From NCBI RefSeq assembly GCF_964213995.1, contig NW_027590213.1, positions 434,001-498,000 on the forward strand: a stretch of DNA of 64,000 nt, written 5' to 3'. The notes beneath the pieces were generated by a model that made no database searches, was not told the DNA's origin, and saw nothing but the letters and a program-made list of their open reading frames with translations. Shown piece after piece: positions 1 through 64,000 of this stretch. The DNA comes from Mustelus asterias. Lineage: Eukaryota. Position numbers and translations under genes: made by a program. How positions within the stretch are numbered: position 1 is the first letter of the stretch; every line of letters starts with the position of its first letter.

Positions 1-1354
1 ATGTCTTTGCTTGTTTCCTCCTGTACAGTCCCAATGTCTCAGATGGAGGCCAGATTATCAAATTCAGTTCTCTCAAATAATTCATAGACAAAGAAACAAG
101 TATCTCCAAGAGAAAACTGTCACCTCATTCATCTCACCTCGACTTCCCTTTCACTCAAATCTTCATAAACACCCAAATATATGGATTCCTTTAAACTACA
201 CTTTTAGGAGTTCTCGAGAATCTTTAGAGTTAAATAAATCATTAAATATTCTCATAATATCTTTTAACAGAAACCAAACATTTCTGTTTGATTCCAGGCA
301 TTATCAACTTTGTTCTTTCCCTTAAACACCAGGTAATTTCCATTTTAAATGCTTGAAATAGCAACTCATGTCAGATATTTATCAATTCCAATCTCAAAAG
401 CAGGCTTGTTGGCTTTCTGAAAAGTAAAGTCTTTTATTCTCTGTTTTAATTCTCAAAACTGTTGACTTCACTCAGAGCTGGAAAACATCATCACCTGTTT
501 AAAAAACACAAACAATCCATCTGGCTCTGGCCAAGATCCCAGTGAGTTAATGTGTCCAATCACAGGTTACATTAAAAAACAAAGGCTGTGTGGAGATTTA
601 TAAAAATGAGCTGTCTGCTGAAAGGGTTAACTTCTCTGTGGAACCGAGAGAGGCGGGGAGTGGGCAGAGGAAACTTGGCAATTGCATCAACTTACATAAT
701 TTAAAAAACTTCTCTCGTGTTATTTTCTTCAATTTTGTTCAAATTTCATCTCTTTTATCTATCCTTTTTTGAACACCAATTTCAATTTTCAATATTTTCC
801 ACTTAATCAAAGTTGAAAGAAATACTTTGTGAAATGTGTTGTTAACCGAATCTCAACAATTTTAACTCGGATGTTTTGGAAAGTTGGAACTGGTTTGCTG
901 CCAAACTGCAGCCTGATCTTTGTGTTTTGGGAGCAAATTGGCCTTCACAATTCTAACCTTGAACAACTTAATTTCAAACCCAAATACATTCCTTTCACAT
1001 TTTAGTACAGTCTGAATTTATTTCAAACAGAAACACACGGCAGTTCAAATTAAATTAATTTTTATTCCCTTTCCAAACTAATTCTTCGAATCTGTGATGC
1101 TTGCAAACAACGCCCTGCCTCAACAATTATGACTCAAATGTACAGCATTCCTTCAACTGGGCAAACCAACTTGGAGTAAGCGTTGTGGATCATGATGGTG
1201 CAGAAGTCATGGCTAACCTCACACACCTGCATTCCCTTATCAGACAGGAAAGGCAGAGGAGAGGGGGGAGTGCTTGCAGTGATTCTTTTTTTGGAGAAAA
1301 CAACTACATCTACTCACTGGTGACTGATTTGTGTCTCAGGTTGTTTGATTTCAG

Positions 1355-1851
1355 CTATACACGGGGATTGGTCTGTCTCAGGGAGGTGTCTCTTTGTGGC
1401 TGAATTAACTTCCTCAAAGTCCCCACGGCATTTTCTAACTCTTCACTTGATCTGATATTTTCTGACTGTAAATCAATATCTTGTTCCAGAGTTTGGCCGA
1501 ACAGCAGTAGATTTTTCTGAGCTCCACTCACCCTATCATCTGCCCCCTGTTCCCAATGTAACTGATTGTCCAGGTCAGACGTGCTCTCCTGCCAGCAATC
1601 AGCTCCATTCTGCAGCTTATCCACCAGTTCCCTCAACTCTTTATATTTTGTACTCAGCTGTGAGGCAACAGGTTTCCAATGTAACTGTAAATTAATTTAT
1701 TCTGGACTTTTTCCAACTCACGATTTCCTTTCTGAATCTCTTTAGAAAACCTATCAAGGACCCGCTCGTAATCTCCGTCACATTCTTCTCCACCTCCCAG
1801 GGTATCTTTTGCTCCTGATGCCATTGACTCCATTGTCAAACTGTCAGTCAC
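1355..1851 (-). mobile_element. Decayed coding remnant, possibly the gag N-terminus of an LTR retroelement
   Basis: Two nearby minus-strand ORFs (1654-1851, 1355-1636) with coiled-coil-like E/K/L/Q composition; no diagnostic motif seen. Confidence 0.3.
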
Positions 1852-1944
1852 ATTGTAGCAGATGCCAAAGCCATTGTTGTATTTGTTTTTTTGAGGCAGC
1901 AGTGCTCACCACTGTGTCACTGGATGGAATGCTGGCACAGTGGA

Positions 1945-2140
1945 AAGAAACATAGAAACTAGATGCAGGAGTAGGCCATTCGGCCCTTTGAGCCTGCTCC
2001 ACCATTCATCTTCATCATGGCTGATCATCGAATTCAATATCCTGATTCCCCAATTCCTTCCATATCCCTTGATCCCTTTAGCCCCAAGAGCTATATTTCA
2101 TATCTTCTTGAAATAAGACAATGTTTTGGCCTCAACTATA
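1945..2140 (-). mobile_element. CR1 LINE 3' end fragment
   Basis: Similar to the 3' UTR/tail of the other CR1 copies in the window (ggccattcggccc...catggctgatc). Confidence 0.65.
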
Positions 2141-2371
2141 GGGTGACATGGTGGCACAGTGGTTAGCACTGCTGCCTCACAGCGCCAGGGACCCATTTAA
2201 TTCCAGCCTTGGGTGAGTGTCTGTGTGGAGTTCGCATGTTCTCCCTGTGTCTGCGTGGGCTTCCTCCGGGTGCTCCAGTTTCCACCCACAGACCAAAGAT
2301 GCCCAGGTTCAGTGGATTTGCAATGTTGAATTCCCTCTTCGTCTCCCAAGCTGTGCGGGTTAGATAGGTTA
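2141..2371 (+). mobile_element. HE1/V-SINE-type tRNA-derived SINE (3' truncated)
   Basis: Head gtggcacagtggttagcactgctgcctcacagcgccaggg and core gtctgtgtggagttcgcatgttctccc. Confidence 0.85.
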
Positions 2372-2590
2372 ACACAGTAAGAAGTTTAACAACACCAGGT
2401 TAAAGTCCAACAGGTTTATTTGGTAGCAAAAGCCACACAAGCTTTCGGAGCTGCAAGCCCCTTCTTCAGGTGAGTGGGAATTCTGTTCACAAACAGAGCT
2501 TATAAAGACACAGACTCAATTTACATGAATAATGGTTGGAATGCGAATACTTACAACTAATCAAGTCTTTAAGAAACAAAACAACATGAA
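2372..2590 (-). mobile_element. Penelope-like element terminal repeat with hammerhead motif (2434-2475)
   Basis: Same family as 13266-13705; minus strand reads cac CTGAAGA a ggggc ttgca gctcc GAAA gctt gtg. Confidence 0.75.
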
Positions 2591-3372
2591 GTGGCAAAGA
2601 AGTGGCAGATGGAATACAATGTGGAAAAGTGTGAGATTATGCACTTGGGTAGGAGGAATGGAGGCATAGACTATTTCCTAAATGGGGAAATGTTTCAGAA
2701 ATCAGAAGCACAAAGGGACTTGGGAGTCATTGTTCAAGATTCTCTTAAAGTTAACGTGCAGGTTTAGTTGGCAGTTCGGAAGGCAGATGCAATGTTAGCA
2801 TTCATGTCAAGAGGGTTAGAATACAAGAGCAGCGATGTACTTCTTAAACTGTATAAGGCTCTGGTCAGACCCCATTTGGAGTGTTGTGAGCAGTTGTGAG
2901 CCGCACATCTAAGGAAGGATATGCTGGTCTTGGAAAGGGTCTGGAGGAGCTTCACAAGAATGATCTCTGGAATGAAGATCTTGTCGTATGAAGAATGGTT
3001 GAGGACTCTGGGTCTGTACTCATTGGAGTTTAGAAGGATGAGTGGGGATCTTATTGAAACTTAGTAGGAAAAACTAGAACCAGAGGGCACAACCTGAGGC
3101 TAAAGGGATGATCCTTTAAAACAGAGATGAGGAGGAATTTCTTCAGTCAGAGAGTGGTGAATCTTTGGAACTCTTTGCCGCAGAAGGCTGTGAAGGTCAG
3201 TTCATTGAGTGTCTATAAGACAGAGATAGATAGGTTCTTGATTAATAAGGGGATCAGGGGTTATGGGGAAAAGGCAGGAGAATGGGGATGAGAAAAATAT
3301 CAGCCATGATTGAATAGCGGAGAAGACTCGATGGGTCTGGTGGCCTATTTCTGCTCCGATGTCTTATGGTCT
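2590..3372 (+). mobile_element. CR1 LINE 3' fragment (RT C-terminus and 3' UTR), decayed
   Basis: Translates to KWQMEYNVEKCEIMH...LYKALVRPHLE; similar to CR1 ORF2 at 20917-23838. Confidence 0.85.
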
Positions 3373-4475
3373 AAGCTCACAACTCCTTGATTAAAATAAG
3401 ATACAAGATCCTTCATTCCCCTTCATTATAACTTAACCTTTTTTTAGCCAACTTCCAAAGCCTGATTTTATAGGAAACATCAAGTCTTTGTTGATTTAAA
3501 ATCCCAAACATGTTGCCAGCTGCAAAATCTTTGTTCTTTATCTGGGGTTGAGGTGACAACACGATAAAATCCTCACAGTTCTTCCAAATTCCTCCAGGCT
3601 CTGCTTAAAATTTCCACATTTAACTGGTTCCCATAAATCCTCAATCAAAAACTAAAATAGACACATGAGTTTCCAGGTGATTTACAAAGAAATGAACCGT
3701 CTGCTGAAAGGGTTAACTTTTCTCCAGAACCTAAAGGGGTCGGGAGTGAGCAGAAAAAACTTGGCCCACAATTACTTCACTTTACATATGATGGGGGTTT
3801 TTCTCGGAGGCGAAGTATTGAGCTGAACCCAGTTAATACAAAGATTTGCAAAAGACAGTATACGGGTTAAAGACATTATTTATTGACTAACACGCGCTGG
3901 AAGAAAGGCAGCTGGGCAGTCCAACTCCTTTCTAAAGTTACAATACATTGGCCGTGTAGTTATACTATTTTGAAAGTTCATTTCACCCGCCCACTCTGTC
4001 ATCCTAACTGGATGCTCCAATCGTGTTCGTGCACAATATTTACCTTGGCCAATAACATCCTATCTTCTGGAAGAATGGAAATTCATTGGTCTGTAGAATC
4101 TGAAAGTTCCTGCCCACTGTTACTTTGCAACTTTCACTTACATAGGTCCATAGGGTTCAAAGGTTGCTTTCTAACTGACTCTCAGCAACTTCTATTACAT
4201 AGCTTAGAGGGTTCAAAAGTTCCTTTCCACTGTCTGCTGAGCCATCCCTTATCAGTAAAAAATGAATAATTCTATTCATTCTAGTGTCTGGGAAGCGTTT
4301 ACTTTTATAACTCATACTGATAAAAACTGTGCTCTGTGGCTTCACTCTTCTGACAGAATGTGGCCTGTCTCACTCAGCTTTTATCCCATTATGCTTTAGG
4401 GCAGTCTGCAGTTTGGCCAAGGTGTACATTTTAGTCCAAAAAGTACACATTTAAATTCTCTACCACTGGTTATAT

Positions 4476-4804
4476 CATAGAAACCCTACAGTGCAGAAGG
4501 AGGCCATTCGGCCCATCGAGTCTGCATCGACCACAATCCCACCCAGGCCCTATCCCCACATATTTACCCACTAATCCCTCTAACCTACGCATCCCAGGAC
4601 TCTAAGGGGCAATTTTTAACCTGGTCAATCAACCTAACCCGCACATCTTTGGACTGTGGGAGGAAACCGGAGCACCCGGAGGAAACCCACGCAGACACGA
4701 GGAGAATGTGCAAACTCCACACAGACAGTGACCCGGGCCGGGAATCGAACCCAGGACCCTGGAGCTGTGAAGCAGCAGTGCTAACCACTGTGCTACCGTG
4801 CCGC
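4476..4804 (-). mobile_element. HE1/V-SINE-type SINE, near full length
   Basis: tRNA-like head with A box and B box (ggttcgattcc), V-domain core and CR1-like tail. Confidence 0.9.
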
Positions 4805-5657
4805 TTTTAAACTTCATCTATTAATTTTTTTGTTATATTCCTCAACCTATTTTAATTTGATCAGTTTTTGTTAGGGATGGGTAATTTCTGTTCTTTATAA
4901 ACTGGTTCACTTATTTTGTTAATTCTACACGGGCTCGGAGAATCAGAACCCAGACTCTATCATCCTTATCCTTTTTCTCCTTTTGTCACCACTTTCTCTC
5001 TGTCTTGCAGGAGGATCGTGGGGATTCCAATCAGACCAAATCATTTATTATAAAAGTAAAACAAAAACAGAAAATGCTGGAAAATCCCAGCAGATCTGAC
5101 AGCTATGTATCTCTATGCAGACAGTACCTTTGTATAATATAAATAAGGCACGTTGTGGTCCTTATTCTACGTTAGTCTAAGTCAGTCCACCCTGTTTCAA
5201 TAGCTTTTATTAGTTTTTAATCTCAAGGTATTCTGAACCCCTCTGACAAAATAACTTCAAAAAACTTAAAGTTTATAATTAGTCTCAAGTAAGCTTACAT
5301 TAACACTGCAATGAAGTTACTGTAAAAAATCCCCTCTCTAACAACAAAAGAAACTTGATTTTAAACTTCATCTATTAATTTTTTTGTTATATTCCTCAAC
5401 CTATTTTAATTTGATCAGTTTTTTGTTAGGGATGGGTAATTTCTGTTCTTTATAAACTGGTTCACTCATTTTGTTAATTCTACATGGGCTCGGGAATCAG
5501 AACCCAGACTCTATCATCCATATCCTTTTTCTCCTTTTGCCACCACTTTCTCTCTGCCTTGCGGGAGGATCGTGGGGATTCCAATCAGACCAAATCATTT
5601 ATTATAAAAGTAAAACAAAAACAGAAAATGCTGGAAAATCCCAGCAGATCTGACAGC
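4805..5657. repeat. Direct duplication of ~300 bp (4805-5103 and 5359-5657)
   Basis: Near-identical sequence from ttttaaacttcatctatt to cagatctgacagc in both places. Confidence 0.9.
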
Positions 5658-5758
5658 ATCTGTAGGGAGAGAATAGAGCCAACGTTTCAAGTCTGGATGA
5701 CCCTTCATGAGAGCTCCTATGAAGTGTCATCCAGACTCAAAATGTTGGCTCTATTCTC
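5610..5758. mobile_element. Second Penelope-like family, two inverted degenerate hammerhead halves
   Basis: gaatagagccaacgtttcaagtctggatgacccttcat ... atgaagtgtcatccagactcaaaatgttggctctattc form an inverted pair. Confidence 0.6.
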
Positions 5759-6110
5759 AAATCATTTTATCGATAAGTTTCTTGTTCTTAGTTTCCAAAA
5801 GACTGGTAAGAAATCTGTCCGGTCCCTACTCGAGCTCTGAATTTTTCACTGGCCATGCTTGGGTTGGATTATAACGATTAGAATCCACTCTTAGAGGTCC
5901 ACTTTTCAGTCCAGTGCTACTTGGAGTGTACCGTCACTTCACCGACTACCGGGTCACAAGTCCCTCCCAGTTCTTATCACAAATCTATGATAAAATAATT
6001 TAAGCAATGCCTGAGAACGTTTCTTAATCTACCTACCACCGTTTGTTGATTGATCAGACCCCCTTTTTACAGATTCGGATATCTCAGCCGCTGAATATCA
6101 GCTGGTTATT

Positions 6111-6430
6111 CATAGATTCATAGAATCCTACAGTGCAAAAGGAGGCCATTTGGCCCATCGAGACTGCACTGACTACAATCACGCCCAGGCCCTATCCCCC
6201 ATGCATTTACCCTAGCTAGTCCCCCTGAGACTAAGGAGCAATTTAGCATGGCCAATCCACCTAACCCGCACATCTTTGGACTTTGGGAGGAAACCGGGGC
6301 ACCCGCAGGAAACGGGGACATGGGGAGAATGTGCAGACTCCACACAGACAGTGACCCAAGGCAGGAATCGAACCCGGGTCTCTGGCGCTGTGAGCCAGCA
6401 GTGCTAACCACTGTACCACCGTGCCGCCCC
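6111..6430 (-). mobile_element. HE1/V-SINE-type SINE
   Basis: Head, core and tail as in the other copies. Confidence 0.9.
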
Positions 6431-7243
6431 AGTTTAATTCCCCAGTTTAATTCTAACTCATTCTGAGTAAATATTCTCACCAGCTCCTCTGTTGGGGCCC
6501 TGTTAAGCAGCTTTAATGGTCCGTGATTGCAGAAACTGTGCAGTCACAGGAATGTGGTCAAGATAGTCCAGTCCCAGAATGCCTCACATTCAATCTGCTG
6601 TCCTTCAATTATCACAGAATATGTGGCTGTATGTAGCTGCCTCAGCCACGATCAGCGCCAACACTGCCTTCCTGAACTGCTACAATGCCTCAGGTGTAAG
6701 TACACCCACCGTGCTGTTAGGGAGGGATTTCCAGCTACACATTCCTGACAAGATTCTGACAGGTTTAGATAAGGTGGACAAAGAAAAGCTGTTCCCATTA
6801 GCTGATGGGACAAGGACAAGAGGGCACAGATTTAAAGTTTTGAGTCAGAGATACAGGGGGGGATGTAAGGAAGAATATTTTGATGCAGTGAATGGTAATG
6901 ACCTGGAACTCGCTGCCTACGAGGGTGGAGGAAGTGGAGACAATAAACAATTACAAAGGAAATTGGATGGGCATTTGGGGGGGTTCCAAACAGAAATCCT
7001 TACCAATTATCTCTGAACTTCCTAACACCCGGTCACTCTGTGATCCTTGTGAAATTTGAAACCATGTATTCACAACAAGACTCAAAGAGCATGAGCCCAC
7101 TGGAGGCAAAGTCGTGAGACCGGCCAGTCCAGGAGAAAGAAACCCCCCGACCCTCCCCATTGACCAACTGTGAGAATGAACAAAATGCAGTCCTGGATGT
7201 AATTGAGAGCAGAAACAATAACAGCAGAATCCAATCCCTGGAA

Positions 7244-8422
7244 TCACTCATGAACTTGTTGGTGTCTCAGCAGCTGGGATGAAACTCTGAATCCCTTCGC
7301 ACACTGAGAGCAGGTGAATGGTCTCTCCCCAGTGTGAACTCGCTGGTGCTTCCGCAGGTTGGATGAATGAGTGAATCCCTTCCCACACTGAGAGCAGGTG
7401 AATGGTCTCTCCCCAGTGTGAACTCGCTGGTGTGTCTGCAGGGTGGATAACTGACTGAATCCCTCCCCACACTGAGAGCAAGTGAATGGTCTCTCCCCAG
7501 TGTGAACCCGCTGGTGTTTCCGCAGGTTGGATAACTGACTGAATCCCTTTGCACACTGAGAGCAGGTGAATGGTCTCTCCCCAGTGTGAACTCGCTGGTG
7601 TATCTGCAGGCTGGATAAATTAGTGAATTCCTTCCCACACTGGGAGCAGGTGAATGGCCTCTCCCCAGTGTGAACTCGCTGGTGTGTCTGCAGGCTGGAC
7701 AACTGACTGAATCCCTTCCCACACTGAGAGCAGGTGAACGGCTTCTCCCCAGTGTGAACTCGCTGGTGTGTCTGCAGGTGGGATAATTGAGTGAATCCCT
7801 TCCCACACTGAGAGCAAGTGAACGGCCTCTCCCCAGTGTGAACTCGCTGGTGTCTCCGCAGGTGGGATATTTCATTGAATCCCTTGCCACACTGAGAGCA
7901 GGTGAACGGCCTCTCCCCAGTGTGAACTCGCTGGTGTCTCCTCATGCGGGAAGATTCACTGAATCCCTTCCCACACTGAGAGCAGGTGAACGGCCTCTCC
8001 CCAGTGTGAACTCGCTGGTGTGCCCGCAGGTTGGATGAATCACTGAATCCCTTCCCACAGTGAGAGCAGGTGAACGGCCTTTCCCCAGTGTGAACTCGCT
8101 GGTGCTTCCACAGGTTGGATGAATGAGTGAATCCCTTCCCACACTGTGAGCAGGTGAATGGTCTGTCCCCAGTGTGAACTCGCTGGTGTGTCCGCTGCTC
8201 GGATAACTGACTGAATCCCTTCCCACACTGAGAGCAGGTGAGCGGCCTCTTCCCAGTGTGAACTCGCTGGTGTGTCCGCAGGTGGGATATTTCACTGAAT
8301 CCCTTGCCACATTGAGAGCAGGTGAATGGCCTCTCTCCAGTGTGACTGCGCCAATGAACTTCCAGTTCTGATGGGTATCTGTATCTCTTCCCACAGTCCC
8401 CACATTTCCATGGTTTCTCCAT
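7244..8422 (-). CDS. C2H2 zinc-finger protein, 14 fingers, 392 aa (ZNF-A)
   Basis: 14 CxxC..HxxxH repeats with TGERP-type linkers; start set at Kozak GCACCATGG (MEKPWKC) rather than the non-ATG start at 8488. Confidence 0.9.
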
Positions 8423-8774
8423 GGTGCAGTGTCCTTGCCTCTCTCTTTGGTGTACAATCAGTTGAAGCCTCGTTAACACACACAACACGAGTGCAGTCTC
8501 TCCCCACTGTTAATGGTGTGATCTGTATTCAGCTCTTTAGTCAATGCACTTGAACACTCTCATTTGATTGTGGCAGTGTGTTGGTCCTTTTCCAGTCAAA
8601 CTGACATTTAAAATCCTTTCAAATCGACAGACCAGACAATCATTTGTCCTTCTAGATTCAAAAGCTAATGATATTCAGGTCCCAAGGAATATGACTCTGT
8701 CAGATCTAGATGTGACGATTGAGATTTCTGCCTGTGATTCCTCTTTCAATATCCTGTAAAACAAGTTTGCAAAC

Positions 8775-8990
8775 GTCATCACTGTCAGTACAGGATAGAA
8801 ATTCAGAACAGACAGTTCTAGTTTCTATGGAACATTCTTTCCTCTCTCATTCCCCAAAAGCTCTAAATCCCCATCCCACACACTCTCCCTCCATTCTCAC
8901 TCTGCTGTATCTAATATTCACCCTCCCAATTCTGCTGAAGGTGCTGATTGAGGCTGATTGACAGATCCATGCTCACTGCTTCCTGTCCAG
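8775..8990 (-). other. Conserved upstream block: putative 66-nt exon 2 (8922-8987) plus following intron
   Basis: Near-identical to 13705-13925 and 26370-26590; GTGAAT donor; last-exon acceptor ttttacag near 8755. Confidence 0.55.
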
Positions 8991-9574
8991 CACAGAAATA
9001 ATAACAAATTGGAACTGCGATTGGCCACTTGGTCTATCGAGCCTTTTAAACCAGTCTGTGAGATCATTGGCTCATCTACCTCAGCATCATTCTCCCACCA
9101 CTAAACCCATCTCCCTTGATTTCTTCAATATCTAGAAACCAATTGCTCTCTCTCTCTCTCTCCTGAAAATTCTTGATGACTGAGGCTCCACAGGCCGCCA
9201 GGGTAGAGAATTCCAAAGCTTCACCACATCCTTGAATCAGGAAATCCCTCGTCATCTTAGCTTTCTCTCCATTTCCCCATATGTTCCCCATAAGCCTTGA
9301 CAGTCTTGTCAGTCAAAAATCAGTCTAACTCATCCTGGAATATATTTAATGATTCTCAACCTGCAATGATCCCTGTGGAAAGGAAATTCAAGAATAACAA
9401 TTGCCTGAGGAGATGACTGGAAATATATAACGGAACTACGTTTCTATATTACAAGACTATAAATAATAATAAATGTATATTATTTCAGAGTCATAAATAA
9501 TATATCTAATCTATATCATATAACAACACTCGACATGTCTCTATCCTATATTAATTTACTGTCCTCTTAAATGT

Positions 9575-9665
9575 CAGTAAGAAGTCTCACAACACCAGGT
9601 TAAAGTCCAACAGGTTTATTTGGCAGCAAAAGCCACACAAGCTTTCGGAGCGCTGCTCCTTCGTA
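9575..9665 (-). mobile_element. Penelope-like terminal fragment
   Basis: agtaagaagtctcacaacaccaggttaaagtccaacagg family signature. Confidence 0.7.
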
Positions 9666-9920
9666 ATGTCAGCCATCTCCTGGGAAACAAACCCTTTAAT
9701 TGTGAATATTAGGAAAGAGACCATCCTTTTAGCCAGACAAATAAATGTCTCAAGCTGAGGGAGCAAAGGATGTCAATGTCTTTAAGAGAGAGAGACCTTG
9801 GCCAACCTGTCTAGAGTCTGCAGCCTCCCTGGATTCACTTCCTTTCCCTTCAGTTGCTGCAAGTCCCCAATTTCACCCAGAATGAGAAAATAAATGGAAA
9901 GGGGGAGAAAAGAAAGTGTT

Positions 9921-10432
9921 TTACTCACAGATGGTAGAGACAGGAGGAAGTTTCAGTCTGTCTGAAGCTCAATCTGCATTAACACAAAGCCCGCGCTCTG
10001 ATTGGCTGGAGGACCAGCGTCGTTCCGGTCCTCCAACTCTTCCCATTGGCCAATACCTTAGAGTGAAGGTCAGGGGGTGGGATCTCCGCCGCGCGGACAC
10101 GGGAGCCCCGCCCCCACCCATTGTTCCCCCTCCCCCTGCACCTCCTCGAGCCAAGGTTTCCAGGCAACCGGCTGATGGCTCCGGCCAGAGCGATCGCCCC
10201 CTCCCCCTCCCCCCCCGGCACGGGATTGCGCATGTCCAAGGGAGAGGGGACGCTGCGCATGTGCGGGGGAACCCATCCCCTGACCGGCATACTGAGGTAT
10301 TGACCAATAGAAAGGAGTGGAGGACCGGACGTTCTCTGGTCCTCCAGCCAATCACATTTCCTCCATTGTGTGAATGCGGAAGTTGGCCCATGAGCTTCAG
10401 ACCAAAACCTCCTCTGCGCAACATCTGGGAGG
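9921..10432. promoter_or_regulatory. Bidirectional CpG-rich ZNF promoter module, copy 1, with first-exon ends on both sides
   Basis: CCAAT boxes, GC box, RFX X-box gtttccaggcaac (10156-10168), tgcgcatg motifs; minus-strand donor catct|gtgagt near 9925; caacatctgggagg near 10419. Confidence 0.7.
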
Positions 10433-13135
10433 AAATCCAAAGGTGTTCTTTCATCATGTGAAGGGCAGGAGGTGACCAGGGAAAGAATAGGGTCCATTCG
10501 GGAGCAATGTGGTCATTTGTACATGGAGCTGGGAGATATTGGTGGGGTTTTAAATTAATACTTTGCTTCTGTATTCACTGTGGGGGTGGGTGATGTAGGT
10601 ATAGAAAGCACAGTAAGAAGTCTCACAACACCAGGGTAAAGTCCAACAGATTTATTTGGAATCACGAGCTTTTGGCTGCTTGTTTGAGACTGCACCTTCA
10701 TCAGGTGAGTCGTATAGATACCAGGGAGCAGCTTTGTGATTCATTTCAACAACGTCACATCGAGAGGGAGGAGGTATTAATGGTTTGAACTGGGCCTAAA
10801 ATTATATAAATCCCCAGCTCCAGATGAGGTGTGTCACAGACTGCTGTGGGAGGCAAGAGAGGAGATTGCAGCCACTCTGACAATAATTTTCAAATCTTCT
10901 TTGGCCACAGGAAAGGTCGTACAACACCAGGTTAAAGTCCAACAGGTTTATTTGGGAACACAAGCCATTCGCTTTCAGAGCACTGCCCCTTCAGCAGACG
11001 AGTGGGAGTTCATCAGGGTGAGTTGTGAGACTTCTTACTATGTTTACCCCAGTCCAATGCTGGCATCTCCACATCACTGGAGAGGTGCCAGAGGAGTGGA
11101 GGACAGCTGATGTGGTACCATTAGTCAAGAAGGGACATAGGGAAAAAACCAGCAAAGTACAGGCCAGTGAGTCCGACTTCAGCAGTAGGGAAACTATTGG
11201 AAAAACTTCTGAGGGACAGATTACTTTCCACTTGGGGAGGTAAGGATTAATCAAGGATAGTCAGCATGATTTTGGCAAAGGGAGATCATGTATTACAAAT
11301 TTGGTTGAACTTTCGAGGAGGTGAGGAGGTGTGTAGATGAGGGGAGTGCAGTTGATGCAGTGTATATGAACTTCAGTAAGGCTTTTGACAAGGTCCCGCA
11401 TGGGAGGCTGATGAAGAAGGTAAGAGCCCACGGGATCCAGGGTAATTTGCCAAACTGGATCCAAAAGTGGCACGAGTCAGAGGGGGATGGCCAAATGCTG
11501 TTTTTCTGATGAGCTGTCTGTGTCCAGTGGTGTTCCGCAGGGATTAGCGCTGGATCCCTTGTTTTTAGTGTAAGTTAATGATCTGGATGTGAATGTAGGA
11601 GGTATGATCAGTAGGTTTGTAGATGGCACAAAATGGGTGATGTGGTAAATAGCAAAGAGCAAAGCCTTAGATTACAGGATGATATCGACGGGGCGGCACG
11701 GTGGCACTGCTGCATCACACAACCAGAGACCTGGGTTTGATATCGACGGGGCGGCACGGTAGCACAGTGGTTAGCACTGCTGCTTCACAGCTCCAGGGAC
11801 CTGGGTTTGATTCCCGGCTCGGGTCACTGTCTGTGTGGAGTTTGCACATTCTCCTCGTGTCTGCGTGGGTTTCCTCCGGGTGCTCCGGTTTCCTCCCACA
11901 GTCCAAAGATGTGCGGGTTAGGTTGATTGGCCGTGCTAAAATTGCCCCTTAGTGTCCTGAGATGCACAGGTTAGAGGGATTAGCGGGGGAATATGGGGGT
12001 AGGGCCTGGGTGGGATTGTGGTCGGTGCAGACGCGATGGGCCAAATGGCCTCTTTCTGCACTGTAGGTTTTCTATGAATTCTATGATTCCCGGTTTGGGT
12101 CACTCTCTTTCTTCCCATGTCTGCTTTGTTTCCTCTGGATTCTCCGTTTTCCTCCCACAATCCGAAAGTCGTGCTTTAGGTCAGGTGCATTGGCCATGCT
12201 AAATTCTCCCTCAGTGTTCTTGAACAGGTGCAACTAGGGGAATTTTCACAGTGACTTCATTGCAGTGTTAATGTTAGCCCACTTGTGACACTAATAAATA
12301 AACTTTAAAACTTTAATTAGATGGGCAGAACAGTGGCAAAAGGAATTCAGACCTGAAAAGTTTGAGGTAATGCATTTTGGGAAGACGAACAAGGTAATGT
12401 GATGCACAATAAATGGTCAGAACCGAGGAAGTACAGAGGATCAGAGGGACCTTGGTGTGCATGTCATAGATCTCTGAAGACAGTAGGACAGTTACAGAAG
12501 GCACATGGGATACTTGCCTTTATTAACCGAGGCATTGAATATAAGGGTAGGGAGGTTATGATGGAGCTGTATAAAACACTGGATAGGCCACAGCTGGAGT
12601 ACTGTGTGCAGTTCTGGTCGCCACACTATAGGAAGGATGTAATTGCACTGGAGAAGGTGCAGAGGAAATTCCCCAGGGTGTTGCCTGGGCTGGAGTGTTT
12701 CAGTTATCAAGAGAGACTGGATAGGCTGGCGTTGTTTTTCTTGGAGCAGAGAACGATGAAGGGGACCTGATTGAGGTGTATAAAATTCTGAGGGGCACAG
12801 ATAGGGGGGATAGGAAGGAACTTTTCTCTTCAGTAGAGAGGTCAATAACCAGGGGCATGGATTAAAGCTCAGGGGCAGGAGGATTATAGGAGATGTGAGG
12901 GAAAATGTTTTCACCCAGAGGGTGGTGGGAATCTGGAACTCAGTGCCTGAAAGGGTGGTAGAGGTGGGAACCTTCACAACATTTAAGAAGAATTTACATA
13001 AGCTCTTGAAATGCCATGGCATACAAGGTTACGCACCAAGTGTGGAAAATGGGTTAGAATAGAATGGTGCTTGATGGCCGGTACAAACATGATGGGCCGA
13101 AGGGCCTCTTTCCATGCTGTAAAACTCTATGATCA
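10430..13135 (+). mobile_element. Decayed CR1 ORF2 and 3' UTR, interrupted by Penelope fragments (~10610-10712, ~10920-11077) and SINEs
   Basis: Fragments TGEVPEEWRTADVVPL, VYMNFSKAFDKVPHGRL, GVPQG, RPQLEYCVQFWSPHYRKD. Confidence 0.9.
11691..12312 (+). mobile_element. Nested SINEs: young HE1-type copy (11749-12084) inside an older SINE (11691-11741 and 12085-12312)
   Basis: Two heads; the older B box ggtttgat|tcccgg is split by the full young copy. Confidence 0.8.
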
Positions 13136-13265
13136 CCCACATTGGCAGCAAGTTCAATATCATCATCAGTCACAACCCCCCTGTATCTTCACTAACTGAA
13201 ACAATCCATTTAAAACATTTTTAGTTGAGGAATATAGTGATATTTCCGTGAGGCTGGCATTCTGC

Positions 13266-13705
13266 ATGGAGGCCTTCACGACACACGACAACGCAGAGTC
13301 GCTGAGCAGAGACTGATAGCCAAGTTCCTCACACATGAGGATGGCCTCAACCGGGATCTTGAGTTCAAGTCACACTATCTGTCACCCCCACGACTTGCCT
13401 GGGCTTGCAAAATCTCACTAACTGTCCTGGCTGGAGACAATACACATCTCTTTAACCTGTGCTTAACGCTCTCTCTGCTCACTTTGTCTGTACCTTTAAG
13501 ACGTGATTACCTGTAAAGACTCGCATTCCAACCATTATTTTGTAAATTGAGTTTGTGTCTTTATATGCCCTGTTTGTGAACTGAACTCCCAGTCACCTGA
13601 TGAAGGGGCAGCGCTCCGAAAGCTAGTGGCTTTTGCTACCAAATAAACCTGTTGGACTTTAACCTGGTGGACTTTAACCTGGTGTTGTGAGACTTCTTAC
13701 TGTGT
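13266..13705 (+). mobile_element. Penelope-like retroelement 3' end (GIY-YIG C-terminus plus terminal repeat)
   Basis: Translates to GGLHDTRQRRVAEQRLIAKFLTHEDGLNRDL; followed by hammerhead motif and aataaa. Confidence 0.85.
13591..13631 (+). ncRNA. Minimal type I hammerhead ribozyme motif
   Basis: agtcac CTGATGA a ggggc agc gctcc GAAA gcta gtggct: stem I agtcac/gtggct, stem II, palindromic AGCT in place of stem III. Confidence 0.7.
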
Positions 13706-13709
13706 CCAG

Positions 13710-13775
13710 GACAGGAAGCAGTGAGCATGGATCTGTCAATCAGCCTCAATCAGCACCTTCAGGAGAATTGGGAGG
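13710..13775 (+). other. Putative 66-nt exon 2 of ZNF-B
   Basis: gtccag| acceptor, |gtgaat donor; last-exon acceptor tttacag| at 13941-13942. Confidence 0.55.
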
Positions 13776-14271
13776 GTGAATATTAGATACAGCAGAGTGA
13801 GAATGGAGGGAGAGTGTGTGGGATGGAGATTCACAGCTTTTGGGGAATGAGAGAGGAAAGAATGTTCCATAGAAACTAGAATTGTCTGTTCTGAATTTCT
13901 ATCCTGTACTGACACTGATGACTTTTTCAAACTCGTTTACAGGTTGTCAGGAGGTGAGGATTTATAGAATGAAATTTTGAAACAAACGTCACATTAACAT
14001 CTGACAGTCACTCAATTGATCGGGACCTCAATATCATCGATCTTTGAATCTAGAAGAAATTTTTCTCTGCTCTGCCTGCTTCAGAAGACTTTAAACATCA
14101 GTGTGACTGGAAATGCACCGACACACACACACCTGAGTGAGAGTGTTCCAGTGCACTGAGTGTGGAAAGAGCTTTAACCGGTGACATTCATAGTGGGGCG
14201 AGACTGTACCCGTGTTCTGTGCGAGATTTAACTGACTGTTTAACCTGGACAATCCCAAGGACACCCGCACC

Positions 14272-15198
14272 ATGGAGAAACCGTGGAAATGTGGGGACTG
14301 TGAGAAGCAATTCAAAGCTCCATCTGATTTGGAAATTCATCGGCGCAGTCACACTGGGGAGAGGCCGTTCACCTGCTCTGTGTGTGGGAAGGGATTCACT
14401 CAGTTATCCAACCTGCTGAATCACAAAGTGACTCATACCAAGAAGAGCCCCTTTAAGTGCTCTGATTGTGGGAGTGGATTCAAAAGCTCTGGAGAACTGG
14501 TGTCCCACCAACGCATTCACACTGAGGAGAGACCGTTCAGCTGCTCTCACTGCACAAAGAGATTTCAATGGTCATCCAACCTGAGGACACACCAGCGGGT
14601 TCACACTGGGGAGAGGCCATTCACCTGCTCTCAGTGTGGGAAAGGATTCAGTCATTCATCCACCCTGCAGACACACCAGCGAGTTCACACTGGGAAGAGG
14701 CCGTTCACCTGCTCTGCATGTGGGAAGGGTTTCACTCGGTTATCATACCTGCAGTCACATCAGCGAGTTCACACTGGGGAGAGGCCATTCACCTGCTCTC
14801 AGTGTGAGAAGGGATTCGTTGCATTATCCAGCCTGCAGAGACACCAGCGACTTCACAGTGGGGAGAAACCGTTCATCTGCTCTGAGTGTGGGGAGGGATT
14901 TACTCAGTTATCCAACCTACAGACACACCAGCGAGTTCACACTGGGGAGAGGCCATTCACCTGCTCTCAGTGTGGGAAGGGATTCACTCAATTGTCCAGC
15001 CTGCAAACACACCAGCGAGTTCACACTGGGGAGAGGCCGTTCATTTGCTCTCAGTGTGAGAAGGGATTCACTGACTCATCCGGCCTGCAGAGACACCAGC
15101 GCATTCACACTGGGGAAAGGCCATTCACCTGCTCCCAGTGTGGGAAAGGATTTAGAGTTTCATCCCAGCTGCTGAAACACCAACAAGTTCACGAGTGA
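14272..15198 (+). CDS. C2H2 zinc-finger protein, 11 fingers, 308 aa (ZNF-B)
   Basis: Intact ORF, Kozak GCACCATGG, 11 C2H2 repeats. Confidence 0.9.
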
Positions 15199-17415
15199 TT
15201 CCAGGGGTTGGATTCTGCTGTTATTGTCTCTGCTCTCAATTACATTCAGGACTGCATTTTATTCATTCTCACAGTTGGTCAATGGGGAGGGTCGGGGGGT
15301 TTCTTTCTGCTGGACTGGCCGGTCTCACAACTTTGTCTCCAGTGGGCTGATGCTCTTTGAGTCTTGTTTCGAATACCTGGTTTCAAATTTAACAAGGATC
15401 ACAGAGTGACAGGGTGTGAGGAAGTTCAGAGATATTTAGTCAGCATTTCTGTTTGAAACCCCCCAAATGCCCATCCAATTTCCTTTGCAATTGTTTATTG
15501 TCTCCACTTCCTCCACCCTCGTAGGCAGCGAGTTCCAGGTCATCACCATTCGCTGCATCAAAATATTCTCCCTCACATCCCCTCCTGCATCTCTGACCCA
15601 AAACCTTAAATCTGTGTCTCCCTCGTCCTTGTCCTATCAGCTAATGGGAACAGCTTTTCTTTGTCCACACCTGTCAGAATCTTGTCCACCTCTATCAAAT
15701 CTCCCTTCAACCTCCTTTGCTCCAAGGGAACAACTCCAGCCTGACATCGACAATAAAGAACAAACTAACAGAATATGTTAATACCTGAAATCAAATATTT
15801 AATTTCTGTTTTAAAGATATTGAGAATATATTGTCCTGGACAATAAAGGAATTGGGATAACTCAGGTAAATGAACACAAAAAGATGCTGGAATCTGAAAC
15901 AAAAACAGAAAATGGTGGAAAATCTCGGCAGATCTGACAGCATCTGTGGAGAGAGAATCGAGCTAACATTTCGAGTTTTCTCGACTGCTGAGATTTTATG
16001 CGTCTATTTTATTTTATAATTGAGGATTTATAGGAACCAGTTAAATGTGGAAATTTTAAGCCTGGACGAATTTGGAATAACTGTGAGAATTTTATCGTGT
16101 TGTCACCTCAACCCCAGATAAAGAACAAAGATTTTGCAGGTGGTAACGTGTTTGGTATTTTAAAGCAACAAAGACTAGATGTTGCCTATAAAATCAGGCC
16201 CAGGAAGTTGGCTTAAAAAAGGTTGTTAGAATGAAGGATCTTGTATCTTATTTCAATCAAGGAGTTGTGAGCTTGTAATGCTCTGTCACTTTAAGAAGCT
16301 ATTGCTGTGAGAGAGAATGCTGAGGATTCATTGTTTGAAATTTACGAGCTGTGAGAATCTGTGTGTTTCGTTTGTTTTGTGTGGATGTTTGTAGATGTGT
16401 TTTATCATTGTTTTGGGCTACATTTGTTAAGGTTCATCTTTCTGGGGAATTAACCTCACCTTGTGTCGTTAATTAAAGGCATTTCTGGAAGTTTAAAAAC
16501 AGAACCACAAAAATGCTTAATGCTTCTGGTTATTGTTGTTGTAAAGAACATGCTAAGTTTCTCTGCTTGTGTATGAATGATATTTGTGAATTGCTTCAAG
16601 CTTTGAGGTTTTCTGTCTGTGATTTAAATCAAACAGATTTTTTTTTAAACTGTAATTAATAAAGCTTTTTTTTTCACATATTTACTGGCCAGAGACAGGA
16701 TTCCAGGATATTTTACTAAACATGCAGGAATTTTAATCCGGATACAATTCACCCATGTGAGAATGAGGGTTTTAATTTGTCATGGTTATTTAAAATTTGA
16801 CACATGTGAAATGATTCTGACCAATCCTGTGTTGGACTGACCTTGGGTTAAACTTCCTGTCAGGTCCAAAGATTTATTCCTGATGCAATTGACACAATGA
16901 AAAGGAAAATTCTAGGATTGAATACTGAAGGAAAAAGTTTAAAATGTGGGATTATTAAATAGAAATGATTCCCAGACCATGTGGTCATTAGATTAAAACA
17001 AAGGAAGATCCTGATGTCCATTTGAGAACTTTTAATCCACCCCTTTTCAAACCAAGGGAGTCGATGTACCAAAGAAAGCCCAGGGATAGTAGATAAGGGG
17101 GTCTGTAAAACATCATGATGGGGCACCTATCTGTTCATGAGATGCTCACAAAACCCCATAATGCTCAGATACTAATTTCATTGGACCGATATATAATTGA
17201 TGTAATCTATCACCATTCTGATTGGATTGTGTCCAGCCAGGATGGGCTGAGTAACTGGATAAGAATTGATAGTTTTCTTTGTTGGGGGAGTTGCACATAG
17301 TCAGCCTCTGTGGCTTCTCCTCGCAATATACTGTTCATCGATCGAATCAGGATTGAGTGTTGAATGATTCTTCTGAGTTCATTCCCCCCAACACACTGGG
17401 TACATTACCACTTCA

Positions 17416-17742
17416 GGGCGGCACGGTAGCACAGTGGTTAGCACTGCTGCTTCACAGCTCCAGGGTCCTGGGTTTGATGCTCGGGTCACTGTCTGTGTGG
17501 AGTTTGCACATTCTCCTCGTGTCTGCGTGGGTTTTCTCCGGGTGCTCCGGTTTCCTCCCACAGTCCAAAGATGTGCGGGTTAGGTTGATTGGCCAGGTTA
17601 AAAATTGACCCTTAGAGTCCTGAGATGCGTAGGTTAGAGGGATTAGCAGGTAAAATATGTGGGGGTAGGGCCTGGATGGGATTGTGGTCGGTGCAGACTC
17701 GATGGGCCGAATGGCCTCCTTCTGCACTGCAGGGTTTCTATG
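17416..17742 (+). mobile_element. HE1/V-SINE-type SINE
   Basis: Head, core and tail present. Confidence 0.9.
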
Positions 17743-17744
17743 GT

Positions 17745-19110
17745 TTCATCCTTGGGAATGGTCTGATAGGCCGTGGTCCAGACTACATGTGGACTTTGGG
17801 GGACCTTTCATGAATCACGTGTTTGGTTGTTGTAGATGCGCATTTGCAATGATTGGAAGCACAGATCATGAGTAATATTCCAGCTCCTGTGGCAATAGAG
17901 AAGCTCTGTCAAATTTTCACAAGCCCTGGGTTACCAGATTGGCTTGTTTCAGATAACGACACTCTGTTTACAAGTGATGTGTTTCAGGAATTCCTGTAAA
18001 GGAATGGTCTACGCCATGTGCGTACTGCACCGTTTCATCTGGCTACAAATGGTCTTCATGATGTGGAGATGCTGGCGTTGGGACTGGGGTAAACACAGTA
18101 AGAGTTTAACAACACCAGGTTAAATGCGAGTGGCATTTGCTAACAAATAAACCTGTTAGACTTTAACCTGGTGTTGTTAAAACTCTTACTGTACAAATGG
18201 TTTGGCAGAAAGAGCTGTTCAAACTCTGAAGGAGGGACTGAAGAGAATGGCAGGCGATACTTTATGAACAAAGCTCTCAAGATTTTTGTTCCAGTTTCAT
18301 ATCACACCACCATCCACAACTGGACTCTCTCCTGTGGAATTTTTAGGTAGAAGGTTGAAGTCTCATCTGGATCTGCTTCATCCAGATCTCAGAGCAAAAG
18401 TGAGCAGGAGACAAAGAAGCAGAAGGAGGGACACGACTATCGCGCCAAAGAGAGGCAGTTCAAACCGGGTGATCAGGTTTACATCAGAAACTTTGGGAGG
18501 AACCAAAGGTGGTTACCGGGAATAATTTTAAACCAAAGTGGTCCAGTATCTTGGGTGGTGAGACTGTAAAACGGAAGAGTTGTTCGCAGACACCAAGACC
18601 ATATTCGTTTGCGGTGTGACCCCGAGTCAGGAACAGTTTCAGAGTCAACAACCATTACTGAGAACATGTCAGAGGGTCATGCTGCTGTGGATGTTCACCA
18701 GGAAATGGTTCCAGCTTTGCCAGTTGACTCTGCTGTGGGAGTGGAAGAGGAATGTTCATGTACAGATTCTCAAACTACCTCTTCACCTCTCATTCCAGAA
18801 ACACCATTACAAGATTTACCAGTGGTATTGTACAGGTCGCAATGCAACCACAAAGCTCCTGACAGACTTCCGTATTGTTAAAGACATTACTTTGTTGTAT
18901 TTCTGTCCTGATGGGGGATTGAAATTTAAGGGGAGGAGAAGTGTTACAGAGTGTTCTTCTCAGCCTCTCTCCCTTCTGAGCACGTGCGGGCTTTGGGCGG
19001 GGTTTCAGTCTGCAAGTCCAGGCTGGTTCCAATGCTCCTGTTTCCTTTTGTTTGCCAATGATTTTTAAACTTTGTGTTTTATTTATATAAAGAACATCCT
19101 GCTTTTAACA
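17745..19110 (+). mobile_element. Gypsy LTR retrotransposon 3' part: decayed integrase, polypurine tract and 3' LTR (18942-19110)
   Basis: HPWEWSDRPWSRLHVDFGGPF, SDN, TNGLAERAVQTLKEGL; PPT aaggggaggagaag followed by TGTTA...TAACA. Confidence 0.8.
18054..18191. mobile_element. Penelope-like inverted terminal-repeat insertion with 10-bp TSD
   Basis: tacaaatggt at 18044-18053 and 18192-18201; internal inverted repeat agtaagagtttaacaacaccaggttaaa. Confidence 0.75.
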
Positions 19111-19373
19111 ATGCATTTGACTACCTTATCTGTGGACTGATGTTCCCACAATTGTAAAACAGCCAGATTAGTTAAATGGACAGCTTGAACTGTAAAACAA
19201 TTAAATAATAAATGATTCATTAATACAGATGTTAGGCTAGAATGTAAATTTGAACACAAAAGTTCTTAACTTTTAGAATTATAAACATAATAAGAATGGT
19301 TAAAATGTGTGGGAATTATAAGATATTGCCTTCTGATGCCAACAGAATGGAAAAAACAAAACAAGACTTGTTA

Positions 19374-19832
19374 GGGTGGCCCGGTGGCACACTGGTTAGC
19401 ACTGCTGCCTCACAGTGCCAGGGACCTGGGTTTGATTCCCGGCTTGGGAGACTCTGTGGACTTTGCACGTTGTTCCCGTGTCCGCCTGGTTTTCTTCCGG
19501 GTGCTCTGGTTTCCTCCCACAGTCCGAAAGATGTGCTGGTTAGGTGCATTGACCATGCTAAATTCTCCCTCAGTGTAACCTAAACAGATGCCAGAGTGCG
19601 GTGACTCGGGGATTTTCCCAAGAACTTCATTTATTAGTGTCACAAGTCGGCTTACATTAACACTGCATTGAAGTTACTCTGAAAACCAGCATGTCTTTCG
19701 GACTGTGGGAGGAAACCAGAGCACCTGAAGGAAACCCACGCAGACATGGGGAGAATGTGCATACTGTGACCCAAGCCGGGAGTCGAACCCAGGCCCTAGT
19801 GCTGTGAGGCAGCAGTGCAAACCACTGTGCCC
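19374..19832. mobile_element. Two tail-to-tail tRNA SINEs (19374-~19630 +, ~19630-19832 -)
   Basis: HE1-like heads at both outer ends. Confidence 0.75.
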
Positions 19833-20410
19833 TACAGAGAGGTGTTGGGAGCTGTTGATTTTACAAGTTATCCATGTTTTCGGAGCCATCACTTCATGTC
19901 CTGGTCTGAAAAGGATAGAGAGAAATCTGTTCATAAGATCTTGGAGCAGAATTAGGCCATTCGGCCCATCGAATCTGCTCCGTCATTCGATCATGGCTGA
20001 TGTGCTCCTCATCCCCATGTTCCTGCTTCTCCCGATAACATTTCATCAGTTCATACATTCAATTGTTAAAGCTGAGCTTTCTCCTTTTACTGTTAATCGA
20101 TACTTTCCTTTTTTATCTTTCTGACTTGTTACATTTCTAATGGTTAATAAACTTCCTGAATTCACCATTTAAAGTATTCTTTCTTGCCACATGGTTAAGT
20201 CACTGGAACCTGGTGTGATTTACAGTTATGGAGTTATTGTAAACAAGAGAACCCCATAAATCTTAGTTCAAATAATTCAACAAATGGAATGCTATCCTTT
20301 ATTCTGAGAGAAATTGAACATAGAAGTAGATATTCTGCTTCAGTTATACAGGGCGTTGCTGAAACTGCATCTTGAACACTGGGTGCAGTTTTGTCTCCAA
20401 TTAAACAAAG

Positions 20411-20735
20411 GATCGTAGAATCCCTGCAGTACAGACAGAGGCCGTTCTGTCCACTGAGTCTGTACCAAACACCATCCCACCCAGGCCCTATTCCCATAAC
20501 CCCACACATTTACTCTGCTAATCCCCCCGACACAAGGGTCAATTTAGCATGGCCAATCCACCTAACCCGCACATCTTTGGACTGTGGGAGGAAACCGGAG
20601 CACCCGGATGAAACCCACACAGACATGGGGAGAACGTGCAAACTCCACACAGACAGTGACCCAAGGCTGGAATTGAACCTGGGTCCCTGGTGTTATGATG
20701 CAGCAGTGCTAACCACTGTGCTGCCGTGCTGTCCC
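20411..20735 (-). mobile_element. HE1/V-SINE-type SINE
   Basis: Head, core and tail present. Confidence 0.85.
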
Positions 20736-20916
20736 ATTTTATAAATACCATGGAAGCAGTTCAGAGGAGGTTGACTAGATTGATTCCCAATCCAGTAGTG
20801 TGAAATGTTAACTCTGTTTCTCTCTCCACAGATGCTGCCAGACAAAGAACAAAGAACAGTACAGCACAGGAAACAGGCCCTTCGGCCCTCCAAGCCTGTG
20901 CCACTCCTTGGTCCAA

Positions 20917-23838
20917 CTAGACCAATCGTTTGTATCTCTCCATTCCCAGGCTGCTCATGTGACGATCCAGGTAAGTCTTAAACGATGTCAGCGTGCCTGC
21001 CTCCACCACCCTACTTGGCAGCGCATTCCAGGCCCCCACCACCCTCTGTGTAAAAAACGTCCCTCTGATGCCTGAGTTATACTTCGCCCCTCTCACCTTG
21101 AGCCCGTGACCCCTCGTGATCGTCACCTCCGACCTGGGAAAAAGCTTCCCACTGTTCACCCTATCTATACCCTTCATAATCTTGTATACCTCTATTAGAT
21201 CTCCCCTCATTCTCCGTCTTTCCAAGGAGAACAACCCCAGTCTACCCAATCTCTCCTCATAGCTAAGACCCTCCATACCAGGCAACATCCTGGTAAACCT
21301 TCTCTGCACTCTCTCTAACGCCTCCACGTCCTTCTGGTAGTGCGGCGACCAGAACTGGACGCAGTACTCCAAATGTGGCCTAACCAGCGTTCTATACAGC
21401 TGCATCATCAGACTCCAGCTTTTATACTCTATACCCCGTCCTATAAAGGCAAGCATACCATATGCCTTCTTCACCACCTTCTCCACCTGTGTTGCCACCT
21501 TCAAGGATTTGTGGACTTGCACACCTACGTCCCTCTGTGTTTCTATACTCCTGATGACTCTGCCATTTATTGTATAACTCCTCCCTACATTATTTCTTCC
21601 AAAATGCATCACTTCGCATTTATCCGGATTAAATTCCATCTGCCACCTCTCCACCCAATTTTCCAGCCTATCTATAGCCTGCTGTATTGCCCGACAATGC
21701 TCTTCACTATCCGCAATTCCAGCCATCTTCGTGTCATCCGCAAACTTGCTGATTACACCAGTTGCACCTTCTTCCAAATCATTTATATATATCACAAATA
21801 GCAGAGGTCCCAGTACAGAGCCCTGTGGAACACCACTGGTCACAGACCTCCAGCCGGAAAAAGACCCTTCGACCACTACCCTCTGTCTCCTATGGCCAAG
21901 CCAGTTCTCCACCCATCTAGCCACTTCTCCTTGTATCCCATGAGCCTTAACCTTCTTAACCAACCTGCCATGTGGGACTTTGTCAAATGCCTTACTGAAA
22001 TCCATATAGACGACATCCACGGCCCTTCCTTCATCAACCGTTTTTGTCACTTCCTCAAAAAACTCCACAAAATTTGTAAGGCACGACCTCCCTCTTACAA
22101 AACCATGCTGTCTGTCACTAATGAGATTGTTCCATTCTAAATGCACATACATCCTGTCTCTAAGAATCCTCTCCAACAACTTCCCTACCACGGACGTCAA
22201 GCTCACCGGCCTATAATTTCCTGGGTTATCCCTGCTACCCTTCTTAAACAACGGGACCACATTCGCTATCCTCCAATCCTCAGGGACCTCACCCGTGTCC
22301 AAAGAAGCGACAAAGATTTCCGTCAGAGGCCCAGCAATTTCACCTCTCGTCTCCCTGAGCAGTCGAGGATAGATGCCATCAGGCCCTGGGGCTTTGTCAG
22401 TTTTAATGTTCCTTAAAAAACCTAACACTTCTTCTCTTGTAATGGAGATTTTCTCTAACGGGTCAACACCTCCCTCCGAGACACTCCCGGTTAACACGCC
22501 CCTCTCCTTCGTGAATACCGATGCAAAGTATTCATTTAGGATCTCCCCTATTCCCTTGGGTTCTAAGCATAATTCCCCTCCTTTGTCCCTGAGAGGTCCG
22601 ATTTTCTCCCTGACAACTCTTTTGTTCCTAACGTATGAATAGAATGCCTTAGGATTCTCCTTAATCCTGCCTGCCAAGAACATCTCGTGACCTCTTTTTG
22701 CCCTTCTAACTCCCCGTTTGAGATCTTTCCTACTCTCTCTGTATTCCTCCAGAGCTCCATCTGTTTTCAGTTGCCTGGACTTAACGTACGCCTCCCTTTT
22801 CATTTTAATCAGATCCTCAATTTCCCTGGTTATCCACGGCTCTCGAATCCTACCTTTCCTATCTTTCCTTTTTACAGGCACATGCCTATCCTGCAGCCTT
22901 ATCAATAGTTCCTTAAAAGACTCCCACATGCCAGACGCGGACTTACCCTCGAACATCCTCTCCCAATCAACATCCACCAGTTCCTGCCTAATCCGGCTAT
23001 AGTCAGCCTTCCCCCAATTTAGCACCCTGCCCGTAGGACAGCACTCATCCTTGTCCATTACTATCTTAAAGTTAACAGAGTTGTGGTCACTATTTGCCAC
23101 ATGTTCCCCTACCGAAACTTTGACGACCTGACCGGGCTCATTTCCCAGAACTAGGTCCAGTATAGCCCCCTCTCTAGTCGGGCTATCTACATACTGTTCC
23201 AAAGAACCTTCCAGTACACATTTTACAAATTCCTCCCCGTCCGGTCCCCCAGCTCTAAGCACTTTCCAGTCTGTGCCAGGGAAATTAAAGTCCCCCACTA
23301 CGACAACCCTATGTTTTCTGCACCTATCCAGAATCTCCTGACATATCCTTTCCTCCACTTCCCGTGGGCTGTTGGGTGGTCTGTAGTACACCCCCAGCAT
23401 AGTGACTGCACCCTTCCTGTTTCTGAGTTCCACCCACAGCGACTCAGTACATGACCCCTCTAAGTTGTCTACCCTCTGCACCGCGGTAATATGCTCCTTA
23501 ACTAATATCGCTACTCCCCCACCTTTTTTAGCCCCTCCTCTGTCTCGCCTAAAACACTTATACCCCGGAATATTCAGCTGCCAGTCCTGTCCTTTTAACC
23601 AAGTTTCCGTCACCGCAACCACATCCAAATTCCGCACAAGCATTAAGGCCCTAAGTTTGTCTGTTTTACCCGTTACACTCCTCGCATTGAAGCAGATGCA
23701 CTCCAGAGCTCCAGGCCCAGTCAGGTCCTCCTCCTCCAGAGTGCTCCTCTTCTTAGCTAGCCTTGCCCTGGCCCCCAGCTCGACCCCAGCCTCAGTATTT
23801 ACTGACCTCCTGTTTTGTTCCCCACCCCCCTGCCACAC
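20917..23838 (-). CDS. CR1 ORF2: APE endonuclease plus reverse transcriptase, 973 codons, uninterrupted
   Basis: NARS, ETW, YRPP, GDFN, SDH endonuclease motifs; PGPDG, GVPQGSVLGP, FADD RT motifs. Confidence 0.95.
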   Translation of the reverse strand: MWQGGGEQNRRSVNTEAGVELGARARLAKKRSTLEEEDLTGPGALECICFNARSVTGKTDKLRALMLVRNLDVVAVTETWLKGQDWQLNIPGYKCFRRDRGGAKKGGGVAILVKEHITAVQRVDNLEGSCTESLWVELRNRKGAVTMLGVYYRPPNSPREVEERICQEILDRCRKHRVVVVGDFNFPGTDWKVLRAGGPDGEEFVKCVLEGSLEQYVDSPTREGAILDLVLGNEPGQVVKVSVGEHVANSDHNSVNFKIVMDKDECCPTGRVLNWGKADYSRIRQELVDVDWERMFEGKSASGMWESFKELLIRLQDRHVPVKRKDRKGRIREPWITREIEDLIKMKREAYVKSRQLKTDGALEEYRESRKDLKRGVRRAKRGHEMFLAGRIKENPKAFYSYVRNKRVVREKIGPLRDKGGELCLEPKGIGEILNEYFASVFTKERGVLTGSVSEGGVDPLEKISITREEVLGFLRNIKTDKAPGPDGIYPRLLRETRGEIAGPLTEIFVASLDTGEVPEDWRIANVVPLFKKGSRDNPGNYRPVSLTSVVGKLLERILRDRMYVHLEWNNLISDRQHGFVRGRSCLTNFVEFFEEVTKTVDEGRAVDVVYMDFSKAFDKVPHGRLVKKVKAHGIQGEVARWVENWLGHRRQRVVVEGSFSGWRSVTSGVPQGSVLGPLLFVIYINDLEEGATGVISKFADDTKMAGIADSEEHCRAIQQAIDRLENWVERWQMEFNPDKCEVMHFGRNNVGRSYTINGRVIRSIETQRDVGVQVHKSLKVATQVEKVVKKAYGMLAFIGRGIEYKSWSLMMQLYRTLVRPHLEYCVQFWSPHYQKDVEALERVQRRFTRMLPGMEGLSYEERLGRLGLFSLERRRMRGDLIEVYKIMKGIDRVNSGKLFPRSEVTITRGHGLKVRGAKYNSGIRGTFFTQRVVGAWNALPSRVVEAGTLTSFKTYLDRHMSSLGMERYKRLV

Positions 23839-24566
23839 TAGTTTAAATCCTGCCGAAACCCTCTAGCAAAACTCCCAGCCAGGATATTTGCTCCCTTCCA
23901 GTTAAGGTGTAACCCATCCTTTCTGTACAGTTGCCATCCTGACTTGAAGATTTCCCAGTTATCTATGAATTTAAAACCCTCCCTCTTGCACCAGTCCTTT
24001 AGCCACGCGTTCAACTGTAGAATCTCCCTGTTCCGAGCCTCACTTGCACTAGGCACCGGGAGCAGTCCAGATATTGCTACCCTGGAGGTCTTACTTTTTA
24101 GCCTAGCACCCAACTCCCTGAATTTCTCTCGTATGACCCCCCTGCTCTTCCTACCTACATCATTTCCCCCAATGTATACAATCACATCCGTTTGACTACC
24201 TTCCTTTTTAAATATGCTTCCTACCCTCTCGGAGACATCCAGTACCCCGGCACCAGGGAGGCAGACTACCATCCTGGATTCTCGTTCAGTCCCACAGAAG
24301 CGCCTGTCCGTGCCTCTAACCATTGTGTCCCCCACAACTATCGCTCTCCTAAACCCCTTCTTTCCTTTCTGGACCCCTGAGCCTGTCTCCGTGGAGGCGA
24401 TCTGGTCCTCGTGGCTTTCCCCTGGAGGGTCATCCCCCTCCACAGAATCCAAAACAATATACCTATTTTGGAGGGGGACAACCACAGGGGATCCCTCCAC
24501 AGACTGCTCACTCCCTTCCCTTCTCCCATCTGTTGCCCATTCCTTTCTTTTATGGGAGACAGCCAC
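23838..24566 (-). CDS. CR1 ORF1 C-terminal part, SGNH/GDSL esterase-like domain (truncated)
   Basis: VVGDTMVR, CLPGAG, IGGND, DGLHLN blocks; upstream part has an in-frame stop and is cut at 24680. Confidence 0.85.
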   Translation of the reverse strand: MAVSHKRKEWATDGRREGSEQSVEGSPVVVPLQNRYIVLDSVEGDDPPGESHEDQIASTETGSGVQKGKKGFRRAIVVGDTMVRGTDRRFCGTERESRMVVCLPGAGVLDVSERVGSIFKKEGSQTDVIVYIGGNDVGRKSRGVIREKFRELGARLKSKTSRVAISGLLPVPSASEARNREILQLNAWLKDWCKREGFKFIDNWEIFKSGWQLYRKDGLHLNWKGANILAGSFARGFRQDLN

Positions 24567-24981
24567 TGGGGTACTTTATGGCACATCACCCTTCTGACTA
24601 TTACCCCTCCTAACCGTGACCCACGTGTCTTCCTTCCGAGACCCTGGTGTCACTACCTGACTATAACTTTTATCTATTACCTGCTGCATTTTTCCAGTCC
24701 TTTCTGTATTTATTTCAGATCTACTTGTCGTGGGGGGAAAAACACTATTTACTATCCAGGATAAAATAAATGTCCTTCATCAGCTTTTGTGGATCATTTC
24801 AGTGGCAATGTGCTCTCCCAGGCTCAAAGAGCATTAGCCCCATTGGAAGCAAAGTCGTGCGATCGGCCAGTCCAGCAGAAAGAATCTCTCCTACCCTTCC
24901 ACTTCACCAACTATAAGAATAAACATGGTTCAGTCCTGGATGTGATTAATGGCAGGAATAACAGCAGAATCCAACCCGTCA

Positions 24982-25992
24982 TCACTTGTGAACTTGCTGG
25001 TGTGTCCGCCGGCTGGATGACTGAGTGAATCCCTTCCCACACACACAGCAAGTGAACGGTCTCTCCCCGGTGTGAACTCGCTGGTGTATCTGCAGGTGGG
25101 ATGATGTTCTAAATCTCTTTGAGCAGTGAGAGCAGCTGAACGGTCTCTCCTCAGTGTGAATGCGCTGGTGAATCATCAGTTCCCGAGAGCTTTTGAAACC
25201 ACTCCCACAGTCAGAACATTTAAAGGGTCTCTCATTGGTGTGAGTGAGATTGTGGTTCTGCAGGCTGGATGACTGAGTGAATCCCTTCCCACACACAGAG
25301 CAGGTGAATGGTCTCTCCCCAGTGTGAACGTGCTGGTGTATCCGCAGGTGGGATGACGTTCTAAATTTCTTTGCGCAGTGAGAGCAGCTGAACGGTCTCT
25401 CCCCAGTGTGAATGCGCTGGTGGATAATCAGTTCCCGAGAGCTTTTGAAACCACTCCCACAGTCAGAGCATTTAAAGGGTCTCTCATTGCTATGAGTGAC
25501 TTTGTGTTTTGACAGGTTGGATAACTGCGTAAATCCTTTCCCACACACCAAGCAGGTGAACGGTCTCTCCCCAGTGTGAATGCGCTGGTGAATCATTAGT
25601 TCCTGAGAGCTTTTGAAATCACGCCCACAGTCAGAGCATTTAAAGGGTTTCTCATTGCTGTGAGTGACTTTGTGTTTCGACAGGTTGGATAACTGCATAA
25701 ATCCTTTCCCACACACCAAGCAGGTGAATGGTCTCTCTCCAGTGTGAACACGCTGGTGTTTCTGCAGATCGGGTAAATGAGCGAATCCGTTCCCACACTC
25801 AAAGCAGATGAACGCTCTTTCTCCAGTATGAACCAGCTGATGTCGCTGCAGATGATATAACCGAGTGAATCTCTGCCCACACACAGAGCAGGTGAATGGC
25901 CTCTCCCCGGTGTGACTGCGTCGATGAATTTCCAGTTTACAGGGGGCTCTGTATCTCTTCCCACAGTCCCCACATTTCCACCGTTTCTCCAT
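24982..25992 (-). CDS. C2H2 zinc-finger protein, 12 fingers, 336 aa (ZNF-C)
   Basis: Intact ORF from GCACCATGG (MEKRWKC); internal duplicated finger blocks. Confidence 0.9.
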   Translation of the reverse strand: MEKRWKCGDCGKRYRAPCKLEIHRRSHTGERPFTCSVCGQRFTRLYHLQRHQLVHTGERAFICFECGNGFAHLPDLQKHQRVHTGERPFTCLVCGKGFMQLSNLSKHKVTHSNEKPFKCSDCGRDFKSSQELMIHQRIHTGERPFTCLVCGKGFTQLSNLSKHKVTHSNERPFKCSDCGSGFKSSRELIIHQRIHTGERPFSCSHCAKKFRTSSHLRIHQHVHTGERPFTCSVCGKGFTQSSSLQNHNLTHTNERPFKCSDCGSGFKSSRELMIHQRIHTEERPFSCSHCSKRFRTSSHLQIHQRVHTGERPFTCCVCGKGFTQSSSRRTHQQVHK

Positions 25993-26516
25993 GGTGCGGG
26001 CGTCCTTGTGACTCTCCAGGTTAAACAATCAGTTAAATCTCACACAGAACGTGGGTACAGTCTCTCCCGCTGTGAATGCTGCGATGTATTTTCAGGCTGT
26101 GTAACTGGTTAAAGCTCTTTCAACACTCAGTGCACTGGAACACTCTCACTCGGGTGTATCTGTGTCTTTCTGCTTTTCCAGTCACGTTGTTATTAAAGGC
26201 CTGCTGATGCAGACAGAACAGAGAAACATTTCTCCTTCTAGATTCAAAGGCCGATAATATTCAGGTCCGATGAATTGAGTGAGGGTGTCAGATGCTGGTG
26301 TGATGTTTGTTTCAAGATTTTGGTCTGTCAATCCTCACCTTCTCATATCCTGTAAACGAGTTTGAAAAATTCATCAGTGTCAGTGCAGGATAGAAATTCA
26401 GAACAGACAATTCTAGTTTCTATGGAACATTCTTTCCTCTCTCATTCCCCAAAAGCTGTAAATCTCCATCCCACACACTCTCCCTCCATTCTCACTCTGC
26501 TGTATCTAATATTCAC

Positions 26517-26582
26517 CCTCCCAATTCTCCTGAAGGTGCTGATTGAGGCTGATTGACAGATCCATGCTCACTGCTTCCTGTC
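26517..26582 (-). other. Putative 66-nt exon 2 of ZNF-C
   Basis: Matches 13710-13775; AG acceptor and GTGAAT donor. Confidence 0.55.
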
Positions 26583-26805
26583 CTGGACACAGAGAGCTGA
26601 AAATCTCCATGCAGGCTGCCAGACAGATATTTGTCTAAATTACTGGGCTAAAAATGTGTGGAATATACAGACTGGATTCACTTCCTTTCCCTTCAGTTGC
26701 TGCAAGTTCCCAATTTCCCCCAGAATGTGAAAAGAAATGGAAAGGGGGAGAAAAGGAAGTGTTTCACTCACAGATGTTGGCCTCTTTTAAGGTAAGAGGG
26801 AGCTT

Positions 26806-26876
26806 TGTATTGGCTGGGAATCAAACCCGGGCCTCCCCCGTGACAGGTGAGAATTCTACCACTGAACCACCAATGC
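26806..26876 (-). pseudogene. tRNA-Gly(GCC)-derived pseudogene with anticodon changed to GTC
   Basis: Minus strand GCATTGGTGGTTCAGTGGTAGAATTCTCACCTGTCACGGGGGAGGCCCGGGTTTGATTCCCAGCCAATACA, 71 nt, vertebrate tRNA-Gly body with T-loop and stem substitutions. Confidence 0.85.
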
Positions 26877-27019
26877 ACAGGGCAGAGAAAACTGCTCAGT
26901 TCTTTCAACCAGTGCTTTCACATGCAAAGAAATGTTGATGATTTGCAGCAGCAAATTCAATGCTGCTAACACACACACAACAACAACACTGTTCGCCTCT
27001 TTGAAGGTACAACAACACT

Positions 27020-28345
27020 GTTGGTTTCTTTTTGTTTATTACAAATACGTTAATACAAAACAATTACAAATACACAAAGAACAAATGTGAAAAAATACAT
27101 TACCAATGGCTAACGCCATCCATTTATCAGTTACTACCTTCCATTTCGGAAGGGTTCATCGTCAATTACAGTTTTCCAGGGCATTGCCCTCAAAATACAC
27201 CTCCATTTACAAATCATAATCTACAAATCTACAAACATTAACACAACACTACAACTGTACACAACAAAAAAAATAAACACTGAAGCATAAGGGCACCGTC
27301 CCCTGGGTTTGTCCACCTGCCGGGGGATGCAACCCTCCAGTGGTACTCATATCCGGGGGTTACACCTTACGGATGTTCAGCCGGAGGGGGGAAATGGGGG
27401 AAACCACCCCGCCTACTCAATCCGGAATCCCTTCCGGAATTTCAGCCGGGGCGGTGGGAGAGTCTCTCCAGGGTACTCAGTTCGGGCCTGCCTTCCCAAT
27501 TTTTCTCCCGGAGAATAAAAATCCCTCTGGTGTTACTATGTCCGGGGCTTCACCACCCAGAACTTTCCCCAAGTGGATGTCACACCCCCCGGGGGTGACT
27601 TTATCCAGGGGGGGATGCCCCCCAGGCCACAAATAACGCAAGAAAATAGTCGGGGGCCGGAACAAACCACCAACTATCATAACATGAAAACCACATATTA
27701 CAATAACAAACAATCCATGAACAACCATACAATTGTGAAACATTTCGGAGGCATCGCCTTCCAGAGCTTCGCCCATCAACATTCCACCGTCCGAAGTCGA
27801 CAACGCTCAACTACAGTCCTCCAAAGTCCACCACTCCGGGCCAGATCTTCCAAAATCACACCCACTGGGGCTGCACCGTCTGGGGTCACACCTTCCGCGG
27901 CTGAACCTTCCGAAACCATAGTTCCCAAATGGCTCCTCCCTGGCTTGGGTCTTCCGAGATTGCATCTCCCTGGGCCACGCCTTTCAAGGCACAGGAATCC
28001 CAGCGAGAGCAGCATTCAACAAGCCCCAGCCGAAACAAAAAGTTCTTGCACAAGTCACGAACCCAAGCACTTGAAACAGAAACTTCACGCCGACCAAGGC
28101 GTTCCTCCCAGCGGCCACATTTCCAAAAGCTCACCGCAAGGCGCGCATTAAGCCCGCCTTGAACTCCTTATCCTCTGCCCGCCCCCTGCCTGGAGCACAC
28201 CATACTGGCCAACACGCAAAGCGAACGGCCAATATGGTGGACTGGCTGGACAATCCAATCTTTCCCACTCACAGATGTTGGCGACAGGAGGATGTTTGAG
28301 TCTGTCTGAAGCTCAATCTTCATTCAGAGAGAGAGCAGCCGCTTT
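27020..28345 (-). mobile_element. Unclassified non-autonomous retroposon copy A (~1.25 kb) headed by ~85 nt of ZNF exon-1 sequence
   Basis: Ends in aataaa plus A-rich tail on the minus strand; near-identical to 28979-30295; no RT motifs. Confidence 0.65.
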
Positions 28346-28978
28346 GTTTTTTTTTCTTCTTGTTTATTACAAATACGTTAATGCAAAACAGTTACAAATA
28401 CACAAAGAACAAATGTGAAAAAATACATTACCAATGGCTAACGCCATCCATTTATCAGTTACTACCTTCCATTTCGGAAGGGTTCATCGTCAATAACAGT
28501 TTTCCAGGGCATTGCCCTCAAAATACACCTCCATTTACAAATCATAATCTACAAATCTACAAACATTAACACAACACTACAACTGTACACAACAAAAAAA
28601 AAACACTGAAGCATAAGGGCACCGTCCCCTGGGTTTTTCCCCTACCGGGGGATGCAACCCTCCAGAGGTACTCAGGTCCGGGGGTTCCACCTGACGGATG
28701 TTCGACTGGAGGCGGGGGGACAGGAAAACCACCCCGAACCTACTCAATCCGGACTGCCTTCCGGATTTTCGGCTGGGGCGGTGGGAAAAGCTCTCCGGGA
28801 TACTCAATTCGGCCTGCCTTCCCAATTTTTCTCCCGGAGAACAAAACCCCCCCGGTGTTACCCCTCTGGGTGCCCCGGACACTTTCCCCAACTGGATGTC
28901 ACACCCCCCGGGGATCACTCTATCCAGGGGGGGGGGGGGGGGGATACCCCCTAGGCCACAAACAATGCAAAGATTTTC
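28346..28978 (-). mobile_element. 5'-truncated, diverged copy B of the same element
   Basis: Same 3' end and A tail as copy A; GC-rich part differs at many positions. Confidence 0.65.
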
Positions 28979-30295
28979 CGTTGGTTAGTACAAACACGAT
29001 ATTACAAAACAATTACAAATGAATAAAGAACAAATCCGAAAAATACATTACCGATGGCTAACACCATCCATTTATCAATTACTACCTTCCATTTCGGAAG
29101 GGTTCATCATCAATTACAGTTTTCCAGGGCATTGCCCTCAAAATACACCTCCATTTACAAATCATAATCTACAAATCTACAAACATTAACACAACACTAC
29201 AACTATACACAACAAAAAATAAACACTGAAGCATAAGGGCACCGTCCCCTGGGTTTGTCCACCTGCCGGGGGATGCAACCCTCCAGTGGTACTCATATCC
29301 GGGGGTTACACCTTACGGATGTTCAGCCGGAGGGGGGAAATGGGGAAACCACCCCGAACCTACTCAATCCGGAATTCCTTCCGGAATTTCAGCCGGGGCG
29401 GTGGGAGAGTCTCTCCAGGGTACTCAGTTCGGGCCTGCCTTCCCAATTTTTCTCCCGGAGAATAAAAATCCCTCTGGTGTTACTATGTCCGGGGCTTCAC
29501 CACCCAGAACTTTCCCCAAGTGGATGTCACACCCCCCGGGGGTGACTCCATCCAGGGGGGGATGCCCCCCAGGCCACAAATAACGCAAGAAAATAGACGG
29601 GGGCCGGAACAAACCACCAACTATCATAACAGAAAAACCACATATTACAATAACAAACAATCCATGAACAACCATACAATTGTGAAACATTTCGGAGGCA
29701 TCGCCTTCCAGAGCTTCGCCCATCAACATTCCACCGTCCGAAGTCGACAACGCTCAACTACAGTCCTCCAAAGTCCACCACTCCGGGCCAGAACTTCCAA
29801 AATCACACCCACTGGGGCTGCACCGTCTGGGGTCACACCTTCCGCGGCTGAACCTTCCGAAACCATAGTTCCCAAATGGCTCCTCCCTGGCTTGGGTCTT
29901 CCGAGATTGCATCTACCTGGGCCACACCTTTCAAGGCACAGGAATCCCAGCAAGAGCAGCATTCAACAAGCCCCAGCCGAAACAAAAAGTTCTTGCACAA
30001 GTCACGAACCCAAGCACTTGAAACAGAAACTTCACGCCGACCAAGGCGTTCCTCCCAGCGGCCACATTTCCAAAAGCTCACCGCAAGGCGCGCATTAAGC
30101 CCGCCTTGAACTCCTTATCCTCTGCCCGCCCCCTGCCTGGAGCACACTATACTGGCCAACACGCAAAGCGAACGGCCAATATGGTGGACTGGCTGGACAA
30201 TCCAATCTTTCCCACTCACAGATCTGGACGACAGGAGGAAGTTTGACTCTGTCTGAAGCTCAATCTTCATTCAAAGAGAGAGAGCAGCAGCTTTG
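28979..30295 (-). mobile_element. Copy C of the same element, with the ZNF exon-1 head
   Basis: Colinear with copy A, including tttcccactcacagat...gctttg. Confidence 0.65.
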
Positions 30296-30774
30296 CTGGG
30301 CCTTAATGAGCAGCTGAACAAGCTCATTGTCCACTTCCGCATTCAGACAATGGGGGGCTCTGATTGGCTGGAGGACCAGAGTCCTTCCGGTCCTCCAACT
30401 CTTCCCATTGGTCAATACCTCAACATGAGGGTCAGGGGGTGGGCACTCCCTCGCACATGCGCAGCTTCCCCACTCCCTTGGACATGCGCAGTCCCGGGCC
30501 GTGGGCAGGGGGCGATCAACGAGTTACTTCTCGCTCTGGCCGGAGCCATCAGTCGGTTGCCTGGAAACCTTGGCTCGAGGAGGTGGAGGGGGAGGGGAAC
30601 AATGGGTGGGGGCGGGGCTCCCGTGTCCGCGCGCCCGGGCCTGCGCACTGGAACCCCTGTACGTCATCGCGGAAGAGACTGATTCCTCCTGGCTGATTCA
30701 GGCAGGGCTGCATTGTGACGTCAAAATACGGATGTTGTCCAATGAGCTTCAGACCAAAACCTCCTCCTCTGGCA
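30296..30774. promoter_or_regulatory. Bidirectional ZNF promoter module, copy 2
   Basis: CCAAT, catgcgca x2, RFX gttgcctggaaac (30556-30568), GC box, CRE tgacgtca near 30716. Confidence 0.7.
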
Positions 30775-30777
30775 TGA

Positions 30778-30849
30778 GGGGGTGTAGCTCAGTGGTAGAG
30801 CATTTGATTGCAGATCAAGAGGTCCCCAGTTCAAATCTGGGCGCTCCCC
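30778..30849 (+). tRNA. tRNA-Cys(GCA) copy, probably a retroposed pseudogene
   Basis: GGGGGTGTAGCTCAGTGGTAGAGCATTTGATTGCAGATCAAGAGGTCCCCAGTTCAAATCTGGGCGCTCCCC folds as a cloverleaf with intact A/B boxes; discriminator reads C rather than U; no TTTT terminator follows. Confidence 0.85.
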
Positions 30850-30942
30850 TATCTAATCTTCATCTTAGCAAGAAAGAATCAAAGTCATAAAACCCACCCT
30901 TACACAGTACAGTGTCTGTAACTGCAGCAATGAGTAATAATA

Positions 30943-32802
30943 GGACCTGGCTGACCTGCGGAGGGTGCGAGAATGCCAGGCGGTGTACTCCGCCGCGTCC
31001 TCCGCCAGGATCAACTGGGCCAAGTGCTCCGGACTCCTTGTCGGTCCTTGGGAGACGGACCCCCTTCCGGAGGAGCTCAGGCCTTTCACCTGGAGCAGGA
31101 CCAACCTCCTCTACTTGGGGGCCCATCTCTGCCCAGCCGAGGAATCCTGGCCGGCGAACTGGCGGGAGCTGGAGGCCAAAGTCTCCGCCCGCCTGAGTCC
31201 TACGGGGCGCGAGTTCGCGTCATAAACCAGCTGGTCGCCTCCATGCTGTGGTACCGGCTGGTCCCTTTGACCCCTCCCCCTGGCTTTGTCGCCGATATCC
31301 AGAGAACCCTCCTGCGGTTCTTCTGGGACAATCGACTGCACTGGGTCCCTGCTGCGGTTCTGCATCTCCCGCTTGAGGAGGGCGGACAAGGTCTGGTGTG
31401 GCTCCGCACTCAGATAGCGGCCTTCCGCCTCCAGGCCCTGCAGAGGTACCTTTACGTTGAGCCCCCTCCACAATGGTGTGCCATGGCGACGTATTTCTTC
31501 CGCCAGAGGCACGGCCTCAATTATGACGTGCAGCTCCTGCATATCGAACTGGGGCGTGCTTCGACCACCCTGCAGGAGTTGCCCGTCTTTTACCAGGACC
31601 TCCTCACTGTCTGGAACAAGGTCGCCTCGCGACGCAGCTCTCCCCCGTCAGGAATCCGCTCCTCCAGCCATATAACTTCAGGTGGCTGACGGAGAGGAGG
31701 GCTGCGGACGCTGGGGTGACCAGAATCGGGGACGTGCTCGATGGCGGAGGAGCGGGCTGGATGAGTCCCCGTGTGCTGGCTGAGCGCGCGGGGACGTCCG
31801 TCCGGCACGCGGCCAAAGCCATCCTAGACCTTAGGACGGTCGTGCTCGGCCCCGAAACTGCACGCAAACCCGAGGCAGCGCAGGCGTGCGGTGGGATCCC
31901 GCCCGAGCGTTCCCCTGTTCGGGCGGAATTCCACATTGGCCCAAAGCCTCAGCCCCCCTCCCCCCCTGGGTGAGGTGCCCCACAGCCTGAGCCGCCTCGC
32001 GGAAATGTCCTCCGTGCCTTTTTCTACCGCGCGGAGGCGTTTCCTGTGCGGGCTGCTGCTGCACACCCTCCACTACTGCCTCCTCGCCTGTCGCCCGGAT
32101 ACACCTTGGCGGGCCTTGTTGCCGCCGGGCGGCGGAGGTCCCCGCTGGAGGTCCCTCTGCGGAGGGATCTCCCCCAATTACGTCGGGGACCTGGGGTGGA
32201 GGGTGATGCATGCAGCAGTTCCGCACAACCGTAGGATTCACTGGTTCACGGGCTCCGAAGACTGCCCTTTCTGTGGCCTTGTGGAGTCCGTGGACCATGT
32301 CTATGTTGAGTGTCTTAGGCTGCACTCCCTTTATGTTTTCCTGAAGAACCTTTTGTTGATGTTTTGTCTGCACTTCAGTCCCACGCTCCTGATCTACGGA
32401 CACCCGGTGCGGAGAGGGGAGGGTCGGGATGGCGACCTCCTCGTGAACCTGCTCCTGGGCCTGCCGAAACGCGCCATTTACCGGTCCAGGCAGCGGGCGA
32501 TCGAGGGGGCCGTCCATCCTGACTGTCTTCCCCTCTACCGCGGCTACGTTCGCGGCCAGGTGTCCCTGGAGAGGGAGCATGCGGTGTCCACGGGCGCGGT
32601 TGACACCTTCCGTGCCCGCTGGGCACCGCAGGGGTTGGGGTGCATTATTGACCCTAATAATCACATTTTAATTTGATGTTTTTAAGTTTCCTTTGTACTT
32701 TGATTTCTGTTCGGGCTGTTCCCCCTCCTTTTTGGGGAGCTGCCCCTTTTACTTTGTCCTGATTTAATCTGAGTTTGTTTATTTGGTTTGACCTAAAAAG
32801 AG
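30943..32802 (+). mobile_element. Tx1-group (L1 clade) LINE, 5'-truncated just after the RT active site, frameshifted with internal deletions
   Basis: SARINWAKC, NQLVASMLWY, LPLEEGGQGL, CPFCGLVESVDHVYVEC zinc knuckle, T-rich 3' UTR ending gacctaaaaagag. Confidence 0.9.
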
Positions 32803-33287
32803 GGCAACATCTGGGAGGAAAACACTTTCTTCCCTCCACCCCCCCCCCCCCCCCCCTTTCCATTTTTTTTCTCATTCTGGGGGAAATTGGGGACTTGCAG
32901 CAACTGATGGGAAAGGAAGTGAATCCAGGGAGGCTGCAGACTCTGGAAAGGTTACAGATGAAGACCGGATTCAGGAACAGGACTAGGCCCAGGTATATTT
33001 TTGTTTCTCTCTCAAAGACATTGACATCTTTTAGTTCCCTCAGTTTATCTGGCTAATAGGGGAGCCTCTTACCCAATGTTCACAATTCAGTTTTCCCAGA
33101 AGAGGGCTAACATTTAAATGAACTGTAAATTTGTATGGGAGAGAGATATGTTATTTATGATCCCATATTTTTTGTCTTGAAATATACAGCAGTGTGGCTG
33201 CTTTATCAATTTCCAGTGATGCAGAGATTACAACATAGAAGGAAATGCATTTGGCAACTTAAATCCATGCTAACTCTCTGTGGTAGC

Positions 33288-33455
33288 CATGATGTGGAGA
33301 TGCTGGCATTGGACTGGGTTGGGCATAGTAAGAAGTCTCACAACACCAGGTTAAAGTCCATCAGGTGAGTGACCTGAGGAAGGAGCAGTGCTCCAAAAGC
33401 TCGTGATTCCAAATAAACCTGTTGGACTTTAACCTAGTGTTGTGAGACTTACTGA
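33288..33455. mobile_element. Penelope-like inverted terminal fragments with a degenerate hammerhead
   Basis: Family signature on both strands; ctgagga...ctccaaaagctcgtg. Confidence 0.7.
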
Positions 33456-33489
33456 ACTCTCTGTGGAGCAATTTGGTCAGTTCCATTCC

Positions 33490-33830
33490 CTTGAGTTCCA
33501 CGTCACATTGGAATGGATGAGGGTTCCAGATGAACTGAGACTGGGGTGGAATCGGACGATATCACTGAGATGGGAATAGGCGGTTTTGATGATGATGTGG
33601 ATATGTGGTTGGAAGCTCATCTTGGGGTGAAATATTTCACCATGGTTGTGAACAGTTTGGTTCAGCCTCAGACAGTTACCAGGAAGATAGAGTTGCTGGT
33701 GAGGGAGTGGAGTTTGTAGTGGGGCCTGAAGACAATGGGTTCAGTCTTCCCAGTGTTTATATGAACGAAGTTTCAGTTCTTTTAGTACTGGATGTCAGAC
33801 AAGTCAGGATTGTGTGCGAGTTGTGGGGGG
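33490..33830 (-). mobile_element. Old L2-like LINE fragment (paralogous copy at ~42520-42850 +)
   Basis: Shared inverted block with the 42.5 kb region; resembles RT C-terminal L2 sequence. Confidence 0.5.
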
Positions 33831-34085
33831 AGAAACTCGGAGGTGATGGTGTTCACATCTACCTGCTACCTTGGTCCTTCTAGGTGGTGGAGGTTGAGGG
33901 TTTGGGAGATTCTGTCAACGTTCTCATTGAGTTCTAGATGTATAAAATCCCTCTCCTTCACCCCGGCCCCTTCTACTTCTCTCTGTCTCCACTCAGTGCC
34001 CAGATTCTTATCTAGACCAGGTGCCAGATTTCCTTTCTTGACAGACATCAGCATACCACTTGGGTTTTTATGATAATCCAGCAGC

Positions 34086-35360
34086 TTTCCTCTGTGTGGG
34101 TTTCCTCCAGGTGCTCTGGTTTCCACCCACAGTCCAGAGATGTGCAGATTAAGTGGGTTGGCCATTTCCCCTTAGTGTCCCAAGACATGTAGGTTAGATG
34201 GATTAGCCATGGTAAATATGTGAGGGTATGGGGATAGGGTGGGAGAGAGGCTCTGGGTAAGATACTATGTGAGAGAATTGGTGCAGACTCATTGGGTTGA
34301 ATGGCCTCCTTCTGCACTGTAGGGACTCTATGATAATGTGGGAAAATGTGAAATTGTTCATTTTGGAAGGGAGATCAGGGGAGTATTATTTAAATGGGGA
34401 AAAAACTGTAAAGCTGCAACACAACAGGACTTGGGGGACTTCTGCACAAAACACAGAAACCTAGCACACAGGTGCAGTTGGTAATCAGGAAGCCTAATAG
34501 AATGTTGGCCCTTATTTAAAGTAAAGTTTATTTATTTGTCACAAGTAGGCTTACATTAACAATGCAATGATGTTACTATGAAAATCCCTGAGTCACCACA
34601 CTCCGGCGCCTGTTCAGGTACACTGAGGGAGAATTTAGCATGACCAGTTCACCTAACCAGCACATCTTTGGACTGTGGGAGGAAACCGGAGCACCCGGAG
34701 GGAACCCACGCAGACACAGGGAGAATGTGCAAACTCCACACAGACAGTGACCCAAGCCAGGAATTGAACCCGGGTCTCTGGCGCTGTGAAGCAGCAGTGC
34801 TAACCACCGTGCCACCATGGTTGGAGTATATGAGTAGGGACGTCTTGCTGCAACTGTACAAGGTACTGGCGAGACCATATCTGGAGGACTGTGAGCAGTT
34901 TTGGTCTCCTTATTTAAGGAAAAATATTATTTCATTGGAGGCAGTTCACAGTAGATTCACTTGGATTATCCCCGTTATGGAGGGATTGTTTTATGAGGAA
35001 AGGTTAAACAGGTTGGGACTCTCCTCATTGGAATTTAGAAGAATGAGAGGTGATCTCATTGAAGCATATCGAATTCTTAAGGGACTTGAGAGGGTAAATG
35101 CTGAGTGGATGTTTCCTCTCATGGGAGAGTCTAGGACCAGAGGGCACAGTCTCAGAATAAAAGGTGCCAATTTAAGACTGAGATCAGGAGCAATTTCTTC
35201 TCCCAGAGGGTTGAGAGTCTTTGCAACTCCTTGCCACAGAGAGCTGAGCGGGCAAAGCCCTTGTGTATATTTTTGAACAGTAAGGAAATCAAGGGTTACG
35301 GGAAAAGGGCAAGAAAGTGGACATGAGGAATGTCAGATCAGCCATGATCCTATTGAATGG
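34086..35360. mobile_element. SINE 3' part (34086-34333 +) and CR1 3' fragment (34335-35360 +) interrupted by a SINE (34518-34820 -)
   Basis: LLQLYKVLARPYLEDCEQFWSPYLRK; HE1-like head at ~34820. Confidence 0.85.
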
Positions 35361-35667
35361 GTGACATTCAATCCCTTCCCTGCAGGACATCAGTGAATCA
35401 CTTGGGTTTTTATGACACTCCAGAATTTTCATGGTCACTTTTTCCTAGTGCCAGCCCCAGAAATTACCAGATTCATTCAGCTCAATTTCACAACCTGCCT
35501 TTGTGTTTTTGTGGGTTCTCTCTCACTTTTTTTTTCTTTTAAATTCAGTGTCACAGAGTTTTAGAAGCGGAGGATTTGCAGTCAGGAATCTTCGAACAAA
35601 CATCACATCTGGATCTGACGGAGCTGCCCAGTTAACGGTAACTTGATTATCATTCGGATTTTAAACA

Positions 35668-36210
35668 TTGAAGGAAAAAGCATTGTTCACAGTAGATGAA
35701 ACTGTTCTCTGCGTGGACGAGGCTTCAGTTGATCATCTGGCCTCAGGAGCTACAAATATAAACATCCTGGGGAGGAACCATGGAAGAGTGAGGACAGTGA
35801 TGAGGGATTCAGTTACCCGTCTGAGCTGGAAGCTCATCGTGCACCGGGGAGAGGCCGTTCACCGGCTCTGTGTATTGGACTGATTTCACTCCATCAGCCA
35901 ACCTGTTGGCTCACTGACATATTCACACTGGGGGGAGATTGTTCAAACGCTTCAGAGATGGAAAGGGATTCATTCAGTCATCCCACCATATGACACACAA
36001 ACGTATTCACACTTGAGTGATTTTGTTAATTGCCCAGACTACGAGAAGAGCTGTAAAAGTTCCAGGGAAGTGATATCCTATCAACTTGTCCACACTGACG
36101 AGAGACCGTTCAGGTGCTCTCACTTTGGGACTGAGTTCAGGCGATTATCTCACCTCACAGTGCACCAGCAAATTCACACTGGGGAGAGGTTATTCCTCTG
36201 CTCTGACTCA
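35668..36210 (+). pseudogene. C2H2 ZNF pseudogene (ZNF-D)
   Basis: Finger remnants ([32 protein letters not shown]) with stops and frameshifts; upstream region paralogous to that of 41158-42022. Confidence 0.85.
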
Positions 36211-36456
36211 GTTGAAAAAAATTACAAGTAAATCACTATTTGCTATAGACCAAAGAAAGATACTCTATTAGAAGAGTAAGGGTCACAAGGTAAAACAAGC
36301 CAAGTTCCAGAATATTAAACATCCAGTCCAGTTACAGAGATTATAAACATCAACAGAAACAAACCCAAACTATCAGAATGAAGAGAGTTCAGTCTTGGGT
36401 GTCATTAACAACAGCAGAATCCAATCCCAGTAATCACTGCTGAACTCGCCGGTGTG

Positions 36457-37374
36457 TCAGCCAATTAGATGATCGATTGTATCCTTCTCACACGTGGAAC
36501 AGGAGTCTGGTCTCTCCCCAGTGTGAACTCGCTGGTGTGTCCGCAGGTTGGATGAATTACTGAATCCTTTCCCACACTGAGAGCAGGTGAATGGTCTCTC
36601 TCCAGTGTGAACCCGCTGATGTATCTGCAGGTGGGATGACTGAGTGAATGTTTTCCCACAATAGGAGCAGGTGAATGGTCTCTCCCCAGTGTGCAATCGT
36701 TGGTGTCTCTGCAGATTTGATGCATAAGGAAAATGCTTCCCACACTCAGAGCAGATGAACGGCCTCTCCCCAGTGTGAACTCGCTGATGTATCAGCAGAT
36801 AGGATGAATCAGTGAATCCCTTCCCACACTCGGAGCAGCTGAACGGTCTCTCCCTGGTGTGAATTTGCTGGTGTCTCTGCAGGTTGGATGAATTACTGAA
36901 TCCTTTCCCACACTCAGAGCAGATGAATGGCCTCTCCCCGGTGTGAACTCGCTCGTGTGTCTGCAGGTGGGATAACTGAGTGAATCCCTTCCCACACTCT
37001 GAACACGTGAACCATTTCTCCCCGGTGTGAACTCGCTGGTGCATCAGCAAGTTGGATGATTCACTGAATCCCTTCCCACAATCGGAGCAGGTGAATGGCT
37101 TCTCCCCGCTGTGAACTCGCTTGTGTGCCTGCAGGTGGGATGAACTTGTGAATCCTTTCCCGCACTCGGGGCAGGTGAATGGCCACTCCCCTGTGTGAAC
37201 TCGTTTGTGTGTCTGCAGGGAGGATGAATGAGCAAATCCCTTCCCACACTCCAAACAAATGAACGGCCTCTCCCCAGTGTGATTACATCGATGAGTTTCC
37301 AGTTGGTGTGAGAAATTGAATCCTTTACCACAGTCTCCACATTTCCACGGCTTCTCCATGGTGCTGGTGTCCAT
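36457..37374 (-). CDS. C2H2 zinc-finger protein, 10 fingers plus a broken 11th, 305 aa (ZNF-E)
   Basis: Intact [15 protein letters not shown]...; last finger degenerate. Confidence 0.85.
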
Positions 37375-38189
37375 GTGTCTCTCCCAGTTTGACAGTCAGC
37401 TGAAGCCTCATCCACAACAAAACACCCGAACGGTCTCACCCCAATGTGACTGGTGCTGTCTTTTCAAGCTGTGTTGGAGTTTTTTTCCACAGTCAGTTCA
37501 CTGGAACGCTCTCACTCCGATCTATGTGCGTCCATGCTTTTCCAATCACATTTATGGTTGAAATCTCTTGAAGCAGAAGAACAGACAAATATTTCTCTTT
37601 GTAGATTCCAAAGGCTGATGTTGTCCAGGTCCCGATGAATGGAGTTAATCTGTCAGATCACCATGAGTATTTGTTTTGAGATTTCTGTCTGGAAATCCTC
37701 TTCTGATATCCTGTAACACGAATTTCCAAAATTCATCACTGTCAGTGCAACTTAGAAATTCAGAAAAGACAATCCCAGTTTTTATAGAAAATTCTTTACT
37801 TTTCCCCACTATTCTTACCCTGCTGTATCCCACTATACACCCTCCCAATTCTCCTAAAGGTGCCAATTCATGTTGGTTAACCAATCTATGCTCATCACTT
37901 CCTGTTCAAATGTGTGTAATATGCAGCACTCATTACTTGGTTGGAGATATAGTGGGGTCAGCGAGTGATCATGATCTGGAATTGGATGCCCACGGATCTG
38001 GTGGCAACGAAAGCAATTAAAGATTTCAAACTGAAATTGGAGGCACACTTGAAGGAAATAATCTTGCAGGAGAATGAGTAGATGGAGGGGCAATGGGTCT
38101 GACTGGATTGCTCTACAGAGAGTTGACATCGACTCCTTCTCTATCGGAATAACGATGCCTGGAAATATATTAACATAGTTACAATGTTC

Positions 38190-38716
38190 TCATAGAAACC
38201 CTACAGTGCAGAAAGAGGCCATTCAGCCCATCAAGTCTGCACCGACCACAATCCCACCCAGGCCCTAACCCCATATCCCTACATATTTACCCACTGATCC
38301 CTCTAACCTACACATCTCAGGACACTAAGGGGCAATTTTAGCACGGCCAATCAACCTAACCCGCACATCTTTGGACTGTGGGAGGAAACCGGAGCACCCG
38401 GAGGAAATCCATGCAGACACTGGGAGAATGTGCAAACTCAACACACACACTGACCCAAGGCCAGAATTGAACCCAGGTCCCTGGAGCTGTGAAGCAGCAG
38501 TGCTAACCACTGTGCTACCGTGCCGCCCCATTCTATTACAAGACTAGAATTATAGAATCCCTACAGTGCAGAAGGAGGCAATTCAGCCCATCCAGTCTGC
38601 ACTGACCACAATCCCACCCAGGCCCGATTCCGTAACCCCACTTAATGACCCTGCTATTCCCATAGTCACCAGGGTCAATTTTACCACGGCCAATCAACCT
38701 AACCCGCACATCATTG
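38190..38716 (-). mobile_element. Full HE1-type SINE (38190-38530) and a 5'-truncated copy (38548-38716)
   Basis: Family head, core and tail. Confidence 0.85.
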
Positions 38717-38859
38717 GACGAACCTGTATTAGAGATATTAAAAAGGCACAGCACCATGTGTTTGACACAAAGCCAATTTATTTGACTATTATCCACAATA
38801 TTAACACCTATAAATGGACTGTTGTTTATTAACAGCAATGGAAACAGACCCATTCGAAC

Positions 38860-40915
38860 ATAATAATTAGGAACAGGGGGAGGCCACTCGGCCCCTCGAG
38901 CCTGTTCCGCCATTCAATAAGATCATGGCTGATCTGATTGTAACCTCAACCCAACATTCCTGCCCACTACCCTCACCAATAATCTTCCATCTCCTTGTTA
39001 ATCAGGAGACTATCTTGCTCTGTCTTCAAAATATTCCAAGATTCTGCTTCCTCTGCCTTTTGAGGAAGAGTTCCAAAGATCCATGATCCTCTGAGAGAAA
39101 ACACTTCTCCCCACCTCTGTCTTAAACACATTTTTAAACAGTGTCTCCTTGTTCAAAATTCTCCTGCAAGAAAAAAAAAATCATCCTTTCCACATCAACC
39201 CAGTCAATAGCCCTCAGAAACTTAAAAGGTTTCAATCAAGGCCCCTCTTACTCTTCTAAACTCCAGTGGATACAAGCCTAGACTCTCCAATCTTTCCTCA
39301 TAAGACAACCTGCCTATTTCTGGTATTAGTCTGGTAGACATTCTCTGAACTGCTTCCAATGCATTTACATCTTTCCTTAAATGAGGAGTTCAATACTTTA
39401 ACAACACTCCAGATGTGGTCTCACCAGTGTCCTGTATGACTGAAACATAAACTCACTCCTTTTGTAACCAATTTCCTCACAATAAACAATGACATTCTAT
39501 TAACTTTCCTGATTACTTGCTGTACCTGCATTCCAGCCTTTTGTGATTCATGCACTAGGACACCTCTGAATCTCAGAGCTCTGCAACCTCTCACCATTTA
39601 ACGTTTTTTAAAAATTTGGCAGGAATTCCTGCCAAAATTGATAATTCCACATTTGCCCACGTTATACTCCATTTGCCAAATCTTTGCCCACTAGCTGAAC
39701 TTATCTACATCCCTTTGTGGCCTCCTTACATCCTCTTCACACTTACTTTTCTACCTTTGTGTCCTCAGCAAATTTAGCGACCATGCTTGCATCCAAGTCA
39801 TTTATATAAGTTGTTAAAAGTAGAGGTCCCAGTTCTGATCGCTTTGGCACACCACTCGTCACATCCTGCCAACCAGATAAAGATCCATGTGTGCCAACTC
39901 TGTTTCCCGTTAGCTTGCCAATCTTCTTTCCATGCCATATTACCCCCACACAGAGATTCTATTTTCCACATTAAGCTTTGATGTGGCAGCTTATCAAATG
40001 CATTTTGGAAATCTAAGTACAGTACATTCACCTTTGCTGCCCCATTATCCAATATATAAAGTCACCATCTCCCAGATGTCCCCTTGAGAGGGAGAGCTGA
40101 CTGGTGGTCACTTAACCTGAGGATCATAAATTCATAAGATATAGGAGCAGAATTAGACCATTCGGCCAATCGAGTCTGTTCCACCATTCGATCATGGCTG
40201 ATAACCTCCTCATCCCCATTTTCCTGCCTTCTCCCCATAACCCTTCAACCCATTACCAATTAAAAATCTGTCCAACTCCTCCTCAAATTTACTCACTGTC
40301 CCAGCATCCACCACCCTTTGGGACAGCGAATTCCACAGATTCATAACCCTTTGGGAGAAGCAGTTTCTCCTCAACTCTGTTTTAACTTTGCTGCCCCTTA
40401 TCCTAAGGCTATGACCTCTCATCCTAGAATGCCCCAGAAGAGGAAGCATCCGTTCCACGTCTGCTTTATCCACACCTTTCATCATCTTGGATCACCACAC
40501 CTCAGGTGAGGGGCAAGATTGAGGAGACGGCACCTTCATGAATAACCTTGGTTGGCACGAGAATTGAACCTGTGCTGTTGGTGTCGCTGTGCATCACAAA
40601 CCAGCCACCCGGCCAACTGAGCGAACCGACCCCCTTTATCCAAAGTATATGTGACTCCTTCAAAGAACTCCAATAAATAGGTTGAATATGATTTCCCTTT
40701 CTCAAACCGTGCTGACTCTCTCTGGTTGTCTGAATTTTTCTCATTCTCATGATATCTTTAATAAAGCTTTAATATTTTCCCTACATCAGGTTTTATATTA
40801 AGTGGTCTTTAGTTTCCTTTTTGCCTCCCTCCTTTTTTTGAATAAAGGAGTTACATTTGCTACTTTGCAATCTACTGGAATCTTCCTCAAATCTCGCGAC
40901 TTTTAGATAATTAAA
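38860..40915 (-). mobile_element. Decayed CR1 (38860-40050, 40630-40915) containing a different tRNA SINE (~40070-40634) that is split by a CR1 3' end (40127-40488)
   Basis: YLDFQNAFDKLPHQ, GVPKRSELGP, KFAEDTK; TSD ggatca at 40121-40126 and 40489-40494. Confidence 0.8.
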
Positions 40916-41045
40916 ATGGTGCTATTTCCTTCCATGTTCAAAATTCTCTGCTGTTCAGGTTACAATACATTGTGCAATTCCATCCAATCCTGATCTGATG
41001 TTTTGTGCAAGTTTCCTGACCCCAAATCCTCCCCTTCTAAGACCA
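40914..41045 (-). pseudogene. 5' remnant of another ZNF last exon (MEGNSTI) abutting CR1 sequence
   Basis: ttgaacatggaaggaaatagcacc matches the start of ZNF-F at ~42005-42028. Confidence 0.7.
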
Positions 41046-41157
41046 ATTATATCAACACCTATAACAGAGCTGGAGTCACTTTTCAATTCAGCAGAAACAG
41101 ACCCAAAGGTACATGATTCAGTCTGAACACGAAAACAGCAAAATCCAATCACAATAG

Positions 41158-42022
41158 TTACTTGTGAACTCGCTGGTGTCTCAGCAGATTGGATGACTGA
41201 CTGAATCCCTTTCCACACTTGGAACAAGTGAACGGCTTCTCCCCGGTGTGAATTCGCTGGTGTGTCAGCAAAGTGGATGAGTGAGCAAATCCATTCCCAC
41301 ACTGGGAGCAGGTGAAGGGTCTCTCCCCAGTGTGAGTGCGCTGGTGTACAGTGAGTTGAGATGATTGCTTGAACCCAGTCCCACAGTGAGAGCTGTGGTT
41401 TCTCATCAGTGTGAACACGTTGATGGTAATGCAGATTTACAGAATTTTTAAAGCATTTCCCACAGTCTGGACATTTAAAAGGTCTCTCATCAGTGTGAAT
41501 CCGCTGGTGTGTGAAGAGGGTGGCTGACTGAGCAAATCTCTTCCCACACTGGGAGCAAGTGAATGGCCTCTCCCCAGTGTGAATTCGCTGGTGTAATGCG
41601 AGGTTGGAAGACTGAGTGAATCCCTTCCCACACACAGAGCAGGTGAACGGCCTTTCCCCAGTGTGGATTCGCTGATGTTTCAGCAGATGGGATGAGGCAC
41701 TGATTCCTTTCCCACACTGGGAGCAGTTGAATGGTCTCTCTTCAGTGTGAGTTCTCTGGTGTATATGTAAGCTGTTTGACTGAGTGAATCCCCTCCCACA
41801 CTGGGAGCAGGTGAATGGTCTCTCCCCACTGTGACTGCGCCAATGAATCTCCAGCTGGGAAGGGTAATCGAATCCCTTCCCACAGTCCCCACATTTCCAC
41901 AGCTTCTCCCCGTTGCGACTGCAATTATGTTCCGAAAGGCTGGATGATTGGTTGAAGTCTTGTCCACACACAGAACACGTGTACAGTTTCTCTTCACTGT
42001 GAACGGTGCTATTTCCTTCCAT
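41158..42022 (-). pseudogene. Frameshifted C2H2 ZNF (ZNF-F): 7 fingers, a small deletion near 41395, then 3 more finger units in another frame
   Basis: ORF 40955-42028 leaves finger register after HTDEKP; ORF 41158-41418 holds the remaining fingers. Confidence 0.8.
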
Positions 42023-43394
42023 GTTCAAAACACAATGATATTCAGGTTACAACAAATTGGCTAACTCCATCAGGTTTTGATATAATATTTGGTTTCAGTT
42101 TCCCAACTGCAAATCCTCCTCTTCTAAACCCTGTGAAATTGATTTAAAACAGAAAAAAGGAAGTGAGAGAGAACCCACAAAAACACAAAGGCAGTTTGTG
42201 AAATTGAGCTGAATGAATCTGGTCATTTGTGGGGCTGGCACTCGGAAAAAGTGATCATGAAAATTGCTGGATTGTCATAAAAACCCAGCGGGTTCACTGA
42301 TATCCTTCAGGGCAGGAAATCTGCCACCCAGTCTGGACACAAGACTCTGGACACTGAGAGAAGACAGAGAGAAGTCGGAGAGGTCAGGGTGAAGGAGAGG
42401 GATTTTGTACATTGACAACTCAATTAGAACTTTGACAGAAAGTTTCCCAAAATCTCAACCTCCACCCACCTAGAAGGACCAGGGTAGCAACTAGATGGGA
42501 ACACCATCACCTTCAAGTTCCTCTCCAACTCACACACCAACCTGACTTGTCTGACATCCAGTACTAAAAGAACAGAAATTTCTTTCATATAAACACTGGG
42601 AAGACTGTACCCATTGTCTTCAGTCCCCACTACAAACTCCACTCCCTCGCCAGCAACTCTCTCCCTCTTCCTGGCAACTGTCTGAGGCTGAAGCAAACTG
42701 TTCACAACCATGGTAAAATATTTCACCCCAAGTTGAGCTTCCAGCCACATTGCCACATCATCATCAAGACCGCCTATTTCCACCTCAGTGCCATTGATCA
42801 ACTCTACTCCAGTCTCAGCTCCTTTGGAACTCTCATCCATTCCATTGTGATGTGAAACACAGGGGAATGGGGATACAGAGAGGGAATGGGACTGACTGAA
42901 TTGCTCCACAGAGAGTTGGCATGGATCTGAGTTGCCAAATGGATTCCTTCTGTGTTGTAATGTTTCCATCACTGGAAATAGATAATGTTGATACACTGCT
43001 ATATATTTTAAGACAAGAAATAGGAATTGGAAATAACATAGTATATACCATGGAACGACATTAAACATATCTCTCTCCCATACAAATTTACTGTTCATTA
43101 AAATGTTAGCCCTCTCCTGAGAAAACTCCCCCTTGAATTATGAACATTGGGTAAGAGGCCATCCTATTAGCCAGATATATAAACATGTCAAAGTGAGGGA
43201 GCTGAAGGATGTCAATGTCTTTGAGAGAGAAAGAAAAAGATACCTGGGCCTAGTCCTGCTCCTAATTCCGATGTTCGTCTGTAACGTTTTCAGAGTGTGC
43301 AGCTCCCTGGATTCACTTCCTTTCCCTTCAGTTGCTGCAAGTCCCCAATTTCCCTCAGAATGAGGAAAGAAATGGACAGGGGGAAACATTGATT

Positions 43395-44110
43395 TCCTCC
43401 CAGATGTTGTCCAGAAGCGGGAGTTTCACTCTGAACCTCGTTGGCCAACTTCCGTATTGTGACGTCACAATGGAATCTAGCCTGAAATAGCCAATAGGAA
43501 TAAGTCTGTACCGATGTGACGTCATGGAGTTCCAGTGCGCAGGCCCGGGCGCGCAGACATGGGAGCCCCTCCCATTGATTCCCCCGCCCCCTGCCATCTC
43601 CTCGAGCCAAGGTTTCCCGGCAACCGGCTGGCGGCTCCGGCCAGAGCGAGAAGCCGCTCGGTGATCTCCCCCTCCCCCCTCTCTCTCCGGCTGCTGCTCC
43701 AAAAAGAGATCGAGAGCGACCGCTGGCGGCAGCCGCACTGCGCCTGCTCCGGACAGCTCGGCTCAGCAGCGCTCTCTGCGCCTGCTCCGGACAACTCGGC
43801 TCAGCAGCGCTCTCTGCGCCTGCGTGCTGGGCTGCCAGCTGAGGGAGTGGGGGAGGGGACTTTGCAAAATCTCTTCCCATCATTTTCTTCCCAGTCCCGC
43901 AGTTTGATTTGAAACAGAACAGCTTCTGTTTGTAGCTTCACCACAGACTCAAACTTCACCACAGACTCAAACTTCACCACAGACTCAAACTTCACACACA
44001 GACTCAAACTTCACACACAGACTCAAACTTCACCACAGACTCAAACTTCACACACAGACTCCAACTTCACACACAGACTCAAACTTCATCCTCTGGCCAA
44101 CATCTGTGAG
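43395..44110. promoter_or_regulatory. Bidirectional ZNF promoter module, copy 3, with unoccupied first-exon ends
   Basis: Two tgacgtca, RFX gtttcccggcaac (43612-43624), CCAAT; ggacaacatctgggagg (minus, ~43400) and ggccaacatct|gtgagg (~44096-44110). Confidence 0.7.
43936..44088 (+). repeat. 18-19 bp minisatellite (cacagactcaaacttcac) x8
   Basis: Directly visible tandem units. Confidence 0.95.
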
Positions 44111-44448
44111 GAAAACTCTTTCTTTCTCCCCCTGGGAATTACAGAGAGTTGTGGGACTCTGGAACTGGAATTAGAGCTAAATATACTGAGGGGGAAATGT
44201 TTGTGATTTTGTGGAACCTGTTTTTATTGTCTGAGCTTTTTAAAGTGTAATTTATCTTGTCTATTCAAATACTGTTTCTTAATGCATGATTCAGTGACAA
44301 TTTTAGATTAATTTTTAAAGTAAAAATGTTTAAAAATGAAACATTGTCTTTCAGTTTATTCCATTGGGATTTGTGGGAATGTGTTTATTATAAGGTGACC
44401 ATGAGGATCGTAACAACATTGATATGCCTGGTGTTGTTATATGGTGCA

Positions 44449-44652
44449 TATGATGTGGAGATGCCGGTGTTGGACTGGGGTGGGCACAGTAAGAAGTCTC
44501 ACAACACCTGGTTAAAGTCCAACGGGTTTATTTGGAATCACGAGCTTTCAGAGCGCTGCTCCTTCTCACCTGATGAAGGGGCAGTGCTCTGAAAGCTTGT
44601 GATTCCAAATAAACATGTTGGACTTTAACCTCGTGCTGTGAGACTTCTTACT
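44449..44652. mobile_element. Penelope-like inverted terminal fragments with hammerhead motif (44566-44602 +)
   Basis: tcac CTGATGA a ggggc agt gctct GAAA gctt gtga. Confidence 0.75.
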
Positions 44653-45452
44653 ATATGGTGCATAATAAGTATTATTTGTGGATCGGTATTACAGTTGATT
44701 TTGTTTAATTCCAGAATAGTATTGTAACTACACTGTATATTTTCCAGTCAAAGAGTCATCAGAGCACAAGATAAATCAATTCAGCAGCTTGAGTCCATGC
44801 CAAGTCTCTGTCGGGGAATCCACTCAGTGCCATTTGTCCTCGATATCCCTGTTCCCCAGTACGTTTAATTCCTTCAAGTGCCCGACCAATTTTATTTTGA
44901 AATCACTGGTCGTCTCCACTTCCACCACTCTCATCGTCAGTGAGTTCCAGAACATGATTGCTTGCTCCCCAAGTCAAGTTCTTCCACACCCATCTGTATC
45001 TCTAATCATGTAATAGAGTGCTGAATATTGCATACATTTTCAGTTCACTAAATATGCAAATTTTTGATATGCTTAGACACAATCCTGTGTGAAGATTTCA
45101 GGAATATGTGTCCTGTACATGAAACAGTCGGCACAGATCTGTCGATTAGGATGAATCAGCGCCCTCAGGACAATGCTAGACCTCAAATAGACAAAGGTGA
45201 GAATGGAGGGAGAGTGTTTGGGATGGAGATTTACAAATTTTCAAGAATGAGAGGAAAGAATGTTCCACAGGAACTAGAATTGTCTGTTCTGAGTGTTTAT
45301 CCTGTACTGGCAGCAATGATTTTTGTGAATTTCTTTCACAGGTTATTAGAAGGGGAGAATTTACAGACACAAATCTCAACAAACATGACATTAGGATCTG
45401 ACAGAGTCACCCAATTATTCAGATCTGATTACCATCGGCATTTGAAACTAGA

Positions 45453-46622
45453 ATGGGAAATGTTTGTCTGTTCCTTCAAACTGTTTAAACATCAGTGTGA
45501 CTGGAAAATCACTGAGACACATACACTCGAGTGAGAGTATTCCAGTGAACTGACTGTGGAAAGAGCTTTAACCAGTTACACAGCCTGGAAAAGATTGAAG
45601 GATTCACAGTGAGGAGAGATCATGTACGTGTTATCTGTGGGGTCAAACCTTCATCTGAACCTGGCGATGTACAAAGACACTCAGACCATGGAAATGTAGG
45701 GACTGTGGGAAGGGATTCAATTGTCCCTCGAAGCTGGAAACCCTTCGATGCAGCCACACTGTGGAGACACCGTTCACCTGCTCTGAGTTTGGAAGGGGAT
45801 TTCGTGATTCATCCACCCTGAGGAATCACCAGCGACTTCACATCAGGGAGAGGCCATTCACCTGCTCTGAGTGTGGGAAGAAATTCAGCGATTCGTCTGC
45901 CCTGCTGACACACCAGCGGGTTCACAATGGGGAGAGACCATTCACCTGTTGTGTGTGTGGAAAGGGATTCACTCAGTCATCTACCCTGCAGAACCCACAG
46001 CGATTTCACACGGGTGAGGGACTGTCCCCCTGCTCAGAGCATGGGAAGAGATTCACTCACTCATCCCTCCCGCTGACAAACCAACGCATTCACACTGGGC
46101 CGAGGCCATTCATCTGCTCCGAGTGTTGGAAGGGATTCACTCAATTATCTAGTCTGCTGAGACACAAAGGATTACACACTGGGGAAAGGCCATTCATCTG
46201 ATGTGTGTGTGGGAAGTGATTCAGTCAATCATCCAGTCTGCTGGAATACTGAGGCACCTCCCCCAATAAGAAACCTGTTCAATGCTCTGACTGTGGGAGC
46301 TGCTTTAAAACCTGAGCCTACCTGAGGGTCGACCAGCGCATTCACACTGAGGAGACCCCGTTCAGGCGCTCTCACTGTGCAAAGAGGGTTAGAACATCAT
46401 CTGACCTCCTGAAACATCAGGGAATTCACACTGGGGAGAGACCCTGATAATTCCCACTCACTTTCAGCGATTTCTCATAAAACCTACCAGATTGGAAGCT
46501 TCTGCCTGAAATTTTATTTTCCCTTAGTTTCCAAACTGAGACCATTCACCTGCTCAGTGTGTGGGAAAGGATTCACTTGTTCACCCAAGCTGCTGAGGCA
46601 CCATGGCAGTCACACCCATTAG
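45453..46622 (+). pseudogene. C2H2 ZNF pseudogene (ZNF-G)
   Basis: Many finger repeats with stops (46199-46201 onward), lost Cys/His residues and a 94-bp insertion. Confidence 0.85.
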
Positions 46623-46649
46623 TGATCTTTTGGATGCTCTGACTGTGGC

Positions 46650-47130
46650 TGTTAATTATACCAATAGAGGTTAAGTTTATTCAGATGGAGGGCACTGATT
46701 AGATAGTTATAATGAGCAGGTAAAAAGTGGGACTCACTAATATAACTTGGAGTCAGAGTTCAACCTGTAATGTTTGATTCTGTGAACAAATCTATTCCAA
46801 ATAAAGATTGACTCCGCCCCAAGGCTGTCAGGATTATAACATGGTAACAGAAAATGCTTGTCTAATGGTGAAGGTTGGAAACTAAAAGAAAGTATATTTC
46901 AGACAGAAGCTTCCAATCCCAGCAGCTTTTGTGAGAAATGACTGAAAGGCAGTGGGAATTGTCAGGGTCTGATTACCTGCTGATGCTCTCGGAGTCTGAA
47001 CCATACAACCAGTGGAAGAATGAAGTGGCGATGTGGACACGGGTTACATCCCGATCAAGGAGGAAACAAGATCTGGCCTTGGCATTGTCACTTCCTAACA
47101 CAAGGAAAATCAGCAACAAAGCATTTTCTG
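46650..47130 (+). mobile_element. Gypsy-type LTR element 5' end: LTR (46650-46841), primer-binding site, gag N-terminus
   Basis: TGTTA...aataaa...TAACA, then TGGTAACAGAAAATG (resembles the tRNA-iMet PBS TGGTAGCAGAGGATG); PYNQWKNEVAMWTRVTS..KQDLALALSLP. Confidence 0.75.
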
Positions 47131-49239
47131 ATCAGCCAAACTGCAAGTTGATACCTGCACTGGCACGGATGATTCATGTAAAGAATTCACTTCAGGTGGT
47201 TGGAGGGTAGAATCCCTGTCAATTGGTCTATGGGAGAAATCCCTAATTCCCCTCTGTGCCGGGCGATCGTCCTCCTGCTTTCAAGGGATACAATTAGTTC
47301 CATTTTCAGTCATCAATTATCTGATTGTTCCATGAAAAGAATTGCTCGAAGCAACAAATTATTGGAGATACCAGAAGAGGGTTTCTTCATGTGTAACATT
47401 TGGACTGAAGAAGAAAAAAACATCTTTTTCTTCGATTTGTTTTGAAACACTGTTTGTGTGAATTTTTGCGATCCCGGTCAGGACTGTTAACGTTTGCAGA
47501 GAAATTCGAACACCCAGTGATTAACTGAAAGAATTACATCACAAGATTCCACATTTTTAAACAAAAACAAACTTTACTGAATATTTAAATAAAATTTAAA
47601 AAGACAACACTACAAATTGAATACTACACTCAATAAAGATTTATGATATAAACCTAGTTCTATTTTTTTACCTCACCCCAAGAGTTTCTTTATACTTAAC
47701 AATATCTTGAAGGTTCATTCACTTCTGTTCCTAGGACCATCCCAAAGGTATGTCAAAGCTCTCCACAATTCACTTTAATTCTCCCCAGTACTCCAGATAT
47801 TCTCCAAGCTCCAAGAGTTTATGGGAGTCCATCCATTATCTTTTCACTAAACAAGCCTCCAATTTTCCTTTAAGCTCTCAAACTGTGGACTCCTCAGTCC
47901 AAACATGGGCTTCATTGCATTCTTGCTGAGGGAGTTAAATGTTGGAAACACCCCTGGTTTCTAATGGTCCTCCAGGCTTCTAGTCCCACAGCTGGTTCAC
48001 AGCTCCTGGTCCCACAACTGGTGGCTTCCAAGCTAACTGCAGACTGTCCGCTGGAACCAGGTCATTGATTGGAAAGGACTCAAAAGGTTACGGGGAAAAG
48101 GCAGGAGAATGGGATTGAGATTTATCAGCCATGATCGAATGGCACAGCAGATTTGATGGGCTGAATAGCCTAATTCTGCTCCTATATCTTATGGTCTAAT
48201 TCTAACCAAGGCTCCACCCTGAATCACATATCCCCATGGTAACAGAGACCAGGTGGAATATCTGACAGATATTTAGCTTCAAAACTAAACCCTTTTTCCC
48301 TGAGGTCTGCATGAAGAATTCACCTGACAAAAACAGTACAATAATTGTCAGACCCAATGTCTCCAGCTAAAAGTTCCAGCTGACCTTTTACAGTTCTTAC
48401 CTCTGGAGTTTTGACTTCTTAAACCAACATGGGCCATGCTTTGTGACTGCGAATTCCCTGAGGGTGTTTTCATCAGATTCTCAATCCAAGTTTTCCATTT
48501 TTTAAAAGCAATTCTTGCAACTAATTCTTATTTCTAAAACATAGGAATTATGAAATTAGATTTTTGGAACAAAAACAGGAAAAAATGGAAACGTATCACC
48601 TTCATAATATCCCATTTAGAATATTACAATATACAACATGCTGTATATCTTAACAACAGCCATGATCTTATTGAATGGTGGAGCAGGCTCGAAGGGCCAA
48701 ATGGCCTCCTCCTGTTCCTCAGTCCACTGATTTCCTATGTTGATCTATCTTATAACCTGCAACAGACATAATAATCCCTCCATTGTCCACTTCACATTCA
48801 CAAGTCCAGCTTGATAACAGCACACTGCTGGGTTCCATGTCCAGGAATTCAGTCCACTGAAGATGGAAATTACTGCTTGCAGTCTTTTCTGAAAGTTTTC
48901 TTTTTACAATAATTATAGTCCAAAGTTCCTCCTGCAAAAAGAGAGTCTTCATTGCTGTTCATTTGTGAATTTTCAAGTTCTATTTTGAAAACAGTCTGTA
49001 CAGAGTTCACATTTTGAAATTTATTTTCTTCCATGTTTGTAGTTCCTCCATTGTTTAAATCCAGAGAGCATATTCCACTCAATTCCACATTGAAACCGAC
49101 TTCTTCTTGCTCAGTTATAGCTGATTCCTTTATTGTCCAGGACAATATATTCACAATATCTTTAAAACAGAAATTAAACATTCCCATTTGATTTCAGACA
49201 GTAACATATTCTGTTAGTTTGTTCTTTATTGTCAATGTC

Positions 49240-49555
49240 AGGCTGGGGTTTTTCTCCTTGGAGCAAAGGAGATTGAGGGGAGATTTGATAGAGGTGGACA
49301 AGATTCTGACAGGTTTAGATAAGGTGGACAAAGAAAAGCTGTTCCCATTAGCTGAAGGGACAAGGACGAGGGGGGACACAGATTACTTGTTTTGGGTCAG
49401 AGATGCAAGGGGGGGAGGGGAGAGTGGGGGGGAGATGTAAGGAAGAATATTCTGATGCAGCAAATGGTAATGACCTGGAACTCGCTGCCTACGAGGGTGG
49501 AGGAAGTGGAGACAATAAACAATTACAAAGGAAATTGGATGGGCATTTGGGATGT
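49240..49555 (+). mobile_element. CR1 3' fragment shared by the 3' flanks of ZNF-A (6745-6980), ZNF-B (15460-15730) and ZNF-H
   Basis: FSLEQRRLRGDLIEVDKILTGLDKVDKEKLFPL. Confidence 0.85.
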
Positions 49556-49869
49556 TCCAGACAGAACGAAGAACAAAGAAAATTTTGTTTTCTTTAAACA
49601 AAAAAAACAAAACAAAACAAAAAAAAACAAAGAAAATCCATCAAGACATCATTTGATTGAGTGTGGCAGAAAGGGACCGACACAGGGTTGGAATCAGTGA
49701 GAGTTGGGGGGGGGGGGAACTCTCCGCCGGTTGGGGATATACCAGGTACAGACGAGGATGGCTGTGGTTGTTCGAGGTCAGTCATCACTACATGGCTCAC
49801 TGCAGGGTTCATCTAAAACTCTGCTGGCCATGTTTAAACTCACATTAAGTGTTATTCCACTATCACCCT

Positions 49870-50290
49870 TGTGCAGGATGATCCACCCAGTAAAGCAACA
49901 ACTTAATATTAAAATTCTCATCCTTGGTTTCAAATCACTCCATGACCTTGCCTGTCCCAATATCTATAATCTCCTATCAGCCCCACAACCCTCAATATAT
50001 TACACTGCTCTAATTCTGGTCTTTAGTTTGTCCCTGACCTTGCTTCACCATTGCAAGCTCTACCTTCAGTTGCTTAGGCTCCAACCTCTGGAATACCATC
50101 CCTACACTCTCCAACTCTCCACCTCGCTTTACTCCTTTCACACACCCCTTAAAATCTACCACTTTGACCCAACGTTTGGTCATCTAACCTAATATCTTCT
50201 TTGTGGCTCAATGTCATACTTTATTTTACAATGCTCCCTGGATGTTTTATTACTTTAAGGCGCTATATAAATATATTTTGTTGTTCCTCA
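49870..50290 (+). mobile_element. L2-like LINE 3' end
   Basis: IKILILGFKSLHDLA motif and tail ggcgctatataaat. Confidence 0.6.
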
Positions 50291-50484
50291 TGTCTCCTGG
50301 GCCTAATCATTTTCAGCTGCTTCATTAATTACCGTCTCCCCACCGTAGGGTCAGAAACGGGGATGTTCACTGATGATTGCAGTGTATATGACCATTCACA
50401 ACTCTGAATACTGAAGCTGCCCGCATGCAGCGCAGGACCAGGACAACATTGTCAATTCATACTGATACCACATAATATACCACA

Positions 50485-51040
50485 GTAGTGTGGCGACCAG
50501 AATTGAACACTAGATTCCAAGTGCGGTCTAACAAAGGTTCAATAAAGCTGCAACATGACGTGCCAATTTTTAAACTCAATGCCCCGGCCGATGAAGGCAA
50601 GCATGCCGTATGCCTTCTTGATTATCTTCTCCATCTCATTGCCACTTTCAATGACCTGTGTACCTGTACACCCAGATCCCTCTGCCTATCAATACTCTGA
50701 AGGGTTCTGCAATTTACTGTATATTTCCCATCTGTATTAGACCTTCCAAAATGCATTACCTCACATTTGTCCGGATTAAACTTCATCTGCCATCTCTCCG
50801 CCCAAGTCTCCAACTGATCTATATCCTGCTGTATCCTCTGCCGGTTCCCATCGCTATCCGCAAATCCACCAACCTTTGTGTCGTCCACAAACTTACCAAT
50901 CAAACCAGTTACATTTTCCTCCAAATCATTTATATATATTACAAACAGCAAAAGTCCCAGCACTGATCCCTGAGGAATGTCACTTGTCACAGCCCTCCAT
51001 TCAGAAATGTACCTTTGCACTGCCAACCTCTGTTTTCTTC
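50485..51040 (-). mobile_element. CR1 RT fragment
   Basis: IPQGSVLGLLLFVIYINDL, KFVDDTK, WQMKFNPDKCEVMHFG. Confidence 0.9.
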
Positions 51041-51277
51041 TGACTAAATATCTCTAAACTTCCTAACACCCTGTCACTCTGTGATCCTTGTGACATTTGA
51101 AACCAGGTATTCACAAAAAGACTCAAAGAGCATCAGCCCACTGGAGGCTGAGACCGGCCAGTCCAGCACAAAGAAACCCTCTGACCCTCCCCATTGACCA
51201 ACTGTGAGAATGAACAAAATGCAGTCCTGGATGTAATTGAGAGCAGAAACAATAACAGCAGATTCCAACTCCTGGAA

Positions 51278-52456
51278 TCATTCGTGAACTTGCTGGTGTC
51301 TCAGCAGGTGGGATGAAACTCTGAAACCCTTCCCACACTGAGGGCAGGTGAATGGCCTCTCCCCTGTGTGAACTCGCTGGTGTGCCCACAGGTTAGATAA
51401 CCGAGTGAATCCCTTCCCACACTGAGAGCAGGTGAATGGCCTCTCCCCAGTGTGAACTCGCTGGTGTGTCCGCAGGGTGGATAACCGAGTGAATCCCTTC
51501 CCACATTGAGAGCAGGTGAATAGTTTCTCCCCAGTGTGAACTCGCTGGTGTGCCCGCAGGTTGGATGACTGAGTGAATCCCTTCCCACACTGAGAGCAGG
51601 TGAACGGCCTCTCCCTAGTGTGAACTCGCTGGTGTGTCAGCAGGCTGGATGACCGCGTGAATCCCTCTCCACACTGAGAGCAGATGAATGGCTTCTCCCC
51701 AGTGTGAAATCGCTGGTGAGCCCGCAGCTCGGATGACCGAGTGAATCCCTTCCCACACTGAGAGCAGGTGAACGGTCTCTCCCCAGTGTGAACTCGCTGG
51801 TGTATCCGCAGATCAGATGACCGAGTGAATCTCTTCCCACACTGAGAGCAGGTGAATGGTTTCTCCCCGGTGTGAACTCGCTGGTGTTTCTGCAGGCTGG
51901 ATAACTGAGTGAATCCCTCCCCACACTGTGAGCAGGTGAACGGCCTCTCCCCAGTGTGAACTCGCTCGTGTGTCAGCAGACTGGATGACCGAGTGAATCC
52001 CTTCCCACACTGAGAGCAGGTGAATAGCCTCTCCCCAGTGTGAACTCGCTGGTGTGTCCGCAGCTCAGATAACTGAATGAATCCCTTCCCACACTGAGGG
52101 CAGGTGAATGGCCTCTCCCCAGTATGAACTCGCTGGTGTCTCTGCAGGTTGGATAACTGAGTGAATCCCTTCCCACACTGAGAGCAGGTGAACGGCCTCT
52201 CTCCAGTGTGAATTCGCTGGTGTCTCTGCAGGTGGGATGACTGAGTGAATCCCTTCCCACACTGAGAGCAGGTGAATGGCCTCTCCCCAGTGTGAACTTG
52301 CTGGTGTATCCGTAAGCTGGATAACTGATTAAATCCCTTCTCACACTGAGAGCAGATGAACAGCCTCTCCCCAGTGTGGCTGCGCCGATGAGCTTCCAGC
52401 AGGGATGGGTATCTGTATCTCTTCCCACAGTCCACACATTTCCATGGTTTCTCCAT
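51278..52456 (-). CDS. C2H2 zinc-finger protein, 14 fingers, 392 aa (ZNF-H), close paralogue of ZNF-A
   Basis: Intact ORF from GCACCATGG; same 3' UTR and flanks as ZNF-A. Confidence 0.9.
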
Positions 52457-52900
52457 GGTGCAGGTGTCCTTACCTCTCTCTTGGGTGGACAATTAGTTGA
52501 AACTTCGTCTACACACAGAACAAGATTACAGTCTCTACCCGCTGTGAATGGTGTGATATTTATTCAGACTGTGTAACTGGTTAAAGCTCTTTAGTCAGTG
52601 CATTGGGACACTCTCACTCAAGTGTGGCAGTGTGTCGATGCTTTTTCACTCACACTGACATTTCAAATCTTTTCAAATCGACAGACTGGACAATCATTTC
52701 TCCTTCTGGATTCAAAGTCCAATGATATTGAGGTCCCAAGGAATATGACTCTGTCAGATCTAGACGTGATGTTTGAGATGTCGGCCTGTGATTCCTCTTT
52801 CAATATCCTGTAAAATGAGTTTCCAAAAGTCATCAGTGTCAGTACAGGATAGAAATTCAGAACAGACAATTTCTATGGAACATTCTTTCCTCTCTCATTC

Positions 52901-53230
52901 AGAGGGTGGGTTCTCCCCCGCACATGCACAGCTTCCCCTCTCCCTCGCACATTTTGCAGTCCCGGGCTGGGGGAGGGGGAGATCACCAAGCGGCTTCTCG
53001 CTCTGGCCGGAGCCGTCAGCCGGTTGCCTGGAAACCTTGGCTCGATGTGGTGCAGGGGGAGGGGAACAATGGGTGGGGGCGGGGCTCCCGGGTCCGCGCG
53101 CCCGGGCCTGCTCACTGGAACCCGGAGACGTCACCGCGGAGCAGAGTGATTCCTATTGACTGATTCAGGCAGGGCTCTATCGTGGCATCACAATGCGGAA
53201 GTTGTCCAATGAGCTTCAGAGTGAAACTTT
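52901..53230. promoter_or_regulatory. ZNF promoter module, copy 4, truncated on the left
   Basis: RFX gttgcctggaaac (53023-53035), GC box; colinear with 30435-30755. Confidence 0.7.
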
Positions 53231-53242
53231 GCTCTCCGATCA

Positions 53243-53540
53243 CATTCCATTGTGATGTCACACCCTCACCCAGTCCATTGTGATGTCACACTCTCACCCA
53301 TTCCATTGTGACGTCACACTCTCACCCATTCCATTGTGACGTCACACCCTCACCCAGTCCATTGTGACGTCACACTCTCACCCATTCCATTGTGACGTCA
53401 CACCCTCACCCATTCCATTGTGACGTCACACCCTCACCCATTCCATTGTGACGTCACGCTCTCACCCATTCCATTGTGACCTCACACCCTCACCCATTCC
53501 ATTGTGACGTCACACTCTCACCCATTCCATTGTGACGTCA
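53243..53540 (+). repeat. 28-bp minisatellite (cattccattgtgacgtcacaccctcacc), 10 full units plus 1 partial
   Basis: Exact 28-bp period; 8 perfect TGACGTCA. Confidence 0.95.
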
Positions 53541-53559
53541 GGGCTTCCCTCTCCGATCA

Positions 53560-54130
53560 CAATCCCTGCCGGCCTCCCACATGCAGCCTCAATGGCGGCA
53601 GTCAGCCCGGGTCTAACACTACAAGCTGCCGCTCCATTTGGTACAAAGGGGGGGACCGGGAAGTTCATTTCCGGGGTTTGGGTTTGAACAACATGTTTAC
53701 AAAGCCTCTCCACCCACCCGCCACATTTATCATTCCCCGCGCGCCGCCCTCTACCTCGTATTGATCTCGCTTCCGAGTTAAAACCATCCGTCTGTCCGTC
53801 GCCATTATCCGCACTGCGCATGCTTTAGGTCCCGCCCCTCATTCACTCCGATTGGCTGGAGGACCAGCCGCTCCTGCTCAATACTCCAGCCCCGCCCCCT
53901 CTTCCTATTGGTCCGCAGCTGCCGTCAATCAGCCCCCGGGCATTGTGATGTGGAGCATGCGCAGTGTCATTGCTGTCCTTGGCGCTTGTTTGTCCCGGAG
54001 AAGCGGAGTCAGCGTTAGGCGGTGGCTGGGAGGATTTGGAAACACTTTGTGGATCCGCAAACCCTTCAGAATCATTGTCAGCTCCCTGGTTTGCAGCTGC
54101 GGGGCTTCTCCCTCCCGGGAACAGGCCCAG
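53560..54130. promoter_or_regulatory. CpG-island promoter-like region
   Basis: High CpG content, CCAAT (attggctggaggaccag as in the module), GC boxes, tgcgcatg/catgcgca, ccggaag. Confidence 0.55.
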
Positions 54131-55423
54131 GTTAACGGCCCCATCCTGGCTCAGCCACTGGAGGATGGTTCACATCAGAGGATGGGGGAGGGGGACAATA
54201 AATAAGAGGTTACACTTTGGCCACAAATCAATGAGAACTCTGATCTCTGGGAAGGAAGGAAACCCTGGGAGGTGGGCGGGGAGGATTCACAAACACCCGC
54301 TGGAGGCCCCAACACCCCCAGTAAAAAGCTGCAGCTCCCGGGTTTGCAGCTTTTTCTCGGGAGGGAGTTGGGGACGTTTTGTGGAGACCATTCCCGGCTG
54401 GTTCAGTTAGTGGTTCCTGGAGCTCAGAAACCCCGAGTTAGAATCCTGAACCCCACACTGGGTGGTTGTTTTATTAAATACTTTTTATTTATTAATGATC
54501 TGTTGAAGAAAATATTAATTTGTTTTGAAAAATCATTTCATAGCATTTGTGAAAATACCCATTAAAATAGCAATTCTCCCAATGTATTTCATAGGATCCC
54601 TACAGTGCTGAAGGAGGTTATTCGCTCATCGAGTCTGCACCAACAACAATCCCACCTCGGCCCTATTCCCATAACCCCACATATGTAACCTGCTAATCCC
54701 TCTAACCTACTCATCCCAGTTTAGAAATGTCTTGTTTCAGGGTTTGTGACAGAGACATGTCCTGAGTAGAGAGAACAGACCTATCCTGTGTTTGTTGCCC
54801 AGCGAGCTGCTGTGGAAACTCTCTTCATAAGAGAGCAAGCTGTTTCTAATAATATTCAATACATTTCTTGACATTTTATGAAGATCTGATGGTGATTGCT
54901 TTCAAAACATGCCGTCAAATCAGAGATTGGTGTAAAACTGTTCCTGACTGTAAGTGACACTTCCAGTCTGAACATGTCTTTGGTCTGAAGTTTCCAAGTG
55001 TTTATGTGACATTCCTGAGTTTTCTGATGCAACAACAACTGGTATTTACCTGTTAACAGATTAAAGTAAGTAAAATATACCGATACCCTTCACAGAGACT
55101 CAGAAAGGTAGGGACAGGGATGATGGAGAAATTGTAATTCACTAAAGGTGTACACATGCGGTTTGTCAAAATTTCCTTTTTAACTAACGACAAATCCAAT
55201 GTACTGTTTGGAAGCACATCCAGGGTTAGGACTAGGGTGAGGTATTAGTTAGGGTGAGGTGTTAGTTAGGGTGAGGTGTAAGCTTGGGTTCGGATTCAGG
55301 GTGGAGGTTGGGATCTTGGTTTTGTTGCTGAGAATGCACAGAGAAATTGGGATCTTGCTGTGTTTATGTGTGGAGTTCCGGGGGTGGTGGAACCAGGATG
55401 AAGAATTGGAAAAAGATGCCAGT

Positions 55424-55742
55424 ACGGCCATGGTGGCACAGTGGTGAGCACTGCTGCCTCTCAGCGCCAGGGACCCGGGTTCGATTCCGACCTCGGGTAA
55501 CTGTCTGTGTGGAGTTTGCACATTCTCTCCTGTCTGTGTGGGTTTCCTCCGGGTGCTCCAGTTTCCTCCCACAGTCCAAGGATGTGCGGGATGGTTTGAT
55601 TAGCCATGATGAATTTCCCTTTAATGTCGGGGGAATTAGGAGGGTAAATATGTGGGGTTACAGGAATCGGGCCTGGGTGGAATTGTGGTCGGTGCAGGCT
55701 CGATGGGCCGAATGGCCTCCTTCTGCACTGTAGATTCTATGA
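55424..55742 (+). mobile_element. HE1/V-SINE-type SINE (a partial copy also at 54589-54718 -)
   Basis: Head, core and tail present. Confidence 0.85.
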
Positions 55743-56169
55743 TACAGTTTATATTGTCTGTTTCAGAGCCAGATTCATGTTTCATGTGTTTACATGTCAT
55801 ACAATTTCCTTGAATTCAATGTTGTTTTTCCTCAGTCCCAGATGTGGCAATCAAATTATGGATTCAACTATAAGTAAATGGGTGCATTGTGTGTGTGTGT
55901 GTGTCTTTGTATTTGTCAGTTTATGTGTCGGTGTGTGTGTGTTGGTATGTTGGTGTGTGTTAGTGTGGGGTGTCTGTCTCTCTCTGTTTTGGTTTGAAGA
56001 ACCCTTTGCTAACTGCTGCCTGTTGTTTCCTTGTGTTAGTTTAATCACGCAGTGTCTGACAAATCGGCTTCATCTTCATCTGATGTGGCTTTAAGTTTAA
56101 CAGAGGGAGCAAGGCTTTTATAAATTCTTCCATTTCTACCTTGGTGTGGGTCGAAACTCCCTACAAACA

Positions 56170-57870
56170 AACATGGGAACAGAAGACGGCCATTCAGCCC
56201 TCGAGCTCATTCCGCCATTCAATGAGATCGTGGCTGTTCAGTGGCCTAACTCCGTATACTTGCCTTTCACCCATATCCCTGAATACCTTTGCTTAACAAA
56301 CAATGTATCTATCTCAAGATTTAAAGATAGCAACTGACCGAGCATCAACGGCCTTTTATGGAAGAGAGTTCCAAACCTCTACCACCCTTTCTGTGTGGAA
56401 GTGCTTCCTAACATCCCTCCTGAACAGTATGGCCCTAATTTTTAGACTGCCTCCTGGCTCGAGAATCTCCAACCAGTGGAAATAATCTATCTTCATCTAC
56501 CCTGTCTTTTCGTGTTTATACCTTGAAGACTTTGATCAGATCACCCCTTAACCTTCTAAATTCTCGAGAAAACAGGTCCAATTTGTATAATCTCTCCTCA
56601 TAATTAAACCCCTGAAGCCCAGGTATCATTCCTGCAAACCTGCGCTGCACTCCCTCCAAGACCAAAATATCCTCCCTGAGGTGTGGCGCACAGATCTGCT
56701 CACGTGCTCCAAATAGGGTCCAACCAGTGTTTTGTATAGCTGCAGAATAACTTCTGTCCTCCAGTTCTCTCAATATAAAGACCAGCTTTCCATTAGCCTT
56801 CTTGATTATTTTCTCAACCTGTTTGTGGCATTTTAAAGATGGGTGACCTGAACCCCCCAAGTCTCTTTGGATATCCACTGTATTGAACTTCATACCATCT
56901 GGAAAGTATTCTGATCTATCCACTACCAGGCTCCCACAGTCTAAGTGGATGGGTCTGTCTGGGGGTGTTTCTCCTGGTTCTGTCCATGTTGTTTGGGTGT
57001 TTGTGTATTTTTGAGAGCAGCTGGAATTCCCTGGTTTTGGCTGTTATCCTCCCAGATGTTCCATCTGTTTTTGGTTAATGTGACTGAGTTCTTCCAGCCT
57101 GTCTCCAATTCTCCTTCCTGTCTCTGGTATATGGGTCAAGGGGGCTTGGTGTAGTGATCCACGTTAATTGTCTGTCTGCTTCCAACAAGTATTGTTGTCT
57201 GTCCAGAATGACGGTGTTGCTATCCTTGTCTCCTGGTTTTATGATCGTATCCGTACTGGACCTCAGCTCTCTGATTGTCTGTCTTTCTCTCCAGGTAGGA
57301 TTCTGTTTGTCTCTCGTGTTTTAGTGTTGTGGAGGGATTCAAACAAGGCATTCTGGGAAGGGTGGACAGGGATTTTGGAGGTGACAGCACGTTCAGGGAA
57401 TTTGGAGGGGAAAGGGAGGCTGGAGATGGGGGAATAGATTGTAAGGATGGTGGGGTCAAGAGTTTGTTTTCTGAGAAGCAGAAGGACAGAGAATCAGTAC
57501 CTGAAGAGTGAAAACTTAATATAGTCAATGACCAAAGGGAAGTTGGAGATCAGTAGTTTAGTGGATGATTTAGTGCGAATAAGGTCGATGGAGCAAGAGG
57601 TGAGTCTCATGGATGAGATGAACCCTGAGAGGACATGAGGGGAAATGACAGAGAAACTAGAGAAAGGGATGGGTTCAGGGCTCGGGAAAGGATGAAATTT
57701 ACAGACAGTTTGGCCGGTGAGCTAGTGGAAGGGAGGGAAGCAGCAGAGGCAGCTGATCAGATTGTCTCCATCTTAGTGACAGAGAAGCTCCATGAGCTCC
57801 TCACACTTGTTGTTGGAGGTGAGGATGGAGGAGACAGGGGGGAGGGAGAGCAATTCAATAAGAACTGAAT
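56170..57870 (-). mobile_element. Mixed decayed retroelement fragments: CR1 3' end (56170-56925), then other old non-LTR fragments
   Basis: LEGVQRRFAGMIPGLQGFNYEERL in the CR1 part; family of the remainder uncertain. Confidence 0.6.
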
Positions 57871-58054
57871 TATGTTCAGAGAAATTAAAAAGATTCAACA
57901 CAGTCTGTGTTTGTAACACAAAGCTGATTTAATTGACTTTTTAACCGGAATATTAGCCTCGACAAGTGGCTGGCGTTTATTAACAGCATAAACAGAACAT
58001 TATGAAGATGGTTCAGTCCTGAATGTGAGTAACAGCAAAATTTAATCACTGTAG

Positions 58055-59176
58055 TTACTTGTGAACTCTCTGGTGTCTGAGCAGGTGGGATGTAGTCGTA
58101 CATCCCTTCCCACACTCAGAGCAGGTGAATGGTCTCTCCCCAGTGTGAATTCGCTGGTGTACAGAGAGTTGAGATGATCGCACAAACCCAGTCCCACAGT
58201 GAGAGCACCTGAACGGTCTCTCCTCAGTGTGAACACGTTGATGTCGTGTCAGTTCCCCAGATCTTTTAAAGCACTTCCCACAATCTGAGCATTTAAAAGG
58301 TCTCTCGTCAGTGTGAACTCGCTGGTGTGCAGTTAGTTGAATTGATCGTCTGAACCCAGCCTCACAGTGAGAGCATCTGAAAGGTCTCTCATCAGTGTGA
58401 AAAAGCTGATGGGAAGTCAGTTTCTCAGAGGTTTTGTAGCATTTCTCACAGTTTGGACATTTAAAAGGTTTCTTGTCTGTGTGAACTCGCTGGTGTGTCA
58501 GCAGGATCGATGAGGTAGTGAATCCCTTCCCACACTCAGAGCAGATAAATGGCCTCTCCCCAGTGTGAACTCGCTGGTGTTTCAGCAGGTCAGATGACTG
58601 AATGAATCCCTTCCCACACTCGGAGCAGGTGAATGGCCTCTCCCCAGAGTGAACTCGCTGGTGAACAGTGAGGTCAGACGATCGTCTGAACCCAGTCCCA
58701 CAGTGAGAGCACCGGAATGGCCTCTCCTCAGTGTGAACACGTTGATGGCGCATCAGTTCCCCAGAACTTTTATAGCACTTTCCACAGTCTGGACATTTGA
58801 AAGGTCTCTCCTCAGTGTGAACTCGCTGGTGACTCAGCAGGTGGGCTGAAATAGTAAATCCCTTCCCACACTCGGAGCAGGTGAATGGCCTCTCGCTGGA
58901 GTGAACTCGCTGGTGTGTGAACAGAGAGGATGACTGAGTGAATCCCTTCCCACATGTGGGGCAGGTGAATGGCCTCTCCCCAGTGTGACTGCGCCAATGC
59001 ATTTCCAGCTTGGATGGGGAAATGAATCCCTTCCCACAGTCCCCACATTTCCACAGTTTCTCCTCAGTGTGACTGCAATTGTGTCTCCACAGGTCAGATG
59101 ATTGTCTGAAGCCGTGTCCACACACACAACACGTGTACGGATTCTCCCCACTGTGAAATGGGCTTTTTCCTTCCAT
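58055..59176 (-). CDS. C2H2 zinc-finger protein, 13 fingers, 373 aa (ZNF-I)
   Basis: Intact [19 protein letters not shown]...; acceptor ttttacag near 59262. Confidence 0.9.
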
Positions 59177-59589
59177 GTTCCAAATCTGATGATATCAAAG
59201 TTACGATAAATTGAGCCACTCCGTCAGCTTCCCAACGGCAAACTCTCCACTTCTAACACCCTGTAAAATATCTACAATGTGGTTGACTCTTAAAATGTCC
59301 TCTGAAACTCAGTTCAAGGGCTAATAGGAATGGGTGATGAATGCTGGCCCAGCCAGGGACACCAACAGTGTGAATGAATTAGGAAAAATATCTGCCATCC
59401 TTACCCAGTCTGGTCTAACTATATATCAAGAGCAATGTGGTTGACTCTTAAAATGTCCTGAGATGGCCAAGCAAACCACTCAGTTCAAGCACAATTAGGG
59501 ATGGACAATAAATGCTGGCCTAGTCAGCAATTCCCATGGACAAATAAAAAATTCCCGGAGACTCCAGTCCAATCCGGGAGAGTTGGTAA

Positions 59590-59950
59590 CTGGTCCAGGC
59601 TCACAGCGCATGCGCCCTGCTGCACATTGTTCCTGTAAAGATGGCGGCCGCTAACCCGGGCCTGGAGCCGCTCAGATCCGACTCTATTCGGTGCTGATTG
59701 AAACGGTACCGGGAACATGTTATCTGGATTGAGGCGTCCACAGGTATTTATGAAGCCTCCCAGCCCACTCCGCTGCTTCTATCCCTCCCCGGTCACCCAG
59801 CGGCTCCATTACTGAACCTCACTCCATTGTTTCTTTCCGACTCCTCGCAGCTCCAGTCACAGCCCGGCCTGTGCATGCTCCGGTCAGAGTCAGACACTGC
59901 GCACGCTCCAGTCACAGCCAGGTACTGCGCTTGCGCAATAATTGCAGTAA
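59590..59950. promoter_or_regulatory. CpG-rich promoter of a different type between divergent ZNF-I and ZNF-J
   Basis: NRF1 gcgcatgcgc (~59606), YY1 aagatggcggc (~59638), tgcgca repeats. Confidence 0.55.
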
Positions 59951-60599
59951 TGTGGATAGGACACAGTCTCACCCGCAGAGAATGTTGGGTAATCACCTCA
60001 CCATTCAAACCCATATTGTTCAATAGAAAATACGATTTGCGATCTGATTATGATTGGTACCATTGCGCCAAGGTTCAAATGTGTTACTTCAATTCATTTG
60101 GCAACTAAGCAGCATAGGCCTTCCAGCACATTTCTGTCCTGGGTGTGATTGACAACATAACAATCACCTGCATTTAGATGTGAACTCGCTGGGGTGAACA
60201 AGTGATTTGTGCCTTCATAGACAGAACAGTTAAACTACCCCTCACCACTAAGAGGGGTAGTTAAAATGCTTTGAGCTTTTAAAGTTATAGAGTGTTAACC
60301 ACTGAGGAAATCCCTTTGCGAACGTTAAGTGTTTGAGTGGTCTTCCTCTGGTGTAATTGTGCTGTTCTATCGGTAAATGGGATGACTGAGTGAATCAAGT
60401 TTCACATTCAGCTGGGAAATAATTTGTTGACGGTGGGATTTAATCCAAAGGTTTACAGCTCAGACGGGAATCTCAAAAATTGGGCAAAAAATGCTGGCCT
60501 TGCCAGTAATGCCCACACCCCACAAATTATTATTATTTTTAAATAGTTCCTTTTGAAGGGCTCTCCATCTCCCTGTCTCCTTCTTCCTCAAAGCATCAA

Positions 60600-61520
60600 A
60601 CTTAAGGGAAAAGCATATAGCTACACAGAGGTGAGTGGCAGGTCAGATGATTGGCTGGAATATAAAGAACAGTAGAGAATGACTAAAAGGTTAATTGGAA
60701 GAAAAACATTAGAATATGAGAGGAAGTTAGCTGTTCATGTAAAAATGAAGAGCAAGAGTTTCTAGAGGTATTCAAAAAGGAAAAGAGGAATAAGGTGAGT
60801 GTTGGCTCTCAAGAAAATGAGAATGGGGAGTAATAGTAGATAATAAATGGCCAATGAAATAAACAAATCTTTGCTTCTGTCTTCACTATAGAAAATACAA
60901 AACCAGCCAGTCCTAGCTGTAAATCAGGAGGTGGAAGGGAGAGAGGAACTAGGAGAAATTACAAATGACGTGGGAAGCTGTACTGAGCAAACTGATGGAG
61001 CTGCGGCTGACAAGTCTCTGGGTCACGATGGAATTCATCCTAGCATCTTCAGAAGGTGGTTAATGAGATAGTGACAGTAGATTTGTTGGTGTTAATTTTC
61101 CAAAGTTCCCGAGATTCTGGAGAGGTTCCATCAGACTGGAGAGGTAGCAAATATAAGCCCTCTAATTCAAGAACGGATGGTGGCATAAGACAGGAAATTT
61201 AGGCCAGTTCGATAGACATCTGTTGTGGGGAAGATGTTAGAATCAATCATTAAAGAGGTTATAGCTGGCCACTTTGGAAAAACTCAAGGTAATCAGGAAG
61301 AGTTAGCATGGTTTAATGAAAGGGAAATTGTGTTTAACCAATTGGAGTTCTTTGAAGAAGTAACGTGTGGATAGAAGGGAACCTGTGGATCTGCTGAATT
61401 GAATTCCAGAAAACATGTGATAAGGTGCCACATCAAAGGTTATCATGGAAAACAAAAGCTAGTAGTGCAGGGGGTAACATATTACCCCCTGCACTACTTC
61501 CAATAGAAGATTGGCTGTCA
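60600..61520 (+). mobile_element. Old CR1 ORF2 fragment
   Basis: Remnants of DKSLGHDGIHP, SGEVPSDWRVAN, RPV and DKVPHQRL. Confidence 0.75.
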
Positions 61521-63011
61521 GAAAGTAGAGAGAATGCATATTTATTGTTTAACATGGGAATGGAGGTGAATGTAATGCTGAGACCGGTAGCAATCTGTGT
61601 GGTTGTTCTTGATGCTGTCAGAGTGAGTTCACCCTCACAGACAGGAAGACTGTTCACGGTGATAACATCAAACTGACGCCGGCTGTTTCATTCTCAGGTA
61701 TCACAACTTCCTGTTTCTCTGCTGCCGGTTCCAAACCTCACATCTCACTTCTGAGCAGAAAATAAATCCAGGGACCACAATCTCGTGAGAACATCTGTCA
61801 ATGTGGCCTATATCTGTCCACAGAGTCGGGGCAGAGTCACACAGATCACATTGCGGTGACATTTACAAATGAGCCTATTATTTCTGTTCAGAGTTTCCAT
61901 TCCCAGATATAACCGGCTGTGTTTGTGGATCAGTCAGAGTTCGCTCTGATCCCCATAGCCGGGAACTGATAGCCTGCTCCTTTATATTTTATATCATTCT
62001 GTGTTGCTTGTTTCCTCTGTTTCTCAGCTTTTATCTTTGACAACCTCATCTTTCTGGTTTTAAAATCTCTCTCAATTTTTCTCTCAGTCTTTCCGTCTCT
62101 CTCTTCCTCTGTATCTTTCGCAGGCTCTGTGTGTTCCTATTTAATCGAGATGTTCAAAATCATGAAGGGTTTCTGATTGATTATAGAAGGAAAATCAGGG
62201 AGAAAAGCAGAAAACCTCGGCAGGTCCGGCGGCATCTGTTCAGAGAGAAACAGTTAACATTTTGAGCCCATATGATTCTTCAGTTCAGGAAAAACGTGGG
62301 TTTTTAGATCAGGGAATATGATGGGGAGATTTAATAGAGATGTTTAAAATGACAAATGATTTATGATAGTGTCAATGGAGGGGAACGGTTTCCCAGGAGC
62401 AGGAGGATCTGTCAATGGAGAGAATCTATTTCCCAGGAGCAGGAGGGTCTGTAAGCAGAGGACAAAGAGATTTAACATAATTGACAGCCTAACTTTAGGG
62501 CATGATAAGGAGATTGTTTTACACAATGATTTGATGTGATCTGGAATGCACAAACTGACAGGTGCTAGAAGCAGGTTTAATAGTAACTTTCAAAGGGAAT
62601 GGGATAAATACTTGCAGAAGGTAAATTGGCAGAGTTATGATGAATGGGATTAATTGGACAGTTCACTCGTCTTTGTGACATTCTGAATATTTCTATTTGA
62701 CTTTATGTGGAATTTGCACATTCTCTCCATGTCCACATGGAGAAGCAACGGGTTTTTATGACAATCCAGCAGCTTCATGGTGACTATTTCCTCCTGCTGG
62801 CCCCAGAAATTACCAGATTCATTCAGCTCAATTTGACAACCTGCCTTTGTGTTGTTGTGGGTTCTCTCTCACTCCCTTTTTTCTGTTTTAAATCAATTTC
62901 ACAGGGTTTTAGAAGGGGAGGATTTGCGGTCTGGTCTCAAACAAAACATCACATCAGGATCTGACGGAGTCACCCTTAATATCATAGCCTGAATATCACT
63001 GGACTTTGAAC

Positions 63012-63962
63012 ATGGAAGGAGAAAGCATTCGTCACAGTGGGGAGAAACCATACACGTGTTCTGTGTGTGGACGAGGCTTCAACCAATCATCTGATCTGTC
63101 AAAGCACGAATGCAGTCACAGCGGGGGGATGACTTGGAAATGTGAGGAATGTGCAGCAGTATTCAGCTCCTCAGCTGAGCTGGAAACTCACCAGTGTGCT
63201 CACACTGGGGAAAGACCAATCAGCTGCTCTGAGTGTGGGAAAGGATTCAGTCACTTATCCCAGCTAATGATACACCAGCGAGTTCACACTGGGGAGAGAC
63301 CATTCACCTGTTGAGTGTGGGAAGAAATTCACTCAGTCATCCAACTTACGGACACACCAGCGAGTTCACTCAGGGGAGAAACCATTTACCTGCTCCAGAT
63401 GTGGAAAGAAATTCCCTCATTTGTCTCATCTGCTGGCTCACCAGCAAGTTCACACTGACCAGAAACCTTTTAAATGTTCAGACTGCGGGAAATGTTTTAA
63501 AAGTTCCAGGGAACTGTTGTCCCATCAATGTGTTCACACTGATGAGAAACATTCAAGTGCTCTCACTGTGGGACTGGGTTCAGACATTCATCTCATCTCA
63601 CTGTACACCAGCGGGTTCACACTGGGGAGAGGCCGTTCACCTGCTCTGACTGTGGGAAGGGATTCACTCAGTTATCCAACCTGCTGACACACCAGCGAGG
63701 CCACACTGAAGAGAAACCGTTTACCTGTTCCCAATGTGGGAAGGGATTCACTCGATCATCTGACCTCCTGACACATCAGCTTGTTCACACTGGGGAGAGA
63801 CCGTTCACATGCTCCAAGTGTGGAAAGGGATTCACTACCTCATCGCACTTGCTGAGACACCAGCGAATTCACTCTGGCGAGAGGTGGTTCATCTGCTCCG
63901 AGTGTGGGAAGGGATTCACTCAGTCATCTGTCCTGCTGACCCACCAGCGAATTCATGAGTAA
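63012..63962 (+). pseudogene. Frameshifted C2H2 ZNF (ZNF-J), about 11 finger units
   Basis: [16 protein letters not shown] start; small deletions near 63312 (in-frame TGA) and 63551; final TAA 63960-63962. Confidence 0.8.
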
Positions 63963-64000
63963 CTACAATGATTAGATTTTGTGGTTAATCAAGTCAGGAA

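Follow-up and report, generated by a model that had tools for sequence, protein, structure and literature searches.

The window analysed here is a stretch of 64,000 nucleotides from Mustelus asterias (assembly GCF_964213995.1, contig NW_027590213.1, positions 434,001 to 498,000), containing two genes arranged head to head, each with a zinc-finger coding exon. That of the minus-strand gene (24982..26028) is an open frame encoding 12 C2H2 fingers, and that of the plus-strand gene (35560..36220) is broken by stops and frameshifts. From homology, motifs and CpG, the interval 30203..30774 was assigned to the upstream part of minus-strand exon 1, a putative bidirectional promoter and the upstream part of plus-strand exon 1; it is homologous to 9923-10414, 43411-43677 and 52899-53220. 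In both genes a conserved GTGAGT or a later GT is found past the insertion site described below, and a conserved TTTACAG-type acceptor precedes the coding exon. The insertion site itself lies in the putative first exon of these zinc-finger (ZNF) genes.

On the plus strand, exon 1 is followed by a pre-tRNA-Cys piece, a LINE of 1.86 kb and the target. The pre-tRNA-Cys piece (30775..30942) consists of a 3-base leader, the gene (30778-30849) and a 93-base trailer; its source is a cluster of tRNA-Cys genes on contig C11, and it is joined to the LINE via four shared bases. The LINE (30943..32803, plus strand) is a 5'-truncated copy of a Tx1 family, here family A, retaining a broken 3' part of ORF2 with its zf-RVT domain and the 3' UTR. 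It abuts its target (32804..32818, plus strand), which belongs to the second exon-1 type (GCAACATCTGGGAGG). This insertion is shared, flank included, with two other loci, which are segmental duplicates, and the tRNA-Cys/Tx1 chimera occurs in tandem at one further locus. Status as a tRNA-headed SINE was rejected for the chimera, since only four loci exist and three of them are segmental duplicates. The window copy and locus L113 have a 5' breakpoint in common; a splice origin of this breakpoint was not supported, no AG acceptor lying ahead of it.

The minus strand is more complex. Exon 1 is followed by two copies of a non-coding passenger element, B, the first in a 1.85-kb form with an internal duplication (28353..30202), the second in a 1.23-kb form (27025..28255), with an extra copy of ZNF exon 1 (28256..28346) between them. 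Next come a 13-base 3' terminus of family A with its target duplicated (26996..27008), a piece of a tRNA-Gly tandem array (26794..26995), comprising spacer and a tRNA gene with mutated anticodon (26805-26877) joined to the terminus, and another 13-base terminus (26781..26793). The target (26766..26780, minus strand) is the end of the putative non-coding exon 1 (CCAACATCT) together with a predicted splice donor, GTGAGT. The tRNA-Gly unit, common to at least 14 other segmental duplicates, goes back to one old insertion that was multiplied along with the gene and is present in at least 15 paralogs; B and the extra terminus entered it later. The first-pass annotation of this DNA had overlooked that the tRNA-Cys gene and the tRNA-Gly-derived gene stand as heads of the two insertions, as well as the fact that the same site also holds a distinct, non-coding element (27025-30202). 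Additional tRNA calls made by ARAGORN under relaxed settings were false and were disregarded.

That annotation had proposed that two opposite-strand insertions end in the same terminus at homologous sites. Both junctions are indeed present, the junction motif AAAGAGGSCAACATCTG occurring twice in the window, where 0.05 occurrences would be expected. Their positions had to be moved by one base each, from 26782/26781 to 26781/26780 on the minus strand and from 32802/32803 to 32803/32804 on the plus strand, because target-site duplications in other copies start one base later, so that the element ends in ...AAAAGAGG. A third terminus, placed at about 26997-27008, was found at 26996-27008 as a 13-base insert flanked by two near-copies of a 16-base stretch. 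The unoccupied paralogous sites reported at about 10417, 43410 and 44096 are real as well and lie near 10418, 43410 and 44097; by sequence comparison within the window they occupy 10418..10427 (plus), 43401..43410 (minus) and 44097..44106 (plus). The two window insertions do not derive from one segmental duplication, since exon type, terminus variant and head all differ between them.

Assignment of the LINE to the Tx1 group is supported by the domains of ORF2 and by its similarity to Tx1L. Placed by protein matches, ORF2 is 54% identical to Tx1L of Xenopus (YTX2_XENLA) over 800 residues and its endonuclease 48% identical; the match of highest identity in the ORF2 search (70%) is a stingray record. 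ORF2 comprises an APE endonuclease, a reverse transcriptase and a C-terminal zinc finger, zf-RVT (Pfam, pieces of L104 and L111), and is open over 1,297 residues in eight of 12 long copies examined. ORF1 has a zinc knuckle with zf-CCHC matches just below the Pfam cut-off (E about 0.001; L104, L108). Truncation at the 5' end is accompanied by target-site duplications, mostly of 11-16 bases, in 18 dispersed copies, many other rows having no detectable duplication.

We then asked how often the family ends at ZNF exon 1 across the genome. The exact 3' end, TTGACCTWAAAAGAGG, occurs 1,698 times, against 11 for the control. Among these ends, 135 adjoin the motif at the end of ZNF exon 1, VCAACATCTG, and a further 96, tandem heads included, occupy another site some 50 bp farther upstream, directly before the exon-1 motif TTGAGCTTCA and in sense orientation. 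Judged from the density of VCAA, about 0.03 would be expected by chance at 2,000 sites. A single antisense match was found against the 96 sense ones; it proved to be a small inverted fragment within a sense insertion, and antisense use of the target was rejected. A stricter pattern yields 1,314 ZNF-type sites, the first 100 of which, a sample skewed to the C12 and C23 clusters, include 28 carrying family A, three carrying B, 63 empty and six non-ZNF, so that 31 of 94 ZNF-type sites are occupied.

The proposal that ZNF exon 1 is the target thus stands as a preference and falls as strict specificity. At least 231 of the 1,698 ends (14%) are on exon 1, a count that partly reflects segmental duplication and tandem heads, and about 86% are elsewhere, mostly dispersed. 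On contig C1, just one end in the first 30 is at a ZNF site, and of the 40 matches that best fit the window tail five are; the youngest tail variant seems to exceed one half, judged from the first 100 of its 202 listed ends. We are confident that targeting of the ZNF first exon by this Tx1L-like family is real, strong and at the same time partial.

Repeated insertion at ZNF exon 1 is borne out as a series of independent events. When 78 sampled ZNF junction loci were grouped by breakpoint and flank, 33 collapsed and 45 clusters remained, some of them false merges or splits; one duplication cannot account for these and was ruled out as the source. The shortest inserts have 13 bases, and the longest are full-length. 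Eight copies headed by tRNA-Val are 83-95% alike in their last 500 bases and 47-79% alike upstream of the element. Similarly, nine B loci in ZNF exon-1 sites have unlike flanks, most with a 15-base duplication.

What decides the exact point of insertion? The annotation had suggested a nick at G[CG][CG]AACA. This did not survive comparison of the dispersed copies, which have just 3-4 bases in common and no enrichment in the downstream flank past four bases. The 10-mer VCAACATCTG is essentially unoccupied outside ZNF genes: it has 37,992 genomic copies, yet the first 100 of the 135 occupied ones listed are all of ZNF type, and nick motifs of seven or ten bases were accordingly discarded. Instead, four short motifs pair with four variants of the tail, and each motif matches an exon-1 position in use. 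At distinct dispersed ends, collected by similarity and not randomly, CCA follows the CTTAAAA tail in 14 of 14, GCA the TTTATTTGG tail in 42 of 53, ACA the duplicated-GGTTT tail in 11 of 18 and TCT the TTTACTTGG tail in nine of 14. In 17 of 18 cases each of the two copies of the duplication contains the first base of the motif, so this base belongs to target DNA.

The 5' ends of the elements offer evidence of another kind. One 5'-UTR motif has seven exact matches, all in ZNF exon-1 context, and among the 40 best of 472 matches to the endonuclease region, a sample biased to the subfamily of the query, 39 are in ZNF clusters or small contigs and one is on C21. Heads are nested: the simplest is a target remnant alone, the next has tRNA-Val in addition, and the longest comprises captured exon 1, a decayed tRNA-Val and the remnant; in the youngest subfamily the head is captured exon 1. 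Presence of exon-1 and tRNA heads on full-length copies suggests co-transcription from ZNF promoters. Of 22 heads with a tRNA, 18 keep GTGAGT or GTGAAT while the preceding bases decay, and the donor may be under selection. Passenger B brings the exon-1 end to non-ZNF sites (L218), and at the tRNA-Gly site it has TCTGTGAGT on its left, the right flank being devoid of it. For the tRNA heads in the window, a switch of template to pre-tRNA is the likely origin. Arrays of tRNA genes were considered as the main target and are unlikely to be so, no family A sequence adjoining the 11 tRNA-Cys source loci examined.

Any explanation has to cover the enrichment, the independent events, duplications of 11-16 bases, motifs of 3-4 bases specific to subfamilies, and captured exon-1 and tRNA heads. 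We favour, with moderate confidence and on sequence grounds, the view that transcripts from host promoters, carrying target sequence, would promote priming and joining and so account for repeated sense insertion of both the LINE and passenger B at a few fixed positions in the putative first exon of this multicopy gene family. The APE domain would nick loosely. RNA made from a ZNF promoter would start at the 5' end with exon-1 sequence and run at the 3' end into a few bases of the target, and these parts would pair with the nicked site; copies in exon 1 would retain the promoter and become the next sources. Co-transcription is read from the 5'-UTR matches, the head of the youngest subfamily, the exon-1 end of B and the left flank TCTGTGAGT. 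Also in its favour, the four motifs go with four tail variants and each fits an exon-1 position, while the endonucleases differ in 0-31 of 260 residues. It seems likely that the LINE borrows the promoters of ZNF genes.

The main rival, which we consider less likely, is that the APE domain itself reads the short motif, that a factor sitting on ZNF promoters would tether ORF1p or ORF2p and that the heads are a by-product. The motif is sharp, and a match ending abruptly after 3-4 bases in dispersed copies fits a motif read by protein better than graded pairing; in 46 dispersed CCAA sites the next base is C in 11. Insertions occur at several points in a stretch of about 60 bases of one exon, and the endonuclease of Tx1L is sequence-specific in vitro (PMC1950540). 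Residue 15, which by alignment is not part of the hairpin loop examined in PMC1950540, is G in those TCT copies that are cleanly placed, E in CCA, GCA and ACA copies, so that a protein change may explain the switch to TCT. This rule nevertheless has exceptions with both E15 and G15 (L292, L296, L298), and insertion exclusively in sense orientation is not predicted by tethering alone.

Open germline promoter chromatin combined with a short motif might, in principle, create a passive hotspot, gene redundancy keeping the insertions and duplication multiplying them. Dispersal of most copies, the frequency of duplicates among the sampled loci (33 of 78) and the broken state of many occupied genes agree with such a course. 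It is nonetheless improbable, as occupancy is thousands-fold above chance, at base-precise sites and in a single orientation, and one site has been reused by two element families. Finally, it is extremely unlikely that segmental duplication or gene conversion has produced all junctions out of one or two original insertions: although the tRNA-Gly unit of the window recurs in at least 15 paralogs and the plus copy in three, 5' breakpoints are distinct, target duplications separate and flanks diverged far beyond the elements, and young copies 99% identical are found in different genes.

Returning to priming and joining by host-promoter transcripts, we tentatively extend this reading. The target of the LINE may be inherited via RNA, subfamilies re-aiming at the exon-1 position of their source by means of read-through and a captured exon guide, with the donor kept, and parasitising in this way the promoters of ZNF genes. 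The ZNF family may police transposons. Of the two roles suggested by the annotation, a safe haven and disruption of genes that may repress transposons, the former is unsupported: an intact downstream frame (at least seven fingers within 7 kb) was found at two of ten occupied and five of ten empty sites, and this small test leans away from a haven without reaching significance (p=0.35). In the window, the occupied minus-strand gene still has its 12-finger frame open, and the occupied plus-strand gene has a broken coding exon. LINE insertion would be a mutational force on the birth and death of ZNF genes.

Like Keno, Kibi, Koshi and Dewa, the shark LINE is of the Tx1 group and has a multicopy target; unlike in those elements, tRNA pieces serve here as heads. 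Dewa targets the spacers of tRNA arrays, and the three tRNA source regions viewed gave no sign of being insertion targets. Keno, Kibi and Koshi are directed to U2 genes or microsatellites, and known target-preferring Tx1 elements go to RNA genes, microsatellites or other transposons (PMC4494074); targets are also listed in PMC6719617, PMC1950540 and PMC8869645. In the literature searched, which lay outside Repbase and most subscription papers, no Tx1 element with a protein-coding gene family as its target is described.

A preference for gene starts is known for Tf1, P, Mutator and mPing (PMC6719617), and SVA-MAST2 makes use of a captured host exon and promoter (PMC4494074). All these differ from the present family in not being LINEs at base-precise sites of one gene family. 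SVA-MAST2 is not known to return to MAST2. For R2 and R1, which belong to other clades, cotranscription with the rDNA target has been shown experimentally (as cited in PMC4494074); the likeness holds if a host promoter drives our element and flanking RNA aids its integration, as we infer here.

Tx1L of Xenopus laevis, whose target is Tx1D, shares with the shark LINE the layout of APE, reverse transcriptase and zinc finger and a multicopy insertion target. It is described as stringent (PMC1950540), whereas the shark LINE is aimed at the first exon of a protein-coding family and most of its copies are dispersed. The closest parallels are offered by crocodilian Tx1-Mar and SINEU, whose target is the DNA transposon Mariner-N4_AMi, with 13-90% of SINEU copies located there (PMC4494074). 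There, too, preference is partial, two dissimilar sites in one target are used, heads derive from small RNAs, passengers and tandem insertion occur, and transcription from the flank has been proposed; the heads are U1 and U2 in crocodilians, in place of tRNA and host exon 1 (PMC4494074). As young copies are intact and subfamilies with near-identical endonucleases use different sites, it is testable here whether the protein or the RNA flank directs an APE LINE. The shark family would add a protein-coding gene family transcribed by Pol II to the landing sites of Tx1 elements.

Two unrelated insertions, the truncated copy of the Tx1L-like family A that starts at window position 30943 and the copy at locus L113 elsewhere in the genome, share an identical 5´ breakpoint within ORF2, the frame encoding APE, RT and zf-RVT. 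A relative of greater divergence (L299, 89%) has a different flank at its end, ATACC, with a duplication. Dispersed copies are present at L009, L024 and L034, where the flanks are CpG-rich and promoter-like and belong to another repeated sequence.

The non-coding passenger element B, which uses the same ZNF exon-1 site as family A, has given rise to a subfamily (L206, L207, L218 and L219) that forms tandem arrays. It ends on TCCYTGATTGAG, and its head, the sequence joined at the 5´ end, consists of about 165 bases of CCAAT/TATA-like target together with the end of ZNF exon 1. Termini are arrayed in tandem at G000:C89:2431510-2433797, with a unit of about 132 bases, followed by TCTCTGAGT. At G000:C10:47537031, a terminus is followed by 14 bases matching exon-1 sequence read antisense, a junction whose sequence suggests a possible antisense insertion.

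Within the window, the minus strand carries LINE-like long frames of 981 and 245 residues (20917-24575), which represent another family, and a 28-base tandem repeat containing TGACGTCA lies in a ZNF promoter (53309-53540).

Finally, the Tx1-like ends at L016 and L019 are adjoined by 5´ pieces recognisable as U2 snRNA; at L019, the U2 piece lies immediately downstream of an occupied ZNF site.
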